A stretch of 64,000 nt of DNA from positions 4,270 through 68,269 of the forward strand of contig DUPV01000054.1 of the NCBI GenBank assembly GCA_012838135.1, given 5' to 3'. Position numbers and translations under genes: made by a program. The stretch comes from Clostridiaceae bacterium (lineage in GTDB: Bacteria > Bacillota > Clostridia > Saccharofermentanales > DTU023). Positions within the stretch are counted from its first letter, which is position 1, and the number at the start of each line of letters is the position of its first letter. The notes beneath the pieces were generated by a model. That model did not search any database. It saw only the letters and a list, made by a program, of their open reading frames with translations, and was not told where the DNA came from. Shown piece by piece: positions 1-64,000 of the stretch.

Positions 1-326
1 AGCTGAAGATGAAACCGCTGGTGGTCGCCTCCGCTTGTTTGTCCAGAGGCAGCGAGGAGGCGATCGCAAATCTGCTGAAAGCAGGTGAAGATCCGTATGT
101 GATACATGCCTGTGAGAGGGAGCCGATGGAAGAAGCTCTAAAAACGCTTCGTCCCAGGTTTTATGTGGGACATGCTCCGCATGAAAAAGTTTCCGCCCTT
201 GGAATTCGACATATAGGCTGTTTTATGGCTGAGCCGGAACATTTGGGTTTTCGTTCGATTGACAACTTCCTCCTGCGGCTCGAAAGTGCTGCGATGCAGA
301 CACCTGCAGAAAAGGGGTGTGATTAG
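1..326 (+). CDS. C-terminal fragment of a probable nitrogenase component-1-like (NifD/K/E/N family) oxidoreductase subunit; 5' end lies outside the window
   Basis: The ORF is open to the left window edge (frame from nt 3). Its TAG stop at 324-326 lies one nt before the GTG of the next, recognisably NifD/K-like ORF. The call rests on this tight pairing and shared GC-rich composition, not on a motif I can name in the fragment. Confidence 0.35.
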   Translation, partial: LKMKPLVVASACLSRGSEEAIANLLKAGEDPYVIHACEREPMEEALKTLRPRFYVGHAPHEKVSALGIRHIGCFMAEPEHLGFRSIDNFLLRLESAAMQTPAEKGCD

Positions 327-327
327 C

Positions 328-1482
328 GTGCCTTTGTATAAGACTCTCCCCCCGCCTTCCGAGCGAATGGGTATGCTTTGGGCTTTATCCGGAGTCAGAG
401 ATATAGCTGTCATCGATTATGGCCCGGAGGGGACACTTGCATATTTCTATCATTCTTTGGCTCATTTAGGCACAAGTCTTAAAAACCGCATGTACACGCT
501 GGGTACAAAAGAGGATGAAATCATTTTTGGGAACAGCAATCGTCTTTTCTCGGCAATTGAAGGAATAGCGGACCGGTTTAAGCCCGAAGCGATATTTGTC
601 TCGCAGGCACCCGTATCGGAGATTATAGGAGATGACCTTGAGAGCCTCTGCAAATCTGCAGAGAAAAAAAGCGGCATAGCGGTCGTCCTTCTTCCGAACT
701 GCGGTCTGAAGATAGGTGCGGAAAAAGGGATCAGATATGTGCTGAACCTGCTGACTCAAATGTTTGCTGTGGAAAGCATGGAAAAAGATAATACGCTCCG
801 ATGCAATTTGCTTGGAAGCTGCTGCGATGAATATGGGTTTTATCAGGATGCGGAAGAGATATCCCGCATGATGGAAAGCTATTTTCAGATGAGTGTAAAC
901 TGCGTCTTTCCGAGCGACTGCAGTGTAGAGAATATCAGATCTATGAGCAGGGCGGATATCAATCTGGTTTTACGGGAAGAAGCACTGGATTCGGCGATCT
1001 TGTTGGAAGAAAGATTCGGCATACCATATGTTTGCGGCAGACCGTATGGACCTGCAGATATCAAAAGATGGGCAAATGAGATAGGAGAATTCATAAAGCG
1101 TAGTCCGTCCGGCAGCTTGGATGAAGAGCTCAATTCGGCTTGGGTGGAAATAAAAGAGCTGAGCTTTCTCAGAGGAAAGCGCGCTTATATATGCGGAAGC
1201 GCAGAGACAGCGAAGGGGCTGACAAACTTATTAAAAGGTTTGGATATGGAAGCCGAATGTCATATCAATACTGAAGACAGGGATATAGCAACATTTTCTT
1301 CGGATATATCTGATTATGATTATGTCTTGGCAGACGAGTTTACCATAGATAAGTTTCAAAAGCAATCATCTGTGAATAGCATCCGCATAGCAAATCCTGT
1401 GAAAAAAATCGATGGACCCCGATTAGGTTATTGTGGAATCCACGGCCTTATTGCCCTGGTCAATATGTTAAAAAAACAATAA
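328..1482 (+). CDS. nitrogenase component-1-type oxidoreductase subunit (NifD/K/E/N - BchN/B family), non-canonical
   Basis: GTG at 328 is preceded by AAAGGGGTG. Family backbone motifs are present: YGPEGT (cf. HGPxGC), KEDEIIFGNSNRL (cf. EKDIVFGG..L), VSEIIGDDLESL (cf. IGLIGDDIES) and ERFGIPYV. Two Cys positions used by NifD for cluster ligation are Thr and Ala here. Confidence 0.6.
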   Translation: MPLYKTLPPPSERMGMLWALSGVRDIAVIDYGPEGTLAYFYHSLAHLGTSLKNRMYTLGTKEDEIIFGNSNRLFSAIEGIADRFKPEAIFVSQAPVSEIIGDDLESLCKSAEKKSGIAVVLLPNCGLKIGAEKGIRYVLNLLTQMFAVESMEKDNTLRCNLLGSCCDEYGFYQDAEEISRMMESYFQMSVNCVFPSDCSVENIRSMSRADINLVLREEALDSAILLEERFGIPYVCGRPYGPADIKRWANEIGEFIKRSPSGSLDEELNSAWVEIKELSFLRGKRAYICGSAETAKGLTNLLKGLDMEAECHINTEDRDIATFSSDISDYDYVLADEFTIDKFQKQSSVNSIRIANPVKKIDGPRLGYCGIHGLIALVNMLKKQ

Positions 1483-1509
1483 AAAACATTAAAGAAGGGA
1501 AGATTCAAA

Positions 1510-2619
1510 ATGAAAAAAAAGTTAGCTTTGATACTTGTTATCTGTATGATGATGGTAGCATTGTTTTCCGGTTGCGGAAACAAGGATAGTGAAACCCCGT
1601 CTTCGGTAAATACTGAACAGGAAAAACCGAATACACGAATTGTTACAGATTTCACGGGCAAAGAAATTGAACTGCCCCCACCGGACGAGATTAAAAGAGT
1701 TCTTATCGCCTCTCCCCCTGTTCCCTCGACTTATTTTGATGTGATGAAGGGTTCGGCAGGGTTGGTCGGTGCAACGGAACGCGCGTTTACCTGGGGAAAC
1801 TCGAAGGTTATGGATCTCATCGTTCCGAACTGGCGAGAAATCAACACTACATGGATAAAGGGCAACACCTGTAATGTAGAGGAAATTCTGGCTTTGGAAC
1901 CGGATTTGGTAATCGTCTATGGAAAGGAGCAGGCGGAAGGATTGGATGTTTTGCCGATGCCTGTTCTCAACTTCCTGGAAAGCAGCAAGGATAACGAGCA
2001 GACTACGATCAATCGCGATAAATTTATGCGAGAGATATTCGGAGTCGATAGCGATACATCTTTGGAAGAAGAATGGAAAACTGCAAATGAAAAGGTTGCA
2101 CAATGCTTATCTGCCGTTGAGGGGCAGCCACAGCCAAAAGCACTCATGATTTTCAACAATACCGGAGAAAAGATCACAGTCCGCGGTTCCAACACATACG
2201 GTGATTCATGGATAACAAAAAGCGGAATGATCAATGTCGCCGCAGAAGTTGAGGGCGACGGTGTCGAGGTGACCATGGAGCAGATCTACCAATGGAATCC
2301 GGATATCATTATTGTCCACGGCGGATTACCTGAAACGGATTACCTGACCAATTCCATCAGTGGACAGGACTGGTCTCAGGTAGAAGCATTCAAGAACGGC
2401 CGTATCTATTATACACCGAAAGGAATTTCCGCCTGGACCGCACCGAATGCCGACTCTCCTATGATGGCCCAGTGGATGGTTATGAGAGCTTATCCGGACA
2501 CATATCCCGAAGAGGAGTTTGTTTCAAATCTGATTTCTTATTACCAACGCAGGTACGGTGTCGAAATTACAGAAGACTTGGCAGAGGAAATTATCTGGCC
2601 GCACGGACCGGCAGAATAA
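1510..2619 (+). CDS. ABC importer substrate-binding lipoprotein, FecB/BtuF-type (metal-chelate / siderophore / corrinoid class)
   Basis: RBS GAAGGGAAG upstream. Signal peptide with lipobox LFSG-C (Cys22). EPDLVIVYG and NPDIIIVHG-type motifs are typical of Peripla_BP_2 proteins. It sits directly upstream of a FecCD permease and ATPase. Confidence 0.8.
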   Translation: MKKKLALILVICMMMVALFSGCGNKDSETPSSVNTEQEKPNTRIVTDFTGKEIELPPPDEIKRVLIASPPVPSTYFDVMKGSAGLVGATERAFTWGNSKVMDLIVPNWREINTTWIKGNTCNVEEILALEPDLVIVYGKEQAEGLDVLPMPVLNFLESSKDNEQTTINRDKFMREIFGVDSDTSLEEEWKTANEKVAQCLSAVEGQPQPKALMIFNNTGEKITVRGSNTYGDSWITKSGMINVAAEVEGDGVEVTMEQIYQWNPDIIIVHGGLPETDYLTNSISGQDWSQVEAFKNGRIYYTPKGISAWTAPNADSPMMAQWMVMRAYPDTYPEEEFVSNLISYYQRRYGVEITEDLAEEIIWPHGPAE

Positions 2620-2633
2620 AGCATAAATATAGA

Positions 2634-2669
2634 GGATGACCGGAAGAATTAGCTTCTTCTTGGTCATCC
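2634..2669 (+). promoter_or_regulatory. intercistronic stem-loop between SBP and permease genes
   Basis: GGATGACC (2634-2641) pairs with GGTCATCC (2662-2669), and an inner GAAGA/TCTTC pairing extends the stem. No T-run follows, so it is more likely an mRNA-stabilising or processing hairpin than a terminator. Confidence 0.35.
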
Positions 2670-2706
2670 GTTGTAAAGTGTAGGCTGTTCGGTGGAGGAG
2701 ATTTGG

Positions 2707-3732
2707 GTGAACGAAAAAAGAAAGTATTATTTGCTTCTTTTAATTATACTTATAGCCGGTGTGCTTATCGGCTTTTCCGGACTTTTTTTGGGCCGTTTTT
2801 TAGTTCCGCCCAAGGAGGTTCTGAATACAATAGCCGACTCTCTGAATTCTTATATTTTTGGGATTGGGACAAAGCCGGAAGGTATCTACAGAGTTGTTGT
2901 GATGAACATAAGGCTCCCTCGAATACTTTTGAACATCATAGTGGGTGCAAGTTTAGCTGTCGCAGGCACAGCATATCAGGGAATTTTTTGCAATCAGCTT
3001 GTAAGTCCGGATGTATTAGGGGTCAGCGCAGGCGCGGGGTTCGGGGCTTCACTCGGAATTATACTTACTTCCTCGGTGGGAACTGTAACGACATCGCTTG
3101 CTTTAGCATTCGGTCTACTCAGTGTCTTTTTGACTTTTACCATTTCAAAGTTGGGTAAAACTTCTTCTCCCCTAACTCTTGTTCTTTCCGGAATGATTGT
3201 ATCATCAGTCTTCAACGCTTTGATTTCTCTCATGAAATTCATTGCCGATGTTGAAGATCAGCTTCCGGTCATTACATTTTGGCTTTTGGGAAGCTTTTCA
3301 AACACCACTTATGCAGATGTCATTTCGATCATAGTTCCGGTAACGGTCGGAATACTTGTTATCATGGCAATGCGATGGAAGCTGAACATTTTATCCCTTG
3401 GAGATGAGGAGGCGCATACTCTGGGGGTTGATGCCAAAAGAGTAAGGACAATAATCATCGTTGCAGCGACGGTCATTACGGCGGCATGTGTTACGGTAAC
3501 CGGCATTATTACATGGGTTGGTCTTGTACTGCCGAATATCTGCAGGATTTTAATCGGCTCCGACCACCGATATTTGTTGCCACTGTCATGTGTGTCAGGC
3601 AGTATTTTTATGATAATCGTTGATCTGATTGCCAGAACATTGACGGCGGCTGAGATTCCGATCGGCGTTTTAACTGCCTTGGTCGGCGCACCTTTCTTTG
3701 CATTCTCTTTCTATCAGATGGAGAGGAATTAA
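2707..3732 (+). CDS. FecCD/BtuC-family ABC transporter permease
   Basis: Multi-TM protein with the typical FecCD sequence character (RLPRILL.., GASLAVAG, LGDEEA..LG, GxIxWVGLVxP). The GTG at 2707 lies 6 nt after GGAGGAG, so the ORF-track start at 2692 falls inside the RBS. Confidence 0.85.
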   Translation: MNEKRKYYLLLLIILIAGVLIGFSGLFLGRFLVPPKEVLNTIADSLNSYIFGIGTKPEGIYRVVVMNIRLPRILLNIIVGASLAVAGTAYQGIFCNQLVSPDVLGVSAGAGFGASLGIILTSSVGTVTTSLALAFGLLSVFLTFTISKLGKTSSPLTLVLSGMIVSSVFNALISLMKFIADVEDQLPVITFWLLGSFSNTTYADVISIIVPVTVGILVIMAMRWKLNILSLGDEEAHTLGVDAKRVRTIIIVAATVITAACVTVTGIITWVGLVLPNICRILIGSDHRYLLPLSCVSGSIFMIIVDLIARTLTAAEIPIGVLTALVGAPFFAFSFYQMERN

Positions 3733-3734
3733 CC

Positions 3735-4523
3735 ATGGTCGTAGAAGTAATAAATGGCAGCTTCCGTTATGAAAAAAATACTCCATTGCTTGAAAACATT
3801 TCGTTCAAGGTTGAACAAGGAAAAGTTCTTGCCGTCGTAGGACCGAACGGGAGCGGGAAAACAACTCTTCTTAAATGTCTTCTGGGTATCCTTGAATGGA
3901 ACCGGGGTGCAACACATATTGATGGTAAAAAAGCGTACAAAACCGAGCATTACATGGAAATTGGATATGTGCCTCAGGCATATAATATGTCGTTTCCCTA
4001 CAGAGTGGGCGAAATGGTATTGATGGGGTGTAATAAGCAGTTGTCCGGATTAAGTGTCCCATCCAAAGCCGATATAAAAAGGGCGGATGATGCTATGAAA
4101 ATGGTGGGAATCTTCGATTTGGATTTGAAAGACCGACTATGTACAAAAATAAGCGGGGGACAGCTTCAGATGGTTTTTATTGCGCGTGCTTTGGCCGGAT
4201 CCCCTAAAATGCTTGTCATGGATGAGCCCGAATCGCATCTGGATTTAAAGAACCAGTATTCGATCCTCAGGATGATTAAAAGGCTGGTCAGGGAGAACAA
4301 TATGTCCTTTATAATCAACACACATTACCCGGATCACGCTCTTCGACTGGCAGATGATTGTTTAATTATATATTCCGGAAAATGGATTCATGGCCCTGTG
4401 AGAGATATTCTAACGGCGGAGACTTTAAAGACCTGTTTTGGCGTAAATGCGAAACCGATAAAAATAAAATCAAATCGCGGCGTCGATTTCGACTCTATTG
4501 TGGTCATCGAAGATCTTGAATAA
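3735..4523 (+). CDS. ABC transporter ATP-binding protein (FecE/BtuD-like)
   Basis: Walker A GPNGSGKTT, signature ISGGQLQM, Walker B LVMDEP. Starts 2 nt after the permease stop. Confidence 0.9.
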   Translation: MVVEVINGSFRYEKNTPLLENISFKVEQGKVLAVVGPNGSGKTTLLKCLLGILEWNRGATHIDGKKAYKTEHYMEIGYVPQAYNMSFPYRVGEMVLMGCNKQLSGLSVPSKADIKRADDAMKMVGIFDLDLKDRLCTKISGGQLQMVFIARALAGSPKMLVMDEPESHLDLKNQYSILRMIKRLVRENNMSFIINTHYPDHALRLADDCLIIYSGKWIHGPVRDILTAETLKTCFGVNAKPIKIKSNRGVDFDSIVVIEDLE

Positions 4524-4680
4524 AACGCCTCGCCCTCTACCTTGCTACTGTCTGTAGCAACAACCCTGATTCCGAAAGCCCTAGTGCGACTATCCATCGC
4601 TCTGTTTCCTCAGCATCCGTAAGGTCCTTTTTATTGAGTACGTATATCCGCTCCTTCTCAGGGGGAGCGAGGATTACATT

Positions 4681-5505
4681 CTAATCCGCCCAATCACCGA
4701 CACCGTTCCATATTGAGGATAATTGACTGCACAGCACAGGGTAACGCTCTGTTACAGTAAAAAAGACATCCTGCATGGCTTTCATGCCGTGTGCATTATA
4801 GAGTTCTTTACCTAAGTTTCTTATATAGTCTCGATTCTTTTCGAGAGGCGTACCACCCAAAACAGCGGTGCCGCACATGGCAGAAAGATCATTAACCGCC
4901 ATCGTGACATGTTCCTGATAATCAAACATGCTTACACTTACTTGCCGTTTCAGATGGATGCCCGGCAATACAGCCTTGGAGTAATCTGTTCCCATCGGAA
5001 ATCCTTTGATTTTAATATTCGGGCTTGCAGCCACAACAACACTTGCCCAAAGATTTGGGTTAATCTCAAAATCGCGTCCTCGATCGTGCAGAATGCCAAA
5101 ATCGAAGCCGTGATATTCCAAGCCTTCACTGCCGATCTTTTTGGCAAAATAAGTATGACTAACTGTATTGTTTGCAAGTATATCCATGACAAGCATATAC
5201 AAAGGCTTATTATGGGAAACTAAATGCTCATGGATTGTGACTATGCAATCCGCAAGCGTAGTGGATATTTTTGCGCTTTGGTCTGCCGATACTTGTAAAG
5301 TGAAAAATTCTTGAAATCCGCCATATGTAATTGTTCGACCGTTGACGACTGAAACCACTCCCATAGTTTTAGGATGGAAGTAATATTGCATCTCCGGCGT
5401 ATGTTCTCCGGGGATGTTTACAACTTCTTGACCACATTGCTTACACCTTAAAGTATAATGCTCATTGCCTGCTAATGCTTGATTTTTCTTTTTGAACAGG
5501 TCCAT
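4681..5505 (-). CDS. hypothetical protein (274 aa), no family recognised
   Basis: ATG at 5505 is preceded by GGAGGATATATT. The ORF-track start at 5571 lacks an RBS. There is an N-terminal CxxC (CKQCG) but no second Cys pair. It is convergent with the ABC operon. Confidence 0.6.
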   Translation of the reverse strand: MDLFKKKNQALAGNEHYTLRCKQCGQEVVNIPGEHTPEMQYYFHPKTMGVVSVVNGRTITYGGFQEFFTLQVSADQSAKISTTLADCIVTIHEHLVSHNKPLYMLVMDILANNTVSHTYFAKKIGSEGLEYHGFDFGILHDRGRDFEINPNLWASVVVAASPNIKIKGFPMGTDYSKAVLPGIHLKRQVSVSMFDYQEHVTMAVNDLSAMCGTAVLGGTPLEKNRDYIRNLGKELYNAHGMKAMQDVFFTVTERYPVLCSQLSSIWNGVGDWAD

Positions 5506-5718
5506 AATATATCCTCCATTCTTTTTTATATAGATTTTTATAATTCCACGATAATCCCATAAAAAATACAATCTTAATCTCTGTCAAGCATACATATATA
5601 CAAAAAATTTTCAAATCTTTTCTGAAAATTCTCTACAACTTGTAATGCTCTTCAGATACATAAATGTTTTTAGCTAAATATAGTAATTATTATTTACCTC
5701 AAGATTAACTCTAAAATC

Positions 5719-5732
5719 GTGATAACAATCAC
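5719..5732. promoter_or_regulatory. CRP/FNR-type palindrome GTGAT-N4-ATCAC (xGTGA-N6-TCACx) upstream of pflB
   Basis: The sequence cGTGATaacaATCACt lies about 115-130 nt upstream of the pflB ATG. It matches the core of the classical TGTGA-N6-TCACA half-site arrangement. Confidence 0.3.
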
Positions 5733-5847
5733 TGCATTGAATATTCATTCATTTATGCTAAACATATCCGGAGTATATAAATCAGTATTAGTTCCTTATT
5801 AAAATAAAAAATATTATTCGTCAAATTAATCGTTGGAAAGGAATATT

Positions 5848-8118
5848 ATGAGCAATAATTTTACAGAAGAAAGAAAAAAAGCATGGCAAGGTTTTAAACT
5901 TGATAATTGGGCTGAAACAATCGATACCAGAAATTTTATCCAAAAAAATTATCAACCGTATACCGGAACAGATTCTTTTTTGGAGGAACCTACTGAAAAT
6001 ACAACATTCTTATGGAATAAAGTCAATGATATGATTCAGGATGAAGTGCGTAACAAGACCGTTACTGTTGATTTGTCTCGCTTCAGCGGCATTGACAAAT
6101 TTGATGCCGGTTACATAGATAAGGACAAAGAATTAATCGTAGGTTTACAGACTGATGAGCCCATGAAAAGAATGATGAATCCGTATGGCGGTTTCAGAAT
6201 GGTTAAAGGCTCCTTAAAAGCTTACAATTTAGAAATTGATCCGAAAATGGAAGAACATTTTACTGAATTCCGTAAAACCCATAATGACGGTGTATTTGAT
6301 GCTTATACCGATGAAATGCGCACAGTCAGATCTGTCGGTTTATTGACCGGATTGCCTGATGCTTATGGTCGCGGCAGAATTATCGGTGATTATCGTCGAG
6401 TTGCTCTATATGGTATTGACTATTTAATTCAAGAACGTATCAAAGATAAAAAGAATCTGACCGGCGATGCAACTGAAGAAATCATTCGTAAACGCGAAGA
6501 ATTCTCCGAGCAAATTCGTGCCTTGCAAGCCATGAAATCAATGGCAGCAAAATACGGCTTTGATATCGGTCGTCCTGCTTATAATGCACAAGAGGCAATT
6601 CAATGGCTCTACTTCGGATATTTAGCCGCAATCAAAGAAAATAACGGCGCAGCTATGAGTATAGGCAAGAACACAACTTTCTTGGATATTTATATTCAAC
6701 GTGATTTAGATAGCGGAACATTAACCGAAAAAAAAGCCCAGGAATTAATTGATCAATTTGTAATCAAGTTGCGTTTGGTTCGTCATTTGAGAACGCCTGA
6801 ATATGATGAATTATTCGCCGGTGATCCGACCTGGGTTACGGAAAGTATCGGCGGTATGGGTGAAGATGGTCGTACTCTGGTAACCAAAACCGCTTTCCGT
6901 TTCTTACATACGTTAACGAATTTAGATACATCGCCTGAGCCCAATATGACTGTATTATGGTCAAATGATTTGCCGCGCGGATTTAAAGATTATTGTGCCA
7001 AAATGAGTATCCGAACTGATTCAATTCAATATGAAAATGATGATTTGCTCCGTCCGATTTATGGCGATGACTGTGCAATCGCTTGCTGTGTATCGGCAAT
7101 GCAAGTCGGTAAACAAATGCAATTTTTCGGTGCCAGAGCGAATTTAGGTAAAGCTTTGCTCTATGCTCTGAACGGTGGTATTGATGAAATCAAAAGAGAT
7201 AAACACGGTAATTTAATCAAGGTAATTGATGGAATCGAGAAAAATACAGAAGAAATTTTAACCTATGATAAAGTTATGGTCGATTTCAAAAAAGTAATGG
7301 ACAAATTAGCAAAAATTTATGTGAATACGATGAACACCATTCATTACATGCATGATAAATATGCTTATGAGGCCGGCCAACTGGCATTACATGATCCGCA
7401 AGTTCACATCTTTATGGCATTTGGCATTGCCGGTATTTCAATTGTTGCCGACTCCCTATCCGCTATTAAATACGCTGCAGTTCGTCCGATTCGTGATGAA
7501 AACGGAATTACCGTTGATTTTGAAATCGAAGGAGATTTCCCGAAATTCGGTAATGATGATGATCGTGTTGATAACATTGCTCAAGACGTTTCGCAGTACT
7601 TCATGGATGCCTTGAAAAAAACACCTGCTTATCGCAATGCAGAACATACATTATCCTTATTGACCATTACCTCAAATGTAACTTACGGCAAGAAAACAGG
7701 TGCTACACCTGACGGTCGTAAAAAAGGTGAACCGTTTGCTCCCGGTGCAAATCCTATGCATGGCAGAGATGAGTCCGGCGCTTTAGCATCCCTGAATTCA
7801 GTCGCTAAATTAAAATATCAAGGATGCTGCCAAGACGGTATTTCCAATACATTCTCGATCATTCCGAGTTCACTCGGGAAAAATAGTCAGGAAAGAGTTA
7901 ATAACTTGGTAAATATTTTAGACGGTTATTTCAAACAAGATGCCTTCCATATTAATGTCAACGTTTTGGAAAGAGCATTATTGATTGATGCCATGAATCA
8001 TCCTGAAAAATATCCGAACCTTACGATTCGCGTTTCCGGTTATGCCGTACGATTCAATCAATTGGACCGGGAACAGCAAGAAGATGTTCTTGCCAGAACA
8101 TTCCATGAAGCTTTATAA
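5848..8118 (+). CDS. pflB: pyruvate formate-lyase (formate C-acetyltransferase)
   Basis: Glycyl-radical motif RVSGYAVRF near the C-terminus and active-site Cys-Cys (IACCVSAM). The roughly 756-aa length is typical. ATG at 5848 follows GGAAAGGA. Confidence 0.95.
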
Positions 8119-8136
8119 TCTTTACGAATGAATCTT

Positions 8137-8172
8137 AAAAAGTGACTGCCTCCAAGAGGCATTCACTTTTTT
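8137..8172 (+). terminator. rho-independent terminator/attenuator between pflB and pflA
   Basis: AAAAAGTGACTGCCTC / GAGGCATTCACTTTTT hairpin with one mismatch, followed by a T-run ending at 8172. It begins 19 nt after the pflB stop. Confidence 0.65.
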
Positions 8173-8270
8173 CAGTATTTCTCAAAGTCGGAGGTCTGAA
8201 TACCAGAATTTGTACAGTTCAAGATTCTGGACAGAAACCGTGTTTTAAAACAGTAAGGGAATTATTGACA

Positions 8271-9782
8271 ATGAATAAGCAAGAACAACAAATTACGGGA
8301 CAATTACATTCAATTGAATCAATGGGTTTAGTTGACGGTCCGGGTATTCGTACCATCTTCTTTTTACAAGGTTGCCCTCTGCGTTGTTTATATTGTCATA
8401 ATCCTGACACCCAAAATTTTGATGGCGGAAGAATTGTAACTCCGTCTGAAATTTTAAAATCAGCTAATCGCTATAAACCATACCAAGGTGAGGATGGCGG
8501 AATCACGTTTTCCGGTGGGGAACCTCTATTACAAGGTGAATTTTTAGCTGAATCTGTAAGACTTTTAAAAGAAAATGATTTCAACATCTGTATTGATACC
8601 TCAGGTTACGGTCAAAAGAAATATTATTCACAAATTTTTCCTTATGTTGATACGATTCTTCTAGACATTAAAGCCTTCTCTGAACAAGCTTATCTTGATA
8701 TGTGTTCTGTTCAACAAAAACCGTTGATCGATTTTATGAACGAGCTTGAGAATTATGGTTTTCACGGACAAATTTGGGTTCGCCATGTTATGGTACCCGG
8801 TTATACTGATAATACAAAATCTATGCAACAATTAATCCAAACTATCGAACCGATTCAACATTTGGTCGAGCGATTGGAAATATTGCCTTATCATACAATG
8901 GGCAAAGAAAAGTACAAAGAATTAAACATGCCCTATTTATTGGAAAATGTTGATCCTATGGATAAAGAAAAAGCAAAAGAATTTGAAGTTTATGCTAATG
9001 TTCTGTTAGCAGAACAAATGAGCAAGGACCGCATTGATCTAATAGAAAAGCAAGAAGTTGAAAGTTCTGCCCTCGAGAGCAATGTCACCCTTGAAGAATA
9101 TAACAAGATCATCGGATGTTTCTCCAATTTACCATTGTTACAACATATTGATCCGGATATTTTAAATGATATTCAACATAATTTGATTATCAAAAAATTA
9201 GAAAAAGAGGAAATTTTATTTCACAGCGGGGATGATCCTAACTATATGTACATCATATATTCCGGTGCTATTAAAATATTTAATGTATTGCCTAATATGA
9301 AAGAACAGATTTTCTACATTTACCGAAAAGATTCTTTTGTCGGAGGTCACAATCTATTATCTGACAGCAAATATTGGTATACAGGTGAAGCATTGCTGGA
9401 CTCGATTGTCATTGCTATCCCCTCGAAAATTTTCAATACCTATTTCTCCAATAAAAAACCTGTATTGAAAGAAATTTTAAGTCAAAGTTTTGCGAGAATT
9501 CGCTGGGCAGAAGATTTGATTAACCGTTTGGCTACCATCAATTCATCAGTTAAAACAGCCGGTCTAATCCTGCGTTTGGCAGAAAATTTCGGAATAAATA
9601 AGAATGGTCAAATTCAAATTCTAATGGAATTTGATCGTACCGAGATGAGCAATTTTTCAGGTTTAACCAGAGATTCTTTAACCAGAAAACTTGGTGAATT
9701 TGAAGAACTCGGCTATATTCACATCGAAAATGAAATGTTGACCATTCTCAATCTTGATGCTTTAGAATCTTATTTAGATTAA
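8271..9782 (+). CDS. pflA: pyruvate formate-lyase activating enzyme (radical SAM) fused to a C-terminal Crp/Fnr-family regulator (cNMP-binding-like barrel + HTH)
   Basis: Residues 1-245 form the activase: GxxDGPGIR, radical-SAM CPLRCLYC, GGEPLL and LPYHxxG. Residues 246-280 are a linker. Residues 281-503 form the regulator: FSNLPLLQHIDPDIL..., EEILFHSGD, YIIYSGAIKIF and the HTH RTEMSNFSGLTRDSLTRKLGEFEELGYI. The frame is continuous with no stop. Confidence 0.85.
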   Translation: MNKQEQQITGQLHSIESMGLVDGPGIRTIFFLQGCPLRCLYCHNPDTQNFDGGRIVTPSEILKSANRYKPYQGEDGGITFSGGEPLLQGEFLAESVRLLKENDFNICIDTSGYGQKKYYSQIFPYVDTILLDIKAFSEQAYLDMCSVQQKPLIDFMNELENYGFHGQIWVRHVMVPGYTDNTKSMQQLIQTIEPIQHLVERLEILPYHTMGKEKYKELNMPYLLENVDPMDKEKAKEFEVYANVLLAEQMSKDRIDLIEKQEVESSALESNVTLEEYNKIIGCFSNLPLLQHIDPDILNDIQHNLIIKKLEKEEILFHSGDDPNYMYIIYSGAIKIFNVLPNMKEQIFYIYRKDSFVGGHNLLSDSKYWYTGEALLDSIVIAIPSKIFNTYFSNKKPVLKEILSQSFARIRWAEDLINRLATINSSVKTAGLILRLAENFGINKNGQIQILMEFDRTEMSNFSGLTRDSLTRKLGEFEELGYIHIENEMLTILNLDALESYLD

Positions 9783-9976
9783 TTGTTTTGCTCTGCTTAT
9801 TTTAAAATAAGTAGCACTACTATTATTTTATAAAAGGGCAGTAAGTTTGTCTTACAACTTTATTAGTTGTTTTTGACATTTATTCATCTTAAAATTAAGA
9901 ATATTAATTTATAAATTTACATGAATTTAAGTTAATGCTTATATATTTTTTCTAAAGTAAATTGAGGACAAAAAAC

Positions 9977-10555
9977 ATGAAACTATTACTAAATTTATTT
10001 CTGACATTCTTTAAAATAGGACTCTTTACGTTTGGTGGCGGCTATGCGATGATCCCAATCATTGAACAAACTTGTGTTGAAAAAAACCGGTGGATTACTC
10101 ATGATGAAATGATGAATTTAACTGTTATCGCCGAATCTACACCGGGACCGATTGCAATTAATTGTGCAACTTATGTCGGTTACAAACAGAAGGGTTTTAC
10201 TGGAGCTCTGATATCGACCCTGGGAATGATTTTACCTTCATTCATAATTATATATACAATTTCAATTTATTTTGATAATTTTCTGGAAATCATGATTATA
10301 GCTAAAGCTTTTAAAGGCATTAAAATTGCAGTAGGCGTGTTAATTCTTGATGTTGTAACCAAAATGATAAACAAAATGCCTAAGAAACCGGTTCCGTTAA
10401 TCATCATGTTTGCCTCTTTTCTTACAATGTTGCTGATCAACATCTTCGCTTGGAATTTTTCTTCAATCAGTTTATTGCTGATTGCTGCCGCTATTAATTT
10501 AGTTATATTTCTTGTCAAAGATAACTCTAAATCGAAAGGCGGTGCTGCAAAATGA
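9977..10555 (+). CDS. chrA: chromate transporter family protein, short (half-size) ChrA, first of pair
   Basis: FGGGYAMIP motif and ESTPGPIAIN motif, with several TM segments. Paired with the following half-size paralogue. Confidence 0.8.
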   Translation: MKLLLNLFLTFFKIGLFTFGGGYAMIPIIEQTCVEKNRWITHDEMMNLTVIAESTPGPIAINCATYVGYKQKGFTGALISTLGMILPSFIIIYTISIYFDNFLEIMIIAKAFKGIKIAVGVLILDVVTKMINKMPKKPVPLIIMFASFLTMLLINIFAWNFSSISLLLIAAAINLVIFLVKDNSKSKGGAAK

Positions 10556-11109
10556 TTTATTGGGAACTTTTTCTCGGTTTTTTCGAAGTTGGATGCTTTT
10601 CTTTCGGTGGTGCTTACAGTTCAATTCCGTTAATTCGCGATGTAGTATTGGCATATGGTTGGTTAAATGATGACATGATTACCTACATGATTGCAGTCAG
10701 TGAAAGCACCCCGGGACCGATTATGGTCAATTTAGCTACCTATGTCGGCAGCAATCAAGCCGGTTTGATCGGTGCGGCAATTGCAACATTCGCCGTCGTT
10801 CTGCCCGCCTTTATTATCATTTTGCTTATTACAGCATTACTCAAAACCGCTCTTGAAAACAAATATATTCAATCTGTACTCAATGGACTAATACCTTGTA
10901 TTATCGGTATAATTCTTGCAACCGCTTGTTATATGATAATTAATAATGTAGTCACAATCACAACCGGCATCACCTTTAACATACAGGCAATCATAATATC
11001 TGCTATTCTGATCAGTATTTCTTTTGGTTCAAGAACATTGCGCAAAAAAAGTATTTCTCCGATTTTTCTGATCATAATATCTGCATTTTTGGGAATTATG
11101 GTATTTTAA
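10552..11109 (+). CDS. chrA: chromate transporter family protein, short ChrA, second of pair
   Basis: FGGAYSSIP and ESTPGPIMVN motifs. ATGA overlap with the upstream half at 10552-10555. Confidence 0.8.
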   Translation: MIYWELFLGFFEVGCFSFGGAYSSIPLIRDVVLAYGWLNDDMITYMIAVSESTPGPIMVNLATYVGSNQAGLIGAAIATFAVVLPAFIIILLITALLKTALENKYIQSVLNGLIPCIIGIILATACYMIINNVVTITTGITFNIQAIIISAILISISFGSRTLRKKSISPIFLIIISAFLGIMVF

Positions 11110-11214
11110 TGTCGCGTGATATTTTACAACTTTAATATATAAAAATTAAAAGACGGCCAAATTATTTCGGTTTTTTGTTTGAACTCTTAGAACTATTTGA
11201 TAAGATCAAGTTAC

Positions 11215-13878
11215 ATGCAAAATACATCATCTGACAAAAACCAAATCGCTATTTCAGCCAGAAGATTGGCAGAAATGATCCATCGCAGCGGCGGTTTAGC
11301 TGTGCCTGTTTATGGCGGGATCGATTCATTGGACGGGATCAAAATCCATCAAAAGTTTTCTGCTTACTTAAACAGTTTTTCAGTTACTGCTGCTGACGAG
11401 AAATTAGAGATGAAGCTCTCAACAGATGGACCCGACAGTGACGATTTAACCGCAGTTTCCGGGAAAAAATCTGATGATATATCTGTTATGGGATTTGATT
11501 ACGTGTATTCCGAATTAAGTTTATCCGGGAATTATTCCGCGTCTGAATTTAATTTAAAAATCAACGGTCGTTTGGATAATTTAACTATTAAAAATCATCA
11601 AATTGTTTTATATGAAATTAAGAGTTTTCGTGGTAACAGTGTTTTTTTACCGGAACATGGCGACCCCATGCATTGGGCACAACTTAAAATATATGCCAAT
11701 CTGATTAAGAATATTGAAGCAGAAAATTATGCAGAAAACATTAAATTAAATTCGCCGGATCTGATCAAAGCAATTGAACAAGCTCTTAAACATGATACCA
11801 TAACTTTAAAATTGATTTATATTGCCGCTGATCATAACGAAATTATTGAAAAAAGTAGAGTCTTTACATGGGATGAGTTATCTGAATTCATGACTGCAAC
11901 TTGTCAGGAATATATTTTTCGTATGCAAAATATTTTTCTCTGGCAAGATATTCGCAATAAATCAATTCAAAACTCAGGTTTTCCTTTTGCAACTATTCGT
12001 AACGGTCAGAGAGAAATGATGCGTCAGACTTTGGCAACAATCAGGGATAACAATGCTATCTTAGTTCAGGCTCCGACCGGCATCGGAAAAACTATGGCTA
12101 CACTCTACCCTGCTCTCAAAGCTTTAAGTGCAAAATATGTCAATCGTATTTTTTATGCAACTGCCATGATTGCCACCAGAGACATTGCTTTACACAGTCT
12201 ACAGCTTTTACGTAATTGCGGTTTTATGATTCGCAGTATCTTGCTTCAGGCAAAAGAAAAAATTTGCACTCAACCGGATATATTTTGTGACCAAACAATT
12301 TGTCCTTTCGCAATTGACTATTATCAAAGATTACCCGATGCAATTAACGATTTATTGCCTTTACAAGAAATCAAACCGCACAATATTACTGAAATCGCTT
12401 TAAAACATCAGGTTTGTCCGCATCAACTATCACTGGATTTTTCTGAGTTTTGCGATGTGATTATTGGCGATTATAACCATATCTTCGATCCGCAAGCCAA
12501 AATTCAACGATTTTTCGAAATTCAGGACGAGCATAATAAAACTGCAATCTTGATTGATGAAGCTCATAATCTTCCAGCCAGAGCAAGGACGATGTATTCA
12601 GCCGGAATCAAAGGCGAAGACATTATCAAAATTCGCAATATCTTAAAATATCCTGAGCTTAATTTCAGTAATCAATATGGTTCATTGATCAATACTCTGG
12701 AAGTCATGATTAATGAATTGCAAAATTTTTCCGAAATATTTAAAACTTGTAAAAAACCTGACCATAACAACTTTTTTTCTGTACAATTAAATGCTCAATG
12801 GTTAATTGATCAAAGCTTTATCGGTGTAAGACAATTGCCGGATATATTTTTAAGCAAAATCGGCAGATTAATTTATCTGATTAGAGATTTCCTTGACCAG
12901 CAGCGAATTTTTGAAGGCAGACAATTAATTTTGGACTTTTGGTTTGATTTACTTTATTTTGTCAAGGTTGCTGAATTTTATTTCAATGAAGCCTATATAA
13001 CCGCATTCAGACCAAGTCAAATCGGTTTTGCCGATATTTATTTGTTAGCCTTGGATACTGCAAAACATTTAACAGATTGTTACTTAAACAAACATCCGAT
13101 CATATTCTTTTCTGCAACATTATCACCAATCAACTATTATCATGCTTTGCTAAACTGTCAACTCCGAGAACAGCCGGCTGAAATGTTGTTGTTAGCTTCA
13201 CCATTTCCATATGAAAACCGATTAATTGCTGCTTTGACCGAATATTCAGTCCGTTTCAAAGATCGTGAACAAACAATGCCCTTGATTGCAAAATTCATTT
13301 TTGAAACTTGTAAGAAACATATTGGCAATTATTTGATTTTTGTTCCGTCTTATCAATATCTATTCCAAATCAAAAAGGCAATCGAGAAAACAATTAAATC
13401 TATTTATGAAATTGATTTAATCTTTCAAAACAGAAATATGACAGAATTGCAAAAAAGAGCTTTTTTAAAGAAGTTCGAACAATTTGGTACAAGAAGTCTG
13501 TTAGCTTTTGCCGTTTTAGGCAGCCATTTCAATGAAGGAATTGATTTGCAAGGCGAAAAATTATCCGGCGTTTTTGTTATCGGTACCGGCATGCCGCAAA
13601 TATCAACGGAACGGGAAATCATGACTCAATATTATGCCGAAAAATTTGAAGGCGGACGAGCTTACGGATATCAATATCCCGGATTTAATCGAGTACAACA
13701 AGCTGTAGGCAGATTGATCCGAAGCGAGCGGGATGTCGGCTTTGCCATATTAATCGACGATCGCTATTCAAATCCCGAATGGCAGACTATTTTCCCGGAT
13801 GATTGGTTGGTTAAACAATTTGATCAACATCAAGAATTGCTTTCTGAGATCGAAATCTTCTGGCAAGATCATTATTGA
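11215..13878 (+). CDS. nuclease-helicase: N-terminal PD-(D/E)XK (RecB/Cas4-like) domain fused to an XPD/Rad3/DinG-type Fe-S SF2 helicase
   Basis: Nuclease motifs are IHQK, GRLD (D121), YEIK (E134, K136) and QLKIY (Q156/Y160). Helicase motifs are Walker A APTGIGKT, DEAH box DEAHNL, a Cys cluster (C-TQPDIF-C-DQTI-C ... V-C-PHQ) between them, and the C-terminal QAVGRLIRSERD. Confidence 0.75.
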   Translation: MQNTSSDKNQIAISARRLAEMIHRSGGLAVPVYGGIDSLDGIKIHQKFSAYLNSFSVTAADEKLEMKLSTDGPDSDDLTAVSGKKSDDISVMGFDYVYSELSLSGNYSASEFNLKINGRLDNLTIKNHQIVLYEIKSFRGNSVFLPEHGDPMHWAQLKIYANLIKNIEAENYAENIKLNSPDLIKAIEQALKHDTITLKLIYIAADHNEIIEKSRVFTWDELSEFMTATCQEYIFRMQNIFLWQDIRNKSIQNSGFPFATIRNGQREMMRQTLATIRDNNAILVQAPTGIGKTMATLYPALKALSAKYVNRIFYATAMIATRDIALHSLQLLRNCGFMIRSILLQAKEKICTQPDIFCDQTICPFAIDYYQRLPDAINDLLPLQEIKPHNITEIALKHQVCPHQLSLDFSEFCDVIIGDYNHIFDPQAKIQRFFEIQDEHNKTAILIDEAHNLPARARTMYSAGIKGEDIIKIRNILKYPELNFSNQYGSLINTLEVMINELQNFSEIFKTCKKPDHNNFFSVQLNAQWLIDQSFIGVRQLPDIFLSKIGRLIYLIRDFLDQQRIFEGRQLILDFWFDLLYFVKVAEFYFNEAYITAFRPSQIGFADIYLLALDTAKHLTDCYLNKHPIIFFSATLSPINYYHALLNCQLREQPAEMLLLASPFPYENRLIAALTEYSVRFKDREQTMPLIAKFIFETCKKHIGNYLIFVPSYQYLFQIKKAIEKTIKSIYEIDLIFQNRNMTELQKRAFLKKFEQFGTRSLLAFAVLGSHFNEGIDLQGEKLSGVFVIGTGMPQISTEREIMTQYYAEKFEGGRAYGYQYPGFNRVQQAVGRLIRSERDVGFAILIDDRYSNPEWQTIFPDDWLVKQFDQHQELLSEIEIFWQDHY

Positions 13879-13961
13879 TACATTGTATTTTTAAAAATAG
13901 TCCGGCATCGATGCTGATAAAAAATACTTTTTAAAAAATCTACGTGTATTTTGCCTGCTCA

Positions 13962-15563
13962 TTATATTTTATGACGCAAAATTTTGCGATTGGAGTTCTT
14001 AATAAATTCTTTATCCCGTAAAATTATATCGGCAATTTTTCTATACTGATTAGCAGTAGAATTATACTCTTTTCTCAATTGTTTAAAATAATCAATATCT
14101 CCTAAATAATTTTCTTCAGGAAAAACATGAGCAACTAATTTATCATTTTGAGCTACTACAATTACCTCAGCTACTCCCGGAAAACGTCCAAGCTCTAATT
14201 CGATTTCTTCCGGTGAAATATTTTCTCCATTAGAAAGAATAATCAAATCTTTCTTGCGACCAGTAATATAGAGGAATCCATCCTGATCCAGATGACCTAA
14301 GTCCCCTGTTGCAAATTCACCGTTTTGCAAAACTTCCTGTGTCAGCTTTTCATCTTTGTAATAACCAACAAATACATTATCTCCACTGACAAATATTTCT
14401 CCGTCTTGAGCAATTCGAACACGACAACAACTGAGTACTGTTCCACAACTGGCAGTACGCGTATCGTCGATTTTTTCAGTAGATACAACAGGTGATGTTT
14501 CTGTCAATCCGTAACCGTTAAGAACAGTAATTCCGATGTTTTTGAAAAATTCAATTATTTGATCATCATTTGGTGCTCCGCCACAAATTAACTCAGACAA
14601 ATTACCGCCGAATTCGGCATATATATCTTTAAAGATTACTCTTCTGATATCTATGCCGAATCTAAGCAAAAACTTTGCAAGTTTTATACCGAAAGCAAAT
14701 TTGCGTTCAGCTTTTTGTTTTTTTACTTCATCTAATATACGTTTTTTAAAATGTTTCAAATATAGAGGTACAATTGCCATTACTATCGGAGTAGCTTCTT
14801 TGAAATCTTCTAATAATAATTTAAGATCGCTATTAATAAAGACAGAATGTTCTTCATTAAAGACAGATAATATTGCTACAACCAGTCCATATGCATGATG
14901 ATAAGGTAGAACTGAAAGAGTAGAGCCTTGAGCAATATATTTTTCACGATTGGCATTAATGTTCGAAGCAATATTCTTATGAGTTAAAATAACACCTTTG
15001 CTATCGCCCGATGTACCTGAGGTGTAAAAAATCGCAGCCGGTTGCTCGGGATTGATTATACTATCATAACCTGATTTTTTACTATCCCCGCTCAATTCAT
15101 TCAACTTATTTAATTTGAAAACTGAAATATCCGAATCTTTTAGTAATAAATTCAAATCCGTATAATGATTTTTAGAACAGAAAATTGCACAACTATCACT
15201 ATGTTCTATATGTTTTAAAGTTTGATTTTTGTCAAGCGAATTATCAAGTGCAACTGCAACATTTCCGGTTATTGTAATTGCAAAAAAAGCAACTATCCAT
15301 TGATATGAATTTTTACCGATAATAGCAATATGTTTATTTTGAAAATCTTGTTGCAACAAAAACCTGCCTAATGCAATAACTTCCTCAGCAAACTCGGCAA
15401 AAGTCACATTTCTGATCTCATTACGTGAAATTCTGTAACGAAAAGCAATTTTATTTGCAGCTGACTTGGCACGTGATAACAATAAATCCTTCATATCGCT
15501 AACTAAAGAAATATGATTAGAATTTGCATTAGCATCAGGACTTGGTTTGTATTTTTTCTTCAT
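13962..15563 (-). CDS. AMP-dependent synthetase/ligase (long-chain acyl-CoA synthetase-like)
   Basis: AMP-binding signature YTSGTSGDSKGV, plus GYGLTE and GDLG..D..G motifs. Confidence 0.85.
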   Translation of the reverse strand: MKKKYKPSPDANANSNHISLVSDMKDLLLSRAKSAANKIAFRYRISRNEIRNVTFAEFAEEVIALGRFLLQQDFQNKHIAIIGKNSYQWIVAFFAITITGNVAVALDNSLDKNQTLKHIEHSDSCAIFCSKNHYTDLNLLLKDSDISVFKLNKLNELSGDSKKSGYDSIINPEQPAAIFYTSGTSGDSKGVILTHKNIASNINANREKYIAQGSTLSVLPYHHAYGLVVAILSVFNEEHSVFINSDLKLLLEDFKEATPIVMAIVPLYLKHFKKRILDEVKKQKAERKFAFGIKLAKFLLRFGIDIRRVIFKDIYAEFGGNLSELICGGAPNDDQIIEFFKNIGITVLNGYGLTETSPVVSTEKIDDTRTASCGTVLSCCRVRIAQDGEIFVSGDNVFVGYYKDEKLTQEVLQNGEFATGDLGHLDQDGFLYITGRKKDLIILSNGENISPEEIELELGRFPGVAEVIVVAQNDKLVAHVFPEENYLGDIDYFKQLRKEYNSTANQYRKIADIILRDKEFIKNSNRKILRHKI

Positions 15564-15683
15564 ATTGCATCCGTCTCAAAATAGAATTATTATTTCCTAT
15601 AACTGTACCACAAATAGCAATTTAACCAAAAACAAGTTCTCAAAAGTAAAACTTAATAACGGACAAAAATAATTTTATATTGC

Positions 15684-16463
15684 TTATTTAACATTTCCTT
15701 GTTCAAAATTTTCCAATGATTTAATCATATCGAGTTTCTGATAACTTTTTTCCATAACGAAAGTTAAATAGCGTTCGGAAAAATTAATAATTTCTTGCCG
15801 AATTTGTTCGGATAATTGCATATTAAAACATTTTTCATAAGGATTATGAATAAGATAGCTCAAAGCCGCTAACGAGCCGAGCGATAGATCCATAATTGAT
15901 GAAGAACCGATATTTTTACGACAAGAAATCTGTTCGCAAATGGCACCGCCTTCAGCAAAATAGAACCTCGCCCCTTGTGCAGAAAATTCCTTTCCGCAAA
16001 TCAGACAATTATTTATCCAAGGTGCAAATCCCTGTTCCGACAAATATTTTAACTGGGCTAAATTAGTCATTAAAATCGGATCCGAATCAGTAGTAATTTT
16101 ATAAGATGCATATGCCCAAAAAGGATAACTGGTTTTGCCTTTGGCATTATCCCGCAAAACATCTAAAACCAATTCCGCCAAATGAGAAACGCAAGTCAAA
16201 CGTTTAATATCCTCCATTAACGGTAAATAAGCGTCAATAATACTTGCAGCCTGTACCCGGTAGCGCTCACGATAATAAAATAATTCAAATTCCGCAAATA
16301 CAAAAGGATTACTGGCAACCCGCAAAGTGCTTTTTCTGCTTTTTGCACCTTGAGCAGAACATGTAATTAAGCCATGCTCAGGAGTAAGAAGCTTAAGCAA
16401 ACGGTTTGAATCCCGATAGGCAATACTTTGAATAACAAATCCTTTTGTTTTAATAAAACTCAT
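15684..16463 (-). CDS. recO: DNA repair protein RecO
   Basis: Typical RecO N-terminus (KTKGFVIQSIAYRDSNRLLKLLT) and a Cys-rich zinc motif (CLICGK...C). It sits immediately downstream of era with a 4-nt overlap. Confidence 0.85.
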   Translation of the reverse strand: MSFIKTKGFVIQSIAYRDSNRLLKLLTPEHGLITCSAQGAKSRKSTLRVASNPFVFAEFELFYYRERYRVQAASIIDAYLPLMEDIKRLTCVSHLAELVLDVLRDNAKGKTSYPFWAYASYKITTDSDPILMTNLAQLKYLSEQGFAPWINNCLICGKEFSAQGARFYFAEGGAICEQISCRKNIGSSSIMDLSLGSLAALSYLIHNPYEKCFNMQLSEQIRQEIINFSERYLTFVMEKSYQKLDMIKSLENFEQGNVK

Positions 16464-17392
16464 AAACTCAAATCTTGACTGCTGTAACCCAATTCCTTCA
16501 GCTGGGAAAACTTATTGCGCCAATCAGTTCTGACTTTGACAAATAACATTAAATCACAAGGACAATCCAGCATTTCACTGATCCGCTCCCGGCTTGCTTT
16601 ACCCAGAGCAGCAATTTGTCTGCCTTTTTTCCCTAAAAGAATCATTTTATGATTTTCGCGATCAACAAAAATCGTAGCATGAATTTGCACTCCGGATCGC
16701 TGATTATTAATGTCGAATAATTCTTTAAATTCTTCAATTTTAATTGCCACACTGTAGGGAATTTCTTCGGAAATCTGTTCAATAATTTCTGCTCTGATGT
16801 ATTCGGCCGCTAAAATTCTTTCAGTCTGATCCGTGTAACTGCCATCAATAATCAGAGGTGAATTTAACGGCAATATCTTTTTAATTTCTGTAAGCAATAG
16901 ATCAATTCCGTCATTATTTTTTGCCGAAATTGGAACAACTGCTTTAAAATTGGCATAATTAATATATTCTTGGATTAAAGGCAAGATTCTTGTTTTAGCC
17001 ACTAAATCTATTTTATTAATTGCTAAAATTAAATCAATCTTGCTTGAAATCGCCAAATCAATAATTTGTTTTTCTATTTCTCCTATTTTTAACTCGGATC
17101 TCGCATCAATTAATAAGACAACGACATCTGTTTCCTGAATTGCAATTGAAGCCGCTTTGCGCATAATGCGTCCTAATTGATCAGTCACTTTATGCATGCC
17201 CGGAGAATCGATAAAAATGATTTGACTTTGTTCATCTTGATAGATTCCTTTAATCAAATGTCTGGTTGTTTGCGGTTTATGCGTGGCTATTGCAATTTCC
17301 GTTTGCATAATTTGATTAAGCAAAGTTGACTTTCCAATATTAGTTCGTCCGGCAAGTGTAACAAATCCGCATCTGAAATTATTTTTCGGCAT
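16460..17392 (-). CDS. era: GTPase Era
   Basis: G1 GRTNIGKST, G3 DSPG, G4 NKID, and a C-terminal KH domain. Confidence 0.95.
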   Translation of the reverse strand: MPKNNFRCGFVTLAGRTNIGKSTLLNQIMQTEIAIATHKPQTTRHLIKGIYQDEQSQIIFIDSPGMHKVTDQLGRIMRKAASIAIQETDVVVLLIDARSELKIGEIEKQIIDLAISSKIDLILAINKIDLVAKTRILPLIQEYINYANFKAVVPISAKNNDGIDLLLTEIKKILPLNSPLIIDGSYTDQTERILAAEYIRAEIIEQISEEIPYSVAIKIEEFKELFDINNQRSGVQIHATIFVDRENHKMILLGKKGRQIAALGKASRERISEMLDCPCDLMLFVKVRTDWRNKFSQLKELGYSSQDLSL

Positions 17393-17393
17393 G

Positions 17394-18122
17394 TTATTCC
17401 TCGAAATTAAAATAAATACTTATTAAATTTTCCAATTCGGGTAAAATGCTTTTCTGTAAAGTAAACATCCGAGTAGCTTCTTGTTCAGTTTGATGATCGT
17501 AACCACATAAATGCAGTAGACCATGCATAAATAAAAAACATAGTTCACGAATTAAAGAATGGTCTAATTCGTCAGCTTGCTTTTGAGCTTTTAGAGGACA
17601 AATCAATATTTCACCTAAGCTGATCGTGCCATATTCGGCAGTTGGATCAAGCCATGTATATGGTTCAATAGTAAAATCATAATCTGCTATTTCACATTTT
17701 GTCGACCTATTGCTCTCGTTGAATAACGCAAAATTGAAATTAGGAAATGACAGAACATCGGTTATTTCATCAATTCCTCTGGTTGAAACATTAATCTGCC
17801 GCATGGCTTGACCGGTAACCAATTCAACTTCAATCTGAGCGGATAATTCTTGTTGACGTAAAAGCTGCTGAACATTTCTTTCTCTATTTAAGATTACCTT
17901 GCCGAGTTCAAGCAAAAGATTATTCAGCAAATCTGTTTGTTCAAATTTTAATTCATTAAACAAAACTGATTCGGCTTCAGATATTTGCAGCAAATCTGAA
18001 TCTGAAGATCGTTTTAAATCAGATGATTTCTCCAAATCTGAAAATTGCTCCGAAGTTGTTGATTGCTCTTCGAGGCAAAATTTCGGAAGAAATAATTCCA
18101 AGCTTAGTTCGGATTTATTCAT
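17394..18122 (-). CDS. ybeY: rRNA maturation endoribonuclease YbeY with an N-terminal low-complexity extension
   Basis: Zinc motif HGLLHLCGYDH and TDVLSFP. ATG at 18122 lies within an ATGAATAA overlap with the pgpH stop. The ORF-track start at 18179 is inside pgpH. Confidence 0.85.
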   Translation of the reverse strand: MNKSELSLELFLPKFCLEEQSTTSEQFSDLEKSSDLKRSSDSDLLQISEAESVLFNELKFEQTDLLNNLLLELGKVILNRERNVQQLLRQQELSAQIEVELVTGQAMRQINVSTRGIDEITDVLSFPNFNFALFNESNRSTKCEIADYDFTIEPYTWLDPTAEYGTISLGEILICPLKAQKQADELDHSLIRELCFLFMHGLLHLCGYDHQTEQEATRMFTLQKSILPELENLISIYFNFEE

Positions 18123-20376
18123 TGGACATTGTCTCTTTCGTCTCAGGATATTTGATTCTGCTATGGAATTGACCTGCATAAACTTGCAAAAAAGCTTCTA
18201 AAATTAACTCAACATCCCGAAAAGACAAACCGGAATTAATCAATTGATTCTGATCCATTTTAATTTTGAATATACTACGCATAAATTTTTCCGCTTCCTG
18301 CACATTATCAATTTGTGAAGATTTCATCGCGGCTTCAACCGAATCCGCTAACATTAAAACTGCTGATTCTTTAAAGCTCGGCAACGGATTATGATAACGA
18401 TAAGCATCTTTGTTCGGAGCTTCTTTTCCTTCAAGTTCTGCAATTTCGCTCGCTTTATGATAGAAAAATTGCAGTACCGTTGTGCCATGATGCTCATAAA
18501 TCATTTTCAATACAGGTTCAGGTAAACGATGCTTTTGTCCCAGTTTTAGACCGTCTTCAGTATGAGCGGTAATAATTCGACAACTTTCTTCCGGTGTTAA
18601 ACGATCATGTGGATTTTCTCCCATTTGGTTTTCCGTAAACATCAAAGGATTTTCTAATTTGCCTATATCATGATAATAAGCTCCGACCCGCGCCAAAGTT
18701 GAATCAGCACCGATGGCTTCTGCCCCGGCATCAGACAGATTTGCTACCATCATAGAATGTTGTGATGTGCCCGGCGCTTCAGTAAACAAGCGTTTTAACA
18801 GAGGGTGCCCCGGCTGAGATAACTCAATAATTTTAATTGGTGAAACTGTATTAAAAATTATTTCAAAAATCGGCATAACACCAATTGCCGCAATGACGGA
18901 AATCATTGAAGAAATTGTCACAGTAACTGCATTATTCACCAAAATGACAATTGTATCTTTTTGTATGATACCCAATGCTAATACTGTACTTAGACTTGCT
19001 ATCATGGTAGCGCTGATCAATTTTATATAATTATCTTGTCGACTGATTTTGCGGGCAAAGAATGCTGCCGCCAAACAGCCGACCAAAGACACCGGTAAGA
19101 AATAAGGATGGAACGAAGACATCGGAGTTATGCCAAGTGCAAGAACCGTTGAAACAACAATTGAGGTTTTTAAATCAAAATATGCACAGATAATAATTGT
19201 CGAAAAATAGATCGGAGGCGACAATGGATATGTATCCGCCATATAATAGGCCACAATCAACGGTATAAAAATAGATAAAATCAGTGACCATAAAGTTTGT
19301 CCATTAAATAAAATATTCGCATGAAAGGATTTAAAATATAGTATCAGAATTAGTAACAAAAACAAATTGAACATGGCTATTCCGGAAAATTTGTGCCAGT
19401 CGAATTCTCCTGTATCGGTTAAATTTAATTCTTCCAGAATATCATAGACGTCCTGCGTAATAACATCGCCTTGGGAAACAATCCTGGCTCCCGCATTAAT
19501 CATAATCGGATTATTCCGCACCTGATTAGCTGCATCTTCTCTGGCTTTGTCCGTGCCTATTTTATCATACTGGACATTCGGCTTAAGTAAATTTTTCAAA
19601 ACATAATCCAAAATTTCATTGTCCGATACAAAAAAGTCCTGATTTTCAGAATTTCTATATAAATGATCTTGAATATTTTGTAAAAGTTGATCGGAATCCA
19701 TCGCTTGTTGCATGATTGACCGTGACATGTTTTGCAAATTTTCTGAAAAATAATTGAAACGGGATTCTTCCATACTTAATAAACGAACTGCATAACTCAA
19801 ATCTAAATTAATATCAAAACTTTGATTGATCTCTGAAAGCATTGGAGTTGCAGCAGTTGCTATTTCAGCTTGCGATGGTTGTAAAACATTAATTTCATTA
19901 TCGGCAGCATCTTCTTCATGGATTGTTGTTTGACTAGCGTCCGGATCTTTGGGAGTAGTTGTTGTGGTTTTTTTTGTTTCAGTCGGTTTCACATCTTTAC
20001 GATAATATAATTGCTCTCGTCTGGAATTCACCAAATCTATAAAAGATTCAATATTTGCCAGAGACACCGCTGTCGTCTGATCGTTTTTAATCATTTTTTT
20101 CGGAACAGCATCTTCGACTTCTTTCGCTCTGATTTCTGTTGCTTTCTGGTCTACAAAAGTTCTGGGAGCTTGGATATCATATGCGCTGATATCATTAACC
20201 TTCAAATTATAAGTTGTGGGCAAAGATCCTTTATAAACAATAAAACAAATTGCAATATAAACAACAATCCCGGTTAAAATACCTGAAAAAATTCTTTTAC
20301 CTTGAGCTGTTTTGTCGCGTGTACCCGATTTACCAAGTTTTACTTTACGCATCTGTTGGTTCGTCTGTTTGCTCAT
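18115..20376 (-). CDS. pgpH: 7TM-receptor HD-domain phosphohydrolase (PgpH/YqfF-type, c-di-AMP phosphodiesterase family)
   Basis: N-terminal extracellular region, a multi-TM block, and a C-terminal HD domain (YYHDIGK). Shows the conserved phoH-pgpH-ybeY-era order. Confidence 0.8.
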   Translation of the reverse strand: MSKQTNQQMRKVKLGKSGTRDKTAQGKRIFSGILTGIVVYIAICFIVYKGSLPTTYNLKVNDISAYDIQAPRTFVDQKATEIRAKEVEDAVPKKMIKNDQTTAVSLANIESFIDLVNSRREQLYYRKDVKPTETKKTTTTTPKDPDASQTTIHEEDAADNEINVLQPSQAEIATAATPMLSEINQSFDINLDLSYAVRLLSMEESRFNYFSENLQNMSRSIMQQAMDSDQLLQNIQDHLYRNSENQDFFVSDNEILDYVLKNLLKPNVQYDKIGTDKAREDAANQVRNNPIMINAGARIVSQGDVITQDVYDILEELNLTDTGEFDWHKFSGIAMFNLFLLLILILYFKSFHANILFNGQTLWSLILSIFIPLIVAYYMADTYPLSPPIYFSTIIICAYFDLKTSIVVSTVLALGITPMSSFHPYFLPVSLVGCLAAAFFARKISRQDNYIKLISATMIASLSTVLALGIIQKDTIVILVNNAVTVTISSMISVIAAIGVMPIFEIIFNTVSPIKIIELSQPGHPLLKRLFTEAPGTSQHSMMVANLSDAGAEAIGADSTLARVGAYYHDIGKLENPLMFTENQMGENPHDRLTPEESCRIITAHTEDGLKLGQKHRLPEPVLKMIYEHHGTTVLQFFYHKASEIAELEGKEAPNKDAYRYHNPLPSFKESAVLMLADSVEAAMKSSQIDNVQEAEKFMRSIFKIKMDQNQLINSGLSFRDVELILEAFLQVYAGQFHSRIKYPETKETMSNE

Positions 20377-20378
20377 GA

Positions 20379-21350
20379 TTAGTCCTTCTTTCTACGTTTA
20401 TTGGCTGATTTCTCAGCTTTTTCATAAGCAACAATTATCCTTTGCACCAAATCATTGCGCACGACATCCTTTGCATTCAAATGAACAAATTCAATTCCTT
20501 CGATATTTTGCAAGATATTTTGTACCCCGATCAAACCGCTTCTGGTACTGGAAGGCAGATCAATTTGAGTAATATCACCTGTTACAATCGCTTTGGAATG
20601 AAAACCTATTCTGGTCAGGAACATCTTCATTTGCTCCGGAGTAGTATTCTGGGCTTCATCTAAAATGATAAAGGAATCGTCCAAAGTTCTGCCACGCATA
20701 TATGCTAAAGGTGATACCTCAATTATACCTTTTTCCAAATTCTTTTGATATGCTTCATAACCCATTAAGTCATATAGTGCATCGTAAAGCGGTCGCATGT
20801 ATGGATCAACTTTCATTTGAAGATCACCCGGTAAATAGCCCAACTTCTCACCGGCTTCTACTGCCGGTCTGGTCAAAATTATCCGAGATACTTCTTGAGC
20901 CCGAAAAGCTTTAACCGCCATTGCTACAGCCAAATAAGTTTTCCCTGTACCGGCAGGTCCGATCGAAAACGTTAATTCATTGTTCTGAATTGTAGTTACA
21001 TATTTTTTCTGACCGGCAGTTTTGCTATATACCGGTCTGCCTTTGGCTGTTATACAGATTAAATCCGGACTAAAGTCTACATCATCTTCATCGCCGGCTA
21101 AAGCTGCATTGGTTAAATAATTTACCAATTGAGTATCAAGATCGGCACCGCGCCTGATACCTTCCAATAGACGTTGGTATACCTGAACCGCTTTTTCAAT
21201 TTGTACCGGTTCACCGCTGATTGATAAACCGTTGGCAGATAATTCAGTCTCAACTCCGAAAGCCCCGTCTATCTGTCTGGCATTGGAATTTAATTGCCCC
21301 AATAACTTGATCCCCTCAAGTGGTGAAACTTCAAAATTTTCTATTGCCAT
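20379..21350 (-). CDS. phoH: PhoH-like ATPase (PhoH/YbeZ)
   Basis: Walker A GPAGTGKT, Walker B-like IILDEAQN, and an N-terminal KH-like region. Confidence 0.9.
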   Translation of the reverse strand: MAIENFEVSPLEGIKLLGQLNSNARQIDGAFGVETELSANGLSISGEPVQIEKAVQVYQRLLEGIRRGADLDTQLVNYLTNAALAGDEDDVDFSPDLICITAKGRPVYSKTAGQKKYVTTIQNNELTFSIGPAGTGKTYLAVAMAVKAFRAQEVSRIILTRPAVEAGEKLGYLPGDLQMKVDPYMRPLYDALYDLMGYEAYQKNLEKGIIEVSPLAYMRGRTLDDSFIILDEAQNTTPEQMKMFLTRIGFHSKAIVTGDITQIDLPSSTRSGLIGVQNILQNIEGIEFVHLNAKDVVRNDLVQRIIVAYEKAEKSANKRRKKD

Positions 21351-21405
21351 ATCTGAATATGTTTGATCCTTTCATGATAAATCCTTTTCCATAAACAAAT
21401 TTTAC

Positions 21406-22131
21406 TTATTCATTATCTTCTGCCGGATTTAATAAATTCGTTTTATAAGCTATGCTGTCTTCATTTAAACCCGGAATCACTACTTTCTGTTCCTTAGATA
21501 TTATCATTTCAATTTGTTGCTCGGAATCTATTTGTTCCTTCAAAGCATTTTTAAGTGTTTCCAGTGCCAAAACTATCGAATCTTGCTGTTCTGGCGGAAC
21601 GATTGCTTTGATAATAAAATCTTCACTGCGTGGATATGCTACTCCGTTAATAATAATATTCTCACTGCTTGCTCTGATCTCCGTCGTCGCCACTTTTCTC
21701 TGCTCATTAATCGAAATGGCTTGTGCACCCAATGCATTAAGTTCATTGACCACAAAACGGATATACGAATCTGTAATCATTGACTGTCCTGCCATACCCA
21801 GAGTTACAGTAATACCGGAATTTTGAACAGCTGTTAGACCGGCAAAAACAGAAAGTCTTTCTTGTTCCGCTAAAATATCTTGATAATTGATATCTCCTTC
21901 TAACTGGGCATTCCGAAGTTTTTCAATTTCGCTGTACAGTTCTTTGTTTCGGTCATTAAGTTCGGCATTTTTTTCAGCATAACTCCGGACGTTATTTTGT
22001 AATTCAGTCAGATCTATGCTTTCATGTGCGGCAATATTGCTGGTTTTAATTTGTAAAGCCAAAGCAATTCCCAAAATAACAGCAATTATTGTTATTGCAC
22101 TGTATTTTATTATTGAATTTTTGATTCGCAT
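21406..22131 (-). CDS. DUF881-family membrane-anchored protein
   Basis: N-terminal TM, a coiled-coil, then the G(I/V)TVT...V.NEL...GA.AIS(I/V)N pattern typical of DUF881. ATG at 22131 follows AAAGGGG, whereas the ORF-track start at 22173 has poor RBS spacing. Confidence 0.7.
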   Translation of the reverse strand: MRIKNSIIKYSAITIIAVILGIALALQIKTSNIAAHESIDLTELQNNVRSYAEKNAELNDRNKELYSEIEKLRNAQLEGDINYQDILAEQERLSVFAGLTAVQNSGITVTLGMAGQSMITDSYIRFVVNELNALGAQAISINEQRKVATTEIRASSENIIINGVAYPRSEDFIIKAIVPPEQQDSIVLALETLKNALKEQIDSEQQIEMIISKEQKVVIPGLNEDSIAYKTNLLNPAEDNE

Positions 22132-22175
22132 TACAACCCCTTTTATTTGATTATCCTGTTTAAATATACCCATTC

Positions 22176-22934
22176 CTATTTTTTCGGGATTTCATAATCG
22201 GTTGCTATTTTTAAGTACTCAATATCTTTAGTTATTGTACCGATTGTTTCATATTCGTTTATGACTAAATCGTTAACCAGTACACTGGAAAATCTTACAG
22301 AATAAGGTTCTTTCTGCAATTTGAGATAGAGCGGATCCGCGTCCAGTGCAGCTTTTAACTGATCTTGAGGTCCAATCGCTTTAATCTCATAGGGCGGTAT
22401 TGTTCTCTGATTATTGCAAAGAACCGTCGTACCGATGCAAAAAATCTGGCTGGAATTCACAATACGCAAATCATTAACTGATACAGCCTGCGCACCATTG
22501 TCCACCAGTAAATCAACTAAATAGATTATATTTTGATCATGGATTAATGATTGAATCGGATCTGAAAGCGGATCATAATTCTCTTTATCATTGATTGTCA
22601 CGATTACACCATTGCCTTTAACTTCAGTTAGTCCGGCTATTTCACGCGTTCTTGCCAATTTATATAGTAATTCCAATTGTTCATCATCATCTGCATCAAT
22701 AACTTCATACCATAAATCATTTAATTCCTTACGTAAATTTTTATAATCAATTTCTAAATTTTTTCGTACATTTTGCAATTCAACCAATTCCAATCTGGCT
22801 TCTTGAATTGCCGCAAGATTTAAAGTCGAATCCATTTCAGACCTGATTTGAGTAAAATGGCGACTCAAAATAAAACCTGATATGATCAAAATAATTGTAA
22901 TCGCTAATTGTATTAATATTTTGTTTTTTGTCAT
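22176..22934 (-). CDS. DUF881-family membrane-anchored protein (paralogue)
   Basis: Same architecture: TM, coiled-coil, then GVIVTIND...LVDNGAQAVSVND. Confidence 0.7.
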   Translation of the reverse strand: MTKNKILIQLAITIILIISGFILSRHFTQIRSEMDSTLNLAAIQEARLELVELQNVRKNLEIDYKNLRKELNDLWYEVIDADDDEQLELLYKLARTREIAGLTEVKGNGVIVTINDKENYDPLSDPIQSLIHDQNIIYLVDLLVDNGAQAVSVNDLRIVNSSQIFCIGTTVLCNNQRTIPPYEIKAIGPQDQLKAALDADPLYLKLQKEPYSVRFSSVLVNDLVINEYETIGTITKDIEYLKIATDYEIPKK

Positions 22935-23018
22935 GAATCCTCAAAATATATTTTCTAATCAAACAATTAAATTTCCAAGTTTATCATAGCATTTTTCTGA
23001 TGACAACCTTAGAATTAC

Positions 23019-23984
23019 CTAAAGGACAATCTCTGTTATTTTCTCTAAACGTTTTTTAGCAGTACAATAATAATCAGGTGGCTCCACTTCAAATTGGTAA
23101 GGAACACCGTTTAGCGGATGAATAAATGCAAGATGTGCCGCATACAAAGCTTGTGCCGGTATTCCAAAATCATCTCTCTTAAGATTATATATCGGATCAC
23201 CGATAATTGGTAAATTTATGTAAGCTAAATGTACTCTGATCTGATGAGTTCTTCCTGTAAAAAGCTCAACTTCCAATTCACTTGCATAAATCTTATTATC
23301 TTTATTAACAAAATCTTTTATTAATCGATAGTGTGTAAGTGCTGGTTTTCCATCTGCTACAACTGCCATTTGGGTTCTATTGCTTGGATTTCGGCCGATC
23401 GGAGCATCAATTGTTCCGGTCTTTGTTTCAGGTTTATTCCAAACTAAAGCTCGATATATGCGTGTAACTTGTCTTTTTTTAAATAAATCAGCCATAGCTG
23501 AATGAAAACGATTGTTTTTGGCAATCAAGATCAAGCCTGAAGTATCTTTGTCCAAACGATGGACTATACCTGCTCGTTCAGGTCCCGCAAGATCTGACAA
23601 CTTGCCTTCTGTATGTGCCAACAAGGCATTTACCAGGGTTTTATCCTGATTGCCGGCACCGGGATGAACGGTTAAATTAATCGGCTTATTAATGATCAGC
23701 ATATCTGTATCTTCGTAAATAATATCGAGCGACATAGCTTGCGGTTGCGGTTGCTGTAAGCTAATCTGATTTGCCGGAACACGAAACGTAATTTTTGTAC
23801 CTGCTGGCAGAATAATTTTCGTTTTCAGTTCTGGAAAATTTTCAACTTGTATCTTGTGATCTTTGATCCATTCAATAATTTGCGAACGAGAATATTCAGG
23901 CATTTGTTCTGCAAGCCAGCGATCCAATCTGACTTTTGAATTGTCCATACGAAAAATTCTCTCATCTGACAAATTATTATTCAT
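23019..23984 (-). CDS. rluD: 23S rRNA pseudouridine synthase, RluD subfamily
   Basis: S4-like N-terminus (RLDRWL) and catalytic HRLDKDTSGL with GRTHQIRVH. ATGAATAA overlap with the lspA stop. Confidence 0.9.
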   Translation of the reverse strand: MNNNLSDERIFRMDNSKVRLDRWLAEQMPEYSRSQIIEWIKDHKIQVENFPELKTKIILPAGTKITFRVPANQISLQQPQPQAMSLDIIYEDTDMLIINKPINLTVHPGAGNQDKTLVNALLAHTEGKLSDLAGPERAGIVHRLDKDTSGLILIAKNNRFHSAMADLFKKRQVTRIYRALVWNKPETKTGTIDAPIGRNPSNRTQMAVVADGKPALTHYRLIKDFVNKDNKIYASELEVELFTGRTHQIRVHLAYINLPIIGDPIYNLKRDDFGIPAQALYAAHLAFIHPLNGVPYQFEVEPPDYYCTAKKRLEKITEIVL

Positions 23985-24588
23985 CTTTAGTTTCTGTCTC
24001 CGATTCTTCTATAAAATCAAGTTCATCTCCAGCTTCATCCCTCGGTTTTATTCCTGTTAAACTGCCCTCGGATTCGATTTCTGACTTAACAATAGAACTT
24101 ACAGTAGTTCTGTTAAATAATTTGATGTTTTTTAATTGTTCAGGTTTAAAAATCAAATATAGAGTAAGGCAAATTGCACCGACTACTATCGCAGAATCAG
24201 CAATATTGAAAGTCGGAAAATGATAATCACCAAAAGTAAAACTCAAAAAATCTACAACATTATTAAATCTGATGCGATCAATTAAGTTCCCGATACTGCC
24301 GCCTAAAATTAAAGCAAGTGTAATTCGTACCGGTTTTATCTTATTTATATAAATAAGATAAAAAATAAAAATCGAAGCAGCTATCGAAATAACTGTTAAA
24401 AGATAAATTCCCCAGCTTTGATTTGACAACATGCCCCAAGCAGCACCTCTGTTTCTTATATGAAATAGTGAAAAAAAATCTTTGATTATCGGGATATTTT
24501 CATACAAAGGAAGATTGTTCAAAATCCAATATTTACTTAACTGGTCCAACACAATAATTATGAGTGAAATGATTATTGCCAAACCCAT
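23977..24588 (-). CDS. lspA: lipoprotein signal peptidase II with an acidic C-terminal extension
   Basis: The N(R/T)GAAWG-like motif NRGAAWGM and FNIADSAI are catalytic Asp contexts. About 50 extra C-terminal residues (..ESEGSLTGIKPRDEAGDELDFIEESETETKDE). Confidence 0.9.
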   Translation of the reverse strand: MGLAIIISLIIIVLDQLSKYWILNNLPLYENIPIIKDFFSLFHIRNRGAAWGMLSNQSWGIYLLTVISIAASIFIFYLIYINKIKPVRITLALILGGSIGNLIDRIRFNNVVDFLSFTFGDYHFPTFNIADSAIVVGAICLTLYLIFKPEQLKNIKLFNRTTVSSIVKSEIESEGSLTGIKPRDEAGDELDFIEESETETKDE

Positions 24589-26603
24589 AAATCCTCCAAA
24601 CCTAAATATGGCTCTGCCAGATGAGATTCTGAAGAACCTTCAATATTTTTCGCTAAGAAAATACCGACCGGAGCAAAACCAATTCCCAAAATATCTAATT
24701 CAGAAAACTTTTGATTAATAAAATCTCTATATGCTTTGTTTTTTTCATTTAAAATCTTCGGGTCTATTTTGCGGTTAACTGAATAAAAATAATCACTGAT
24801 TTCTTGATACAATTCTGCTTCATTTTCAGTCAATGTTTCCATGACGGAAGGCTTTATTTGTTCAAAAACATCAAGAATATTCATTGGATAGAATAAACTA
24901 ATCTGATTAAAAGCTAAATCGTAATCACCTTGTTCTAATGCTGTTTGATATAAATCAGGTTCAATATATTCAAGTTCTAATTTGATATTCGTATCCAGTA
25001 ATTTCTCTCTTAATGCAAAAGCCCAACTTCGTTCCAAGGTACTGTCTGCCACAATCACCTTTAGCCTGATATCTTTGTTATTAAGTTCATGAATAGTTTG
25101 AACCTCAAGGCGATCAGATTGTTGTTCAAACAGATTGAATGCAGAAATAGCCTGATCATTATATTGTAAAGGTAAACGATTGCTAGATTGGTCTCCGGTC
25201 AAGGTTGATGTTAGATCATCTCTGACCTCCCAAATATTGATTAAAGCTTTTTTAATTTCAGGAATATTTACCGTTTCTCCATTGCCGAAAGAAAGATAAT
25301 AATATCTCTGACCGGGAAATGATAAAATGTTGGCATTATTTTGTTTACAAAATATATTATAATTTGATTCGTTAAGATAAATAAAGTCCAATTTATTTTC
25401 AACAAAGGCAGTCATCGCAGATTTAATATCGGGAAATGCAATCAATTGTATTTTTTGTAAAACAAAATCCGAATCAGTTGCCCTCAATGAAACATTACCC
25501 TGTTCATTTCTTTCTACTAAGTACTTTCCACTGGTAATTGTCGGCAAACTAGTGGTTGCAATCAAATTTTCGGGAATTATCGGCATAGTCAATCCAAACA
25601 ACAATCCGGGATCCTTTTCATAATAAATTCTTTTTTCTGAGTCTCCTGTATTTTCAGTATTGTCAATATCGTCTAAAGATTCCGTGTTCCCTGGAGTCTC
25701 TTTATTATTTTCTTCAGTAATATCGAGCATTTCATCATTTTCTAAAGTTTGATTATTTGCATCAGCATCATTTCCCGAAGATTCATCATCCGGATCTCGT
25801 AAACTTATTTCTAAAGTCAGATCACCAACAGCTTTTACTTCATTAATTAACGATAAACGATCTAATTCATGAATTAAAGTTTCTACAGATACAAAGTCTT
25901 CATCATGCTGTGTCAACAAATCATTATTTACCGGAAGTAAATCCGGATATTTGTGCATTATTTCTGCAAGATTTTGTTTCGGTTCCATTTGTTGATTTTT
26001 CGTTTGTTCCGGCTCTATTTCCGAATTTTCCTTTGCGGATTCTTCCACAGCAAAGTACTTCGAGAGATTTGCTTTATATTGTAAAATTGATGCTGCACAA
26101 TCCCTTGCTGTAATCAATGTTCCGTCTGAATAAGTTATGCCGGGAACTAATTCAATCTGATACAGATTTTTATCGGCAATATATGAAGCTGAACGTGCCA
26201 AATCCATACTCAAAAGATTGGCCTTATTTACTTTGAAAATCGAACGGTGCATTAATTGGTAGGCAGCTCTGCCTGAATAATCAAAAGTATTCAACGGATT
26301 ATAATCGTCGCGTGCTTGCCAATAAATTCGTAAAACTGAAGATTCACCAATCGGCTTCGCAGTAGATTCAATTAATTCTGTTGCTCCAGCATCTGCGACT
26401 ATGCTCATTTCGGGATTTTCCTGATCCGGTTTGGTTTCTTTTTTATTCTCTTTGGAAAAAATCGAACAGGAACTGAGCAAAAACACAAAAACTATAAGTA
26501 ATATCAGAATTGTTTTTCTGTTATTATTGCTTTGAAAATTTTGTTCAGCTTGTTTTTCAGATTTTATTTTAAATAATCTATCTAAAATGTTATGCAAAAA
26601 CAT
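24573..26603 (-). CDS. family-5 (OppA/NikA-like) ABC substrate-binding lipoprotein, orphan, with an acidic low-complexity insert
   Basis: Lipobox LLSS-C follows a long N-region. The overall SBP_bac_5-like sequence was recognised only by general character. There are no adjacent permease or ATPase genes. Confidence 0.6.
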   Translation of the reverse strand: MFLHNILDRLFKIKSEKQAEQNFQSNNNRKTILILLIVFVFLLSSCSIFSKENKKETKPDQENPEMSIVADAGATELIESTAKPIGESSVLRIYWQARDDYNPLNTFDYSGRAAYQLMHRSIFKVNKANLLSMDLARSASYIADKNLYQIELVPGITYSDGTLITARDCAASILQYKANLSKYFAVEESAKENSEIEPEQTKNQQMEPKQNLAEIMHKYPDLLPVNNDLLTQHDEDFVSVETLIHELDRLSLINEVKAVGDLTLEISLRDPDDESSGNDADANNQTLENDEMLDITEENNKETPGNTESLDDIDNTENTGDSEKRIYYEKDPGLLFGLTMPIIPENLIATTSLPTITSGKYLVERNEQGNVSLRATDSDFVLQKIQLIAFPDIKSAMTAFVENKLDFIYLNESNYNIFCKQNNANILSFPGQRYYYLSFGNGETVNIPEIKKALINIWEVRDDLTSTLTGDQSSNRLPLQYNDQAISAFNLFEQQSDRLEVQTIHELNNKDIRLKVIVADSTLERSWAFALREKLLDTNIKLELEYIEPDLYQTALEQGDYDLAFNQISLFYPMNILDVFEQIKPSVMETLTENEAELYQEISDYFYSVNRKIDPKILNEKNKAYRDFINQKFSELDILGIGFAPVGIFLAKNIEGSSESHLAEPYLGLEDLWVWQ

Positions 26604-27399
26604 GATCGAAAATTTGAATTCTTTCTATTTTTTTTGCTTGACCGGCATTCGGATCAACTGTCAGCAATACTGCATTGAGCATAGTAAAAGAATCTTTCTC
26701 AATATCATACGTGGCCGGCAGCAAGTTCATCGCCCATTCAAGAGCCACATTTTTGTTCATTCCCAATACTCCGTTAGCAGGACCTGTCATACCGATATCA
26801 GTAATAAAAGCGGTACCGTTACCCAAAATTTGTTCATCTGCGGTTTGGACATGAGTGTGTGTACCTAAAACAGCAAGCACTTTATTTTCCAAAAAATAGC
26901 CCATAGTTATTTTCTCAGCTGTGCTTTCAGCATGAAAATCTATTATAATATTTTTTGTGTGATATTTTTCCTTAAACTTTGACAACATTCGATCTATTAC
27001 TTGAAAAGGATTTGCCAGAATAGGTTTAATAAATGCTTGACCCATTAAACTGATTAATAAAACATCATAATTATCTTTTTTTATATATACATGATCAAAA
27101 CCCGGCCAATCATCCGGAGCATTAAGCGGACGACATACCTGTTTGAAATGAGCAGCTTGTTGCAGCCAAACTTTTTGGCTCCAGATATGATTGCCAAGAG
27201 TAATTCCATCAATACCGGAGTTCAATAATTCTCCCGCAATATCTGCAGTAATACCTAAACCACCGGCTGCATTTTCGCCATTGCAAAAGACAAAATCAAG
27301 CATGTACTGCTGTTTAAGTAATGGTAATTTGTCTTTCAAAATTTTTCTGCCGGAACGTCCTACAACATCTCCGATAAATAAAATATTAATACTAGTCAT
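26590..27399 (-). CDS. ymdB: YmdB-like metallophosphoesterase (2',3'-cyclic-nucleotide phosphodiesterase family)
   Basis: ILFIGDVVGRSGR, NGENAAGG, GNH and GTHTHVQTAD motifs. It is the conserved neighbour downstream of rny. ATG at 27399. Confidence 0.85.
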   Translation of the reverse strand: MTSINILFIGDVVGRSGRKILKDKLPLLKQQYMLDFVFCNGENAAGGLGITADIAGELLNSGIDGITLGNHIWSQKVWLQQAAHFKQVCRPLNAPDDWPGFDHVYIKKDNYDVLLISLMGQAFIKPILANPFQVIDRMLSKFKEKYHTKNIIIDFHAESTAEKITMGYFLENKVLAVLGTHTHVQTADEQILGNGTAFITDIGMTGPANGVLGMNKNVALEWAMNLLPATYDIEKDSFTMLNAVLLTVDPNAGQAKKIERIQIFDHVFA

Positions 27400-27461
27400 A
27401 TTCTTGTTATTGTACCATAAAATAAGCCGAGTCCAACTCAATGTTAAACTCGGCTTTAATT

Positions 27462-29036
27462 TTATTTTGCATAGTCAGAAACGCGGCTTTCACGAATCAT
27501 CTGTACTTTAATCATACCCGGATATGTTAATTCGCTTTCAATCTTTTTACTGATTTCATGAGCTTTTAAGATCATTTCATCATCAGAAACCTCTTCAGGT
27601 TTAACCATGACTCTAATCTCTCGTCCGGCTTGTACAGCATAAGTTTTTTCAACACCTGCAAAAGAATTGGCAATCTCTTCCAGACTTTCAATTCTCTTAA
27701 TATAGCTTTCTACGTTTTCTCTCCTTGCACCCGGTCTGGCAGCCGATATTGCATCTGCTGCAGCAACCAGATTGGCAATTAAGTCTGTTGTCTCAGTATC
27801 ACCGTGATGAGATTCTATTGCATTTATCACAACAGGTTCTTCGTTATACTTTCTCGCAATTTCGGATCCGATTTGGACGTGAGATCCTTCAAGCTCAAAG
27901 TCAGTAGCTTTACCGATATCATGCAGTAATCCTGCTCGTTTTGCTAACATAACATCTAATCCCAGTTCTGCTGCCATAGCACCTGTCAACCAACACACTT
28001 CAATTGAGTGTTTTAAGACATTTTGACCATAACTTGTTCTGTATTTCATACGACCAAGTAAACGTATTATTTCAGGGTGTAGACCAACTACGCCGGTCTC
28101 AAATACCGCCTCTTCACCGGCTTCCTTAATCGATTGTTCAATCTCTTTTTTTGCTTTTTCAACAGAATCCTCTATCCTGGAAGGATGGATTCTTCCATCG
28201 AAAACCAATCTTTCAAGAGCAAGTCTGGCTATTTCCCGTCTGATCGGATTAAAACTGGAAATAATTACTGCTTCAGGCGTGTCATCTATAATTAAGTCAA
28301 CACCTGTCAAACTTTCAATTGTTCTGATATTTCTGCCTTCTCGACCGATAATTCTGCCCTTCATTTCTTCATTGGGCAGATCGACAACAGATACGGTAGA
28401 TTCTGAAACATAATCCGATGCATAACGTTGAATTGAATTCACAATGATCTCTCTTGCTTCGCGTTCAGCAATCTCATTTGTTTCTTCTTCCATTTGACGC
28501 AACATCATTGCCATATCATGACGATATTCGACTCTTGCTTCTTCCAGAACCTGTTCTCTGGCTTCACTTATACTTAAGCCGGAAATACGTTCCATTTCAG
28601 CAATAATCTCAGATTCTCTCTCACTTAACTCATTTTCTTTGTGATCTATATCTTCTATTCTACGCTGCAAAGCCTCTTCTTTACGTTCAAGAATATCAAC
28701 TTTGCGTTCATAGTTCTCTTCTTTTTGATTTAGTCGATTACGATCACGTTGTAGCTCAGTTCTTTGCTCCCGAGCAGACTTCTCCAATTCTGTTTTAGTG
28801 AGATGAACTTCCTCTTTTGTTTGCAATAATAGTTCTCTCTTGCGATTTTCACCTTCAAGTTCAGCATCAGCAATTATTTTAATTGCTTCTTCTTTTATCT
28901 GTTCTCGCTCAGTCGCAAGTTCCTTACTTTGTTTACTTAAGCCTTTTTTATAAAAAACGGTAACAGCAACTGTTATTGCCAATCCGATTAATAAGCCACC
29001 AATAAACTGCAAAATGGCGATCACCTCCATATTCAT
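27462..29036 (-). CDS. rny: ribonuclease Y
   Basis: N-terminal TM, a long E/K/R coiled-coil, a KH domain ([12 protein letters not shown]) and an HD domain (LLHDIGK). Confidence 0.95.
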
Positions 29037-29167
29037 ATTTCAAGTTGCAAATGATAAATTGTAAAAATTATTTAATGCACGTTTTATATTGTAAGAAAAT
29101 CACTGTCAAACGTCAAATTGTGTTAGGTAATTTGTATAATGAATTGATAAATAATAAAATAATCGTT

Positions 29168-30259
29168 ATGGAATTTAAAGTAACTGTAAATCAGAATCAA
29201 GATTCGAAAAGAGCTGTAGACGTTTTGATAGACGAATTTGAAATTTCTGCTCAAATGCAAAAAAGAATTCGTCTTTACGGCAATTTATGGATTAATGGCA
29301 AGCCGGGACGAATGATTGACATTGTACATACAGGTGACCGAATTGTTGCCCATTCCAGTCAAAATTATTCCGAATTGCTACCTGTTAAAACTAATCGCAT
29401 CCCCGGAGTTGAAGTTTTATTCGAAGATGAGCATTTGATAGTTTTAAATAAGCCGTCTGACATGGTAGTACATCCGACAATGTCACATTCGGATAATACC
29501 TTGCTGGATCTGCTCTCAGAAAAAATTCTGCATCCCGTGACCAGACTTGATCGAGAAACTTCAGGAGCATTGATAATAGCTAAACATGCTCATGCTCATT
29601 ATCGTCTTGTCCAGAATCCGATTAAAAGAGTATATTGGGCTCTGACTCATGGTCATTGGACTAAAGAACAAGGTGTTATCGAACAACCTATTATGCGTTT
29701 TCCAAATAGCATTATGATTAGGGTCATTGACCTCGCAGGAAAAGCGGCTATTACAAATTACAAAGTTCTCTATTCCTTTCAAGAGCATAATTTTGATTGG
29801 GTTGAGTTTATACTTGAAACCGGCAGAACTCATCAAATACGAGTTCATAGTTTATATCATGGACATCCGTTGCTTGGCGACGGATTATATGGAATAACTA
29901 ACTATTGTGAACTTGATCATCAAGCAAACTTCAACATTTTAGAAATTGATCCTAATCTACATTTTCTCTACTTGCATGAAAACTCAATTCATGAAAACTT
30001 CATTGACCATAATAAACAACAAAACTATTTAATTGATATCAATTTATTAAAAATAAGTCCTCAAAGGATTGCACCGGAGTATCAGTCAAAATTCAAATCA
30101 CTAATTAATAAAAAGCAATTGCTCCTGGATCAGATGATTAAGCGACAGGCTCTTCACTCCAGGCTGATAGGTTTTACTCATCCGATTACCAAAAAACATA
30201 TGGAATTCAAGGCTCAACTCCCTTCGGATATGATGACTTTTCTCGAAGATATGAGATAA
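29168..30259 (+). CDS. RluA-family pseudouridine synthase with a roughly 80-aa insertion near the C-terminus
   Basis: Catalytic TRLDRETSGAL and GRTHQIRVH. About 83 residues separate GDGLYG from RQALHS, which are normally close together. ATG at 29168. Confidence 0.85.
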   Translation: MEFKVTVNQNQDSKRAVDVLIDEFEISAQMQKRIRLYGNLWINGKPGRMIDIVHTGDRIVAHSSQNYSELLPVKTNRIPGVEVLFEDEHLIVLNKPSDMVVHPTMSHSDNTLLDLLSEKILHPVTRLDRETSGALIIAKHAHAHYRLVQNPIKRVYWALTHGHWTKEQGVIEQPIMRFPNSIMIRVIDLAGKAAITNYKVLYSFQEHNFDWVEFILETGRTHQIRVHSLYHGHPLLGDGLYGITNYCELDHQANFNILEIDPNLHFLYLHENSIHENFIDHNKQQNYLIDINLLKISPQRIAPEYQSKFKSLINKKQLLLDQMIKRQALHSRLIGFTHPITKKHMEFKAQLPSDMMTFLEDMR

Positions 30260-30266
30260 TTTAGTG

Positions 30267-31958
30267 CTAACGTTGTTTATATTGTCTTACCATTTCTTGG
30301 GCAAGATTAACTGCTGATTGATCATCGGGGTTGCCTGACAATAATCTGGCAACTTCACTGATTTTCTCTGACAGATCAAGTTTCTTTAATTGAGTTGAAG
30401 TTCGTTGATTTCGAATTGATTTTTCAATTAAGTAATGAGTGTCGGAAGCAGCTGCAACTTGAGCCATATGTGATACACATAAAACTTGTTTATTGGCAGC
30501 AATTTCTCTTAACATTTGAGCAACACTTATTGCTGTATTTCCGCTGACACCACTGTCAATTTCATCAAAAATCAAAACAGCCAGATCTTCATTTTCACCT
30601 AAAATTGATTTGATCGCTAAAAGAATACGTGATACTTCACCACCGGAAGCTATTTTGTTTAACGGCAAAAGAGGCTCTCCGATATTCGGTTGAATAAAAA
30701 ATTCAACCTGATCTCTGCCAAACAGACCGTAATAGCCTTTTTCAGATTTTTCCAGCAATTTAACCTCTACTGAAAATTTAACATTCGGCATTGCCAGTTT
30801 TGCAAGAGCAAGAGAAATTTTTTCACTTAATTCTTTACCTGCTTCAATACGCAGTCTATGAATTTTTTCAGCCAATTCGCTCATTTTTTGTTCATTGATT
30901 AATAAATCAGCTCGGCATTGAGCGAATAATTTTTCACTTTTTTTCAGGATATTCAATCTTTTTTCGGCATCTGACAAATATTGCAATATTTCTTCAATCG
31001 TATCTCCATATTTAATTTTCAATTTATCAATCTGATCTAAACGTTGGTTGATAGTTTCAATTTCATTCGGTTCCGCTTCAAGTTCCAGATAAACGTCAGT
31101 TAAATTAATTGCAAGTTCGGATACTTCCGTTGCCAATTGTTTTAAACGTTCTTGATATTGACCGATTTTTTCGTGAAAATGTGAACTATAATCTAACATA
31201 CTTGCAGTTTGAGCAATCAGGCTGGCTGCCCCATGTTCAGAATCAGCTGACAAAATATTTCTTGCTTGGCCTAAATCTTGCTTCATTCTGGAAAGTGTCG
31301 CTAAGATTTTATTCCTTTCCAGTAATTTTCTGTCTTCATCAATTTTTAAATCAGCATCCGTAATTTCAGTAATTTGATATTGGAGTAATTCGAGCTGCCT
31401 CGCACGTTCCGCCGGGTTCAAGCCATATTCTCTCAGCTGTTCAGCCATTATTTTTCTCGATTTTAATAAAGTTTGCCATTGATTGAGCAAATCCGTAATT
31501 GAATCACCGATATAATTATCCAATAAATTTCTTTGTTCTTTTAAATCGAAAATCTGTTGTTGCTCATGCTGGGCATGCAAGCCGATCAAATGTTCACTGA
31601 CTTCACGCAACAAAGCATTATTTACTAAACGGCCGTTGATTCTGGCTTGGCTTCCACCATCTGCATATATTTCGCGACTGAGAATTAATTGTTCATCGTC
31701 CGTCATCTCCTGAAAACGTGTCAAGTTTTGTTTTTGTAATTCCGGTGTTAAGATAAAAACGGCTTCTACTCTGGCATAATCAAATCCGGTACGCACAACT
31801 TCGCGATTAGCTCTTTTACCGGTCAGACTGCCCAACGCATCAATCAGTAAAGATTTACCTGCTCCTGTTTCACCGCTGATTACAGTTAAATGTTCTCCCG
31901 GTTCAAAAAGAGCAGACTCAATTAAAGCAAAATTCTTAATTTCGACTTTTTTCAACAT
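30267..31958 (-). CDS. recN: DNA repair protein RecN
   Basis: Walker A GETGAGKS, a long coiled-coil, a C-terminal SGGE signature and FDEIDSG. Confidence 0.95.
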   Translation of the reverse strand: MLKKVEIKNFALIESALFEPGEHLTVISGETGAGKSLLIDALGSLTGKRANREVVRTGFDYARVEAVFILTPELQKQNLTRFQEMTDDEQLILSREIYADGGSQARINGRLVNNALLREVSEHLIGLHAQHEQQQIFDLKEQRNLLDNYIGDSITDLLNQWQTLLKSRKIMAEQLREYGLNPAERARQLELLQYQITEITDADLKIDEDRKLLERNKILATLSRMKQDLGQARNILSADSEHGAASLIAQTASMLDYSSHFHEKIGQYQERLKQLATEVSELAINLTDVYLELEAEPNEIETINQRLDQIDKLKIKYGDTIEEILQYLSDAEKRLNILKKSEKLFAQCRADLLINEQKMSELAEKIHRLRIEAGKELSEKISLALAKLAMPNVKFSVEVKLLEKSEKGYYGLFGRDQVEFFIQPNIGEPLLPLNKIASGGEVSRILLAIKSILGENEDLAVLIFDEIDSGVSGNTAISVAQMLREIAANKQVLCVSHMAQVAAASDTHYLIEKSIRNQRTSTQLKKLDLSEKISEVARLLSGNPDDQSAVNLAQEMVRQYKQR

Positions 31959-32005
31959 TTAGTTATTTTTGCTCCTAACTCGAATCGTCGTTTTAAATTT
32001 TTTTC

Positions 32006-32485
32006 TTAAATATCTTGATTTGAATGAATATTGGAAATTGAAAGTAAAATCGCCTTCAAATGAATCGCATCCTGTTCGGATCTGGTCGCAGCAAAAATGG
32101 TATCATCTCCTGCTATAGAACCGATAATTTGTTCCAAATGCATAGAATCAAGTGAAGCTGCCGCAGCTTGTGCCATACCCGGAAGAGTTTTTATAATCAC
32201 AAAACTATATGTACTTTCGATTGAAATGACCGCTTCATTGAAAATTGTCATAAACCGTCCGGAAGCTCCCTCACCGCTTTGACTCATCGGTACATATTTT
32301 TGTTTTCCGTGACCGGTTGCAACTTTCAAGATACCAAGTTCTTTAATATCCCTGGAGACAGTGGCTTGTGTAACATCCATGTTAAAGTTTTTTAATGCAG
32401 TAACCAATTCTTCCTGCGTTTCAATATTATTCTGTTTTATTATTTGCAGAATTCTGCTCTGTCTTAAATTTTTTGACGGATTCAT
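32006..32485 (-). CDS. argR: arginine repressor
   Basis: Winged-helix N-terminus (RQSRILQII..NIETQEELV..L....VTQATVSRDIKEL) and a C-terminal oligomerisation domain with GTIAGDDTI-like GSIAGDDTIF. Confidence 0.9.
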   Translation of the reverse strand: MNPSKNLRQSRILQIIKQNNIETQEELVTALKNFNMDVTQATVSRDIKELGILKVATGHGKQKYVPMSQSGEGASGRFMTIFNEAVISIESTYSFVIIKTLPGMAQAAAASLDSMHLEQIIGSIAGDDTIFAATRSEQDAIHLKAILLSISNIHSNQDI

Positions 32486-33342
32486 CTTGCCATGCCCCTT
32501 AATTGAATTTTACTCGGTAATGTTTGATAGAATTTATCACCGCTTAAGCAAATTTTATTAAACTGCAATTCCGAACCGCTTAGTAAAGCATAATGATCCG
32601 CTTCAACCGCAATATCTTGTCTGCCATCAATTGAAAAAATAGCCGGTCCGGATTTTTTCACTAATTGTAATTTCACTACAGCCTTACTGCCTGCAATATA
32701 AGTTCTATTATGCAGACTATGAGGTGCTAAAGGCGTAATCAAAATTACATTTACTTGCGGGTGAACAATCGGTCCGCCGGCAGCAAGATTATAAGCAGTC
32801 GAACCAGTGGGACTGGAAACAATTATACCGTCACCCGGTATGCGTTCAACCGCATTGTTATCAATCGTTAAATCAAAGGTCAAAATACCGGTATTACCGC
32901 CTCCTCTGCATAGAACAACGTCATTCAGAGCATATCCGTGATCAATTAAATTCGAATTCTGATCAAAACATTTGACATCCAGCATCATCCGCTTTTCAAT
33001 TTGATATTGCCCGGAAATTAATAATGGAACAGCTTGTGCAATTTGGTCAGGTTCAATTTCCGTAAGAAAACCTACACTACCCAAATTTACGCCGATCTGA
33101 GGCAAACCTTTAGAAGTCGGATGATGAGCCGCAGATAAAAAAGTGCCGTCGCCACCTAAACAGATAATAAAATCACAATCGTTATAAGAATTGAATTCAA
33201 TATGGGGAGAGCGAAAACCACCTGCCAACTCCGGTTCAATAACCGGTTGTCCTCCACTTTTAACAATTTCTTCTACCAAATGATTTGTAACCTGAAAATC
33301 AGGATCACGCGATCTATTGGGAAAAATAGCAATTCTTTTCAT
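32482..33342 (-). CDS. nadK: NAD kinase
   Basis: GGDGTFL motif, NxGxLGFL-like NLGSVGFLT, and SPTGSTAYN. ATG at 33342 follows GGAGA. Confidence 0.9.
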   Translation of the reverse strand: MKRIAIFPNRSRDPDFQVTNHLVEEIVKSGGQPVIEPELAGGFRSPHIEFNSYNDCDFIICLGGDGTFLSAAHHPTSKGLPQIGVNLGSVGFLTEIEPDQIAQAVPLLISGQYQIEKRMMLDVKCFDQNSNLIDHGYALNDVVLCRGGGNTGILTFDLTIDNNAVERIPGDGIIVSSPTGSTAYNLAAGGPIVHPQVNVILITPLAPHSLHNRTYIAGSKAVVKLQLVKKSGPAIFSIDGRQDIAVEADHYALLSGSELQFNKICLSGDKFYQTLPSKIQLRGMAR

Positions 33343-33478
33343 TTGATACATTCTCCGCAATTTTTTATCATTATAGCTTATTTCGTATAAATATGTAATG
33401 AAATTCCCCGGTATTTAATAATCTCTTAATTGCAAATAATAAAATTGAATTCTATTGCATCTTATAATTTACTTTGCC

Positions 33479-34405
33479 TTAATAATCACGACGCATTAAA
33501 ACCGAAGTAAAACAGCTAAGAAAATTAATATTGACATTTAATTTTTCTAATTGATTTAAAATCGAAACTATTTCATCATATAGCCTATTTTCATATTCTT
33601 TCGATCCTTCAACTCCAAGTAAAGTCACAAAAGTTAATTTCTTATCACGTGCATCTTTACCGATAGTTTTGCCTAATTTTTCCTCATTTGAGATTACATC
33701 AAGCAAATCATCTCTGATTTGAAATGCCAGACCTAAGCGATCAGCATATTTAATGAACAGTTCTTCCAGCTGCGAATTGAAATTATCCGTGTTTTGCATT
33801 GCTTCAGCGAAATAATATCCGCTTAACGTTGCAGCTTTGATCAAACCGCCGGTTTTTAACTTTTGCAGTTTGATTAAATATTGCAATGACTTCTCAGGAT
33901 CATCTGACTCGAATTTTGTCATATCCATGCTTTGACCGCCGATCATGCCATTAACCCCGGCTTGATGAGCAATATTCAGGCACGCTTTGTTCAATACAGG
34001 TTGTTTTTTACATAGATCAAATAATTCTTCATATGCTAAATTGAGTAAACCGTCACCTGCCAAGACAGCCATGCCTTCACCATAAACAATATGATTGGTC
34101 GGTTTGCCTCGTCTTAAGTCATCATTATCCATTGCGGGAAGGTCATCATGAATTAAGGAATAGGCATGGATCATTTCGATTGCAGATGCTAAACTCAGCA
34201 GATTTTGATCAGTTGCGGAACCTAAAGCATTCGCAACAGCTAACGTTAAAACCGGACGAACTCGCTTACCGCCTGACAACAAACTATAACGCATTGCATC
34301 AACTACCGTTTGCTCCGAATCTATTTTGGGTTCGGAAGTACAGCGCATTAATTCAGCTTCAATTTGATCTAAATAATAAGCATATGTTTGCATGTTTTTA
34401 TTCAT
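33479..34405 (-). CDS. ispA: polyprenyl (farnesyl/geranylgeranyl) diphosphate synthase
   Basis: First DDxxD region LIHDDLPAMDNDDLRRG and second FQIRDDLLD. Confidence 0.85.
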   Translation of the reverse strand: MNKNMQTYAYYLDQIEAELMRCTSEPKIDSEQTVVDAMRYSLLSGGKRVRPVLTLAVANALGSATDQNLLSLASAIEMIHAYSLIHDDLPAMDNDDLRRGKPTNHIVYGEGMAVLAGDGLLNLAYEELFDLCKKQPVLNKACLNIAHQAGVNGMIGGQSMDMTKFESDDPEKSLQYLIKLQKLKTGGLIKAATLSGYYFAEAMQNTDNFNSQLEELFIKYADRLGLAFQIRDDLLDVISNEEKLGKTIGKDARDKKLTFVTLLGVEGSKEYENRLYDEIVSILNQLEKLNVNINFLSCFTSVLMRRDY

Positions 34406-34537
34406 TATAAGATCCCTTCAGCGTTGAACAATTATTCAAATGACTATTTTCAACTGTTTTCAATATTTAACCAACTGTTCAAAACAATCTCCGCGTAATT
34501 ATTCAAAGATACTTTTCACACTCTTTTATGTCCAAAT

Positions 34538-34834
34538 TCAATCGATTTTACTTTGATTAATGATGTCGGTTATTTGTTCTTCCATTTCCATCAAGTATTC
34601 TTCTGACCATTTTGCCAATACCATCCCTCTTTTAAAAAGTTTAATGGATTGATCGAGATCGCCTTGTACATTTTCCAATTGTTCAACAATGCTTTTCAGT
34701 TCAGTTATCGAATTCTGAAAAGATTGAGGTTGGTTGCTCTCCTGTTCAGCTTGAAGATTCTCCGAATGAAGCTCCTCTACTGGCATCTCGTTTCGTTGTA
34801 TTTCTTCTAATGGTAGTTTTTCAGTCATATTCAC
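34538..34834 (-). CDS. xseB: exodeoxyribonuclease VII small subunit (with N-terminal extension)
   Basis: The core L..IV..LE.....LD.S...F..G matches XseB. 4-nt overlap with the xseA stop. Confidence 0.8.
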   Translation of the reverse strand: MNMTEKLPLEEIQRNEMPVEELHSENLQAEQESNQPQSFQNSITELKSIVEQLENVQGDLDQSIKLFKRGMVLAKWSEEYLMEMEEQITDIINQSKID

Positions 34835-36039
34835 TCCTGATGCATAATTTTGTTAATTTCATTGATTTCAGCTGCAGCTCTGCCATCAGACCAATGAATC
34901 TTGATTTGTTGACCGATAGAAACTTTATTGACAGAATCTATTGTTGCATTCTCTGAACTTTCGATATAAGCATAGCCGCGTTCCAAAATAGAAAAAGGAT
35001 TTAGAGCCTTTAAATTATCATAAAGAAATCTCAGTTGTCTTTTTTGATTAGTCGTCAGATGTTTAAGCTCACGTCCGATACGTTCTTTTAATTGTTTTAT
35101 CGTTTGTCTTTGTTGTTCAATTATAATCACAGGATTTTTAAAAACGGATCTTTCTGTCAAAAAATCCAAGGTCTGCTTAGCATTAAATAACTGACGTTCC
35201 AATGCCTTTATTATTTTATTCCGTTCGGATTGAATATTATCAAGCAACATCTTCTTTTCCGGTAAAACCAATTCTGCAGCAGCTGAAGGGGTCGGAGCTC
35301 TTAAGTCTGCACAGAAATCAGCAATCGTAAAATCTGTTTCATGGCCTATTGCAGAAATCACAGGAATTCTCGAATTATAAATTGCATCTGCTACTATTTT
35401 TTCATTGAAAGCCCATAAATCTTCAATTGAACCACCGCCTCTGGCAATAATAATTACATCAACTTCATTTATCTGATTAAAAAGCTTAATCGCATCAGCT
35501 ATTTGCTCAGCCGCTCCGGTTCCCTGAACAGCAACCGGGATAAAGTGCATCTTGAATCCGGGAAATCTACGACGCAATACATTGATTATATCTCTGATTA
35601 CAGCACCTTCCGAGGATGTAGCAACCCCGATCAGATCCGGCAGATAAGGAAGCGGTTTTTTAGTTTTTTCAGAAAAGTAACCTTGAGCTGCCAGTTCTTT
35701 TTTCAGTAATTCAAATTGTTGATGCAGATCACCGATTCCTTGCGGTTCCATAGAATTAACAATCAATTGGAAACGACCGGCAACTTCATATATACTCGCT
35801 TTAGCTTTTAAGCAAACCTTGTCACCGTTTTGCGGAGAAAACTTGATGCGACTGTAATTTGAACGAAACATCACGCAACTGACGCTGGAACTCTCATCTT
35901 TCAAAGAAAAATAATAATGCCCGGAAGGATAAAGTTTACCGCCGGATATTTCACCATAAACTTGGATGTTAATCAGGTTGGGATTATCATCTAGAATCTT
36001 TGCAACTAAACGATTTAATTCAGAAACAGAATAAGTCAT
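34831..36039 (-). CDS. xseA: exodeoxyribonuclease VII large subunit
   Basis: N-terminal OB fold (VSELN..V..IL......I.V.GEIS) and central GRGGGS-like ARGGGSIEDLW. Confidence 0.9.
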   Translation of the reverse strand: MTYSVSELNRLVAKILDDNPNLINIQVYGEISGGKLYPSGHYYFSLKDESSSVSCVMFRSNYSRIKFSPQNGDKVCLKAKASIYEVAGRFQLIVNSMEPQGIGDLHQQFELLKKELAAQGYFSEKTKKPLPYLPDLIGVATSSEGAVIRDIINVLRRRFPGFKMHFIPVAVQGTGAAEQIADAIKLFNQINEVDVIIIARGGGSIEDLWAFNEKIVADAIYNSRIPVISAIGHETDFTIADFCADLRAPTPSAAAELVLPEKKMLLDNIQSERNKIIKALERQLFNAKQTLDFLTERSVFKNPVIIIEQQRQTIKQLKERIGRELKHLTTNQKRQLRFLYDNLKALNPFSILERGYAYIESSENATIDSVNKVSIGQQIKIHWSDGRAAAEINEINKIMHQE

Positions 36040-36455
36040 TCCGACTTGCCTTCATTCAAAACTTCGCGGTTAACATTACCGAGAATTGCATTAATATAGG
36101 AACGTGATTCATCTGTACTATATTTTTTTGCCAAACGTACAGCCTCAGAAATCGCAACATTATTCGGAATATCCTGCATGTATTTCATTTCGAAAATTGC
36201 TAAACGCAGTATTGTTAAATCTACTTTGGGCAATCTGTTCAAAGTCCATTTGACTAAGAAAGGTTCAAGAATATCGTCCAATTTGCTTTTTTCAGAAATA
36301 ACACCTTTCACCCGCGATTCAAAAAAATCCGCTTGGTTGTCGGAAACAGGATAGTTTGCTAAAAAATTGTGAATTTGACTTTCCACATTTTCAGTTTGAA
36401 TTTCAATTTGAAACAAAAACATAAAAGCATATTCTCTTACTAAACTGCGTTTCAC
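36036..36455 (-). CDS. nusB: transcription antitermination factor NusB
   Basis: R..ARE.A...L(F/Y)Q and a DRL..VD..ILR.A..E pattern (NRLPKVDLTILRLAIFEM), with the C-terminal INAILG. Confidence 0.9.
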   Translation of the reverse strand: MKRSLVREYAFMFLFQIEIQTENVESQIHNFLANYPVSDNQADFFESRVKGVISEKSKLDDILEPFLVKWTLNRLPKVDLTILRLAIFEMKYMQDIPNNVAISEAVRLAKKYSTDESRSYINAILGNVNREVLNEGKSE

Positions 36456-36512
36456 TTATCCCTCCAACAATTATTTCACTACCTTAATATTTATTAAAAT
36501 CTTCCGGATTTT

Positions 36513-36758
36513 TCATCTAAATCTTCCGGGTGGAAATATTCGATCAAAAAGTTCTTTTATTGATTTTTCATCAGAAAAATGTCTAACGCCGATATAATAT
36601 CCGATCAATGTTAAAATCAGAATAAAAATTGTCTTCAACAAACCGAAGATTACTAACAATAAAGCAACAACAAATCCGATTATCGCTCCTTTTTTACCTG
36701 AACCTCCGGTATTTAAATGATCTAACAGAGCAGAAAAAATATTTTTCTTATCGCGCAT
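36513..36758 (-). CDS. small membrane protein, DUF2273-like
   Basis: 81 aa with two TM helices. ATG at 36758 follows AGGAG. Sits in the conserved asp23-amaP-DUF2273 trio. Confidence 0.6.
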   Translation of the reverse strand: MRDKKNIFSALLDHLNTGGSGKKGAIIGFVVALLLVIFGLLKTIFILILTLIGYYIGVRHFSDEKSIKELFDRIFPPGRFR

Positions 36759-36774
36759 ATCATCTCCTGCCTGA

Positions 36775-37329
36775 TCACTCGATCCTTGCTGCAATTGTAT
36801 CAACCCGGCTAACCCTAATAATTACTTCCGCAACTTCAATACCGGTATACCGTTCAACATCTTTTTTTACTCTCTCTTGAACTCTTGCCATCATGGCAGG
36901 TAATTCTACGTTGGAATAAGCCATTACATTAAGTCTGACCGATAATCTATCACCCTTAAAAGGTGCAATATGAGCTTTAGCCGCTTTGACACCGGCTTGA
37001 GCGGATTGTGCCGCATTGAGCGCGACACTCTCGATAGCATCAACTCCGATGTCAATTGATCCCATTTGACTTTCAATCACTCTTACCCGGCGTAGTCTGC
37101 CGGATAAAATAGTATTAACCAAACTAATAATTCCGCCGGCAAATAAAATACCGAACAAAACGATAAAGAAAATTTTACTGCGCGGTTGACTGACAATTCG
37201 TACCGATAAAGTAATCACACCACTCATCAATTCTTCACTGAGTAAAGCAGCAATAAACAATAATGAAATCAATGCCAGAAAGAAATATAATATTATGCGT
37301 ACTACTCGTATTAAACGATTCATATTCAT
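36775..37329 (-). CDS. amaP: alkaline shock response membrane anchor protein AmaP-like
   Basis: Two N-terminal TM segments followed by an Asp23-like soluble domain, directly downstream of asp23. Confidence 0.65.
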   Translation of the reverse strand: MNMNRLIRVVRIILYFFLALISLLFIAALLSEELMSGVITLSVRIVSQPRSKIFFIVLFGILFAGGIISLVNTILSGRLRRVRVIESQMGSIDIGVDAIESVALNAAQSAQAGVKAAKAHIAPFKGDRLSVRLNVMAYSNVELPAMMARVQERVKKDVERYTGIEVAEVIIRVSRVDTIAARIE

Positions 37330-37335
37330 TCTCCA

Positions 37336-37737
37336 CTATGTCATATTCGGATTAATAGATTTAGATTTAGATTCAGATTCAGCTCGAACTCCCATCACCT
37401 GAACATGCACAAAATCAACGATTAACCCTGTATATAGCTCTACATCCCTTTTTACTTTTTCTTGTATATTCCAAGCTACTTCCGGTAATACATAACCGAA
37501 TCGACAAATCGGATATATCGTTATTGTCACGAATTCTGAATTGTCAGCACCAAATTCCACCTTTACACCCCGACCATCATGTTCTACACCCAAAGCTTCT
37601 TTGATACTGACTAAAACACCGGAATCAAGATCGAGTACACCTTCGATTTGGCGAGCGGCTTCAGCCGCATATTGTGCGACAAAGCCTTGTGACATTGAGC
37701 GTTCACCTTTAATCGAATTGTCAGTAAAATATGGCAT
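37336..37737 (-). CDS. Asp23/Gls24-family envelope stress protein
   Basis: I...A..AA....GV.......... pattern (VAQYAAEAARQIEGVLDL) and the typical approximately 130-aa size. ATG at 37737; the ORF-track start overlaps efp. Confidence 0.85.
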   Translation of the reverse strand: MPYFTDNSIKGERSMSQGFVAQYAAEAARQIEGVLDLDSGVLVSIKEALGVEHDGRGVKVEFGADNSEFVTITIYPICRFGYVLPEVAWNIQEKVKRDVELYTGLIVDFVHVQVMGVRAESESKSKSINPNMT

Positions 37738-37765
37738 AATCTTTACCGTAATATTGTTTGAATTT

Positions 37766-38329
37766 CTAATTGCGGACTCTTTCTTCGTATGCTCCGCTAC
37801 GCGTATCAACTTTTATTACATCACCTTGATTGACGAATAAAGGAACCTTAATTTCCGCCCCTGTTTCTACGATTGCGGTTTTAGTTGCATTTGTAGCCGT
37901 ATCACCTTTAACCGCAGGTTCACACTCTGTAATTAAGAGCTCAACAAAAATCGGCAATTCAATATTGATAATTTCTCCACTATATGAAACTACTTGGCAA
38001 GATGTGCCTTCTTTCAAATAATTCAAGCTGTCACCTAAGACTTCTCCGGTAATCGGTAATTGTTCATAAGTTTCATTATCCATAAAGTAATAGAAATCAC
38101 CATCTGCATATAAAAATTGCATATCCCGTCTGGTTAAAGTAACACGTTTAAATTTCTCAGATGGATTGAAACTATCTTCTCTAATGGTGCCGGTTTTCAG
38201 ATTGCGATATTTTGTTCTGACAAAAGCAGCTCCTTTTCCCGGTTTAACATGTTGAAATTCAATTACCTGAAAGATATCGCCATCTCGTTCAAATGATACA
38301 CCATTACGGAAATCTCCTGCACTTATCAT
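37766..38329 (-). CDS. efp: elongation factor P
   Basis: MISAGDFRNG...HVKPGKGAAFVRTKYRNLKTG. ATG at 38329 follows GAGGAGG. Confidence 0.95.
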   Translation of the reverse strand: MISAGDFRNGVSFERDGDIFQVIEFQHVKPGKGAAFVRTKYRNLKTGTIREDSFNPSEKFKRVTLTRRDMQFLYADGDFYYFMDNETYEQLPITGEVLGDSLNYLKEGTSCQVVSYSGEIINIELPIFVELLITECEPAVKGDTATNATKTAIVETGAEIKVPLFVNQGDVIKVDTRSGAYEERVRN

Positions 38330-38430
38330 ATAAACCTCCTCTGCCCGCATTTCGGGCTAAGACCGGATTGTTTACACAGCTCCCAGCATGTTTTTTCAAA
38401 ACAGTCTTTATTACTTAATTGATGTTTTTT

Positions 38431-38459
38431 ATTCTAAATTAATAATAACAGTGTTGCAA
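38431..38459 (-). promoter_or_regulatory. putative sigma-A promoter of efp
   Basis: On the minus strand, TTGCAA (38454-38459), a 17-nt spacer, then TAGAAT (38431-38436), about 100 nt upstream of the efp ATG. Confidence 0.4.
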
Positions 38460-38471
38460 GTTTAGTATCAA

Positions 38472-38981
38472 TTAGCGATTTTCATAACGTTTAAATAAAA
38501 ATCGTTCTAATTTTCTCTTGAATCTGATTTGAATAGCTTCATTCGCAAAACGTTGCTCAACCATAATTGTGACACAGCCGGCCCTTTTCCCTGCCCAAAT
38601 ATCGGTAAAAATCTGATCGCCTACCATCAGAGTTTGTTCAGGTCGTAAATTTAATTCCGCTATTTTTTGCAGAATCTTCTTTGTTCCGGGTTTATTCGCT
38701 TGTGCCATATAAGGGACATCTAAAGATTTTGCATAATCGGTAATCCGATCACTGAGCGCATTAGACAAAATACATATTGGTAAATCAAAGCTTTCAATTA
38801 AACTGACTGCTTCCCGAGCATAATCATCTGCCTGCCTTGACCCATGTTCAGCTAAAGTATTGTCAATATCCAGAAAGACCAATTTAATACCCTTTGCTTT
38901 AAATTCTGCCCAGTCTATAGTCAGTAAATCTTTAAACCGATAATCAGGTTTCAAACTTTTTTCATACCAACGCTTTAACAA
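38472..38981 (-). CDS. yqeG: YqeG-family HAD-IIIA phosphatase
   Basis: HAD motif I FLDIDNTL and motif GDQIFTDI. The approximately 170-aa size is typical. Confidence 0.75.
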   Translation of the reverse strand: MLKRWYEKSLKPDYRFKDLLTIDWAEFKAKGIKLVFLDIDNTLAEHGSRQADDYAREAVSLIESFDLPICILSNALSDRITDYAKSLDVPYMAQANKPGTKKILQKIAELNLRPEQTLMVGDQIFTDIWAGKRAGCVTIMVEQRFANEAIQIRFKRKLERFLFKRYENR

Positions 38982-38998
38982 ATCATTCCCTCACAAAA

Positions 38999-39937
38999 TT
39001 ATTCTAAAATTTTCGTCAAATCAATTTCCGGTTTTCTTTGTGGATTTGTTAAATCCACATTCTTTAAATAATGCGAAACCATTTCAGTCAAGTAGGTTGG
39101 AGTCGATGCTCCTGATGTAATACCAACACGCCAACCTTGCTTCAATCCATCCAGCATTAAGTCTTCAATTGATTCAATTCGTACCACGTGCTTGATTCCG
39201 TGTTCAAAACCGATTTGTGCCAACATTGCTGTATTGTTGCTATTAGGGTCTCCTACAACAACTAATGCGTCAAGCTTAGATTGTTTTATAATAGCTTCTT
39301 GACGAACTCTGGTTGCACCGCAAATTTCATTATTGACTTCAGCTTGTGGATACTTATCCAAGATGGCTTGAATAATGCTCTGAATTTCCAAAATTGATAA
39401 AGTTGTCTGATTGGTAATAAGAATATTTTTCGTAGAATCAAGATTTAAAATGTTAATATCAGATTCTTGCGTAATTAGATGTGCACGGGGAAAATTCTGT
39501 AAAATCGCTTCCGTTTCCGGATGCATATTTTTACCGATAAAAACTATCTGTGTATCTTGAGCTAAAGCATGACCGATTATATCATGAGTTGAAACTACAT
39601 CATTGCAGACCGCATCAATTACGGTAAGCCCCTTGGCTTTAGCTATTTCAACAATCCTTTTACCTGTGCCATGAGCTGACAAAATTAAAATTCCCTGATC
39701 CACATATTGCAGCAGCTCTTCTCTGGTTAATCCCGGAATATCAATCGTTTTAATTCTGTAATAATTCAAAGCTTCCGTTATATAGCGATTATGAACAATT
39801 TTACCAAGTATGCTGATTGTAGTTTCAGGGTTTTCCTCTCGAGTGCGTTTTACAATACTTAATGCCCGAATTACCCCTTTACAATAACCACGAGGCTTAA
39901 TGTCAATTATTTCCAAGTCAGCTTTTTTCTCAATCAC
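38999..39937 (-). CDS. ispH: 4-hydroxy-3-methylbut-2-enyl diphosphate reductase
   Basis: PRGYCKGV (first cluster Cys), HNRYI, a Cys in DAVCNDV, a third Cys in EICGATRVRQEA, and SSNT-like NSNNT. Confidence 0.95.
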   Translation of the reverse strand: MIEKKADLEIIDIKPRGYCKGVIRALSIVKRTREENPETTISILGKIVHNRYITEALNYYRIKTIDIPGLTREELLQYVDQGILILSAHGTGKRIVEIAKAKGLTVIDAVCNDVVSTHDIIGHALAQDTQIVFIGKNMHPETEAILQNFPRAHLITQESDINILNLDSTKNILITNQTTLSILEIQSIIQAILDKYPQAEVNNEICGATRVRQEAIIKQSKLDALVVVGDPNSNNTAMLAQIGFEHGIKHVVRIESIEDLMLDGLKQGWRVGITSGASTPTYLTEMVSHYLKNVDLTNPQRKPEIDLTKILE

Positions 39938-39997
39938 GCAAATTCTCCAAAACCGAATTTTTTCTTGTTATGCCAATTCTTCAAAACAGAAGTTAAT

Positions 39998-41854
39998 TTA
40001 ATCCCGCCAATTTTCTAAAACTGAATTGCCTGTTATAAAACGATCTAAATTCCATTGTTCAGCATTCATTAAAGTATATCCGTTAATTGAGGTAAAATCG
40101 AAATGAATATATGTATTGGCATAAAAGTTATAAGTATTTGGTCCTTCTCCGTAAAAAGTGCAATAACCTGAATTTATTAAAAATTGCAATTTTTCTTCAC
40201 TATTATATACATGTGAACCACCCGGAAAAACCATACAGCGTATTTCCCCCAGATACTGTTTTGCCGTGGCATTCCATCGTTCAACATTCTGTTCCAAATC
40301 TGCCAAGGAAAGAGATCCGAGATCATCACCGCTATAAGTACCGTTGCAAAAAGTAAATCCGTGTTGTTTCAAAGCTGAAATCACCGTTTCTAAATCGCCG
40401 GATTGCAACTGATAAAACTTATTCTTTTCTTCCTCCGTTTTATCGGTCAAAATAAAATTTTCCAAATCTAATTCTGCATTTCTTTGAATTATATTTTGTG
40501 TCTGTTCTTCATTGATTGTATAACCCAAAATATTTTCATTGACCGTAAGTGCAATTCTGGCTTTAGCACCATTAAAACTGAAATCAGAATGTTCCGCAAT
40601 AAAGCTTTCTAAAATGCTGATACAATCTTGATTTTCAACTGCAGTTTCAGGTTTATTGGCAGTTAATCTGCTGACAAATTGATCTTTTTCCGCATCATAT
40701 GCAAGCTGTTCCGCTGAACCGGATTCCCGATATGGAGTTGAATATTGATATTGGTCAAAAACCAATACTAAAGGTTTTTTGCCGGCCGGAACTAAAACTT
40801 GTGGATAATTTTCAGGATAATTCATAAAACTTTCACCTGAAATCAAAACATAATCTTTCAAATAAAGTTCATTTAACAAATTTTCAAATTCTTGCGGTGT
40901 GAGCAAACCGGTTTCGGCAAAAGTTTTATACGGACCTAGCTTTGCCCGCTCCGGATCTAGGGTTAGCGGTCTGATTGCAAGATTTTCAACATTCTGCTCC
41001 CAAACTACTATCCGATTCGGTAATTTATCATTACAGATTTGCAATTTTTCTGTAATCTCCGGTTGATCAGGAAATGCATCAAATAATCGATCCAAAATCT
41101 GTTTAGCTGAATAATAACGTTCTCCGGAAATATGCTGATCTGCTATATCAATTAAATCGCGATAAATTTCTTCTTGAAAGATTTTCAAGCGGTATCCTGC
41201 ATAATCTTGCGAAAATCGTCCTAACTCTTGATTGTTAGCTATTTCCTGCCATTTTCTCCAAGCTAGATTCCAATCATTGATATTACTAATTTCAGTAGCT
41301 GATGCAAACTCCGCTGCTGCAAGTTTTAAATTTTCTTCCTGATTCAATAAATTATCGACATTTACTTTAAGATTAGGAAAATTTTGAAAAGATTTTAAAA
41401 TGTGTTTCCAATGGTCATAATCAATTTTTCCGTCCAGCCATGCTTCCGTTTCATGATTCAAAATCGGGGAAACAGCTGCAGCCGTTAACTCTTCAAGACC
41501 TGCAATAAATGCATTGTCTTTCTCACTCAAACTGTCGCCTAATTTTAAACGTTCGAAAATTTGATTGACTTTAGACTCAACTATCTTTTCATATGAAGAT
41601 TGTAAATTTCGGTAACGCTCTTTTTCCTCAGATGATTCACTGCTTGAAATGGCGGAATTCTGGACTTCCCGATACAGTTCCAAAGCCTCCTGATATTTAC
41701 CCTGATCCAGGTATGATTCAAATGAACTTTCATATTCAACTTGTTTATTATATCGCACAATAAAATACAAGCTGATTACAACTGCAAGTAATACCAGACC
41801 AAGCAAAATTATTTTTCCGGATTTCCTTTTTTCTTTAAACGTATATTTATTCAT
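39998..41854 (-). CDS. membrane-anchored hypothetical protein (618 aa); the C-terminal half is reminiscent of polysaccharide-deacetylase-like proteins but with degenerate motifs
   Basis: Single N-terminal TM (IILLGLVLLAVVISLYFIV), a helical or TPR-like middle, and KKPLVLVFDQYQY where NodB enzymes have a ..FDD motif. The family assignment is tentative. Confidence 0.55.
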   Translation of the reverse strand: MNKYTFKEKRKSGKIILLGLVLLAVVISLYFIVRYNKQVEYESSFESYLDQGKYQEALELYREVQNSAISSSESSEEKERYRNLQSSYEKIVESKVNQIFERLKLGDSLSEKDNAFIAGLEELTAAAVSPILNHETEAWLDGKIDYDHWKHILKSFQNFPNLKVNVDNLLNQEENLKLAAAEFASATEISNINDWNLAWRKWQEIANNQELGRFSQDYAGYRLKIFQEEIYRDLIDIADQHISGERYYSAKQILDRLFDAFPDQPEITEKLQICNDKLPNRIVVWEQNVENLAIRPLTLDPERAKLGPYKTFAETGLLTPQEFENLLNELYLKDYVLISGESFMNYPENYPQVLVPAGKKPLVLVFDQYQYSTPYRESGSAEQLAYDAEKDQFVSRLTANKPETAVENQDCISILESFIAEHSDFSFNGAKARIALTVNENILGYTINEEQTQNIIQRNAELDLENFILTDKTEEEKNKFYQLQSGDLETVISALKQHGFTFCNGTYSGDDLGSLSLADLEQNVERWNATAKQYLGEIRCMVFPGGSHVYNSEEKLQFLINSGYCTFYGEGPNTYNFYANTYIHFDFTSINGYTLMNAEQWNLDRFITGNSVLENWRD

Positions 41855-41862
41855 GACTGATT

Positions 41863-44109
41863 TTAATCATCACTTATATCGGTTAAACTCATCTGTTTTG
41901 CCGACATATCTTCTTCTTTAATGAATCTGCCGGCTGCCGGTAAAGTTCTGACCCGATAATAATCAAGATCATATTTATCTGAAAATTGTTCAGCATATCC
42001 AAGATAATCAGCCTGATAATTACCACGTAATAACATAATTCTATTACCTTGCGAATTTCTGGTTGCTTTGAGGCCGATCCGATCACTTTCGAGCAAAATC
42101 ATTCTGTCCTGATTATTTTGCATGATAATATCTTTACCTGAATTTTCGTCCGTTTGATAAAGAATTCCGATTAAGGGTGAACCATCGTAGAAAGCATTTC
42201 TTAATTTACGTCTATTCGTTTTTGTATAATAATTCTCTACTGCAATTTTTACGCATCGTCCATCTGCAAAACCCAAGATTAAGTATCCCTCGTATTTTTC
42301 CGAGGTTACATGGATTGCTATTACCCTTTCATCATCTTCCAATTCCAATAAATTGGGTGTGTATTCCCCTAATTCAGACGGTTTTGCATCTTGAATTTCA
42401 TATGCATTGAGTTTATACACCTCACCTTTATTGGTAAAAAATAAAACTTCTGACTTATTAGTTGCTTCTATATCTTGGATTATCCGATCGTTTTCTTTTA
42501 ATCTCAAATCTCCTGCACTGCGTAAAGAAGTCAAAGCAATTTTCTTCAAATAACCTTCAGCCGTAAAGAAAAATCTGAGATTGTAATCTTCAATAAAATC
42601 CTCTTCTTCGGCAATTTCAATTTTTTCTTCAGCTATAATTTGAGTTAAACGTTCTCTGCCATATTTTTTCGCAACATCTTTTAATTGCTTTTTGATTTCC
42701 TGATTGAGTTTTCGCCGATTACCGATTATCTTTTGCAAACGTTCAATCTCAGCTTCTAAATCAGCAATATCTTCAATCCTGCGAATAATATATTCCTGAT
42801 TCAATTGCCGTAATTTAATTTCAGCAACAGCTTCCGCCTGTAATTGATCAATCGAAAATCCGGCCATTAAACGCGGAATAACCTGATCGTCCTTTTCGGT
42901 TTCGCGTACAATCTTAATTGCTTTATCAATATCGAGCAGAATTGCTTCCAAACCTTTTAAAATATGTAATCTTTTTTGATTTTCTTCGATTTCAAAAGTA
43001 AATTCAGCCGTTAAACATTCACGTCGCCAAGCCAACCACTCCAGCAAAATATCTCTTACACCCAGAACTTGTGGTTTGCCCTTAATCAAAAGATTAAAAT
43101 TACAGGGGAAATTACTCTGCATTGCTGTAACTGAAAATAATTTTTGTACCAATAATTCAGGATCAGCCGACGGTCGATAATCAATTGTCAGTTTGAGACC
43201 GTTAAGGTCGGTGTCATCGCGTACATTGACTACTTCTTTCAGTTTGCCCTTTTTATTTTGTTCAATTACATCTTCGATAATTGCTTCAACTGTGGTTGAG
43301 TAAGGAATTTCAGTAATTTCAATACATTTATTTTTGGTGTCTATATGATAAACAGCCCGCATTTTAATTGAACCGCGACCATTCTCATAAACATTCTGCA
43401 TTACATCTTCTTCATAAATAATGTTTGCCCCGGTAGAAAAATCCGGAGCCGGCATATATTGAAAAAGATCAACTTCTTTGTCATCAATTAATGCACAAGT
43501 CGCTTCACAAACTTCTCGCAAGTTAAAAGAACAAATATTAGATGCCATACCGACAGCTATGCCTTGATTAGCATTAACTAAAATTGTCGGAAAAGTTACC
43601 GGTAATAATACCGGTTCCCGGAAAGTTCCGGAATAATTATCTACGAATTCTACAGCATTCTTATTTAAACCGGAAAAAAGTGTTTCACAACTCTTGTCCA
43701 GTCTTGCTTCAGTATAGCGATACGCCGCATACTGCATATCTCTGGAATATACCCGACCGAAATTACCCTTTGAATCAATCCACGGATTAATCAATGCCCC
43801 GTTACCTCTGGTCATTCTGACCATCGTTTCATAAATAGCTTGATCACCATGCGGATTTAATGCCATCGTTTGACCGACAATATCGGCACTTTTAGCCCGT
43901 GGACCCTTCATCAGACCCATGCGATACATTGTATAGAGCAATTTACGATGTGAGGGTTTAAAACCGTCAATTTCCGGAATAGCTCTTGATACAATGACAC
44001 TCATTGCATAAGGCATATAATTACTTTTCAAAGTTCTGGTAATCGGTGAACGTTCAACTAAATCAATGTAGTCCGAATGATCAACCTGAAAATCTTTATA
44101 TTTACTCAT
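41863..44109 (-). CDS. parC: type IIA topoisomerase subunit A (topoisomerase IV ParC-like)
   Basis: Active-site region AAYRYTEARL and GDQAIYE-type motifs. I did not recognise a GyrA-box. It sits adjacent to the B subunit and away from an origin context. Confidence 0.75.
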   Translation of the reverse strand: MSKYKDFQVDHSDYIDLVERSPITRTLKSNYMPYAMSVIVSRAIPEIDGFKPSHRKLLYTMYRMGLMKGPRAKSADIVGQTMALNPHGDQAIYETMVRMTRGNGALINPWIDSKGNFGRVYSRDMQYAAYRYTEARLDKSCETLFSGLNKNAVEFVDNYSGTFREPVLLPVTFPTILVNANQGIAVGMASNICSFNLREVCEATCALIDDKEVDLFQYMPAPDFSTGANIIYEEDVMQNVYENGRGSIKMRAVYHIDTKNKCIEITEIPYSTTVEAIIEDVIEQNKKGKLKEVVNVRDDTDLNGLKLTIDYRPSADPELLVQKLFSVTAMQSNFPCNFNLLIKGKPQVLGVRDILLEWLAWRRECLTAEFTFEIEENQKRLHILKGLEAILLDIDKAIKIVRETEKDDQVIPRLMAGFSIDQLQAEAVAEIKLRQLNQEYIIRRIEDIADLEAEIERLQKIIGNRRKLNQEIKKQLKDVAKKYGRERLTQIIAEEKIEIAEEEDFIEDYNLRFFFTAEGYLKKIALTSLRSAGDLRLKENDRIIQDIEATNKSEVLFFTNKGEVYKLNAYEIQDAKPSELGEYTPNLLELEDDERVIAIHVTSEKYEGYLILGFADGRCVKIAVENYYTKTNRRKLRNAFYDGSPLIGILYQTDENSGKDIIMQNNQDRMILLESDRIGLKATRNSQGNRIMLLRGNYQADYLGYAEQFSDKYDLDYYRVRTLPAAGRFIKEEDMSAKQMSLTDISDD

Positions 44110-44111
44110 CT

Positions 44112-46100
44112 TTATACAACATCCAACATATCCATATATTTATGACCATGATCGGAAATATATTGTTTACGACCTGCCAAATCATCACCTAATAATAAAT
44201 TAAAAGTATTAAACATTCTTTCTTTTTCTTCGGGTACAATTTGTATTAAACGCCTGGTTTCAGGGTTCATTGTGGTCTGCCACATCATTTCAGGTTCGTT
44301 TTCACCCAAACCTTTTGAACGTTGCAGATGAACTCGCCCCTCTGATAAGGTTTCTACAATATCATTTTTTTCCTGGTCGGTGTAGGCAAAATAAGTTTTT
44401 TCAATATTCTTATAGGTATGAGTTATCTCAAACAAAGGTGATTCTGCAATATGAATTTTACCTTGCTCAATCAGAGTCGGAGTTAAACGGTAGAACATAG
44501 TCAAAATCAATGTTCGAATTTGGAATCCGTCAACATCAGCATCGGTGCAGATAATTACTTTATTCCAACGTAATTTTTCTAAATCAAAATCAGAAAGATC
44601 ACGATTATGTTTACTGTGAATCTCGACTCCGCAACCAAGTATTTTCAATAAATCGACAATAATATCATTTTTAAAAATTTGATTATAGCTGGCTTTTAAG
44701 CAGTTAAGGATTTTGCCGCGCACCGGAATAACACCTTGAAATTCGGAATCGCGTGCCATTTTAACAGAACCCAAAGCTGAATTGCCTTCTACTATGTATA
44801 ATTCACGTTTGCTGACATCTTTTGATTTGCAATCCACAAAATTTTTAATGCGATTAGTCATATTATCAATTGAAACCATCAATTTTTTACGAATATTCAG
44901 TCGTTGCTTTTCCGCATTCTCCCGACTGCGTTTATTAATCAATATTTGATCAATCACTCGTTCCGCAGCATCCGTTTGCTCAATAAACCAAACTTGCAAT
45001 TTTTCACGAATTAATTTAGTCAAAAAACGTTGGATAAAAACATTATTAATCGCTTTTTTCGTTTGATTAGCATATGAAGTAAAACTGGAAAAAGAATTGA
45101 CCATCAAAATCAAGCTATCTTCAATATCCGTAAAAATAATTTTTGATTCATTGTTTTTGTACTTATCACGCTCTTTAATTTCCCGGTCAAATTCAGCAAC
45201 AAAAGCATTGCGCACAGCCCTGTCCGGCGAACCGCCATGTTCAAGCCAACTTGAATTGTGATAATAACTGAGCAAATTGGTTTCATTGTTAAAAGCAAAA
45301 GCAATATCAGCCTGTACTTTATATTCTTCTTTATCACTACGATCTTTACCCCAATCTTCACCGGAAAACAGATAACCTTCAGTCAAAGGGGTAAGTGCAT
45401 TCAGCTCATTTACGTAGCCTAAAATGCCATCAGGATAAATAAATTCAGTTGTTGTCTGATCTGTTTTATCAATAAATATAAATTTAACACCGGGATTGAC
45501 AATAGCTTGTTTTTGTAAAATATCAACAAAATAATTTTTCGGAATATTTATTTCCGTAAAAACATCGTCATCCGGCAACCAGCGCTGAATCGTACCCGTC
45601 TTCTTCCGATTGGTCGGCGTCTTTTTCAATCCGCCGATATTTTCACCTTTTTCAAAATGTAGTTCATAGACAAAACCATCTCTGACAACTTCTACATCAA
45701 AAAAACGGGAAGCATATTGAGTTGCACAAGCACCAAGACCGTTTAAGCCTAAGCTGAATTCATAGTTAGAATTATTTTGATTATATTTACCGCCGGCATA
45801 CAGTTCACAGTATACTAATTCCCAATTATAACGTTGTTCGTTCTCATTGAAATCGACCGGTACACCCCGCCCCTCATCTTCAACTTGTAAGCTGCCGTCT
45901 TTGAATCTGGTTACAGTTATCTTGTATCCGAATCCGGCTCTGGCCTCATCAATTGAATTAGACAAAATTTCAAAAAACGAATGTTGGCAGCCGTTTAAAT
46001 CATCGGACCCGAAGATAACGCTAGGCCTTAACCTAACCCGATCAGCACCTTTCAAGGCAAAAATACTTTCATTATCATAACGTTCAGTTTTGGTCATCAA
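44112..46100 (-). CDS. parE: type IIA topoisomerase subunit B (topoisomerase IV ParE-like)
   Basis: GHKL ATPase N-terminus (GLNGLGA), Toprim EGNSALGS, and the PL(R/K)GKILN-like VRGKILN. Confidence 0.75.
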   Translation of the reverse strand: MMTKTERYDNESIFALKGADRVRLRPSVIFGSDDLNGCQHSFFEILSNSIDEARAGFGYKITVTRFKDGSLQVEDEGRGVPVDFNENEQRYNWELVYCELYAGGKYNQNNSNYEFSLGLNGLGACATQYASRFFDVEVVRDGFVYELHFEKGENIGGLKKTPTNRKKTGTIQRWLPDDDVFTEINIPKNYFVDILQKQAIVNPGVKFIFIDKTDQTTTEFIYPDGILGYVNELNALTPLTEGYLFSGEDWGKDRSDKEEYKVQADIAFAFNNETNLLSYYHNSSWLEHGGSPDRAVRNAFVAEFDREIKERDKYKNNESKIIFTDIEDSLILMVNSFSSFTSYANQTKKAINNVFIQRFLTKLIREKLQVWFIEQTDAAERVIDQILINKRSRENAEKQRLNIRKKLMVSIDNMTNRIKNFVDCKSKDVSKRELYIVEGNSALGSVKMARDSEFQGVIPVRGKILNCLKASYNQIFKNDIIVDLLKILGCGVEIHSKHNRDLSDFDLEKLRWNKVIICTDADVDGFQIRTLILTMFYRLTPTLIEQGKIHIAESPLFEITHTYKNIEKTYFAYTDQEKNDIVETLSEGRVHLQRSKGLGENEPEMMWQTTMNPETRRLIQIVPEEKERMFNTFNLLLGDDLAGRKQYISDHGHKYMDMLDVV

Positions 46101-46297
46101 TATCCCTCTCTAGTGTAAAGTTTAATCCTGTCAATTATATCACTTTACAATTAATCTTATCAGTTTTTGACAAAACCGGCTTTTACTATGGTTTTTAACA
46201 AAAAACATCTTAAATTAATTCAGTAATTTTTTCAAAATTAGGATTATGTGTTATTTTATATCCATTATATTTAAAATTTATCAATTTGAGGTGAATT

Positions 46298-47575
46298 ATG
46301 TCTTACAACATTGATACAAAATGTGTCCAAAGCGGTTGGAATCCTAAAAACACCGATCCACGAGTTTTACCGATTATTCAATCTACAACATTTAAGTTTG
46401 ATTCTAGTGAGGATATGGCAAAGTGTTTTGATTTAGAAGAAAGCAATTATTTCTATACACGTTTACAAAATCCGACTAATGATGCAGTGGCAAATAAGAT
46501 TGCCGCTCTCGAAGGCGGAGTTGCCGCAATGCTGACTTCTTCCGGACAAGCAGCCACTTTTTATTCGATTGTCAACATCTGTAATGCGGGCGACCATGTA
46601 GTAAGTTCTTCTGCAGTTTATGGCGGAAGTTATAACTTACTTGCACATACGATGAAAGATTTAGGTATAGAAGTTACTTTCGTGGAACCTGACTGTTCTG
46701 AAGCAGAACTCAAGGCAGCCTTTACGCCTAAGACCAAATGTGTCTTTGGCGAAACTTTAGCAAATCCCGCATTAAAAGTTTTAGACATTGAAATGTTTGC
46801 AAAGGCAGCACATCAACATCGTGTACCGTTAATTGTCGATAATACTTTTCCAACGCCAATCAATTGCAGACCCATTGAATGGGGAGCTGACATTGTAATT
46901 CACTCTACTACCAAATATATGGACGGACACGCCACTTCAGTCGGCGGTGCCGTGGTTGATAGCGGTAATTTTGATTGGCAAGCCAATACCGATAAATTTC
47001 CGGAACTTACCACACCCAATACAACATATCATGGAACAATTTTTACTGAGACATACGGTAAAGCAGCATATATCGGCAAGATGGTCACTACTCTAATGCG
47101 TGATTTAGGATCTATCCCCTCACCTCATAATTCCTTTTTATTGAATATTGGTTTGGAAACTCTTCATTTACGTATGGAAAGACATTGTACCAACGCTCGT
47201 AAAGTCGCAGATCATTTAAAAAATAATCCGAAAGTTACTTGGATCAAATATCCGGACTTAACAGACGATGACGATCATCAACTGGCTAAAAAATACTTAC
47301 CTAACGGTTCCAGCGGAGTTATCATTTTTGGTGTTCAGGGCGGACGTACAGGTGCTACAAAATTCATGGATTCCTTAAAACTGGCTGCTGTCGTAACTCA
47401 TGTCGCAGATTGCAGAACATGCGTTTTGCATCCGGCTTCTACAACTCATCGTCAAATGAATGATGCAGAACTGGAAGCTGCAGGCGTAAAGCCCGACTTA
47501 ATTCGCTTTTCAGTCGGAATTGAAAATGTTGATGATATCATAGCCGATATTGACCAAGCTCTAGCTCAGGTTTAG
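46298..47575 (+). CDS. metY: O-acetylhomoserine aminocarboxypropyltransferase / sulfhydrylase (PLP-dependent)
   Basis: Cys/Met-metabolism PLP family with PLP-Lys context HSTTKYMDGH. The approximately 425-aa MetY-type length and N-terminus fit. Confidence 0.85.
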   Translation: MSYNIDTKCVQSGWNPKNTDPRVLPIIQSTTFKFDSSEDMAKCFDLEESNYFYTRLQNPTNDAVANKIAALEGGVAAMLTSSGQAATFYSIVNICNAGDHVVSSSAVYGGSYNLLAHTMKDLGIEVTFVEPDCSEAELKAAFTPKTKCVFGETLANPALKVLDIEMFAKAAHQHRVPLIVDNTFPTPINCRPIEWGADIVIHSTTKYMDGHATSVGGAVVDSGNFDWQANTDKFPELTTPNTTYHGTIFTETYGKAAYIGKMVTTLMRDLGSIPSPHNSFLLNIGLETLHLRMERHCTNARKVADHLKNNPKVTWIKYPDLTDDDDHQLAKKYLPNGSSGVIIFGVQGGRTGATKFMDSLKLAAVVTHVADCRTCVLHPASTTHRQMNDAELEAAGVKPDLIRFSVGIENVDDIIADIDQALAQV

Positions 47576-47614
47576 AACAACCGGACTTTAAGCTGAATTT
47601 GAGAATAGATAAGC

Positions 47615-47676
47615 AAGGTGACAACCTCGTGACTTTTGCCACTATCATTCAGCAAAAGTTGAAACGTTGTCACCTT
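47615..47676. other. nested inverted repeat in the metY/serpin convergent intergenic region (possible bidirectional terminator or structured RNA)
   Basis: Outer 11-bp arms AAGGTGACAAC (47615-47625) / GTTGTCACCTT (47666-47676). Inner 7-bp arms CTTTTGC (47633-47639) / GCAAAAG (47652-47658). A second hairpin is TGACAA (47700-47705) / TTGTCA (47717-47722). Confidence 0.35.
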
Positions 47677-47770
47677 ATTGAAGTTTTCAGCTTAATTGGT
47701 GACAATCTAACATTTTTTGTCATGATTTGTTATCATAAATTGCAACGTTGTTACTTTAATTTTCTGTTTT

Positions 47771-49222
47771 TTATGAATCTAATTGATTTACGATACCAAC
47801 AAATAGGGGTAAACCGCTTATACCGTTGATGACGAATACAAAAGGTCGATTCAGAACAAAGTCAATCTCTTCTTCCGGCGGCATTGCAGCACCACAGGTC
47901 ATCATTGCAGTGAAACTGGCAGCGGTCACTCCTTCTTCATCAATCGCAACACGGGTTCCTTGTTTTACTGTCGACAAATAAGCAGGATCAGAATCATTAG
48001 CAAGTAAAGGTGTAAAATCTGCCTTGTCCAGAGTAAATACATCTTTAATTCCAAGATTCTGTAACGATTGATTTAAATTAAAATCTGCACTGACATCAAA
48101 TTTTGGCACGCTGAAATTTACAGTCAGAAATTTTTGATCTTTCCAAGTATCATCTTCAAGCAATTGATAAAATTGATCGTTATTGACGATATCCAGCGGT
48201 TCAACACCTTGATCAGGCAACATAAACCACATATTGCCACCGGATTCCAATGACAATTTAACAGCCCCGAAATTTTCCGTCCAATAATATGTATCACTGT
48301 CACTGCGATTTAAAAAATCAATCTCAACATCGTGATCTGCACCATGAAAATCAGCCTTTTTAGTATTGTTTTCCGAAAATTCATCGGTCCATTTTGCTTG
48401 AAATAAAACTGTCGAAACCAAACCTAAAATCGTATCCGATTCAAATTCTATGTTATTAACTTGCTCGCTCAATAAATTGCCGGTATTATCATTAATCCAA
48501 GCATGTAATTGCTCATTATATTGTTGAGACCCCATTTCACCTTGAAATGCTGATGCGTAGTAATATTTACTTAACGCTTCAATGGCATCTGTTTGATAAT
48601 CATATTCTTGTTCCAACCAAAATGAATTGGCTAATACACTATTCAGAGCACCATCTTGACAATAATTGCTATTCCAGATTGCTTCGGCATCAGTTCTTAA
48701 GCTTGTCATATCTTGTGCTTCCAATAAATTCAAGATTTGTTCTCTGCTTTGACCGTCTGTCGTTTCGGCTAACATAGCTAATGCCATATATAAGCTCAAA
48801 GGTGAATATACCGGATTTTTTTGATTAGGATCAGCCAAAATTGTTTTTGATGTACTAGCGAAATAACTGTAATAATCGCCGGAATATTTTTCTTTATAAG
48901 CAAATTGTTTATTACGATCAGCCTTCCATGCATCATAAACCTGCTTGAAACCTTTATCATCAAACTCACCGGTTTTCGTATCAATAAAAGACATTTCATC
49001 AGGATATTGAGCCATCTGAGGGTAAACAGGACTGATTAATGCTGCTTTTTTTAAGTCATTATCACCTATTCGATCATTTGCATTAGTTGCTGATTGATCA
49101 CTATCAGGTGAAAGAGGCTTTTTATTATCTTTTGCAGAATTAATATTCTGATCATTTACACAAGCAGTGAATGCTGCAATTATGATTAATATACTTAAAA
49201 CCAGCGCTATTATTCTTCGCAT
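47771..49222 (-). CDS. serpin-family serine protease inhibitor, predicted lipoprotein
   Basis: Lipobox FTA-C (Cys21). Serpin hinge and reactive-centre loop DEEGVTAASFTAMM..., with the C-terminal signature NRPFVFVI. Confidence 0.85.
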   Translation of the reverse strand: MRRIIALVLSILIIIAAFTACVNDQNINSAKDNKKPLSPDSDQSATNANDRIGDNDLKKAALISPVYPQMAQYPDEMSFIDTKTGEFDDKGFKQVYDAWKADRNKQFAYKEKYSGDYYSYFASTSKTILADPNQKNPVYSPLSLYMALAMLAETTDGQSREQILNLLEAQDMTSLRTDAEAIWNSNYCQDGALNSVLANSFWLEQEYDYQTDAIEALSKYYYASAFQGEMGSQQYNEQLHAWINDNTGNLLSEQVNNIEFESDTILGLVSTVLFQAKWTDEFSENNTKKADFHGADHDVEIDFLNRSDSDTYYWTENFGAVKLSLESGGNMWFMLPDQGVEPLDIVNNDQFYQLLEDDTWKDQKFLTVNFSVPKFDVSADFNLNQSLQNLGIKDVFTLDKADFTPLLANDSDPAYLSTVKQGTRVAIDEEGVTAASFTAMMTCGAAMPPEEEIDFVLNRPFVFVINGISGLPLFVGIVNQLDS

Positions 49223-49362
49223 CGTTAACCTCCAAAACCAGACTACGCTTTTGTTATCGTCTATTGCTATTTATAGTAACAAAAAAACATAAATAGATAA
49301 TTTAATTTTTAATTAATTCTTGATTTTTTCAGAATAATATTTATAAAAGATAAAATATATAA

Positions 49363-50205
49363 TCAACAATTAGCCAATTCTAAAATAATAATTTCCGGCG
49401 GATTGTAGAGCCTCGGGATTTTAATATTTTCCCGACTCAATCCGCGACTGACTAACATTTTACTATGTTTTAATTGATAAAAGCCGGAAGTATAATGAGG
49501 AAACAAGCCCTGATGCGGCGCAAAAATTCCGGGCAGAATTTTCGGTATGCGCCAATGACCGCCATGAACATGTCCGCTCAAAACCAAATCATGTCGTATT
49601 TGATTATAATCGTCAATCCGCTCCGGTCGATGAGCTAACAAAAAGGTAAAAATACTTGCATCGCTATTCTGAATTGCCTTTAATTGCCGGTTATATTCTA
49701 CATTGCCGATTTCCGGATCAGACAGACCTTTGATAATTAAGCTGTTACCCTTAATGACAATTTCAGCTTGCTCACCGGATAAAATCTTCATGCCTAAAGC
49801 ACTGACCCTTTGTTTAATCTGCTCTATCCCATCCGTATAAAATTCATGATTCCCGAAAACATAATAAGCGGGATATTTATCGGATAATCGTTGCAAAGTA
49901 ATATATGCATTATCATTCGGCATTTTATCATCGATAATATCTCCGACAAAAAACACCAAATCAGGTTGATTAGAGTCAATCGCTTGAATTAAATCATTTT
50001 GATTTTCACCATAATAACAGCTGTGCAAATCTGTAATAAGCGCCACCTTAAACGAACTATCAATTTTAGGTGATAACATTTTATATTTTGTCACGATTAA
50101 CGTGTTGTTCAGTCCTTTGATAATAAAAATCAATAGCAATATAAAAATAATAATTATTATAGCAATTAAATATTTGCTGATAAAAAACCTCCAATATACC
50201 AACAA
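49363..50205 (-). CDS. membrane-anchored metallophosphoesterase (YkuE/calcineurin-like)
   Basis: DLHS, GDIID, GNHE, and the GH.H-type motif SGHVHGG. N-terminal TM. The start (TTG at 50205) is uncertain. Confidence 0.8.
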   Translation of the reverse strand: MLVYWRFFISKYLIAIIIIIFILLLIFIIKGLNNTLIVTKYKMLSPKIDSSFKVALITDLHSCYYGENQNDLIQAIDSNQPDLVFFVGDIIDDKMPNDNAYITLQRLSDKYPAYYVFGNHEFYTDGIEQIKQRVSALGMKILSGEQAEIVIKGNSLIIKGLSDPEIGNVEYNRQLKAIQNSDASIFTFLLAHRPERIDDYNQIRHDLVLSGHVHGGHWRIPKILPGIFAPHQGLFPHYTSGFYQLKHSKMLVSRGLSRENIKIPRLYNPPEIIILELANC

Positions 50206-50672
50206 TAATTAAAGTCTTTCAAAGTATACATCAGTAAATATTTATTTCAATAATAATCATATTATTTCAATTTTACATTTTCTAATGTTGATTTTAAGCT
50301 TTTCTGTTTTAATCTTGAATTTTTTTACATTATTTTGATTTTTGAAAAGTGACATGCAAATTCTCTAAAAGCTATAGGTAAATTCTTTAAAAAGTGATAA
50401 CTGAGTCACTTGACTTTGGGAATAGTTAATACTACAATCTAATCACTGTTAAGTTATCACTGTTAAGATTAAGGTTTGAAGTATTTATTGTTAATAATAA
50501 TTTTAAAAGTAATTTATGTTCAAATTGCAATTTTATTGGAATTTCATTGTTTAAATGATGGATTTCAAAAAAGACCTCTTTTAAAATTGAAGGAATTTTA
50601 GTGTGCAAATAATAAATTTCAGCGAATCCCCTTATTATTTAGATATTTAGAAGGTAATTTCAAGGAGTTATC

Positions 50673-51461
50673 ATGGAAATTAAAAATATATTTCGTCAAG
50701 TCAATTTGTTCTACATGTTAGTATTTCTTTTTACAGGATTATTATACGGTTTATCTTCTTTCATTTGTAAAACTCTAATGCTCGGTTTTGCGGAAACTGT
50801 TTTACTTACGACAATGTCAGCACAACTGGCTCCAAGCTTAGCTGCCATTATCAGCAAAAAACGTTACTCGGAGACTATCAAGTTTTTTGTAAAGCCTGAA
50901 CTCAATTGGAGTTGGCTTCTCATTATCATTGTTCCGTTTGTCAGTGTTTATTCGCAATATCTAATCTTACAATCAACAGGTCAATCTTTCATAAAGTCAC
51001 CTTTTTTTACCACTCCGTCAATATTAATATTTACAGTAATTACAACATTGATTGGCAGCATCGGTGAAGAAATAGGTTGGCGTGGTTATCTGTACATTAT
51101 TTTACGAAAACATATAAAGCCATGGGTTAGCTCTCTAATCACCGGACTGCTCTGGGGACTCTGGCATTTCACAAAAATTTTCCAGTTAGGGTTTGCGCAC
51201 TATTGTCTCTTCACTCTTTCTGTAATTCCTGTCAGCATGTTGATGACTTACATCAACAATCAAGCAAAAGGAAGTATTTTACCTTCGATTTTATTTCACA
51301 CATTTTTAAATTTATCTTTTATGTACTTGCTCTTTGAACGAGAAACAATTGTCGGCTATTTGATTAGTATTTTAGTTTTAAGTATCATTTTATTATTTAT
51401 ACGATTCATTGATCAGGAATACTTTAAACAAAATACAATTGATAACCAAAACTATGACTGA
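50673..51461 (+). CDS. CPBP-family intramembrane glutamic endopeptidase (CAAX/Abi-like)
   Basis: Motif 1 EEIGWRGYL, motif 2 WGLWH, and a third motif FHTFLN, in a multi-TM protein. Confidence 0.8.
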   Translation: MEIKNIFRQVNLFYMLVFLFTGLLYGLSSFICKTLMLGFAETVLLTTMSAQLAPSLAAIISKKRYSETIKFFVKPELNWSWLLIIIVPFVSVYSQYLILQSTGQSFIKSPFFTTPSILIFTVITTLIGSIGEEIGWRGYLYIILRKHIKPWVSSLITGLLWGLWHFTKIFQLGFAHYCLFTLSVIPVSMLMTYINNQAKGSILPSILFHTFLNLSFMYLLFERETIVGYLISILVLSIILLFIRFIDQEYFKQNTIDNQNYD

Positions 51462-52074
51462 AAAACCAGAAGTAAAGATGGCAAAAGAAAATTATCATCA
51501 CGGAAATCTTCCTCAAGCCTTGTTACGTCAAGGCTTGCACATGCTGACAGAATACGGAGAGGAAAAACTTTCGCTGAGAGAAGTCGCAAAACACTGTGGC
51601 GTAAGTCCTGCTGCCCCATATTCACACTTTAAAAACAAAAATGATTTTATCCAGGCAATCAATAATTATGTCATGCTTAAATTAACTGAAGAACTGCAAG
51701 AAACTGAAAAACTTTATTCCGGAAAAAAATCACTCATTATTGAACTCGGCCTAACTTATGTCCTGTTTTTTTTGAAAAATCCTAACTGTTTTTCTATATT
51801 ATTCAGCCAAAGCAACCATGCCGAAGCCATTCTTTTTGATTATCAAGATAATGCAAATCCTGCTTTTTCGGTACTCAAACATGCGGCTGAATCGATTTTT
51901 GAAAACTTCCCCATATCCGAAGAACAAAAACACAATATCTTGCTGGCAATGTGGTCAATGGTTCACGGTTTAGCTGCAACCGTATCAATGCCGGGTGTAG
52001 CCGAGCGTATGCAACAAGATCTAGATACTGAACAACGTTTACGAGATATTCTTACGGCATTTCAACAATCATAA
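51454..52074 (+). CDS. TetR/AcrR-family transcriptional regulator
   Basis: N-terminal HTH LSLREVAKHCGVSPAAPYSHFKNK. ATG at 51454 overlaps the CPBP stop (ATGACTGA). An alternative start is at 51478. Confidence 0.85.
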   Translation: MTEKPEVKMAKENYHHGNLPQALLRQGLHMLTEYGEEKLSLREVAKHCGVSPAAPYSHFKNKNDFIQAINNYVMLKLTEELQETEKLYSGKKSLIIELGLTYVLFFLKNPNCFSILFSQSNHAEAILFDYQDNANPAFSVLKHAAESIFENFPISEEQKHNILLAMWSMVHGLAATVSMPGVAERMQQDLDTEQRLRDILTAFQQS

Positions 52075-52083
52075 TTAATTACA

Positions 52084-54189
52084 TCAACCAAATAGTGAAA
52101 ATGCAAGAAAAATGGATGCCATCAAGGAAGAGAGCAAAGACACCACTGTGATTTGCGTATTGATTGAAGGTCCGGCTGTATCCTTAAACGGATCACCGAC
52201 TGTATCACCGACAACCGCCGCTTTATGGGCTTCAGAACCTTTTCCTCCGCAATTACCCGCCTCTACATACTTCTTAGCATTATCCCAGAGACCGCCTGCA
52301 TTTGACATAAAAAGTGAAAGCAATAAACCGCTAACAATATTGCCGGTCAGGAATCCGCCAATCGCCGAAACGCCTCCGGTAAAACCGACGACAATAGTTG
52401 CTACTATAGCAAATAAACCGGCAGGAATGAGTTCTCGCAATGCTCCGTCAGTCGCTATGGAAATACATTTATCATATTCAGGAACAACACCTTCCTTGCC
52501 TTCTTGCAGTCCTTCAATTTCATCAAACTGGCGATGAATTTCCTCAACCATACGGACGGCATTCCTGTCTACCCCTCGCATTAACATGGCTGAAAAGACT
52601 GCCGGAACGGCAGCACCGACAATTAAGCCGAAAAAGACTAAAGGATTGATGATATCAAATCCTTCTAAAAGGTTTTCACCTGCCTTAACAATCCCCTGTT
52701 CGACTGCCGCCACATTAACCTCGGTCATGTAAGCACCTAACATGGAAATGACCGTCAAACCCGCAGCGCCGATTGCAAATCCTTTTGTAATGGCTTTGAC
52801 CGTATTACCGGCACTATCCAATTCATCCGTTATTTCCAAAGCATCATCCCCCAAATCCGCCATTTCCACCAGACCGCGTGCATTATCAACTATTGGTCCA
52901 TAAGCATCATTGGAAATAATCATACCCACAATTGACAGCATACCCACGGCAGACATTGCAATGCCATACATGGCGTAACCATCACCCAACGGACTACATA
53001 AAGTGTATGCCAGTAAAGCTGCAACCGCAATTCCCAGCATAGCGGGAAGCACACTGATAAAGGAATAAGAAATGCCCGAAAGAATGGTAAAGGCCGGACC
53101 TGATTTAGACATGTTGGCTACAGTACGAACTGGCGGACGTTCATCATTCGTAAAATAATCAGTTGTCAGACCAATTATTAAACCTACAGCTAACCCGACA
53201 GCTGCAGCTCCCCATACCCTCCAGGAGAAATTGAACAGAGCAGTCAAACCTGCAGTCAAAATAAGATACACAACTGTGGTCACATAAGTACTGGAATTCA
53301 ATACTTTTGTCGGATTTGCACCCTCTTTCAAACGAGCGGTGCCTACGCCGATGATAGATGCCAACAGACCTACCGTCGCATAACAAAACACCGTCATGAC
53401 ATTTAAATTACCGCCTGCCTGTTGGTCTAGTGATATTCCCATAACCAACGCAGCTGCCATAGCTGCAACATTGGAGTCAAACAAATCTGCACCCATACCA
53501 GCAACATCACCGACATTATCACCTACATTATCGGCAATGACAGCCGGATTGCGCGGATCGTCCTCGGGCATTCCCAAGGTAACTTTACCAACCAGATCGG
53601 CACTGATATCCGCCGTCTTGGTAAAAATACCACCGCCTGCTTTAGCAAACAATGCCATTGAGCTGGCTCCAAAACTAAATCCCAGCAAGGTCAACGCATC
53701 ACCGGTCAGAGCATAAATTCCACATACGCCCAGCAGACTGGCACCGACTACTGCCATACCCATAACCGCTCCTCCGCGAAAACCGCTGAGAAAAGACAGA
53801 CTGATTCCATGCTTAGCGGCAGCTTCAGCTGCACGAACATTGGCTCGTGTCGCAACTGCAATGCCAATTTTTCCTGCTAATCCGGAAAAAACTGTGCCGG
53901 AAATATAGGCTAAAGCCATAGAAATATTAGTCAGAACACTTCCCTGCCAAATCGGCTTGGGCAGAAACAATAAAATTAAACTAGCAACTGCCAAAGAAAA
54001 ATATGTCAAATAGCGATACTCCCGTTTAAGAAAAGTGTTAGATCCGTCACGAATCAACTCCGACAATTCAAGCGCTCGTTTATTCTCAACCTTGATACCA
54101 ACCAACCAGCGATAGAGCAGCCAAGCTACAATAAAAGCCAGTATACCAACCGCAAATGAAACTATAAGAATAACAGTTAATTGATCCAT
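52084..54189 (-). CDS. hppA: membrane-bound proton/sodium-translocating pyrophosphatase
   Basis: GGGIFTKAADI-like GGGIFTKTADI, DNVGDNVGD, and GDTVGDPFKDTAGPS. About 700 aa and multi-TM. ATG at 54189 follows AAAGGAG. Confidence 0.95.
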   Translation of the reverse strand: MDQLTVILIVSFAVGILAFIVAWLLYRWLVGIKVENKRALELSELIRDGSNTFLKREYRYLTYFSLAVASLILLFLPKPIWQGSVLTNISMALAYISGTVFSGLAGKIGIAVATRANVRAAEAAAKHGISLSFLSGFRGGAVMGMAVVGASLLGVCGIYALTGDALTLLGFSFGASSMALFAKAGGGIFTKTADISADLVGKVTLGMPEDDPRNPAVIADNVGDNVGDVAGMGADLFDSNVAAMAAALVMGISLDQQAGGNLNVMTVFCYATVGLLASIIGVGTARLKEGANPTKVLNSSTYVTTVVYLILTAGLTALFNFSWRVWGAAAVGLAVGLIIGLTTDYFTNDERPPVRTVANMSKSGPAFTILSGISYSFISVLPAMLGIAVAALLAYTLCSPLGDGYAMYGIAMSAVGMLSIVGMIISNDAYGPIVDNARGLVEMADLGDDALEITDELDSAGNTVKAITKGFAIGAAGLTVISMLGAYMTEVNVAAVEQGIVKAGENLLEGFDIINPLVFFGLIVGAAVPAVFSAMLMRGVDRNAVRMVEEIHRQFDEIEGLQEGKEGVVPEYDKCISIATDGALRELIPAGLFAIVATIVVGFTGGVSAIGGFLTGNIVSGLLLSLFMSNAGGLWDNAKKYVEAGNCGGKGSEAHKAAVVGDTVGDPFKDTAGPSINTQITVVSLLSSLMASIFLAFSLFG

Positions 54190-54597
54190 AGATCGCACTC
54201 CTTTCAGGGACAATAAATTCAATATTATCTTTTTACAACAATCAAACTATAAATCTGATACTCATTTTTGGAACAACTATAATAAAAATCTAAATACTCC
54301 ATTTTAGAATAACCAGAATATAAATCTGCTGCCCTCTATTGTGACAATATTATTTTGTTTTTTCAATGAATATTAAGTAAATTTTTACAAATCCTTCACA
54401 AGTAATTAATCTGTTTAGAATCTTCTTGAGCAAAGATACATTATTTAATTTTATATACATTTTACTAACTTTCCACAGCTCTCCTTAATTGCATGAAAAA
54501 ATGAACTCAATGCGGAATAGAATTCAGCCAATGGAAAGGATCTCCAGCTTCATGTTAATATACTTACATCTATTAATTGGGGAGGCCTTTCCGGCAC

Positions 54598-55926
54598 ATG
54601 AAAAAACACAATAAAATAATTTTAACTTTTCTTGCATTAATTTTACTACTCATAGGTTGTTCAAAGTATGATCGTCCTGAAACAAAGAAGGCATCTGTTT
54701 CTGAAACAACGGAAAGTATTACAACAGAAGAAACAACATCAGAAAAAACTGAATCAGAAAAAACTGAATCAGAAAAAACTAAAAAAACAACTGCTGTAGC
54801 TGCGACAAAAGAAATCAAGCCAAAACATCTCGAAAAACTAGAAGTTCACTTTTTGGATGTAGGACAAGGCGATAGCATTTTAATTAAAAATCATGACTAT
54901 AACATGCTGATTGACGGCGGTTCACAGGATCAAAGTAGTTATAACTATCTACAAGATCAAAACATTGATTTTTTAGATTATGTAATCGCAACACATCCAC
55001 ATGAAGATCATATTGGCGGGCTTATTGAAATTGTAGAAAACATCAAAATAGGCACGATTATTATGCCCAATGTAACTCATACTTCTGAGACCTTTGATCA
55101 TTTCCTTACATCTGTTGCCTTTAGCGGAGCTAAGGTTTTGCAGCCAGCTGTTGGTGACATCTATAATTTAGGTGATGCCAGTTTCACTATTATTGCACCC
55201 ATTTCCGATTCTTATGAAGATTTAAACAATTATTCTATTGCACTAAAATTAAATCATGGCAACAATTCATTTCTTTTTACGGGAGACATTGAAGTAATTT
55301 CAGAGTCTGAAATAATTAACAGCAATCAAGATATAACTGCTGACGTGTTAAAAGTTGCTCATCACGGTTCAAATACCGGCACTACCGATCAATTCATCAA
55401 AGCTGTTACTCCAAGTTATGCCATTATTTCCTGCGCTAAAGATAATTCTTATGGTTATCCGAATCTTGAAGTATTGCAAAGATTAAGGGACAACAATATT
55501 GATATATACAGAACTGATTTGCAGAAGTCCATTATTGCATCTTCAGATGGAAAAAGTATATCGTTTAATCAAAATCCTAATAATGAACTGATGGCCGGTA
55601 CTTTGCCAACGACGGAAGCAATTCAAACAGTAACTACACAAGCGCCTCTCTCTGTTGAACCTCAAGCCACCAGTGCAACTACTATCGAACAAATTACACA
55701 GACAGTTGTACCAACATCAGTTCCACCAACAACTGCTTTAGCTACCGAGGCACCAACAACTCAATCTGCAGTTGCACCGTATATAGGAAATGCGAATACG
55801 GGGAAATTTCACCATAGCAATTGCAGTTCTGTTGATCAAATGAATCCAAATAATAAAGTGCCGATCTTCGACAGAAATACTGCAATTGATCAGGGTTATG
55901 TTCCTTGCAAAAGATGTAACCCATAA
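54598..55926 (+). CDS. exported ComEC-related metallo-beta-lactamase-fold lipoprotein with a C-terminal Ada-like zinc-binding module
   Basis: Lipobox LIG-C (Cys21). MBL motifs FLDVGQGDS, THPHEDHIGG and VAHHGS. A T/P/A-rich linker is followed by GKFHHSNCSSV...GYVPCKRCNP (compare the Ada N-terminus ..FCRPSC...GFRPCKRCQP). Confidence 0.85.
   Translation: MKKHNKIILTFLALILLLIGCSKYDRPETKKASVSETTESITTEETTSEKTESEKTESEKTKKTTAVAATKEIKPKHLEKLEVHFLDVGQGDSILIKNHDYNMLIDGGSQDQSSYNYLQDQNIDFLDYVIATHPHEDHIGGLIEIVENIKIGTIIMPNVTHTSETFDHFLTSVAFSGAKVLQPAVGDIYNLGDASFTIIAPISDSYEDLNNYSIALKLNHGNNSFLFTGDIEVISESEIINSNQDITADVLKVAHHGSNTGTTDQFIKAVTPSYAIISCAKDNSYGYPNLEVLQRLRDNNIDIYRTDLQKSIIASSDGKSISFNQNPNNELMAGTLPTTEAIQTVTTQAPLSVEPQATSATTIEQITQTVVPTSVPPTTALATEAPTTQSAVAPYIGNANTGKFHHSNCSSVDQMNPNNKVPIFDRNTAIDQGYVPCKRCNP
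54739..54783 (+). repeat. 15-bp tandem repeat x3 inside the MBL lipoprotein linker
   Basis: tcagaaaaaactgaa occurs three times (the third copy is slightly degenerate), encoding (SEKTE)n. Confidence 0.85.
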
Positions 55927-56053
55927 TGCGACACACATGTATGTATATACAAGATATAATTCATAGATATATAAAAGGTATCGTCATGGAGTTTTATAAG
56001 AGATATTGTACTCCATAAACTTTTATCAGAAACACAATTCATAGAGGTTTTGT

Positions 56054-56254
56054 ATGATTATTATGATAATTGATCGTTTTGAAAATGAATATGCTGTATG
56101 TGAGATCGAGGGAGAAATAATAAATATTAAAAAATCTCTTTTGCCTCCCGTAGCAAAAGAGGGTGATGTAATCAGAGTTTCTTTTGAAATAGATCAGGCT
56201 GAAACAGCAAAGAGAAAAGAAAATGTGGCAGAGAAATTAAGTGATCTTTTTTGA
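56054..56254 (+). CDS. DUF3006-family small protein
   Basis: 66 aa starting IDRFENEYAVCE.....I.I.K..LP..AKEGDVI. From memory, this family is a recurrent neighbour of ComEC-like MBL genes. Confidence 0.65.
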   Translation: MIIMIIDRFENEYAVCEIEGEIINIKKSLLPPVAKEGDVIRVSFEIDQAETAKRKENVAEKLSDLF

Positions 56255-56325
56255 TTTTTTCAATTTGCCGTGAAATTACTTTGTTGTTTCTACTAATAAA
56301 AAAGTTCTTTATGTAATAATAAAAT

Positions 56326-57168
56326 TTACAATATGCGCGCACTACGTTTTCTGAGTTCGGCAATTTCAGCACCATACCCTTTTTCCGTTGTCTGAGGCGT
56401 TTCAAGAATAAAAGGCAGATGACGAAGTTGTGGATGCGTGAGTACACCTATAATAGAATCCCAGCCTATTTCTCCTTCACCCAGTAATTCATGCCTATCT
56501 TTACGGGCACCTCTCGGATTTTTACTATCGTTTATATGAATTGCTTTAAGATATTGAAGTCCGATCACTTCATCAAATTCTTGTAAAACACTGTCTATAT
56601 CTTGCAAGTTGTACCCTGCTTCATGAATATGGCAAGTATCAAGGCAAACGCCTAAAGAATCATCGCGATCAACCTTTTTGATAATAGTGGCAAGTTCTTC
56701 AAAACGACTTCCTACTTCGGTTCCCTTTCCTGCCATTGTCTCTAAAAGAACGGTTGATTTTAAGGGACGATCAAGCATTCTTTTTAAATATTCAGAAATT
56801 AATGTAATACCTGTTTCGATTCCTTGTCTTACATGTGACCCTGGATGAAAATTGTAGTAGCTTCCCGGCAGATATTCCAAGCGATCCAAATCTTCACTCA
56901 TGGCAAGTTCGGCAAAGACCAGAACCGATTCCTTGTTTCCCGCCGGATTCATCGTATAAGGAGCATGGGCAACAAGGGGGCCGAATTCATATTTTTCCAG
57001 TTTTTCCCGAGCCTTTTCCAAATCATCCACATCAAGTGCTCGTGCTGAACCACCTCGCGGATTTCGCAGAAAGAAAGCAAATGTATTTGCTCCCATGTCA
57101 ATCGCTCTATCTACCATGTCCTCATATCCCTTGCCTACAGAAAGATGGGCACCGATATATTGTTTCAT
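56326..57168 (-). CDS. nfo: deoxyribonuclease IV (endonuclease IV, AP endonuclease family 2)
   Basis: GAH.S, HAPY, LETMAGKGTE, CLDTCH and H.NDSK motifs. Confidence 0.9.
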   Translation of the reverse strand: MKQYIGAHLSVGKGYEDMVDRAIDMGANTFAFFLRNPRGGSARALDVDDLEKAREKLEKYEFGPLVAHAPYTMNPAGNKESVLVFAELAMSEDLDRLEYLPGSYYNFHPGSHVRQGIETGITLISEYLKRMLDRPLKSTVLLETMAGKGTEVGSRFEELATIIKKVDRDDSLGVCLDTCHIHEAGYNLQDIDSVLQEFDEVIGLQYLKAIHINDSKNPRGARKDRHELLGEGEIGWDSIIGVLTHPQLRHLPFILETPQTTEKGYGAEIAELRKRSARIL

Positions 57169-57306
57169 TTACTCTCCTCTCTGGTCTTTACTGTACTAGA
57201 ACGCCAATTATGTATCTTATTACTGTGTATTTCCATGTGTTGCCGCTTATAACCACAAAATCCACGTATACCTTATCTTGTCTGCACTTATCATGACTTT
57301 TGAATT

Positions 57307-57828
57307 TTATTCCGACTTTTTCCCGAGTAGAGTGCCTCCACAATATTCGCAGTTTTTGACGCGTCCTTGTAAAATCACTGTTTTTGCTCCGCAGTTCGGA
57401 CATGATATTTCTACATATCGATTGCTGCTTCCCAGTGCCAAAAGTACCACTAAATCTTTTTCCCAATCTAAATGTATATTCATTAAATATTCTTTTTTAA
57501 GCAGTCTGTCTATTTGCTTAACCGGATCATTAATCGGAATTTTTTGATTTATTTGCGCCATTTTTATCGACTCTGAAGGTATGCCGTTTAAATAAGAGGC
57601 AATTGCTTTAGCATTTTTAAAATCCTTTTCCTTGATTATTTCTCGAACAATAGGTCTGGCAAAACCAAGAACAAATAATAATGCTAATAAAGCAGCTCCC
57701 CAATTTTCGTCTATTAAGAGATTAATGATCGCCATAATAATGATTAACTCCATAAAAGCACAAAAACCAAGGTAGACTATTCTGCCTCCGGATCTTTCTT
57801 TTACTTTGCTCGTTAAAAACGGATTCAT
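57307..57828 (-). CDS. hypothetical membrane protein with a C-terminal zinc ribbon
   Basis: Two TM segments, then a soluble region ending in CPNCGAKT...CEYCGG. ATG at 57828 follows GGAGGAG. Confidence 0.55.
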   Translation of the reverse strand: MNPFLTSKVKERSGGRIVYLGFCAFMELIIIMAIINLLIDENWGAALLALLFVLGFARPIVREIIKEKDFKNAKAIASYLNGIPSESIKMAQINQKIPINDPVKQIDRLLKKEYLMNIHLDWEKDLVVLLALGSSNRYVEISCPNCGAKTVILQGRVKNCEYCGGTLLGKKSE

Positions 57829-58189
57829 ATGCTCCTCCCTCACAAACTTAAAGCCATCTGAACTGCAGTAAAGGATCGCTTGAAAGATGACCTTAAGGAA
57901 TCGTTAAACTGTTCAGTTAGATCAATATATATTGCGAGAATATCATAAAGTTCGAAAAAGAACTATAGCATTGATTGAATTTAAGTATTATACAAGCGAG
58001 GGAATATATTTAGTCAGGAACACTAAAACCGAGTAATTAAAACTATCAATCAATACATGAGCGTCGATCCAGTGACAAAAACTACCTGATTTGAGAAAAG
58101 AAATCCATGTAAATGTATAGTGCAGTATAGAAAGACAAATTTGATGTGTCATAATTGATTCAAACAGCACAAAATGCTAGCATCGAACC

Positions 58190-58248
58190 AACAGGACATG
58201 CTATGTCTCAAGACAAAATAATTGTATATGGTCCTTTTATGTCCTGTT
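58190..58248. promoter_or_regulatory. 10-bp perfect inverted repeat upstream of the XRE regulator gene (candidate operator)
   Basis: AACAGGACAT (58190-58199) and ATGTCCTGTT (58239-58248), 46 nt upstream of the XRE ATG. An inner GACATgctATGTC lies at 58195-58207. Confidence 0.3.
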
Positions 58249-58293
58249 CTAATTTAAACAGCCTTTCTAAAATAAGATGCAGGGAGGTCATTT

Positions 58294-58794
58294 ATGGACT
58301 TAATGAAAATCGGACAATTTTTAAAAGAATTACGCAATGAGAAGGGGCTATCACAGGAAAATTTCGCAGAAATTTTTAGTGTGGCAAGAAGAACTGTTTC
58401 ACGTTGGGAAACAGGCAGGAATTTACCGGACATTGTCATTCTGGTAGAAATAGCCGAGTTCTATGACCTTGATCTCAGAGAAATCTTAAACGGAGAAAGG
58501 AAGGACAAAAAAATGGATGCAAATGTCAAAGACTCTGTCTTACAAGCAGCACAGTATAGTAACGAGGAAAGAAATATCTTCAGCAGAACAGTAATCAGAC
58601 TTTTTGTATTTGCTTTAATTTTTTCAATATTGAGGATAGTTTTAAACAGACTTGGATTAGCAGGAAAGTGGTTTGATTTTATTGCGGGTTTCTGCGATGG
58701 ATTTGTTGTTGTCTCCTTGGTCGTGGGAATTGTTCACGCTAGTAAGTACAGCGCAAAATTGATTGAAATTAAACAAAGAATCCTAAAAAAGTAA
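58294..58794 (+). CDS. XRE-family HTH transcriptional regulator with C-terminal transmembrane segments
   Basis: HTH_3 pattern IGQFLKELRNEKGLSQENFAEIFSVARRTVSRWETGRNLPD, followed by two hydrophobic helices. Confidence 0.8.
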   Translation: MDLMKIGQFLKELRNEKGLSQENFAEIFSVARRTVSRWETGRNLPDIVILVEIAEFYDLDLREILNGERKDKKMDANVKDSVLQAAQYSNEERNIFSRTVIRLFVFALIFSILRIVLNRLGLAGKWFDFIAGFCDGFVVVSLVVGIVHASKYSAKLIEIKQRILKK

Positions 58795-58811
58795 ACAGTA
58801 TGACAAAAGAA

Positions 58812-58854
58812 CAGCCGCACTGATACAAGTAAAAAGTGTGGCTGTTTGCTTGTT
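58812..58854 (+). terminator. putative rho-independent terminator after the XRE gene
   Basis: CAGCCGCAC (58812-58820) pairs with GTGTGGCTG (58836-58844), including one G-U pair. This is followed by TTTGCTTGTT. Confidence 0.5.
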
Positions 58855-58903
58855 ATTAATCTGATGTCACAAAATACCAATAACCGTTTTATCTATATAT
58901 TTT

Positions 58904-59608
58904 TCATTTTCGAACAACCCAGCCATTGTCGATCCAGTGTTGCAAATCCGGACTTAGTTCTTGCCCTTCAGGAGTCTTTTTCGAAAGCAAAGTTTGCATC
59001 ATCTTACACATCTGAAATATAAACTTGGTTTTCAAACTCCTGTTGGCTGGTGTTAAATCATGAAATTGTCTGGCAAATTTACGTATTTTTCTCTCAAACT
59101 TTGCTCGCCTTGCTTCTGAAATTTCATTCCAGATAACACCTTCCATCATACCGAAACCTATTTTTTTAACCCTCGATACACCTAACCAATTTAAACATGT
59201 TTTCACATCTTTTTGTGCCTCTTTATTTGGTGCTCCTATACTCTGCGTTATAATAACCGCCGTTTTATTAAACATTCTCGGATCCGGCCGATGAGCAAAC
59301 CAATGAACACCAAGATGATCCAAAAGGCTTTTTACATGACCGGGTGCTCTGAGAACATATACCGGATAGGCAAAAATAATTAAGTCAGCTTCTAACATAG
59401 CCTGCCAAATCGGCTCAACTTTCTGATAATGCGGACATAACGTTTCACTCTTGACAAAACAAAGCTTACAACCTGTACAATAGTTTGGAGCATCTTTGGG
59501 CAAATAAAATTCAGTAAGTTGCCTTGGCTTTAACTCATCCAGAAATATCTCTTTCAGATTATAGGTACATCCCTTTTGTTCTGTACCGTTTACCACAACA
59601 CATTTCAT
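58904..59608 (-). CDS. flavodoxin-like fold NAD(P)H-dependent oxidoreductase / iron-sulfur flavoprotein-like
   Basis: N-terminus MKCVVVNGTEQKG, a Cys motif CTGCKLCF....CP, and the (I/L)IFAYPVY pattern typical of FMN reductase-like proteins. Confidence 0.65.
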   Translation of the reverse strand: MKCVVVNGTEQKGCTYNLKEIFLDELKPRQLTEFYLPKDAPNYCTGCKLCFVKSETLCPHYQKVEPIWQAMLEADLIIFAYPVYVLRAPGHVKSLLDHLGVHWFAHRPDPRMFNKTAVIITQSIGAPNKEAQKDVKTCLNWLGVSRVKKIGFGMMEGVIWNEISEARRAKFERKIRKFARQFHDLTPANRSLKTKFIFQMCKMMQTLLSKKTPEGQELSPDLQHWIDNGWVVRK

Positions 59609-59826
59609 TTTTGTTCTCCTGCATAGAATTTAAGTTTATTTTATCACCATGCTGTTAATTGTTGATTATAATTAATTTTTTCTCAGATATATTTTCTATG
59701 GCTGTTGTTTAAAAATATTAACTTGTAGTTATTATGGTTGTAAACTGAAGTGTATGTTGACTTATTCCCCCACATAATCTATTGCTTAACGTATAAGAGA
59801 TTATTTAATTAAAATAATATAACTCG

Positions 59827-59854
59827 ATTAAATAATTAAGATTAAATAATTAAG
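59827..59854. repeat. perfect 14-bp tandem duplication spanning the pncA stop
   Basis: attaaataattaag occurs twice (59827-59840 and 59841-59854). The second copy contains the last codons and stop of pncA. Confidence 0.85.
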
Positions 59855-60402
59855 CCACCCTTGCTTGCTACCTCTTCAAGTGCACCTGTACCTGGAGTCA
59901 CCGGCGTTGTCAAATCTTTAAACACCCGAACTTTATAACCTAAATCAAGTCCATCAATCGCAGTTGCTCTCACACAATGGTCTTCTGCAATACCGATAAT
60001 ATCAAGTTGCGAAATTCCATTTACTTTCAAAATATCATCAAGTGACTTTCCGCTTTCTAAATCTACACCTTGGAATCCGCTATAATCGGAACGTCCCATA
60101 CCTTTAATGATATGTACTTGAATAAAACCGGTATCTAAGTTTGGGTGATACTCTGCACCGGGAGTACCCTGGACACAATGTGTCGGCCAGGTGTCTACAT
60201 AATCCGGTGAATCACTGATATGTCCGCCATTGCTGTTGTCCGGCTCATGCCAATCTCGGGTAGCAAGGATCAGATCATAATTCCCGGCATTTTCTGTTAA
60301 AAACTCTGTCGTTTTTTTAACTACTTCAACACCTCCATTAACTGCAAGGCTTCCGCCTTCACAAAAATCCACTTGTTCCTCTACAATAATTAAAGCCTTC
60401 AT
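59842..60402 (-). CDS. pncA: nicotinamidase/pyrazinamidase (isochorismatase family)
   Basis: MKALIIV..QVDFC..GSLAV (catalytic Asp context), a metal-binding D.H...H region (RDWHEPDNSNGGH), and the catalytic Cys in AEDHCV. Confidence 0.85.
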   Translation of the reverse strand: MKALIIVEEQVDFCEGGSLAVNGGVEVVKKTTEFLTENAGNYDLILATRDWHEPDNSNGGHISDSPDYVDTWPTHCVQGTPGAEYHPNLDTGFIQVHIIKGMGRSDYSGFQGVDLESGKSLDDILKVNGISQLDIIGIAEDHCVRATAIDGLDLGYKVRVFKDLTTPVTPGTGALEEVASKGGLII

Positions 60403-60485
60403 GATTATTCCTCTTCATAGTTTTCTTTATATAATTTCAGTTACTTAACTACTAATAAAAACTTATCCCTGCAAACCGGAATTCA

Positions 60486-60935
60486 TTAAAAGATAAAATT
60501 TGCAATTGCGCATATTAAATGGCCAACCGTGAAAAACAAAAGCGGAATCATTGCTATGCGGTTTTTTCTGTCAATTGCATACAGTGAGAACGCCAGGCAT
60601 GGCAAAACCGTCAAACCCAATATAACAATTGCACCTGCTAAACCCTGATAATATACAAACCAACTGAAATAATACAGAAGACAACAAATTCCAGAGCTCA
60701 CTATAAGCGGCGTTGCACTGAGTCTTCGACATTCGTTGTTCCTGAGGATACATAAACTTACAATCATCAATATCTGAAATATAGAAGCAATTTAGTCTAT
60801 TGTTTTCGTGATTGAATCCGTTCTTAAAATATCATTTGGTGCGGGAATAGCTAACCATATGAAGTTTGGTATCATAATAATCAGGAACAACAATAATGCC
60901 CAAATGTCGAAACTAATTTTGTATTTATTCAGCAT
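60486..60935 (-). pseudogene. small multi-TM membrane protein interrupted by one in-frame TAA
   Basis: ORFs 60792..60998 and 60486..60770 are in the same frame. The read-through is ...SITKTID-TAA(60792-60794)-IASIFQILMIVSL..., and the hydrophobic profile continues across the stop. The likely start ATG at 60935 follows GGGAAGGGAA. Confidence 0.5.
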
Positions 60936-61100
60936 CAGTATTCCCTTCCCATATCTTCTGATTTGTCTATACAATTCTATGTTTATCATAACAGTCACTT
61001 TCGTTAAATTTAAGCTCTACTTTGTTAATTATTGATAGATGCCGTCTACGTGCTGTGATCAGCCGCACCCGTAGAGGCAGACAAAAACGCCCCGATTATT

Positions 61101-61889
61101 TTAGATTGCTATGTCTTTTCTTGTGAATTTCCAATAAGCAATTAAAATACAGATAATACTTACTGTCATTCCTATTCCTATCAAATCCCAAAGAAGTTTG
61201 TTCTCCGAAAAGATTTGGGCAGCTTCTGCATATTTAAACGGGGTAATGTATTTTAAGTCCTTTGCCATATCTGTAATGTTGGCAATAATCCCTAAAAAAT
61301 ACATAGATAGTGCTAAGCCCAATCCTATACCGGCACCACCACCTTTTAAGAAGGCCGAGATCATAAAAGAGATGGCTGCAAGCTGTATATTCATAAAGAA
61401 GGTCGCAAGATGAAGCTTTAAAAATTGATCCATCTGAATTTCTTCACCTATTATTTGAAAAGATAAAATAGCCACTCCTATGATAACCAGATTCATCAGT
61501 ATAATCTGAAAAAATACAGCCGATAATTTTTCTGTAACGATTTTTGAACGCTTTATCGGATGAGAAATTAAAAATTCGGCAGTATGTTTGCCTTCCTCTT
61601 TAGCTAAAGAGTTTATTCCCAACAAAGCTGCATACATGGCAGTTCCTATTCCGACAATGTTTCCGCTCTCAATACCGTAAAATCCCATTGCTGTAGTCAT
61701 CTTCAAAACATCAAGGCCAAAAGCATCCGTGAAACCACCCATATTGGCAAAGCTTTCGTCCAAAGCATTCATATTGCCGGACATTTCAGGAAACATAAGC
61801 ATTACTATCGCTACAAAGAAAGCAATCGATAAAGTCCAGATGGAAAAGCTTTTAAATCCACTTTTAAGTTCTCGGAAAAACACTCTCAT
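61101..61889 (-). CDS. ABC-2-type transporter permease
   Basis: Six-TM protein, 4-nt overlap with the upstream ATPase gene. Confidence 0.8.
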   Translation of the reverse strand: MRVFFRELKSGFKSFSIWTLSIAFFVAIVMLMFPEMSGNMNALDESFANMGGFTDAFGLDVLKMTTAMGFYGIESGNIVGIGTAMYAALLGINSLAKEEGKHTAEFLISHPIKRSKIVTEKLSAVFFQIILMNLVIIGVAILSFQIIGEEIQMDQFLKLHLATFFMNIQLAAISFMISAFLKGGGAGIGLGLALSMYFLGIIANITDMAKDLKYITPFKYAEAAQIFSENKLLWDLIGIGMTVSIICILIAYWKFTRKDIAI

Positions 61890-62767
61890 CTTGTTTCGCT
61901 CCTTTCATAGTAGTACATAAATATTTCATCCAAATCCGGTTCTGTAATAATTAAATCTTTAACCTCAGTTTTTGATAATTCACGCAATATCATATTGATA
62001 TCGCCACTATATAAAAAGGAAGCTACATCACCATTTACTTTTAAATTTTTGATACCCTCTACATAAAAATCAGAGCTTATACCGGTAATTACAATCCTTT
62101 TCGCCATGCTCTTTATTATTTCAGAAATAGCGGATGTCATTACCAAAGAGCCGTTACTTATAATAGCAGCACGATGACAATAATGTTGAACTTCTGATAA
62201 GATATGGGATGATAAAAAGACCGTAGCACCTTCTTTATTTCTCTCCTTCACCAAATCCCAAAATTCCCTCTGCATCAGAGGATCCAAGCCACTGGTCGGT
62301 TCATCGAAAATGTAAAGTTTCGGCTTATGTTGCATAGCACAAACAATATTTACTTTTTTACGATTCCCTAAAGATAATTCACTGATTTTTTTCTTTGCAT
62401 CTAGTTCGAATCTGTCTACCAGCTTTTTTGCTTCCTCATCACAATTTAATTTTCGCAATTGTGATGAATATTTTATAACCTCGCCTACTCTCATATCACC
62501 ATAAAAATTTGATTCTGACGGCATATAGCCGATATGAGAAAGAATGTACTCTTTATTTTTAGAAATTTCTTTGTCAAATATTTCCGCTTTTCCGGAACTG
62601 GCATTTATCAATCCCAACAAAGTCCTTATCGTTGTACTCTTTCCCGCACCGTTTGAACCTATGAAACCGAAAATTTCACCTTCATGAACAGATAGGTTGA
62701 TATCCTTAATTCCTAAATGTTTTCCGTAGTATTTTGTCAGTTCAAATGTTTCTATTATCTTCTTCAT
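61886..62767 (-). CDS. ABC transporter ATP-binding protein (ABC-2 exporter type)
   Basis: Walker A GSNGAGKST, signature LSLGNRKK, Walker B YIFDEPTSGLD. Confidence 0.9.
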   Translation of the reverse strand: MKKIIETFELTKYYGKHLGIKDINLSVHEGEIFGFIGSNGAGKSTTIRTLLGLINASSGKAEIFDKEISKNKEYILSHIGYMPSESNFYGDMRVGEVIKYSSQLRKLNCDEEAKKLVDRFELDAKKKISELSLGNRKKVNIVCAMQHKPKLYIFDEPTSGLDPLMQREFWDLVKERNKEGATVFLSSHILSEVQHYCHRAAIISNGSLVMTSAISEIIKSMAKRIVITGISSDFYVEGIKNLKVNGDVASFLYSGDINMILRELSKTEVKDLIITEPDLDEIFMYYYERSETR

Positions 62768-62880
62768 GAGTTCTCCTGTAAAAACTGCATAATCTCTTTA
62801 AAAAGAAATGAGGTTTCCTTATTTAACTTATATTTTAATCATAATTTATCAATATATAAATTTCTTTTAATTCTGTACTC

Positions 62881-62907
62881 ATGATATCATATTGGTAATA
62901 TATTACC
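62881..62907. promoter_or_regulatory. two adjacent perfect palindromes in the divergent promoter region (candidate MarR operator)
   Basis: ATGATATCAT (62881-62890) and GGTAATATATTACC (62894-62907), 16 nt upstream of the first gene of the MarR-containing operon. Confidence 0.4.
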
Positions 62908-62922
62908 TATACAGGAGGCGTT

Positions 62923-63279
62923 ATGAAATCTTTAATCCTTTATCGCCCGCTTTACGCCAGCACGGAACAATACGCCCGTTGGATTCAGGAAGAATTATCT
63001 TCTCAATTGGATCGCATCGATAAATTACAAAAATATGATATTAAAATTGAAAAAACAAAAGTATTCTTCTTGCACGGGGTGCCGGACTACAGCAAACTGA
63101 GCCTGAAACACAGATCCATAATGTGGATGTTAGTTAACTATCTGAAAAGAAAGCCCGAAAAAGATTTGCCGAAAGACGGGGATCAGCTTATCAGCAATTA
63201 TGACGGAAAAGTTAGTTTTACTGACAGGAATTCCATAAAACCCCTTATAGAATATGCAAAAGAGGATTCAGCTGTATGA
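62923..63279 (+). CDS. flavodoxin-domain-like protein, apparently internally deleted and degenerate
   Basis: The ends resemble approximately 160-aa flavodoxin_5-type proteins: MKSLILY...TEQYARWIQEEL at the N-terminus and YSKLSL....FTDRNSIKPLIEY at the C-terminus. The phosphate loop (SSKTGNT) reads RPLYAST, and the central beta-alpha region is missing. Confidence 0.4.
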   Translation: MKSLILYRPLYASTEQYARWIQEELSSQLDRIDKLQKYDIKIEKTKVFFLHGVPDYSKLSLKHRSIMWMLVNYLKRKPEKDLPKDGDQLISNYDGKVSFTDRNSIKPLIEYAKEDSAV

Positions 63280-63758
63280 AGATAGAAGATTATATTCAAC
63301 AAAAAGGTGAAACGACTGATGGAAAAAAGTCCGTCTTGTTTTACTCGCTTTTCGTAATGACCAATCGCATCGAAACCATCTACAATGCCGGCATGGAAGA
63401 TTTAACTTTAAAACAGTTGATGCTTTTAATCCTGGTTGCTATATCGGAAGGAAAAACTTTCACTAGATACGGACAGATTATGGGATCATCCAGACAAAAT
63501 ATTAAGACCCTGGCCATTGCTCTCGAAAAAAAATCCTATGTTTCCATCAGGCAAGACGAAAACGATCGCAGAGCATTCGGTATCTTCCTAACTGCTAAAA
63601 CTGCAAAGCATTTTAAGGATACGGACCGTTATTACACAAAACAAATTATAAATCTCTTCTCTGAATTTACAGCGGATGAAATTGATTTAATGATTACCTT
63701 CATGTCAAAACTTTTGGCAGGGATTCAAAAGATGGAGGAAAATGATGAAGCAGTTTAA
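63276..63758 (+). CDS. MarR-family transcriptional regulator
   Basis: Winged-helix region LTLKQLMLLILVA....FTRYGQIMGSSRQNIKTLAIALEKKSYV....DENDRR. Confidence 0.85.
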   Translation: MKIEDYIQQKGETTDGKKSVLFYSLFVMTNRIETIYNAGMEDLTLKQLMLLILVAISEGKTFTRYGQIMGSSRQNIKTLAIALEKKSYVSIRQDENDRRAFGIFLTAKTAKHFKDTDRYYTKQIINLFSEFTADEIDLMITFMSKLLAGIQKMEENDEAV

Positions 63759-64000
63759 AAAATAACAATCATCCGAATAGCCTTAGTTTTAATATGTCTC
63801 CTTACTGCTAAACTCGTTACCGATAAAATAATCTCCGATGCCAAAGGTCTTCCTGTCGAAGAAATCAGTTTTAATCCAATAGAAGATGGCCAATATCTTG
63901 GAAACTATGAGATTTTCCCGATAAAAGTATCCGTTGAGACAAGCATTAAAAACGGTAAAATCACACAGATTGACTTGTTGGAACACTTTAACGGAAAAGG
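63759..64000 (+). CDS. FMN-binding-domain-like membrane-anchored protein; 3' end outside the window and 5' end disrupted or unresolved
   Basis: An open frame from 63759 to the window edge encodes KITIIRIALVLICLLTAKL (TM anchor) ...DGQYLGNYEIFPIKVSVETSIKNGKITQIDLLEH, a pattern typical of FMN_bind proteins. This frame has no start codon. ATGATG at 63742-63747 is one frame off, across an A6 run. Confidence 0.5.

Follow-up and report, generated by a model that had tools for sequence, protein, structure and literature searches.

The first 4523 nt of the window, the 64,000-nt stretch of clostridial DNA analysed here, carry five-sixths of a six-gene operon, nflH-nflD-nflK-SBP-permease-ATPase, in which a nitrogenase-like reductase is encoded together with a metal-chelate importer. 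Judging from sequence comparisons, we consider, with moderate confidence, that it most likely serves to reduce, at the expense of ATP, an imported metal tetrapyrrole related to B12 or an imported cobalt chelate. A previous sequence-only reading had proposed that uptake is coupled to nitrogenase-like reduction, and this is supported, since linkage, NifH-like partner and family placement all hold. The tetrapyrrole or chelate substrate that it suggested gains indirect support from IsdE-like substrate-binding proteins (SBPs), Fur boxes and HugZ-like and NEAT genes in the main clade of the family, and from riboswitches in the clade of the window. That reading knew of no characterised pathway of this kind, and we found none in the literature either; to our knowledge, no characterised importer of type II shares an operon with a nitrogenase-like enzyme. 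The response of related operons to B12 or to iron and haem suggests an uncharacterised route by which anaerobes process imported metal-bearing ring cofactors.

All five co-directional open reading frames of the operon read earlier were recovered at the same positions, on the forward strand. They comprise the 3' end of nflD (1-326; the last 107 codons, in the frame of base 3), nflK (328-1482), encoding a beta subunit of NifK/NifN/BchB type of 384 amino acids, the gene of a lipoprotein SBP of the 'W class' belonging to a type II metal-chelate ABC importer (1510-2619), a FecCD/BtuC-type permease gene (2692-3732, starting at GTG 2692 or ATG 2707) and the gene of the importer ATPase (3735-4523). 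The reported intergenic gaps of 1, 27, 87 and 2 nt are reproduced with the permease starting at ATG 2707, as in the gene call of contig L003; the SBP-permease gap is 72 nt if GTG 2692 is used. The nflD fragment is 100% identical in DNA to contigs L002 and L003, which carry the whole gene (441 amino acids), with a recorded PF00148 match; positions 3-326 alone match no Pfam or NCBIfam model. Window position 1 corresponds to L003 position 3972. On these contigs of identical DNA nflH, nflD and nflK are contiguous, and nflH lies immediately to the left (L003 2170/2236-2982), where a NifH-like reductase had been expected.

NflH is a NifH-type ATPase in which the Walker A motif and both [4Fe-4S] cysteines are visible. 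Its similarity extends to the Fe protein of MAR, the closest one, and to NifH, with E-values between 5e-76 and 1e-72. NflD is an alpha subunit of the D/E (NifD/NifE/BchN) type of nitrogenase-like reductase. In the family alignment C38, C63 and C123 are invariant and C159 nearly so, all upstream of the window start; the first three align with cluster cysteines of NifE and NifD. At the Cys275 position NflD has Asp or Thr, and the FeMo-co/L-cluster cysteine is absent. In the case of NflK, whose gene starts at GTG and whose MPLYK is also the start of its homologues, the Pfam Oxidored_nitro match (E=9e-49, 166.8 bits versus a cut-off of 28.6) confirms the family proposed for 328-1482. The motifs noted there, YGPEGT, KEDEIIFGNSNRL, VSEIIGDDLESL and ERFGIPYV, are all found in the translation, and a HMMER alignment to Clostridium pasteurianum NifD agrees that Thr and Ala replace two NifD cysteines. 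The NflK family alignment contains no conserved cysteine, the relevant positions reading YGPxGT and SxVSxIIGxD. No NCBIfam equivalog cut-off is reached by NflK (top model nifE, 102.5 bits versus 505), and the NifD/K/E/N equivalog HMMs all score far under their cut-offs. The AlphaFold model of NflK (pLDDT 83.5) has NifN, NifK and BchB as top matches, with Foldseek giving E=2e-22 for NifN and the highest TM-score, 0.86, for BchB.

The cluster cysteines therefore number three from NflD and zero from NflK, and within 4 kb of the family loci no NifB or radical SAM gene recurs. Because NflD has three cysteines, NflK none and the FeMo-co cysteine is missing, NflHDK is, as far as its cluster ligands tell, no nitrogenase but a simple enzyme of the [4Fe-4S] type, comparable to DPOR. 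The earlier view that NflK is no P-cluster or FeMo-co scaffold subunit thus stands, given the beta subunit without conserved Cys and the Asp/Thr of the alpha subunit. DPOR (BchL/BchN-BchB, ChlL/N/B; Group V, protochlorophyllide reductase) is likewise a three-component, ATP-dependent system of Fe protein and alpha2beta2 core, with three alpha and zero beta cluster cysteines and neither FeMo-co ligands nor NifB. The cysteines of NflD are spaced by 25 and 60 residues, those of BchN (C26, C51, C112) by 25 and 61, and BchB is the best structural match by TM-score. However, the position of BchB Asp36 is Thr in NflK and His in some family members, the BchB/BchN HMMs score far short of their cut-off (84.8 versus 490), NflH is much nearer to NifH/MarH than to BchL, and the nfl operon is joined to an importer rather than a biosynthetic pathway, in non-phototrophic Clostridia. 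CfbCD is likewise [4Fe-4S]-only and NifB-free, and performs a multi-electron reduction of a metallated tetrapyrrole, but CfbD forms a homodimer from a single kind of subunit instead of two distinct ones, the TIGR03282 score is 34.6 bits versus a cut-off of 268, and CfbCD is biosynthetic with no link to import.

The importer genes belong to the same general type as the haem (IsdEF/HupDGC) and corrinoid (BtuFCD) systems, which likewise combine a Peripla_BP_2 lipoprotein, a FecCD permease and an ATPase. The SBP (Peripla_BP_2, 64 bits; lipobox LFSGC) stays under both the IsdE and the BtuF equivalog cut-offs (42.7 bits, a weak C-lobe match, and 15.4 bits, respectively), and the IsdE haem ligands are not conserved among W-class binding proteins. 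Its best solved relative is 4ovk (E=1e-35), whose ligand is unknown. The structures most similar to its AlphaFold model (pLDDT 90.6) are 4ovk, Ni-His-bound CeuE of H. pylori, 4hn9, 4pag and MolA, and the predicted fold resembles proteins that bind small metal complexes (CeuE, MolA, YiuA) more closely than it does BtuF. The permease (FecCD, 281 bits) has BtuC NF007081 as top NCBIfam model, with 234.9 bits under a cut-off of 461. The ATPase (ABC_tran, 101 bits) is matched best by the haem ABC ATPase PRK13548 (140.8 bits), followed by the ATPases of F420-0 and corrinoid ABC systems, none of these models reaching its cut-off.

Counting one genome per species, enzyme and importer are linked in 60 of 71 loci; among the 11 remaining ones, nine run into a contig end and only two have complete flanks yet no linkage. 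The conserved linkage to Peripla_BP_2/FecCD/ABC genes put forward earlier is therefore real, and it is kept despite D/K identity down to about 28% and a reordering of genes, three orders (H-D-K-s-p-a, H-s-p-a-D-K and s-p-a-H-D-K) differing between clades. The linkage itself is not new, because Dos Santos et al. (2012; PMC3464626) already noted the co-location of NifEN-like pairs with ABC transporters, giving no function other than a guess that metal is transported for cofactor assembly. Their pairs (Clostridium botulinum CLM_0808/0809 and Alkaliphilus oremlandii Clos_0313/0314) match the present family by description: an E-like subunit with three conserved P-cluster cysteines and an N-like subunit with none, sited with nifH and an ABC-transporter ATPase in Firmicutes hosts. 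Haem/Fur and cobalamin-riboswitch contexts are not reported there. Members of the family include C. argentinense and Alkaliphilus transvaalensis. The window falls in a separate, rare subclade with the H-D-K-importer order and a different binding protein, within which the six proteins co-vary; identities of L085 to the window are 63 (H), 47 (D), 36 (K), 56 (SBP), 63 (permease) and 50% (ATPase). Since D/K identity between this clade and the main clade is only about 28%, function may not transfer between them.

In the clade of the window, a cobalamin riboswitch lies directly upstream of nflH in L008, L015, L087 and L088 (100-107 bits, cut-off 31.5). These are all four relatives with intact upstream DNA, which makes a B12-related cargo the most likely one in this clade. 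Two further loci (L084 and L086) have the transporter without the enzyme, likewise behind a cobalamin riboswitch, as is usual for BtuFCD; W-class SBP orthologues behind such riboswitches show 41-64% identity. The L085 operon adjoins a riboswitch-controlled TonB receptor, cbiC and cbiD, and has MetE-like fragments nearby, each with a riboswitch of its own. Cobalamin riboswitches commonly govern cobalt uptake; they also govern B12-independent bypass enzymes, so that a corrinoid substrate is not proven by the regulation.

The main clade, in Clostridia, has another setting. Its binding proteins are IsdE-type, with up to 290 bits against IsdE TIGR03659 and thus almost at the cut-off (298.65), and their matches include Lmo2184 (E=2e-51) and IsdE (6e-47); the two residues that we take to be the IsdE haem ligands are both conserved. 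The upstream regions of 23 out of 60 operons contain Fur-box-like sites, versus 7 of 313 other intergenic stretches (p=8e-15, a value that overstates independence, the loci being kin). A HugZ/HutZ-like gene is directly downstream in 14 loci, a flavodoxin gene adjoins about 31, a divergent AraC regulator is found at 37 and NEAT/IsdC-like genes at four to five. The main-clade cargo would be haem, imported under iron starvation, and reduction of its ring could free the iron without oxygen. ChuW/HutW, radical SAM enzymes of anaerobic haem degradation, also obtain iron from haem independently of oxygen, by radical methylation and ring opening; they would be functional analogues only, being unrelated in protein family and chemistry.

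DPOR, COR and CfbCD all rely on ATP-driven electron transfer to a single inter-subunit [4Fe-4S] cluster. By the mechanism we propose, NflH would similarly use ATP to feed low-potential electrons into one [4Fe-4S] cluster situated at the subunit interface of an NflD2K2 core, and the core would reduce the molecule delivered by the co-encoded importer. In the clade of the window this cargo would most likely be a corrinoid, a corrinoid precursor or a cobalt chelate, and the four orthologous operons with intact upstream DNA would be switched off by cobalamin. A non-tetrapyrrole cobalt or nickel chelate is possible because the predicted SBP fold is nearest to small-metal-complex binders, among them the Ni-(His)2 binder CeuE, and not to BtuF, to which the SBP scores a mere 15 bits. 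The importer might then bring in a cobalt, nickel or iron complex, e.g. an inert Co(III) chelate, whose metal the enzyme would reduce and free for B12 synthesis, and riboswitches common on cobalt uptake genes do precede these operons. We nonetheless regard this as rather unlikely: a large D2K2 core with a substrate pocket seems excessive for a metal-centred reduction, IsdE-like SBPs that keep the haem ligands link the sister clade to haem, and NifB-independent nitrogenase-like enzymes with known function are mostly tetrapyrrole-directed (DPOR, COR, CfbCD), ISR with its radical SAM partner being the exception (PMC13474568). That the operon processes haem for anaerobic iron acquisition, as in the main clade, seems quite improbable. 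The enzyme family and cysteine pattern are shared, and both the top ATPase model and the weak IsdE match of the SBP point to haem, but the W-class SBP does not conserve the haem ligands, the four intact relatives are B12-regulated and not iron-regulated, and Fur box, HugZ-like gene, flavodoxin and AraC gene are all absent from this clade.

Other alternatives concern the enzyme itself. NflDK could be a NifEN-like scaffold on which a metal cofactor is built or matured with metal that the transporter supplies, as Dos Santos et al. (2012; PMC3464626) speculated. Indeed, NifE is the top sequence match of both subunits (E=5e-18 and 1.5e-13; D-family profile 3e-45), and the alpha cluster cysteines of NifEN, the FeMo-co maturase, align with those of the NflD family. 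Such a role is very improbable given that the L-cluster cysteine and any nif context are missing, the nifE score is far below its cut-off, the neighbouring genes include no recurrent NifB or radical SAM partner, type II importers move chelates rather than free metal, and substrate processing agrees better with the main clade's haem-specific accessory genes. Slightly less credible again is a bypass enzyme that works without B12, in the manner of MetE or NrdD, acting on an imported small substrate that is not a chelate, e.g. an organosulfur compound as in MAR/ISR. Bypass enzymes are well known to be under riboswitch control, riboswitch-bearing MetE-like fragments lie near the L085 operon and the MAR Fe protein is the closest to NflH; however, importers of the Peripla_BP_2/FecCD kind serve specifically for metal chelates, haem and B12, the radical SAM 'B' gene of MAR, ISR and Nfa is absent here, as are the P-cluster cysteines that MAR has in both subunits, and the transporter is riboswitch-controlled even without the enzyme. 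A genuine, divergent N2-fixing nitrogenase, for which the similarity of NflH to true NifH (E about 1e-72) might speak, is effectively refuted by the ligand analysis and has a negligible chance: NflK has no P-cluster cysteines, the FeMo-co cysteine is absent, the NifD/K/E/N scores are far too low, and nifB, nifE and nifN do not recur nearby.

The upstream region of the window's own operon copy contains neither a riboswitch nor a Fur box, and this copy has either lost its riboswitch or never had one. As a separate observation, the segment in which this copy sits has a higher GC content, about 45% versus 35%, which suggests that it was acquired horizontally.

All five co-directional open reading frames that the sequence-only reading had placed in window 1-4523 were found in the sequence. 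The first (3-326, +) is the 3' fragment of nflD. Taken alone it matched no HMM in Pfam or NCBIfam, and its DNA matches with 100% identity the 3' end of an Oxidored_nitro gene (441 aa) of L002 and L003, two contigs that share identical DNA with the window. It is followed on the same strand by nflK (328-1482; 384 aa from a GTG start; Pfam Oxidored_nitro E=9e-49), whose product opens with MPLYK as do those of homologues, and by the genes for a Peripla_BP_2 binding protein with the lipobox LFSGC (1510-2619, +), a FecCD permease (2692/2707-3732, +) and an ABC_tran ATPase (3735-4523, +). The motifs and intergenic gaps quoted earlier were reproduced, the gap of 87 nt if the ATG at 2707 is the permease start. 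The window begins 1000 nt into nflD (an L003 position minus 3971 gives the window position), and the NifH-like gene expected just left of it is indeed there on L002 and L003. Its product, NflH, carries a Fer4_NifH domain, the Walker A motif GKGGIGKS and both cluster cysteines, in GVGCAGRG and VVCGGF. Upstream of nflH, a near-consensus sigma-70-like promoter (TTGACA-17-TACAAT, in L003 2016-2236) is separated from the likely TTG start (RBS GGGAGAGGGGG) by a leader of ~185 nt with two hairpins. This leader matched no Rfam family, and an Rfam search of the operon's upstream region (L003 1470-2300, E up to 1) returned a tRNA-Leu as its sole match and no cobalamin riboswitch. An intrinsic terminator was searched for after the ATPase gene and not found.

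The complete subunit encoded at 328-1482 had been assigned to the Oxidored_nitro family, and the HMM search agrees (PF00148, 166.8 bits against a gathering cut-off of 28.6); a PF00148 match is also recorded for the 441-aa D-like protein on L002 and L003. The complete subunit is of the beta type. Its AlphaFold model (pLDDT 83.5, pTM 0.85) matches the folds of NifN (E=2e-22), NifK and BchB, the best TM-score being that of BchB (0.86, rmsd 3.3). No cysteine is conserved in an alignment of 28 K-like sequences, and the NifK cluster-ligand positions read YGPxGT and SxVSxIIGxD in this family. The cut gene upstream is of the alpha type: C38, C63 and C123 are invariant and C159 nearly so among 24 D-like sequences, in a profile search the first three line up with cysteines that ligate the clusters of NifE and NifD, and the profile alignment places Thr-Asp at the position of the NifD FeMo-co ligand Cys275. 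None of the curated NCBIfam models for NifD/K/E/N, BchN/B/Y/Z or CfbD came near its cut-off; the K-like protein scored 102.5 bits against 505 for nifE, 56.3 against 653 for nifD, 30.6 against 427 for nifK and 27.9 against 327 for nifN. NflH, for its part, lies within the NifH/MAR range (MAR Fe protein 5e-76, Clostridium pasteurianum NifH 7e-74, further matches to 1e-72), with BchL at 7e-46. Over 78 loci, the 4 kb around the cluster hold no radical SAM or NifB-like gene that recurs, and L003 carries no radical SAM gene. Taken together, the cysteine pattern, the scores and the missing NifB and radical SAM genes indicate that NflDK would hold a simple [4Fe-4S] cluster with three cysteines from one subunit, which is the DPOR pattern.

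Several known enzymes were considered as homes for this pair. A true nitrogenase was rejected because ligands are missing: the alpha P-cluster cysteines are present, but the beta cysteines and Cys275 are not, and the equivalog scores are low. Membership of the MAR, ISR or Nfa groups (Groups IV-C, IV-F and IV-A) was rejected because no MarB, IsrB or NfaB gene is adjacent and the cysteine pattern is wrong; the matches to MarD and MarK (9d9u, 9fmg; E=1.7e-10 and 4.3e-7) are also weaker than those to NifE (5e-18 and 1.5e-13). CfbCD (Group IV-B) was rejected because two distinct, adjacent subunits are encoded here, whereas CfbD is a homodimer of a single D subunit; TIGR03282 gave 34.6 bits against 268. 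DPOR and COR (Group V) differ from NflDK in the residue at the GPxG-X position, Thr (His in some members) instead of the B-subunit Asp ligand, a position that we take to be the equivalent of BchB Asp36. Here too the equivalog cut-offs are unmet (K-like protein 84.8 bits against 490 for BchB and 28.6 against 420 for BchN), and NflH is closer to NifH and the MAR Fe protein than to the BchL/BchX type. The Group VI NFL proteins of Meheust et al., from 2020, are reportedly Elusimicrobia paralogues whose NflH is sister to Group V and shares ~40% identity with NifH, and their neighbourhoods are said to be rich in radical SAM genes. Judged by these described features, an NflH nearer to NifH than to BchL and the lack of radical SAM neighbours argue indirectly against membership.

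A close precedent is the ABC-linked, NifEN-like Firmicutes clade of Dos Santos et al. (2012), all of whose features match when compared by description, with the window in a distinct subclade. Those authors described NifEN-like pairs of C. botulinum and Alkaliphilus beside nifH and an ABC ATPase, with three cysteines in the E-like subunit and none in the N-like one, and remarked on ABC transporters beside some nitrogenase-like genes, 'possibly' reflecting metal transport coupled to cofactor assembly (PMC3464626). The bare linkage of enzyme and transporter was therefore already known. The functions covered by a 2026 Chemical Reviews survey are only those of Nfa, CfbCD, MAR, ISR, DPOR and COR, and the importer-linked family is not mentioned there (PMC13474568). 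In the literature library searched, no paper connects FecCD, haem degradation or cobalamin riboswitches with enzymes of the nitrogenase-like kind. What is uncharacterised here is the coupling to import, together with both regulons and the substrates they imply; the superfamily itself and the way it works are familiar.

How general this linkage is can be judged from relatives. A word-indexed protein search gave 11 of them, the closest non-identical one at 45% identity, and an exhaustive search gave 80 cluster representatives at E<=1e-30. Scanning one genome per species with an alignment of 7 sequences yielded 71 loci, nearly all from Clostridia and other Bacillota; a metagenome scan with the binding-protein alignment yielded 4 loci only. 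Linkage of the orthologues to Peripla_BP_2, FecCD and ABC genes holds among the 71 loci, which were annotated by HMMs made from the window's proteins: at 60 of them the K-like gene has a FecCD permease gene on its own strand no more than 7 kb away, nine of the remaining 11 are cut by contig ends, and the true exceptions are L064 and L070 only. The commonest order, H-SBP-permease-ATPase-D-K, which with its variants accounts for 52 loci, embeds the importer in the enzyme operon. The window shares the order H-D-K-SBP-permease-ATPase with L004, L085, L087, L088 and two Acetobacterium genomes, and L005 and L006 show further permutations. Since the linkage is kept through these rearrangements and at ~28% D/K identity, we argue for functional coupling, and confidence is high that enzyme and importer would act as one functional unit. 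L006, a distant family member, has at 1-4819 four tandem paralogous genes for Peripla_BP_2 binding proteins, placed ahead of those for a methyltransferase, a Band_7 protein, the permease, the ATPase and D-K-H.

On a neighbour-joining tree the family falls into two groups. Within the main clade of Clostridia, the binding proteins resemble IsdE. That of locus L068 reaches 290.2 bits against the cut-off of 298.65 of the IsdE model TIGR03659, and the solved structures most closely related to it are Listeria Lmo2184 (2e-51) and Staphylococcus aureus IsdE (6e-47). It keeps both Met78 and His229, which we take, numbering included, to be the axial haem ligands of IsdE. Of 60 operon upstream regions, 23 contain Fur-box-like 19-mers with at most 4 mismatches, mostly 15-50 nt before the first gene; of 313 other intergenic windows from the same loci, 7 do (Fisher p=8e-15, an optimistic value as the loci are related). 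The neighbouring genes comprise a divergent AraC regulator (37 loci), a Flavodoxin_3 gene that mostly adjoins the operon directly (31 loci), a HugZ/HutZ-like gene directly downstream (14 loci; TIGR04109 E=8e-39, below its cut-off) and NEAT/IsdC-like surface proteins (4-5 loci). Flavodoxin is the electron donor expected under iron scarcity. A riboswitch search of 13 mostly main-clade loci found none. A third set of loci, from rumen and gut genomes, encodes binding proteins that diverge further and show only a weak likeness to IsdE. The context ties the main clade to haem uptake under iron starvation, and in the simplest reading its enzyme would reduce the haem ring independently of oxygen and so release iron.

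The window's clade shows none of the main clade's AraC, flavodoxin, HugZ-like, NEAT or IsdE-like features and no Fur box, the best sites having 8-9 mismatches. Its binding proteins (W-class) are 41-64% identical to each other and ~22% identical to that of L068; neither haem-ligand position of IsdE is conserved in their alignment, and the window's own protein scores 42.7 bits against the 298.65 of TIGR03659. The signal found instead is that of B12. In L008 (Acetobacterium carbinolicum), L015 (an Acetobacterium MAG), L087 and L088, nflH is directly preceded by a cobalamin riboswitch (100-107 bits, cut-off 31.5), and another precedes a W-class transporter without the enzyme in L084, where the transporter is intact, and L086, where a 36-aa NifH remnant is left. 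The riboswitch thus stands before orthologous operons or transporters in six loci, and it is absent before the window's own operon on L003. Downstream of the operon of L085, three further cobalamin riboswitches within 2.7 kb (7167-9832) precede, in order, two short MetE-like fragments, a URO-D-family gene and a TonB receptor with cbiC and cbiD. That these loci belong to the B12 regulon suggests, as the candidate cargo of this clade, a corrinoid or a precursor of one, or else cobalt.

Which of these the window's operon would handle is uncertain, and a small cobalt chelate is a serious rival to a corrinoid. The model of the window's binding protein (pLDDT 90.6) has a fold nearest to 4ovk, the ligand of which is not known, to H. 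pylori CeuE with Ni-(His)2, to MolA and to YiuA; BtuF is not among its top 50 fold matches, and it is this nearness to CeuE, MolA and YiuA and not to BtuF that gives the small chelate its weight. The transporter also scores below the corrinoid cut-offs, with 15.4 bits against 234 for BtuF (NF002894) and 234.9 against 461 for BtuC (NF007081). The cobalamin riboswitches of the orthologous loci are compatible with either cargo. A class I SAM methyltransferase gene (UbiE/Methyltransf_11 type) follows the W-class transporter in L008 (14115-15255), L015, L082, L084, L086, L087 and L088, even where the enzyme genes are lacking (L084, L086), and is absent from the window and L085. Behind it, L008 and L086 have a MarR-like gene, and L015, L082 and L088 a small gene that is similar; the MarR protein is weakly BilQ-like, and its gene is absent from the window.

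As for a mechanism, NflH would hydrolyse ATP to drive low-potential electrons into an NflD2K2 core, in which each alpha-beta pair would contain one [4Fe-4S] cluster, and this core would reduce whatever molecule the importer brings in. Among NifB-independent nitrogenase-like enzymes whose function is known, most (DPOR, COR, CfbCD) are reductases of tetrapyrrole rings (PMC13474568). With moderate confidence, we expect the substrate to be a metal tetrapyrrole. In gut and soil Clostridia, ATP-driven low-potential electrons would reduce the haem macrocycle and iron would be freed in the absence of oxygen; under B12 scarcity, the enzymes of the window's clade would reduce a corrinoid, a precursor of one or a cobalt chelate that had been imported. 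It is quite possible, if still short of probable, that the nfl family is an unrecognised functional class that processes imported metal tetrapyrroles and does not build a cofactor, acting on haem in Clostridia and on a corrinoid, its precursor or a cobalt chelate in the window's clade. The sequence-only reading, in which uptake of a metal chelate or tetrapyrrole is coupled to its reductive processing, is supported at the level that comparative genomics allows.

Assigning functions to the many uncharacterised nitrogenase-like systems is described as a main challenge of the field (PMC13474568), and Mise et al. showed in 2021 that Clostridia and anaerobic metagenomes are rich in 'pseudo-nifH' genes (PMC8597730). 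The nfl family is probably among the contributors to these genes. If our proposal is true, it would provide a function for many of the clostridial 'pseudo-nifH' genes by which nifH counts from anaerobic metagenomes are inflated (PMC8597730) and explain a large share of the non-diazotrophic nifH signals in gut and sediment metagenomes. The roles known for nitrogenase relatives would also grow to include salvaging or catabolising imported tetrapyrroles, and gut anaerobes would have an oxygen-independent route to haem iron. The candidate substrates are concrete and testable, namely haem in the main clade and a compound related to B12 in that of the window, and there are culturable hosts, among them Acetobacterium carbinolicum DSM 2925, Paraclostridium, Romboutsia and Clostridium argentinense. 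The orthologues in A. carbinolicum DSM 2925 lie at NZ_CP173357.1 1,787,513-1,790,731.

The operon differs in composition from its surroundings, with a GC content of ~45% (42-49%) over window 1-4600 against ~35% (32-39%) in the rest, which suggests horizontal acquisition. Left of the window on L003, two tRNA-Leu(CAG) genes (2-79 and 1804-1890; ~91% match over aligned positions) flank an ECF sigma factor gene and a 278-aa gene, a layout that looks like an island. A copy of the tRNA-Leu 3' end that could mark an island boundary inside the window was searched for and not found, and the whole 64-kb window (1-64000) holds no tRNA gene and no Rfam family at threshold. Between the operon and a pyruvate formate-lyase (PFL) gene at 5833-8118 lies a 296-aa open reading frame (4681-5571, -), also present on L003, with a CxxC near its N-terminus; it matched nothing in Pfam or NCBIfam. 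The PFL gene is directly followed by 8142-9782 (+), which encodes an unusual enzyme-regulator fusion, in which a pyruvate formate-lyase activating enzyme (Radical_SAM and Fer4_12, residues 64-225) is joined to a cyclic-nucleotide-binding domain and a Crp-type HTH (351-543). The other genes of the window are housekeeping ones, encoding topoisomerase IV/gyrase-like A and B subunits, RNase Y, RecN, exonuclease VII and a DinG-like helicase. Finally, a membrane H+-pyrophosphatase gene at 52084-54222 (-; 744 bits) has a GC content of 0.46 and a strong AT skew, which explain a local spike in composition.

What the first reader, a model, noticed from the sequence alone, without database searches (positions are those of the whole stretch)
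8271..9782. Radical-SAM PFL activase fused in-frame to a complete Crp/Fnr-type transcription factor
PflA proteins are normally about 245 aa. Here a single uninterrupted 503-codon frame encodes three parts.
- Residues 1-245 form a complete activase: CPLRCLYC cluster motif, GGEPLL and LPYHTMG.
- Residues 246-280 form an approximately 35-aa linker.
- Residues 281-503 form a complete Crp/Fnr-like module, a beta-barrel effector domain followed by the HTH SGLTRDSLTRKLGEFEELGYI.

The regulator module has neither an FNR-type N-terminal nor a Bacillus-Fnr-type C-terminal Cys cluster. Its only nearby Cys is in the linker (IGCF).

Inference: the [4Fe-4S]/SAM state of the activase domain could act as the oxygen or redox sensor for the DNA-binding domain, giving a one-polypeptide sensor-activator for the pfl operon. 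I do not recall this architecture being described.
Basis: partly seen in the sequence, partly recalled or inferred. Interest (0 to 1): 0.7.

Follow-up and report, generated by a model that had tools for sequence, protein, structure and literature searches.

The report
PFL activase fused to its regulator
One gene encodes both the radical-SAM enzyme that switches on pyruvate formate-lyase and a Crp/Fnr-type transcription factor whose conserved binding site sits on the pyruvate formate-lyase promoter, a conserved enzyme-plus-regulator fusion I could not find described in the literature.

Summary
Window 8271-9782 is one uninterrupted 503-codon frame. Residues 1-245 are a bona fide PflA (NCBIfam equivalog above cut-off; fold match to E. 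coli PFL-AE). Residues 288-503 are a complete Crp/Fnr module (both Pfam domains above gathering score; fold match to CRP/GlxR/FNR). It is not an assembly artefact: at least 120 clusters at 90% identity, down to 42% identity, share the ~500-aa architecture, always directly after pflB.

New here: every distinct fused locus with a pflB upstream region (33/33) has one perfect GTGA-N6-TCAC box. The box sits about 41.5 bp upstream of the inferred start (−40.5 in the window's clade), with a near-consensus −10 and no −35, which is Class II CRP/FNR geometry. The box matches the module's CRP-like R-(E/D)-x-x-x-R recognition helix. Unfused relatives exist as separate genes directly after pflB-pflA with the same box (5/5). 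Most of these carry an N-terminal multi-Cys motif exactly where the fusion has PflA plus a linker.

So the protein is most likely a bifunctional activase and autoregulatory activator of the pfl operon. It is weakened by a variable flexible linker and by a Cys-free unfused relative. Six literature searches found no description.

The parts
5719..5732 (+). Predicted operator of the Crp module: perfect palindrome GTGATAACAATCAC (GTGA-N6-TCAC core), centred about 40.5 bp upstream of the inferred pflB transcription start
   Evidence: It is the only exact match in the 64-kb window. The same box is present once upstream of pflB in 33/33 distinct fused and 5/5 distinct unfused-linked loci. 49 of the 52 perfect cores in 755 kb of fetched DNA are this site. 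The flanks diverge while the box is kept.
5754..5759 (+). Inferred -10 hexamer (TATGCT) of the pflB promoter; no recognisable -35
   Evidence: A TATAAT-like hexamer lies at a fixed offset after the box: it starts 22 nt after the 14-mer in 31/40 promoters, and 19-21 nt after it in the other 9, which include the window's clade. Mean match is 5.3/6 for the -10 against 2.0/6 for the best -35. The transcription start is inferred, not mapped.
5848..8118 (+). pflB, pyruvate formate-lyase (glycyl radical enzyme), 756 aa from the conserved ATG
   Evidence: Pfam PFL-like 667 bits and Gly_radical 126 bits. The ORF listing starts the frame at TTG 5833. ATG 5848, preceded by GGAAAGGA, is conserved in L001-L004.
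8137..8172 (+). Hairpin plus T-run between pflB and the fusion gene: probable internal terminator or attenuator
   Evidence: Terminator scan hit at 8147-8161. The hairpin is conserved with compensating substitutions in L001-L003 and L012 and is absent in L004. Distant fusions have only 8-40 bp spacers.
8271..9782 (+). Fusion gene: PflA activase + linker + Crp/Fnr module, 503 aa
8271..9005 (+). PflA domain (residues 1-245): DGPGxR, C35-x3-C39-x2-C42, GGE, DTSG, RH and PYH motifs all invariant in the family
   Evidence: TIGR02493 scores above its cut-off. Invariant columns are listed. Foldseek matches 3c8f/3cb8 with TM 0.85-0.87.
9006..9131 (+). Linker (residues ~246-287): continuation of the PflA C-terminal helix, a low-confidence break, then a short helix; E/K/R/L-rich
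   Evidence: Length is 38-68 aa across the family, with column identity 0.44 against 0.66-0.83 in the folded parts. AF2 shows a helix at 232-264 and mean pLDDT of 68 and 57 for residue blocks 251-260 and 261-270. Cys283 is conserved in under 1% of members.
9132..9455 (+). Crp/Fnr beta-barrel sensor domain (residues 288-395), including the loop NMKEQ (341-345; E345 invariant, Q346 at least 90%) that aligns with FNR residues 85-88 (GDEQ)
   Evidence: cNMP_binding above GA. Alignment to A. fischeri FNR. Invariant columns.
9456..9533 (+). Long C-helix (residues 396-421) with the family hallmark (F/Y)xRIRWAEDLIxRL; the dimerisation helix by homology
   Evidence: AF2 helix 396-421. It is the most conserved segment, with column identity 0.83, and is shared with unfused relatives.
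9543..9779 (+). Winged HTH (residues 425-503); recognition helix T466-R467-D468-S469-L470-T471-R472-K473 (family consensus R-R-E-T-I-T-R-K)
   Evidence: HTH_Crp_2 above GA. R467/D468/R472 align with CRP R180/E181/R185. R467, T471 and R472 are at least 90% conserved and K473 is invariant.

Best explanation
The gene encodes a bifunctional protein.

N-terminal half: a working pyruvate formate-lyase activase. It is a radical-SAM [4Fe-4S] enzyme that puts the glycyl radical on PflB.

C-terminal half: a Crp/Fnr-type transcription factor. It dimerises through its long C-helix and binds the GTGA-N6-TCAC palindrome that replaces the -35 element of the pflB promoter, centred about -41.5 (-40.5 in this window). 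From there it recruits RNA polymerase as a Class II activator. It thereby switches on pflB and, by read-through, its own gene, which is a positive autoregulatory loop.

Origin: the fusion arose by in-frame joining of pflA with the regulator gene that lies directly after it in related genomes.

Input signal (inferred): the unfused regulators mostly carry an N-terminal multi-Cys motif, presumably Fe-S binding, and the fusions have lost it. My preferred reading is therefore that the state of the PflA domain now gates dimerisation or DNA binding, so the operon is activated only when the cell can actually make active PFL. The relevant state is cluster integrity first, with SAM or PflB occupancy as alternatives.

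Shown here: the architecture, its conservation, the box and its geometry, and the unfused counterparts.
Inferred: DNA binding, activation, the autoregulatory loop and the nature of the signal.

My probabilities:
- Real fused protein: 0.97.
- Fused module binds this box and activates pflB: about 0.8.
- PflA-domain state is the regulatory input: about 0.35.
For: - Architecture and integrity of both halves.
- Conservation in at least 120 clusters at 90% identity and 64 fused loci, always in the order pflB then fusion.
- Box statistics: a perfect core in 33/33 distinct fused and 5/5 distinct unfused-linked promoters, against 0/1 for a pfl operon without a linked regulator. 49 of 52 perfect cores in 755 kb are this site. 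None occurs in the stand-alone loci L074/L077 or the non-fusion loci L006/L007..
- Geometry: the -10 sits at a fixed offset, with mean match 5.3/6, while the best -35 averages 2.0/6..
- Specificity match: the recognition helix R-(E/D)-x-x-x-R aligns with CRP R180/E181/R185, which read TGTGA (established knowledge)..
- The invariant E345/Q346 loop aligns with FNR residues 85-88, which I recall as activating region 3 used at Class II promoters..
- Unfused counterparts directly after pflB-pflA with the same box.
- N-terminal C-x2-C-x2-C-x4-C motif in 64/117 stand-alone relatives at the position of PflA plus linker.
Against: - There is no experimental evidence of any kind.
- Stand-alone paralogues with the same recognition helix exist in the same lineages and could read the box instead.
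- Only one pfl operon without a linked regulator could be examined as a negative control (L007).
- The transcription start is inferred from the -10 only.

Against the sensor step in particular:
- The linker is long, variable and poorly conserved.
- AF2 gives no defined domain-domain packing (pTM 0.55).
- A Cys-free, unfused, pfl-linked relative exists (P0185), so the regulator can work without any Fe-S input of its own.
- The beta-barrel core is strongly conserved between fused and unfused forms, which fits an independent small-molecule effector.
Confidence: 0.7

Rival explanations
1. Passive fusion. The Crp module is an autonomous pfl regulator, either controlled by an unknown small molecule bound in its beta-barrel or constitutively active. 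Joining it to PflA only guarantees co-expression and low, matched copy number. The PflA domain carries no regulatory information.
For: - The barrel, C-helix and HTH hallmarks are the same in fused and unfused forms.
- Cys-free unfused relatives exist, both pfl-linked (P0185) and unlinked (L074, L097).
- The linker is variable in length and sequence and has low confidence in AF2.
- The intergenic gaps in unfused operons are only 10-60 bp, so loss of a stop codon is an easy, possibly near-neutral event.
Against: - The fusion is maintained from 100% down to 42% identity across several classes of Bacillota. That argues for selection rather than accident.
- The N-terminal Cys motif of most pfl-linked unfused relatives is absent from all fusions. 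This suggests the sensory input was replaced, not just appended.
Confidence: 0.3
2. Substrate-titration trigger enzyme. The PflA domain reports how much non-activated PflB is present. Docking of the 170-kDa PflB dimer onto the PflA domain sterically blocks, or alternatively promotes, dimerisation and DNA binding of the tethered Crp module. This would give feedback control of pflB transcription by the activation state of its own product.
For: - The PflB-loop-binding motif DGPGxR and all the SAM and cluster motifs are invariant, so the domain should still bind PflB.
- A long flexible tether suits a steric or occupancy mechanism better than rigid allostery.
- The regulon appears to be the pfl operon alone in the DNA examined.
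Against: - It is purely inferential.
- It does not explain why the unfused relatives carry a Cys motif.
- PflA acts catalytically and its complex with PflB is transient (established knowledge of the E. coli system).
Confidence: 0.12
3. The conserved box is read by a different Crp/Fnr protein, for example the stand-alone paralogue with the same recognition helix. The fused HTH has another target or is vestigial.
For: Cys-poor stand-alone paralogues with an RE..TR helix occur in Saccharofermentanales and 'Clostridiaceae' MAGs, the same lineages as the window's closest relatives.
Against: - The box co-occurs with a pfl-linked regulator, fused or not, in 38/38 distinct promoters, and is absent from the one pfl operon without such a regulator.
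- The HTH is among the best conserved parts of the fusion (column identity 0.79), so it is not decaying.
- No second box type is conserved in the loci.
- Local regulators usually act on the adjacent operon (general knowledge).
Confidence: 0.06
4. Sequencing or assembly artefact: two genes, pflA and crp, joined by a missed stop codon or frameshift.
For: Unfused versions with very short gaps exist. Two fetched loci (L020, L062) have the two parts in different frames.
Against: The same uninterrupted ~500-aa frame occurs in at least 120 independent clusters at 90% identity and in 64 fetched loci, from many assemblies and sequencing projects, with divergent linker sequences that all stay in frame.
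Confidence: 0.01

Closest known systems
FNR (E. coli / Aliivibrio fischeri; PDB 5cvr, 5e44, 8qto)
   Same: - It is the best solved-structure sequence match for the C-terminal half (E = 1e-15, aligned over FNR residues 26-249).
- It has the same barrel, C-helix and HTH layout.
- It has the same logic of an anaerobic-metabolism activator with a sensor placed N-terminal to the barrel.
- E. coli FNR activates pfl from Class II-type sites (established knowledge).
- The loop aligned with FNR residues 85-88 is conserved here.
   Different: - There is no N-terminal Cys cluster and no Cys at the FNR Cys122 position in the window protein.
- The NCBIfam FNR model scores 67-70 bits against a cut-off of 228.
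- The recognition helix is CRP-like (R-D/E-x-x-x-R) rather than FNR-like (E-x-x-S-R), and the box is GTGA-N6-TCAC rather than TTGAT-N4-ATCAA.
- A whole 245-aa radical-SAM enzyme sits where FNR has about 30 residues.
CRP / CAP (E. coli) and the actinobacterial CRP/GlxR proteins
   Same: - Best fold matches for the C-half (TM up to 0.87).
- The DNA-contacting R/E/R triad aligns.
- The box is the CRP core TGTGA-N6-TCACA, perfect in Gallicola.
- Class II geometry at -41.5.
   Different: - No cAMP clamp: the positions of E72, R82 and S83 are not conserved.
- The NCBIfam CRP equivalog scores 32-35 bits against a cut-off of 266.
- It looks like a single-operon local regulator rather than a global one, as far as the fetched DNA shows.
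PflA / PFL-AE (E. coli; PDB 3c8f, 3cb8)
   Same: The N-half is a member: it passes the equivalog model, keeps all catalytic and binding motifs, has the same fold, and is encoded directly after pflB.
   Different: Ordinary PflA is about 245 aa and ends after its C-terminal helix. Here that helix runs on into a linker and a 215-aa transcription factor. Only about 2 full-length fused representatives appear in the exhaustive search of 50%-identity representatives, where 446 reach E <= 1e-30 and those listed are mostly plain PflA.
Unfused pfl-linked Crp/Fnr regulators of Tissierellaceae, Wansuia hejianensis and others (P0153, P0194, P0139, P0168, P0185), uncharacterised
   Same: - Same subfamily hallmarks (FVGGxNLL, RIRWAEDLI, RE..TR helix).
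- Same position directly after pflA.
- Same box at the same distance from the -10.
   Different: They are separate ~240-aa genes. Most have an N-terminal C-x2-C-x2-C-x4-C motif plus a Cys at the column of window residue 330. The fusions lack both and have PflA plus a linker instead.
Trigger enzymes that carry their own DNA-binding domain (PutA, BirA, NadR); from general knowledge
   Same: One polypeptide combines an enzyme with a transcription factor acting on its own pathway genes. The enzyme's ligand or substrate state can set DNA binding.
   Different: None of those involves a radical-SAM or Fe-S enzyme or a Crp/Fnr module. They are repressors, whereas the geometry here predicts an activator. 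Coupling between the two halves is unproven here.

Membership tests
PflA (pyruvate formate-lyase activating enzyme, TIGR02493) | Scores above the curated equivalog cut-off | tested here: met
   257.7 bits against 231.75, over residues 12-237.
PflA (pyruvate formate-lyase activating enzyme, TIGR02493) | CX3CX2C radical-SAM cluster motif, the GGE SAM motif and the DGxGxR glycine-loop-binding motif | tested here: met
   C35/C39/C42, G82-G83-E84 and D22-G23-P24-G25-x-R27 are present in the window protein, and all are invariant or at least 90% conserved in the family.
PflA (pyruvate formate-lyase activating enzyme, TIGR02493) | Partial TIM-barrel fold of PFL-AE | tested here: met
   Foldseek against 3c8f/8fo0/3cb8: E = 1e-23, TM 0.85-0.87, rmsd 2.2-2.4 A, 34% identity, on a model with pLDDT of about 90-98 in this region.
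PflA (pyruvate formate-lyase activating enzyme, TIGR02493) | Encoded next to its substrate gene pflB | tested here: met
   pflB at 5848-8118 lies directly upstream. The same order holds in all fetched loci with enough sequence.
PflA (pyruvate formate-lyase activating enzyme, TIGR02493) | Generates the glycyl radical on PflB | not testable with these tools
   Needs an anaerobic enzyme assay with EPR.
Crp/Fnr superfamily of transcription factors | cNMP-binding-type beta-barrel plus a C-terminal Crp-type winged HTH, each above the Pfam gathering score | tested here: met
   PF00027 scores 58.1 bits (GA 27.5). PF13545 scores 41.3 bits (GA 27).
Crp/Fnr superfamily of transcription factors | Whole-module fold, including the long dimerisation C-helix | tested here: met
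   AF2 helix at 396-421 between the barrel and the HTH. Foldseek TM 0.74-0.90 to MtbCRP, GlxR, NtcA and FNR.
Crp/Fnr superfamily of transcription factors | Binds a palindromic site of two 5-bp half-sites as a dimer | tested here: inconclusive
   A matching conserved palindrome was found at the cognate promoter. Binding itself cannot be tested in silico.
FNR proper (oxygen-sensing [4Fe-4S] regulator) | N-terminal Cys cluster (Cys20/23/29 in E. coli) plus Cys122 | tested here: not met
   The window protein has no Cys in the Crp module. The linker Cys283 is conserved in under 1% of members. The position aligned to FNR Cys122 is Ile.
FNR proper (oxygen-sensing [4Fe-4S] regulator) | Scores above the NCBIfam FNR subfamily cut-off | tested here: not met
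   NF008365 scores 66.6-69.5 bits against a cut-off of 228.
CRP proper (cAMP receptor protein) | cAMP-binding residues (E72, R82, S83) and the equivalog score | tested here: not met
   NF008732 scores 32-35 bits against a cut-off of 266.
Trigger enzyme (enzyme whose catalytic or ligand state controls its own DNA-binding activity) | Enzyme and DNA-binding domain in one protein acting on the same pathway | tested here: met
Trigger enzyme (enzyme whose catalytic or ligand state controls its own DNA-binding activity) | The state of the enzyme domain changes DNA binding | not testable with these tools
   Indirect evidence only: Cys-motif loss in the fusions, set against a flexible linker and a low pTM.

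The most novel reading that the evidence does not exclude
A radical-SAM enzyme domain has been recruited as the sensory module of a transcription factor. It replaces the small Fe-S Cys motif of the ancestral FNR-like pfl regulator. The integrity of PflA's oxygen-labile [4Fe-4S] cluster, its SAM occupancy or its engagement with PflB would then decide whether the Crp module dimerises and activates the pfl promoter. That would make it the first radical-SAM trigger enzyme, and a natural example of one Fe-S sensor being swapped for another at the same position of a Crp/Fnr scaffold.
Probability: 0.33. Interest if true: 0.8.

Novelty: new variant of a known kind. Interest (0 to 1): 0.62.

Why it matters
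PFL activation has been understood as two separate layers. One is transcriptional control by global regulators such as FNR and ArcA in enterobacteria. The other is post-translational activation by PflA. Here both layers sit in one polypeptide with a clearly predicted operator, in a family that is common in anaerobic-digester and fermentation communities (Saccharofermentanales, Limnochordia, Tissierellia, Christensenellaceae).

It provides three things:
1. A compact, testable system for asking whether an Fe-S or radical-SAM enzyme can serve as a sensor domain for a Crp/Fnr factor.
2. A natural evolutionary series: regulator with a Cys motif and unfused, regulator without Cys and unfused, and regulator fused to PflA. 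This series can be used to dissect how sensory inputs are exchanged in this superfamily.
3. An annotation correction. All public records call these proteins just 'pyruvate formate-lyase-activating protein' or 'radical SAM protein'. The linked unfused regulators are called only 'Crp/Fnr family transcriptional regulator' or 'cAMP receptor protein'.

The well-defined box and promoter pair could also be useful as an anaerobic expression switch in Clostridia.

Tried and rejected
- Linker Cys283 ('IGCF') as a cluster ligand or redox switch: rejected. It is present in under 1% of 118 family members. Its alignment with FNR Cys20 is a coincidence of this one sequence.
- cAMP or another cyclic nucleotide as effector: rejected. 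There is no phosphate clamp and the CRP model scores far below its cut-off.
- Internal promoter TTGCCA-18-TATAAT at 8090-8119 (11/12 match) as the source of basal fusion-gene expression: rejected. The hexamers are not conserved in L001-L004, and the whole scan found no more promoter-like sites than shuffled sequence (17 against 18.9).
- One-mismatch boxes at 35719 and 38087: both lie inside ORFs, and the count equals chance (3 found, 2.0 expected).
- Extra perfect cores in L036/L038 (inside pflB) and in L061 (inside an ORF), and the one in L097 (about 4 kb upstream of the regulator gene there): treated as chance.
- My first tally of '38/38 fusion loci' wrongly counted some unfused-linked loci as fusions. 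It was redone with a same-frame test: 33/33 fused and 5/5 unfused-linked.
- Neighbour-joining tree to count fusion events: internal branches were too short. Fusions are not cleanly monophyletic, and a few unfused proteins fall among them. One versus several fusion or fission events stays unresolved.
- Proving that the Cys-poor stand-alone paralogue and the fusion co-exist in one genome: not achieved. One search gave only short Logan contigs, and the window has no second Crp, pflA or pflB.
Only L007 was usable, because L006 lacks the pflB start.
- Literature: six full-text searches found nothing on the fusion or on a pfl-linked Crp/Fnr regulator. The library lacks most subscription-journal papers, so absence is not proof.
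Full report
**1.

Window 8271-9782 (+) is one open frame of 503 codons. The frame stays open upstream to GTG 8142. However, ATG 8271 is the start shared with all homologues.

Profile searches place four domains:
- Radical_SAM, residues 31-182.
- Fer4_12, residues 21-132.
- cNMP_binding, residues 308-393, 58.1 bits against a gathering score of 27.5.
- HTH_Crp_2, residues 429-500, 41.3 bits against 27.

The N-terminal half passes NCBI's equivalog model for PflA: TIGR02493 scores 257.7 bits against a cut-off of 231.75. An AlphaFold2 model built on 76 family members has a mean pLDDT of 89.4. Foldseek matches its N-half to E. coli PFL-AE (3c8f/3cb8, TM 0.85-0.87, 34% identity). It matches the C-half to MtbCRP, GlxR, NtcA and FNR (TM up to 0.87). 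By sequence, the closest solved relative of the C-half is Aliivibrio fischeri FNR (E = 1e-15). That alignment starts just after FNR's N-terminal cluster segment.

**2. It is not an artefact**

A search of 5.8 billion clustered proteins listed at least 120 clusters at 90% identity with the same four-domain, ~500-aa architecture. Their identity to the query ranges from 100% down to 42%, and the listing was cut off at 120. Sources include NCBI, JGI, ENA and Logan assemblies. The taxa named are Saccharofermentanales and 'Clostridiaceae' MAGs, Mageeibacillus, Christensenellaceae, Limnochordia, Gallicola and Ndongobacter.

Among the loci I fetched, 64 have the PflA and Crp parts in one uninterrupted frame. 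pflB lies directly upstream wherever the contig reaches that far.

In an exhaustive HMMER pass over 1.84 billion 50%-identity representatives, only about two full-length fused representatives appear. By comparison, 446 representatives reach E <= 1e-30, and those listed are mostly plain PflA of about 245 aa. The family is therefore compact in sequence space and a minority architecture, although it is frequent in anaerobic-digester and fermentation metagenomes.

**3. Anatomy of the protein family**

I aligned 118 fused proteins.
- The only invariant cysteines are the radical-SAM triad C35/C39/C42. C107 is Cys in 84%.
- All PflA hallmarks are invariant or nearly so: DGPGxR, CX3CX2C-HNPD, GGE, DTSG, D-x-K, RH...PG.TD and LPYH. 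The activase should therefore be functional.
- The linker (residues ~246-287) is 38-68 aa long and rich in E/K/R/L. Its column identity is 0.44, against 0.74 for PflA, 0.66 for the barrel, 0.83 for the C-helix and 0.79 for the HTH.
- In the model, the PflA C-terminal helix runs on to residue 264, then there is a low-confidence break, then a short helix. A pTM of 0.55 means the relative placement of the two domains is undefined.

The Crp half has three family hallmarks:
- EQIFYIYxxxxFVGGxNLL in the barrel.
- (F/Y)xRIRWAEDLIxRL in the C-helix.
- A recognition helix with the consensus R-R-E-T-I-T-R-K, which is T-R-D-S-L-T-R-K in the window.

In a BLASTP alignment with E. coli CRP, R467/D468/R472 fall on CRP R180/E181/R185. 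CRP's cAMP ligands E72, R82 and S83 have no counterpart. The invariant E345 and near-invariant Q346 align with FNR residues 85-88, GDEQ. From my own knowledge, those residues belong to FNR's activating region 3, which is used at Class II promoters.

**4. The target site**

A perfect palindrome GTGATAACAATCAC lies at 5719-5732, 116 bp upstream of the pflB ATG. It is the only exact GTGAT-N4-ATCAC in the 64-kb window.

Each of the five close fusion loci has exactly one, upstream of pflB. The two loci with unfused pflA and no regulator have none. In alignments the flanks diverge while the box is kept. Distant fusions, at about 50% protein identity and with a very different GC content, keep it as well: TGTGATCTGGATCACA in Gallicola and GTGATCCGCGTCAC in Limnochordia.

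A strict tally classified loci by whether both parts share one frame:

| Class of locus | Distinct promoters with a perfect GTGA-N6-TCAC core |
|---|---|
| Fused | 33/33 |
| Unfused but pfl-linked | 5/5 |
| pfl operon with no linked regulator | 0/1 (best 6/8) |

Over 40 distinct promoters the consensus is aAAnaGTGATnnnn(g/a)TCACnGC. A -10 hexamer follows, starting 22 nt after the 14-mer in 31/40. It starts 19-21 nt after it in the other nine, which include the window's clade. The mean match to TATAAT is 5.3/6, whereas the best -35 averages only 2.0/6. With the usual 7-nt distance from the -10 to the start, the box centre falls at -41.5 (-40.5 in the window, with a predicted start near 5766). 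This is the textbook arrangement of a Class II CRP/FNR-dependent promoter, where the activator site replaces the -35. The box also matches what an R-E-x-x-x-R helix is known to read.

**5. The unfused counterpart**

The metagenome scan also returned stand-alone proteins of about 240 aa with the same hallmarks (L074). A protein search seeded with one of them found a whole stand-alone subfamily in the same lineages.

Context look-ups show that several are encoded directly after pflB-pflA as separate genes, with gaps of 10-60 bp:
- P0153 in Tissierellaceae and P0194 in Wansuia hejianensis.
- P0139.
- P0168.
- P0185.

Those whose pflB upstream region is on the contig carry the same single box at their pflB promoter, at the same distance from a TATAAT.

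Of 117 stand-alone relatives, 64 are Cys-rich. They have C-x2-C-x2-C-x4-C immediately before the (I/L)PLL that opens the Crp module, plus a Cys at the column of window residue 330. Fusions have none of these. In the fused proteins, PflA plus the linker therefore occupies exactly the position of a small multi-Cys motif, presumably Fe-S binding, in the unfused regulators.

The C-terminal tail of the unfused PflA ('...AKEWERYANRLHAQQLSASRNARS*') resembles the start of the fusion's linker. That fits origin by stop-codon loss between adjacent genes.

Two caveats apply:
- P0185 is pfl-linked, unfused and has no Cys at all.
- Other Cys-poor stand-alones are not pfl-linked (L074, L097, L102).

A neighbour-joining tree could not resolve whether fusion happened once or several times.

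**6. How it most likely works**

Shown:
- One polypeptide with an intact PflA and an intact Crp/Fnr module.
- A conserved CRP-type box at the Class II position of the promoter of the operon that encodes it.
- The same regulator-box pair in unfused form.

Inferred:
- The C-terminal module dimerises via its C-helix, binds the box and activates pflB.
- The fusion gene follows pflB directly (8-40 bp in most clades). In the window's clade it lies behind a conserved hairpin and T-run at 8137-8172 that probably lets only some transcripts through.
- The protein would therefore also stimulate its own synthesis.

I put about 0.8 on this core.

The input signal is open. My preferred reading, at about 0.35, is that the PflA domain's state has taken over the role of the lost Cys motif. 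Cluster integrity is the most likely variable, given how oxygen-labile radical-SAM clusters are.

The alternatives are:
- A passive fusion with an autonomous barrel effector or constitutive activity (about 0.3). The variable linker, the low pTM and the Cys-free unfused relative favour this.
- Feedback through occupancy of the PflA domain by non-activated PflB (about 0.12).
- The box being read by a paralogue (about 0.06).

**7. Comparison with what is known**

The N-half is a member of PflA: every feature testable here was met. The C-half is a member of the Crp/Fnr superfamily. It is neither FNR proper (no Cys ligands; 67-70 bits against 228) nor CRP proper (no cAMP clamp; 32-35 bits against 266). 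Functionally it resembles FNR in role, being an anaerobic activator of pfl, and CRP in DNA recognition.

As an enzyme fused to a regulator of its own operon, it belongs conceptually with trigger enzymes such as PutA, BirA and NadR (general knowledge). Unlike them it has a radical-SAM enzyme, a Crp/Fnr module and activator geometry.

Public annotations call it only 'pyruvate formate-lyase-activating protein', 'radical SAM protein' or 'helix-turn-helix domain-containing protein'. Six full-text literature searches found no description of the fusion or of the pfl-linked regulator. The library omits most subscription-journal papers, so I cannot exclude a prior mention.

**8. Verdict**

I rate it a new variant of a known kind. 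The parts are known, but the conserved combination is new and comes with a defined operator and a natural fused/unfused series. Interest is 0.62.

Noticed in passing
window 8137-8172: Hairpin (AAAAAGTGACTGCCTC-CAA-GAGGCATTCACTTTTTT) plus T-run between the pflB stop and the fusion-gene start. It is conserved with compensating substitutions in L001-L003 and L012 but deleted in L004. It is probably an internal terminator or attenuator that sets a high PflB to low PflA-Crp ratio.
   Followed up: partly
window 8203-8230: Inverted repeat CCAGAAT-N14-ATTCTGG in the same pflB-pflA spacer. It is semi-conserved in L001 and L003. It could be a second RNA hairpin or an operator. Not analysed.
   Followed up: no
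alignment column of window residue 378 (window 9402-9404): This column is Cys in 69% of fused proteins, 0% of Cys-rich stand-alones and 5% of Cys-poor stand-alones. The window has Ser. By eye, the divergent fused clade (P0110, P0117, P0118, P0120) has a Cys four residues later, at the position that aligns with FNR Cys122. This is a fusion-specific cysteine with no assigned role.
   Followed up: partly
window 5733-5735 and the equivalent positions in 40 promoters: The two bases after the box's flanking position (TCAC-n-GC) are conserved, G in 40/40 and C in 38/40, on the promoter-proximal side only. This asymmetry is not explained by a symmetric dimer site.
   Followed up: no
L074 4902-5630; L102-L104: Cys-poor stand-alone paralogues of the Crp module occur in Saccharofermentanales and 'Clostridiaceae' MAGs. 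They keep the same RE..TR helix and have the N-terminus 'EDPRTWSLF'. They always sit in an rsgA-rpe-thiamine pyrophosphokinase context, with no box nearby. Their target and signal are unknown, and cross-talk with the pflB box is possible.
   Followed up: partly
L100 2030-2758; L101 433-1161 (P0185): A regulator that is pfl-linked, unfused and has no cysteine at all. In the tree it sits next to the window's fusion clade. It may be an intermediate between the Cys-motif regulators and the fusions.
   Followed up: partly
L062 and L020: The PflA and Crp parts are closely related to fused forms but lie in different reading frames. This could be a frameshift error or a secondary fission.
   Followed up: no
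P0390 (564 aa), P0363 (442 aa): PflA-like proteins with long N-terminal extensions (the PflA part lies at residues 322-550 and 195-425). These are other unexamined PflA fusions.
   Followed up: no
window 4681-5571 (-): A 296-aa ORF transcribed divergently from pflB, with no Pfam match at E <= 0.01.
   Followed up: no
window 9962-11109 and 11197-13878: Directly downstream of the fusion gene lies a split chromate-transporter pair: two Chromate_transp ORFs whose ends overlap by 4 bp. After it comes an 893-aa DinG/XPD-like helicase (DEAD_2 + Helicase_C_2) with an N-terminal extension of about 260 aa that has no Pfam match.
   Followed up: no
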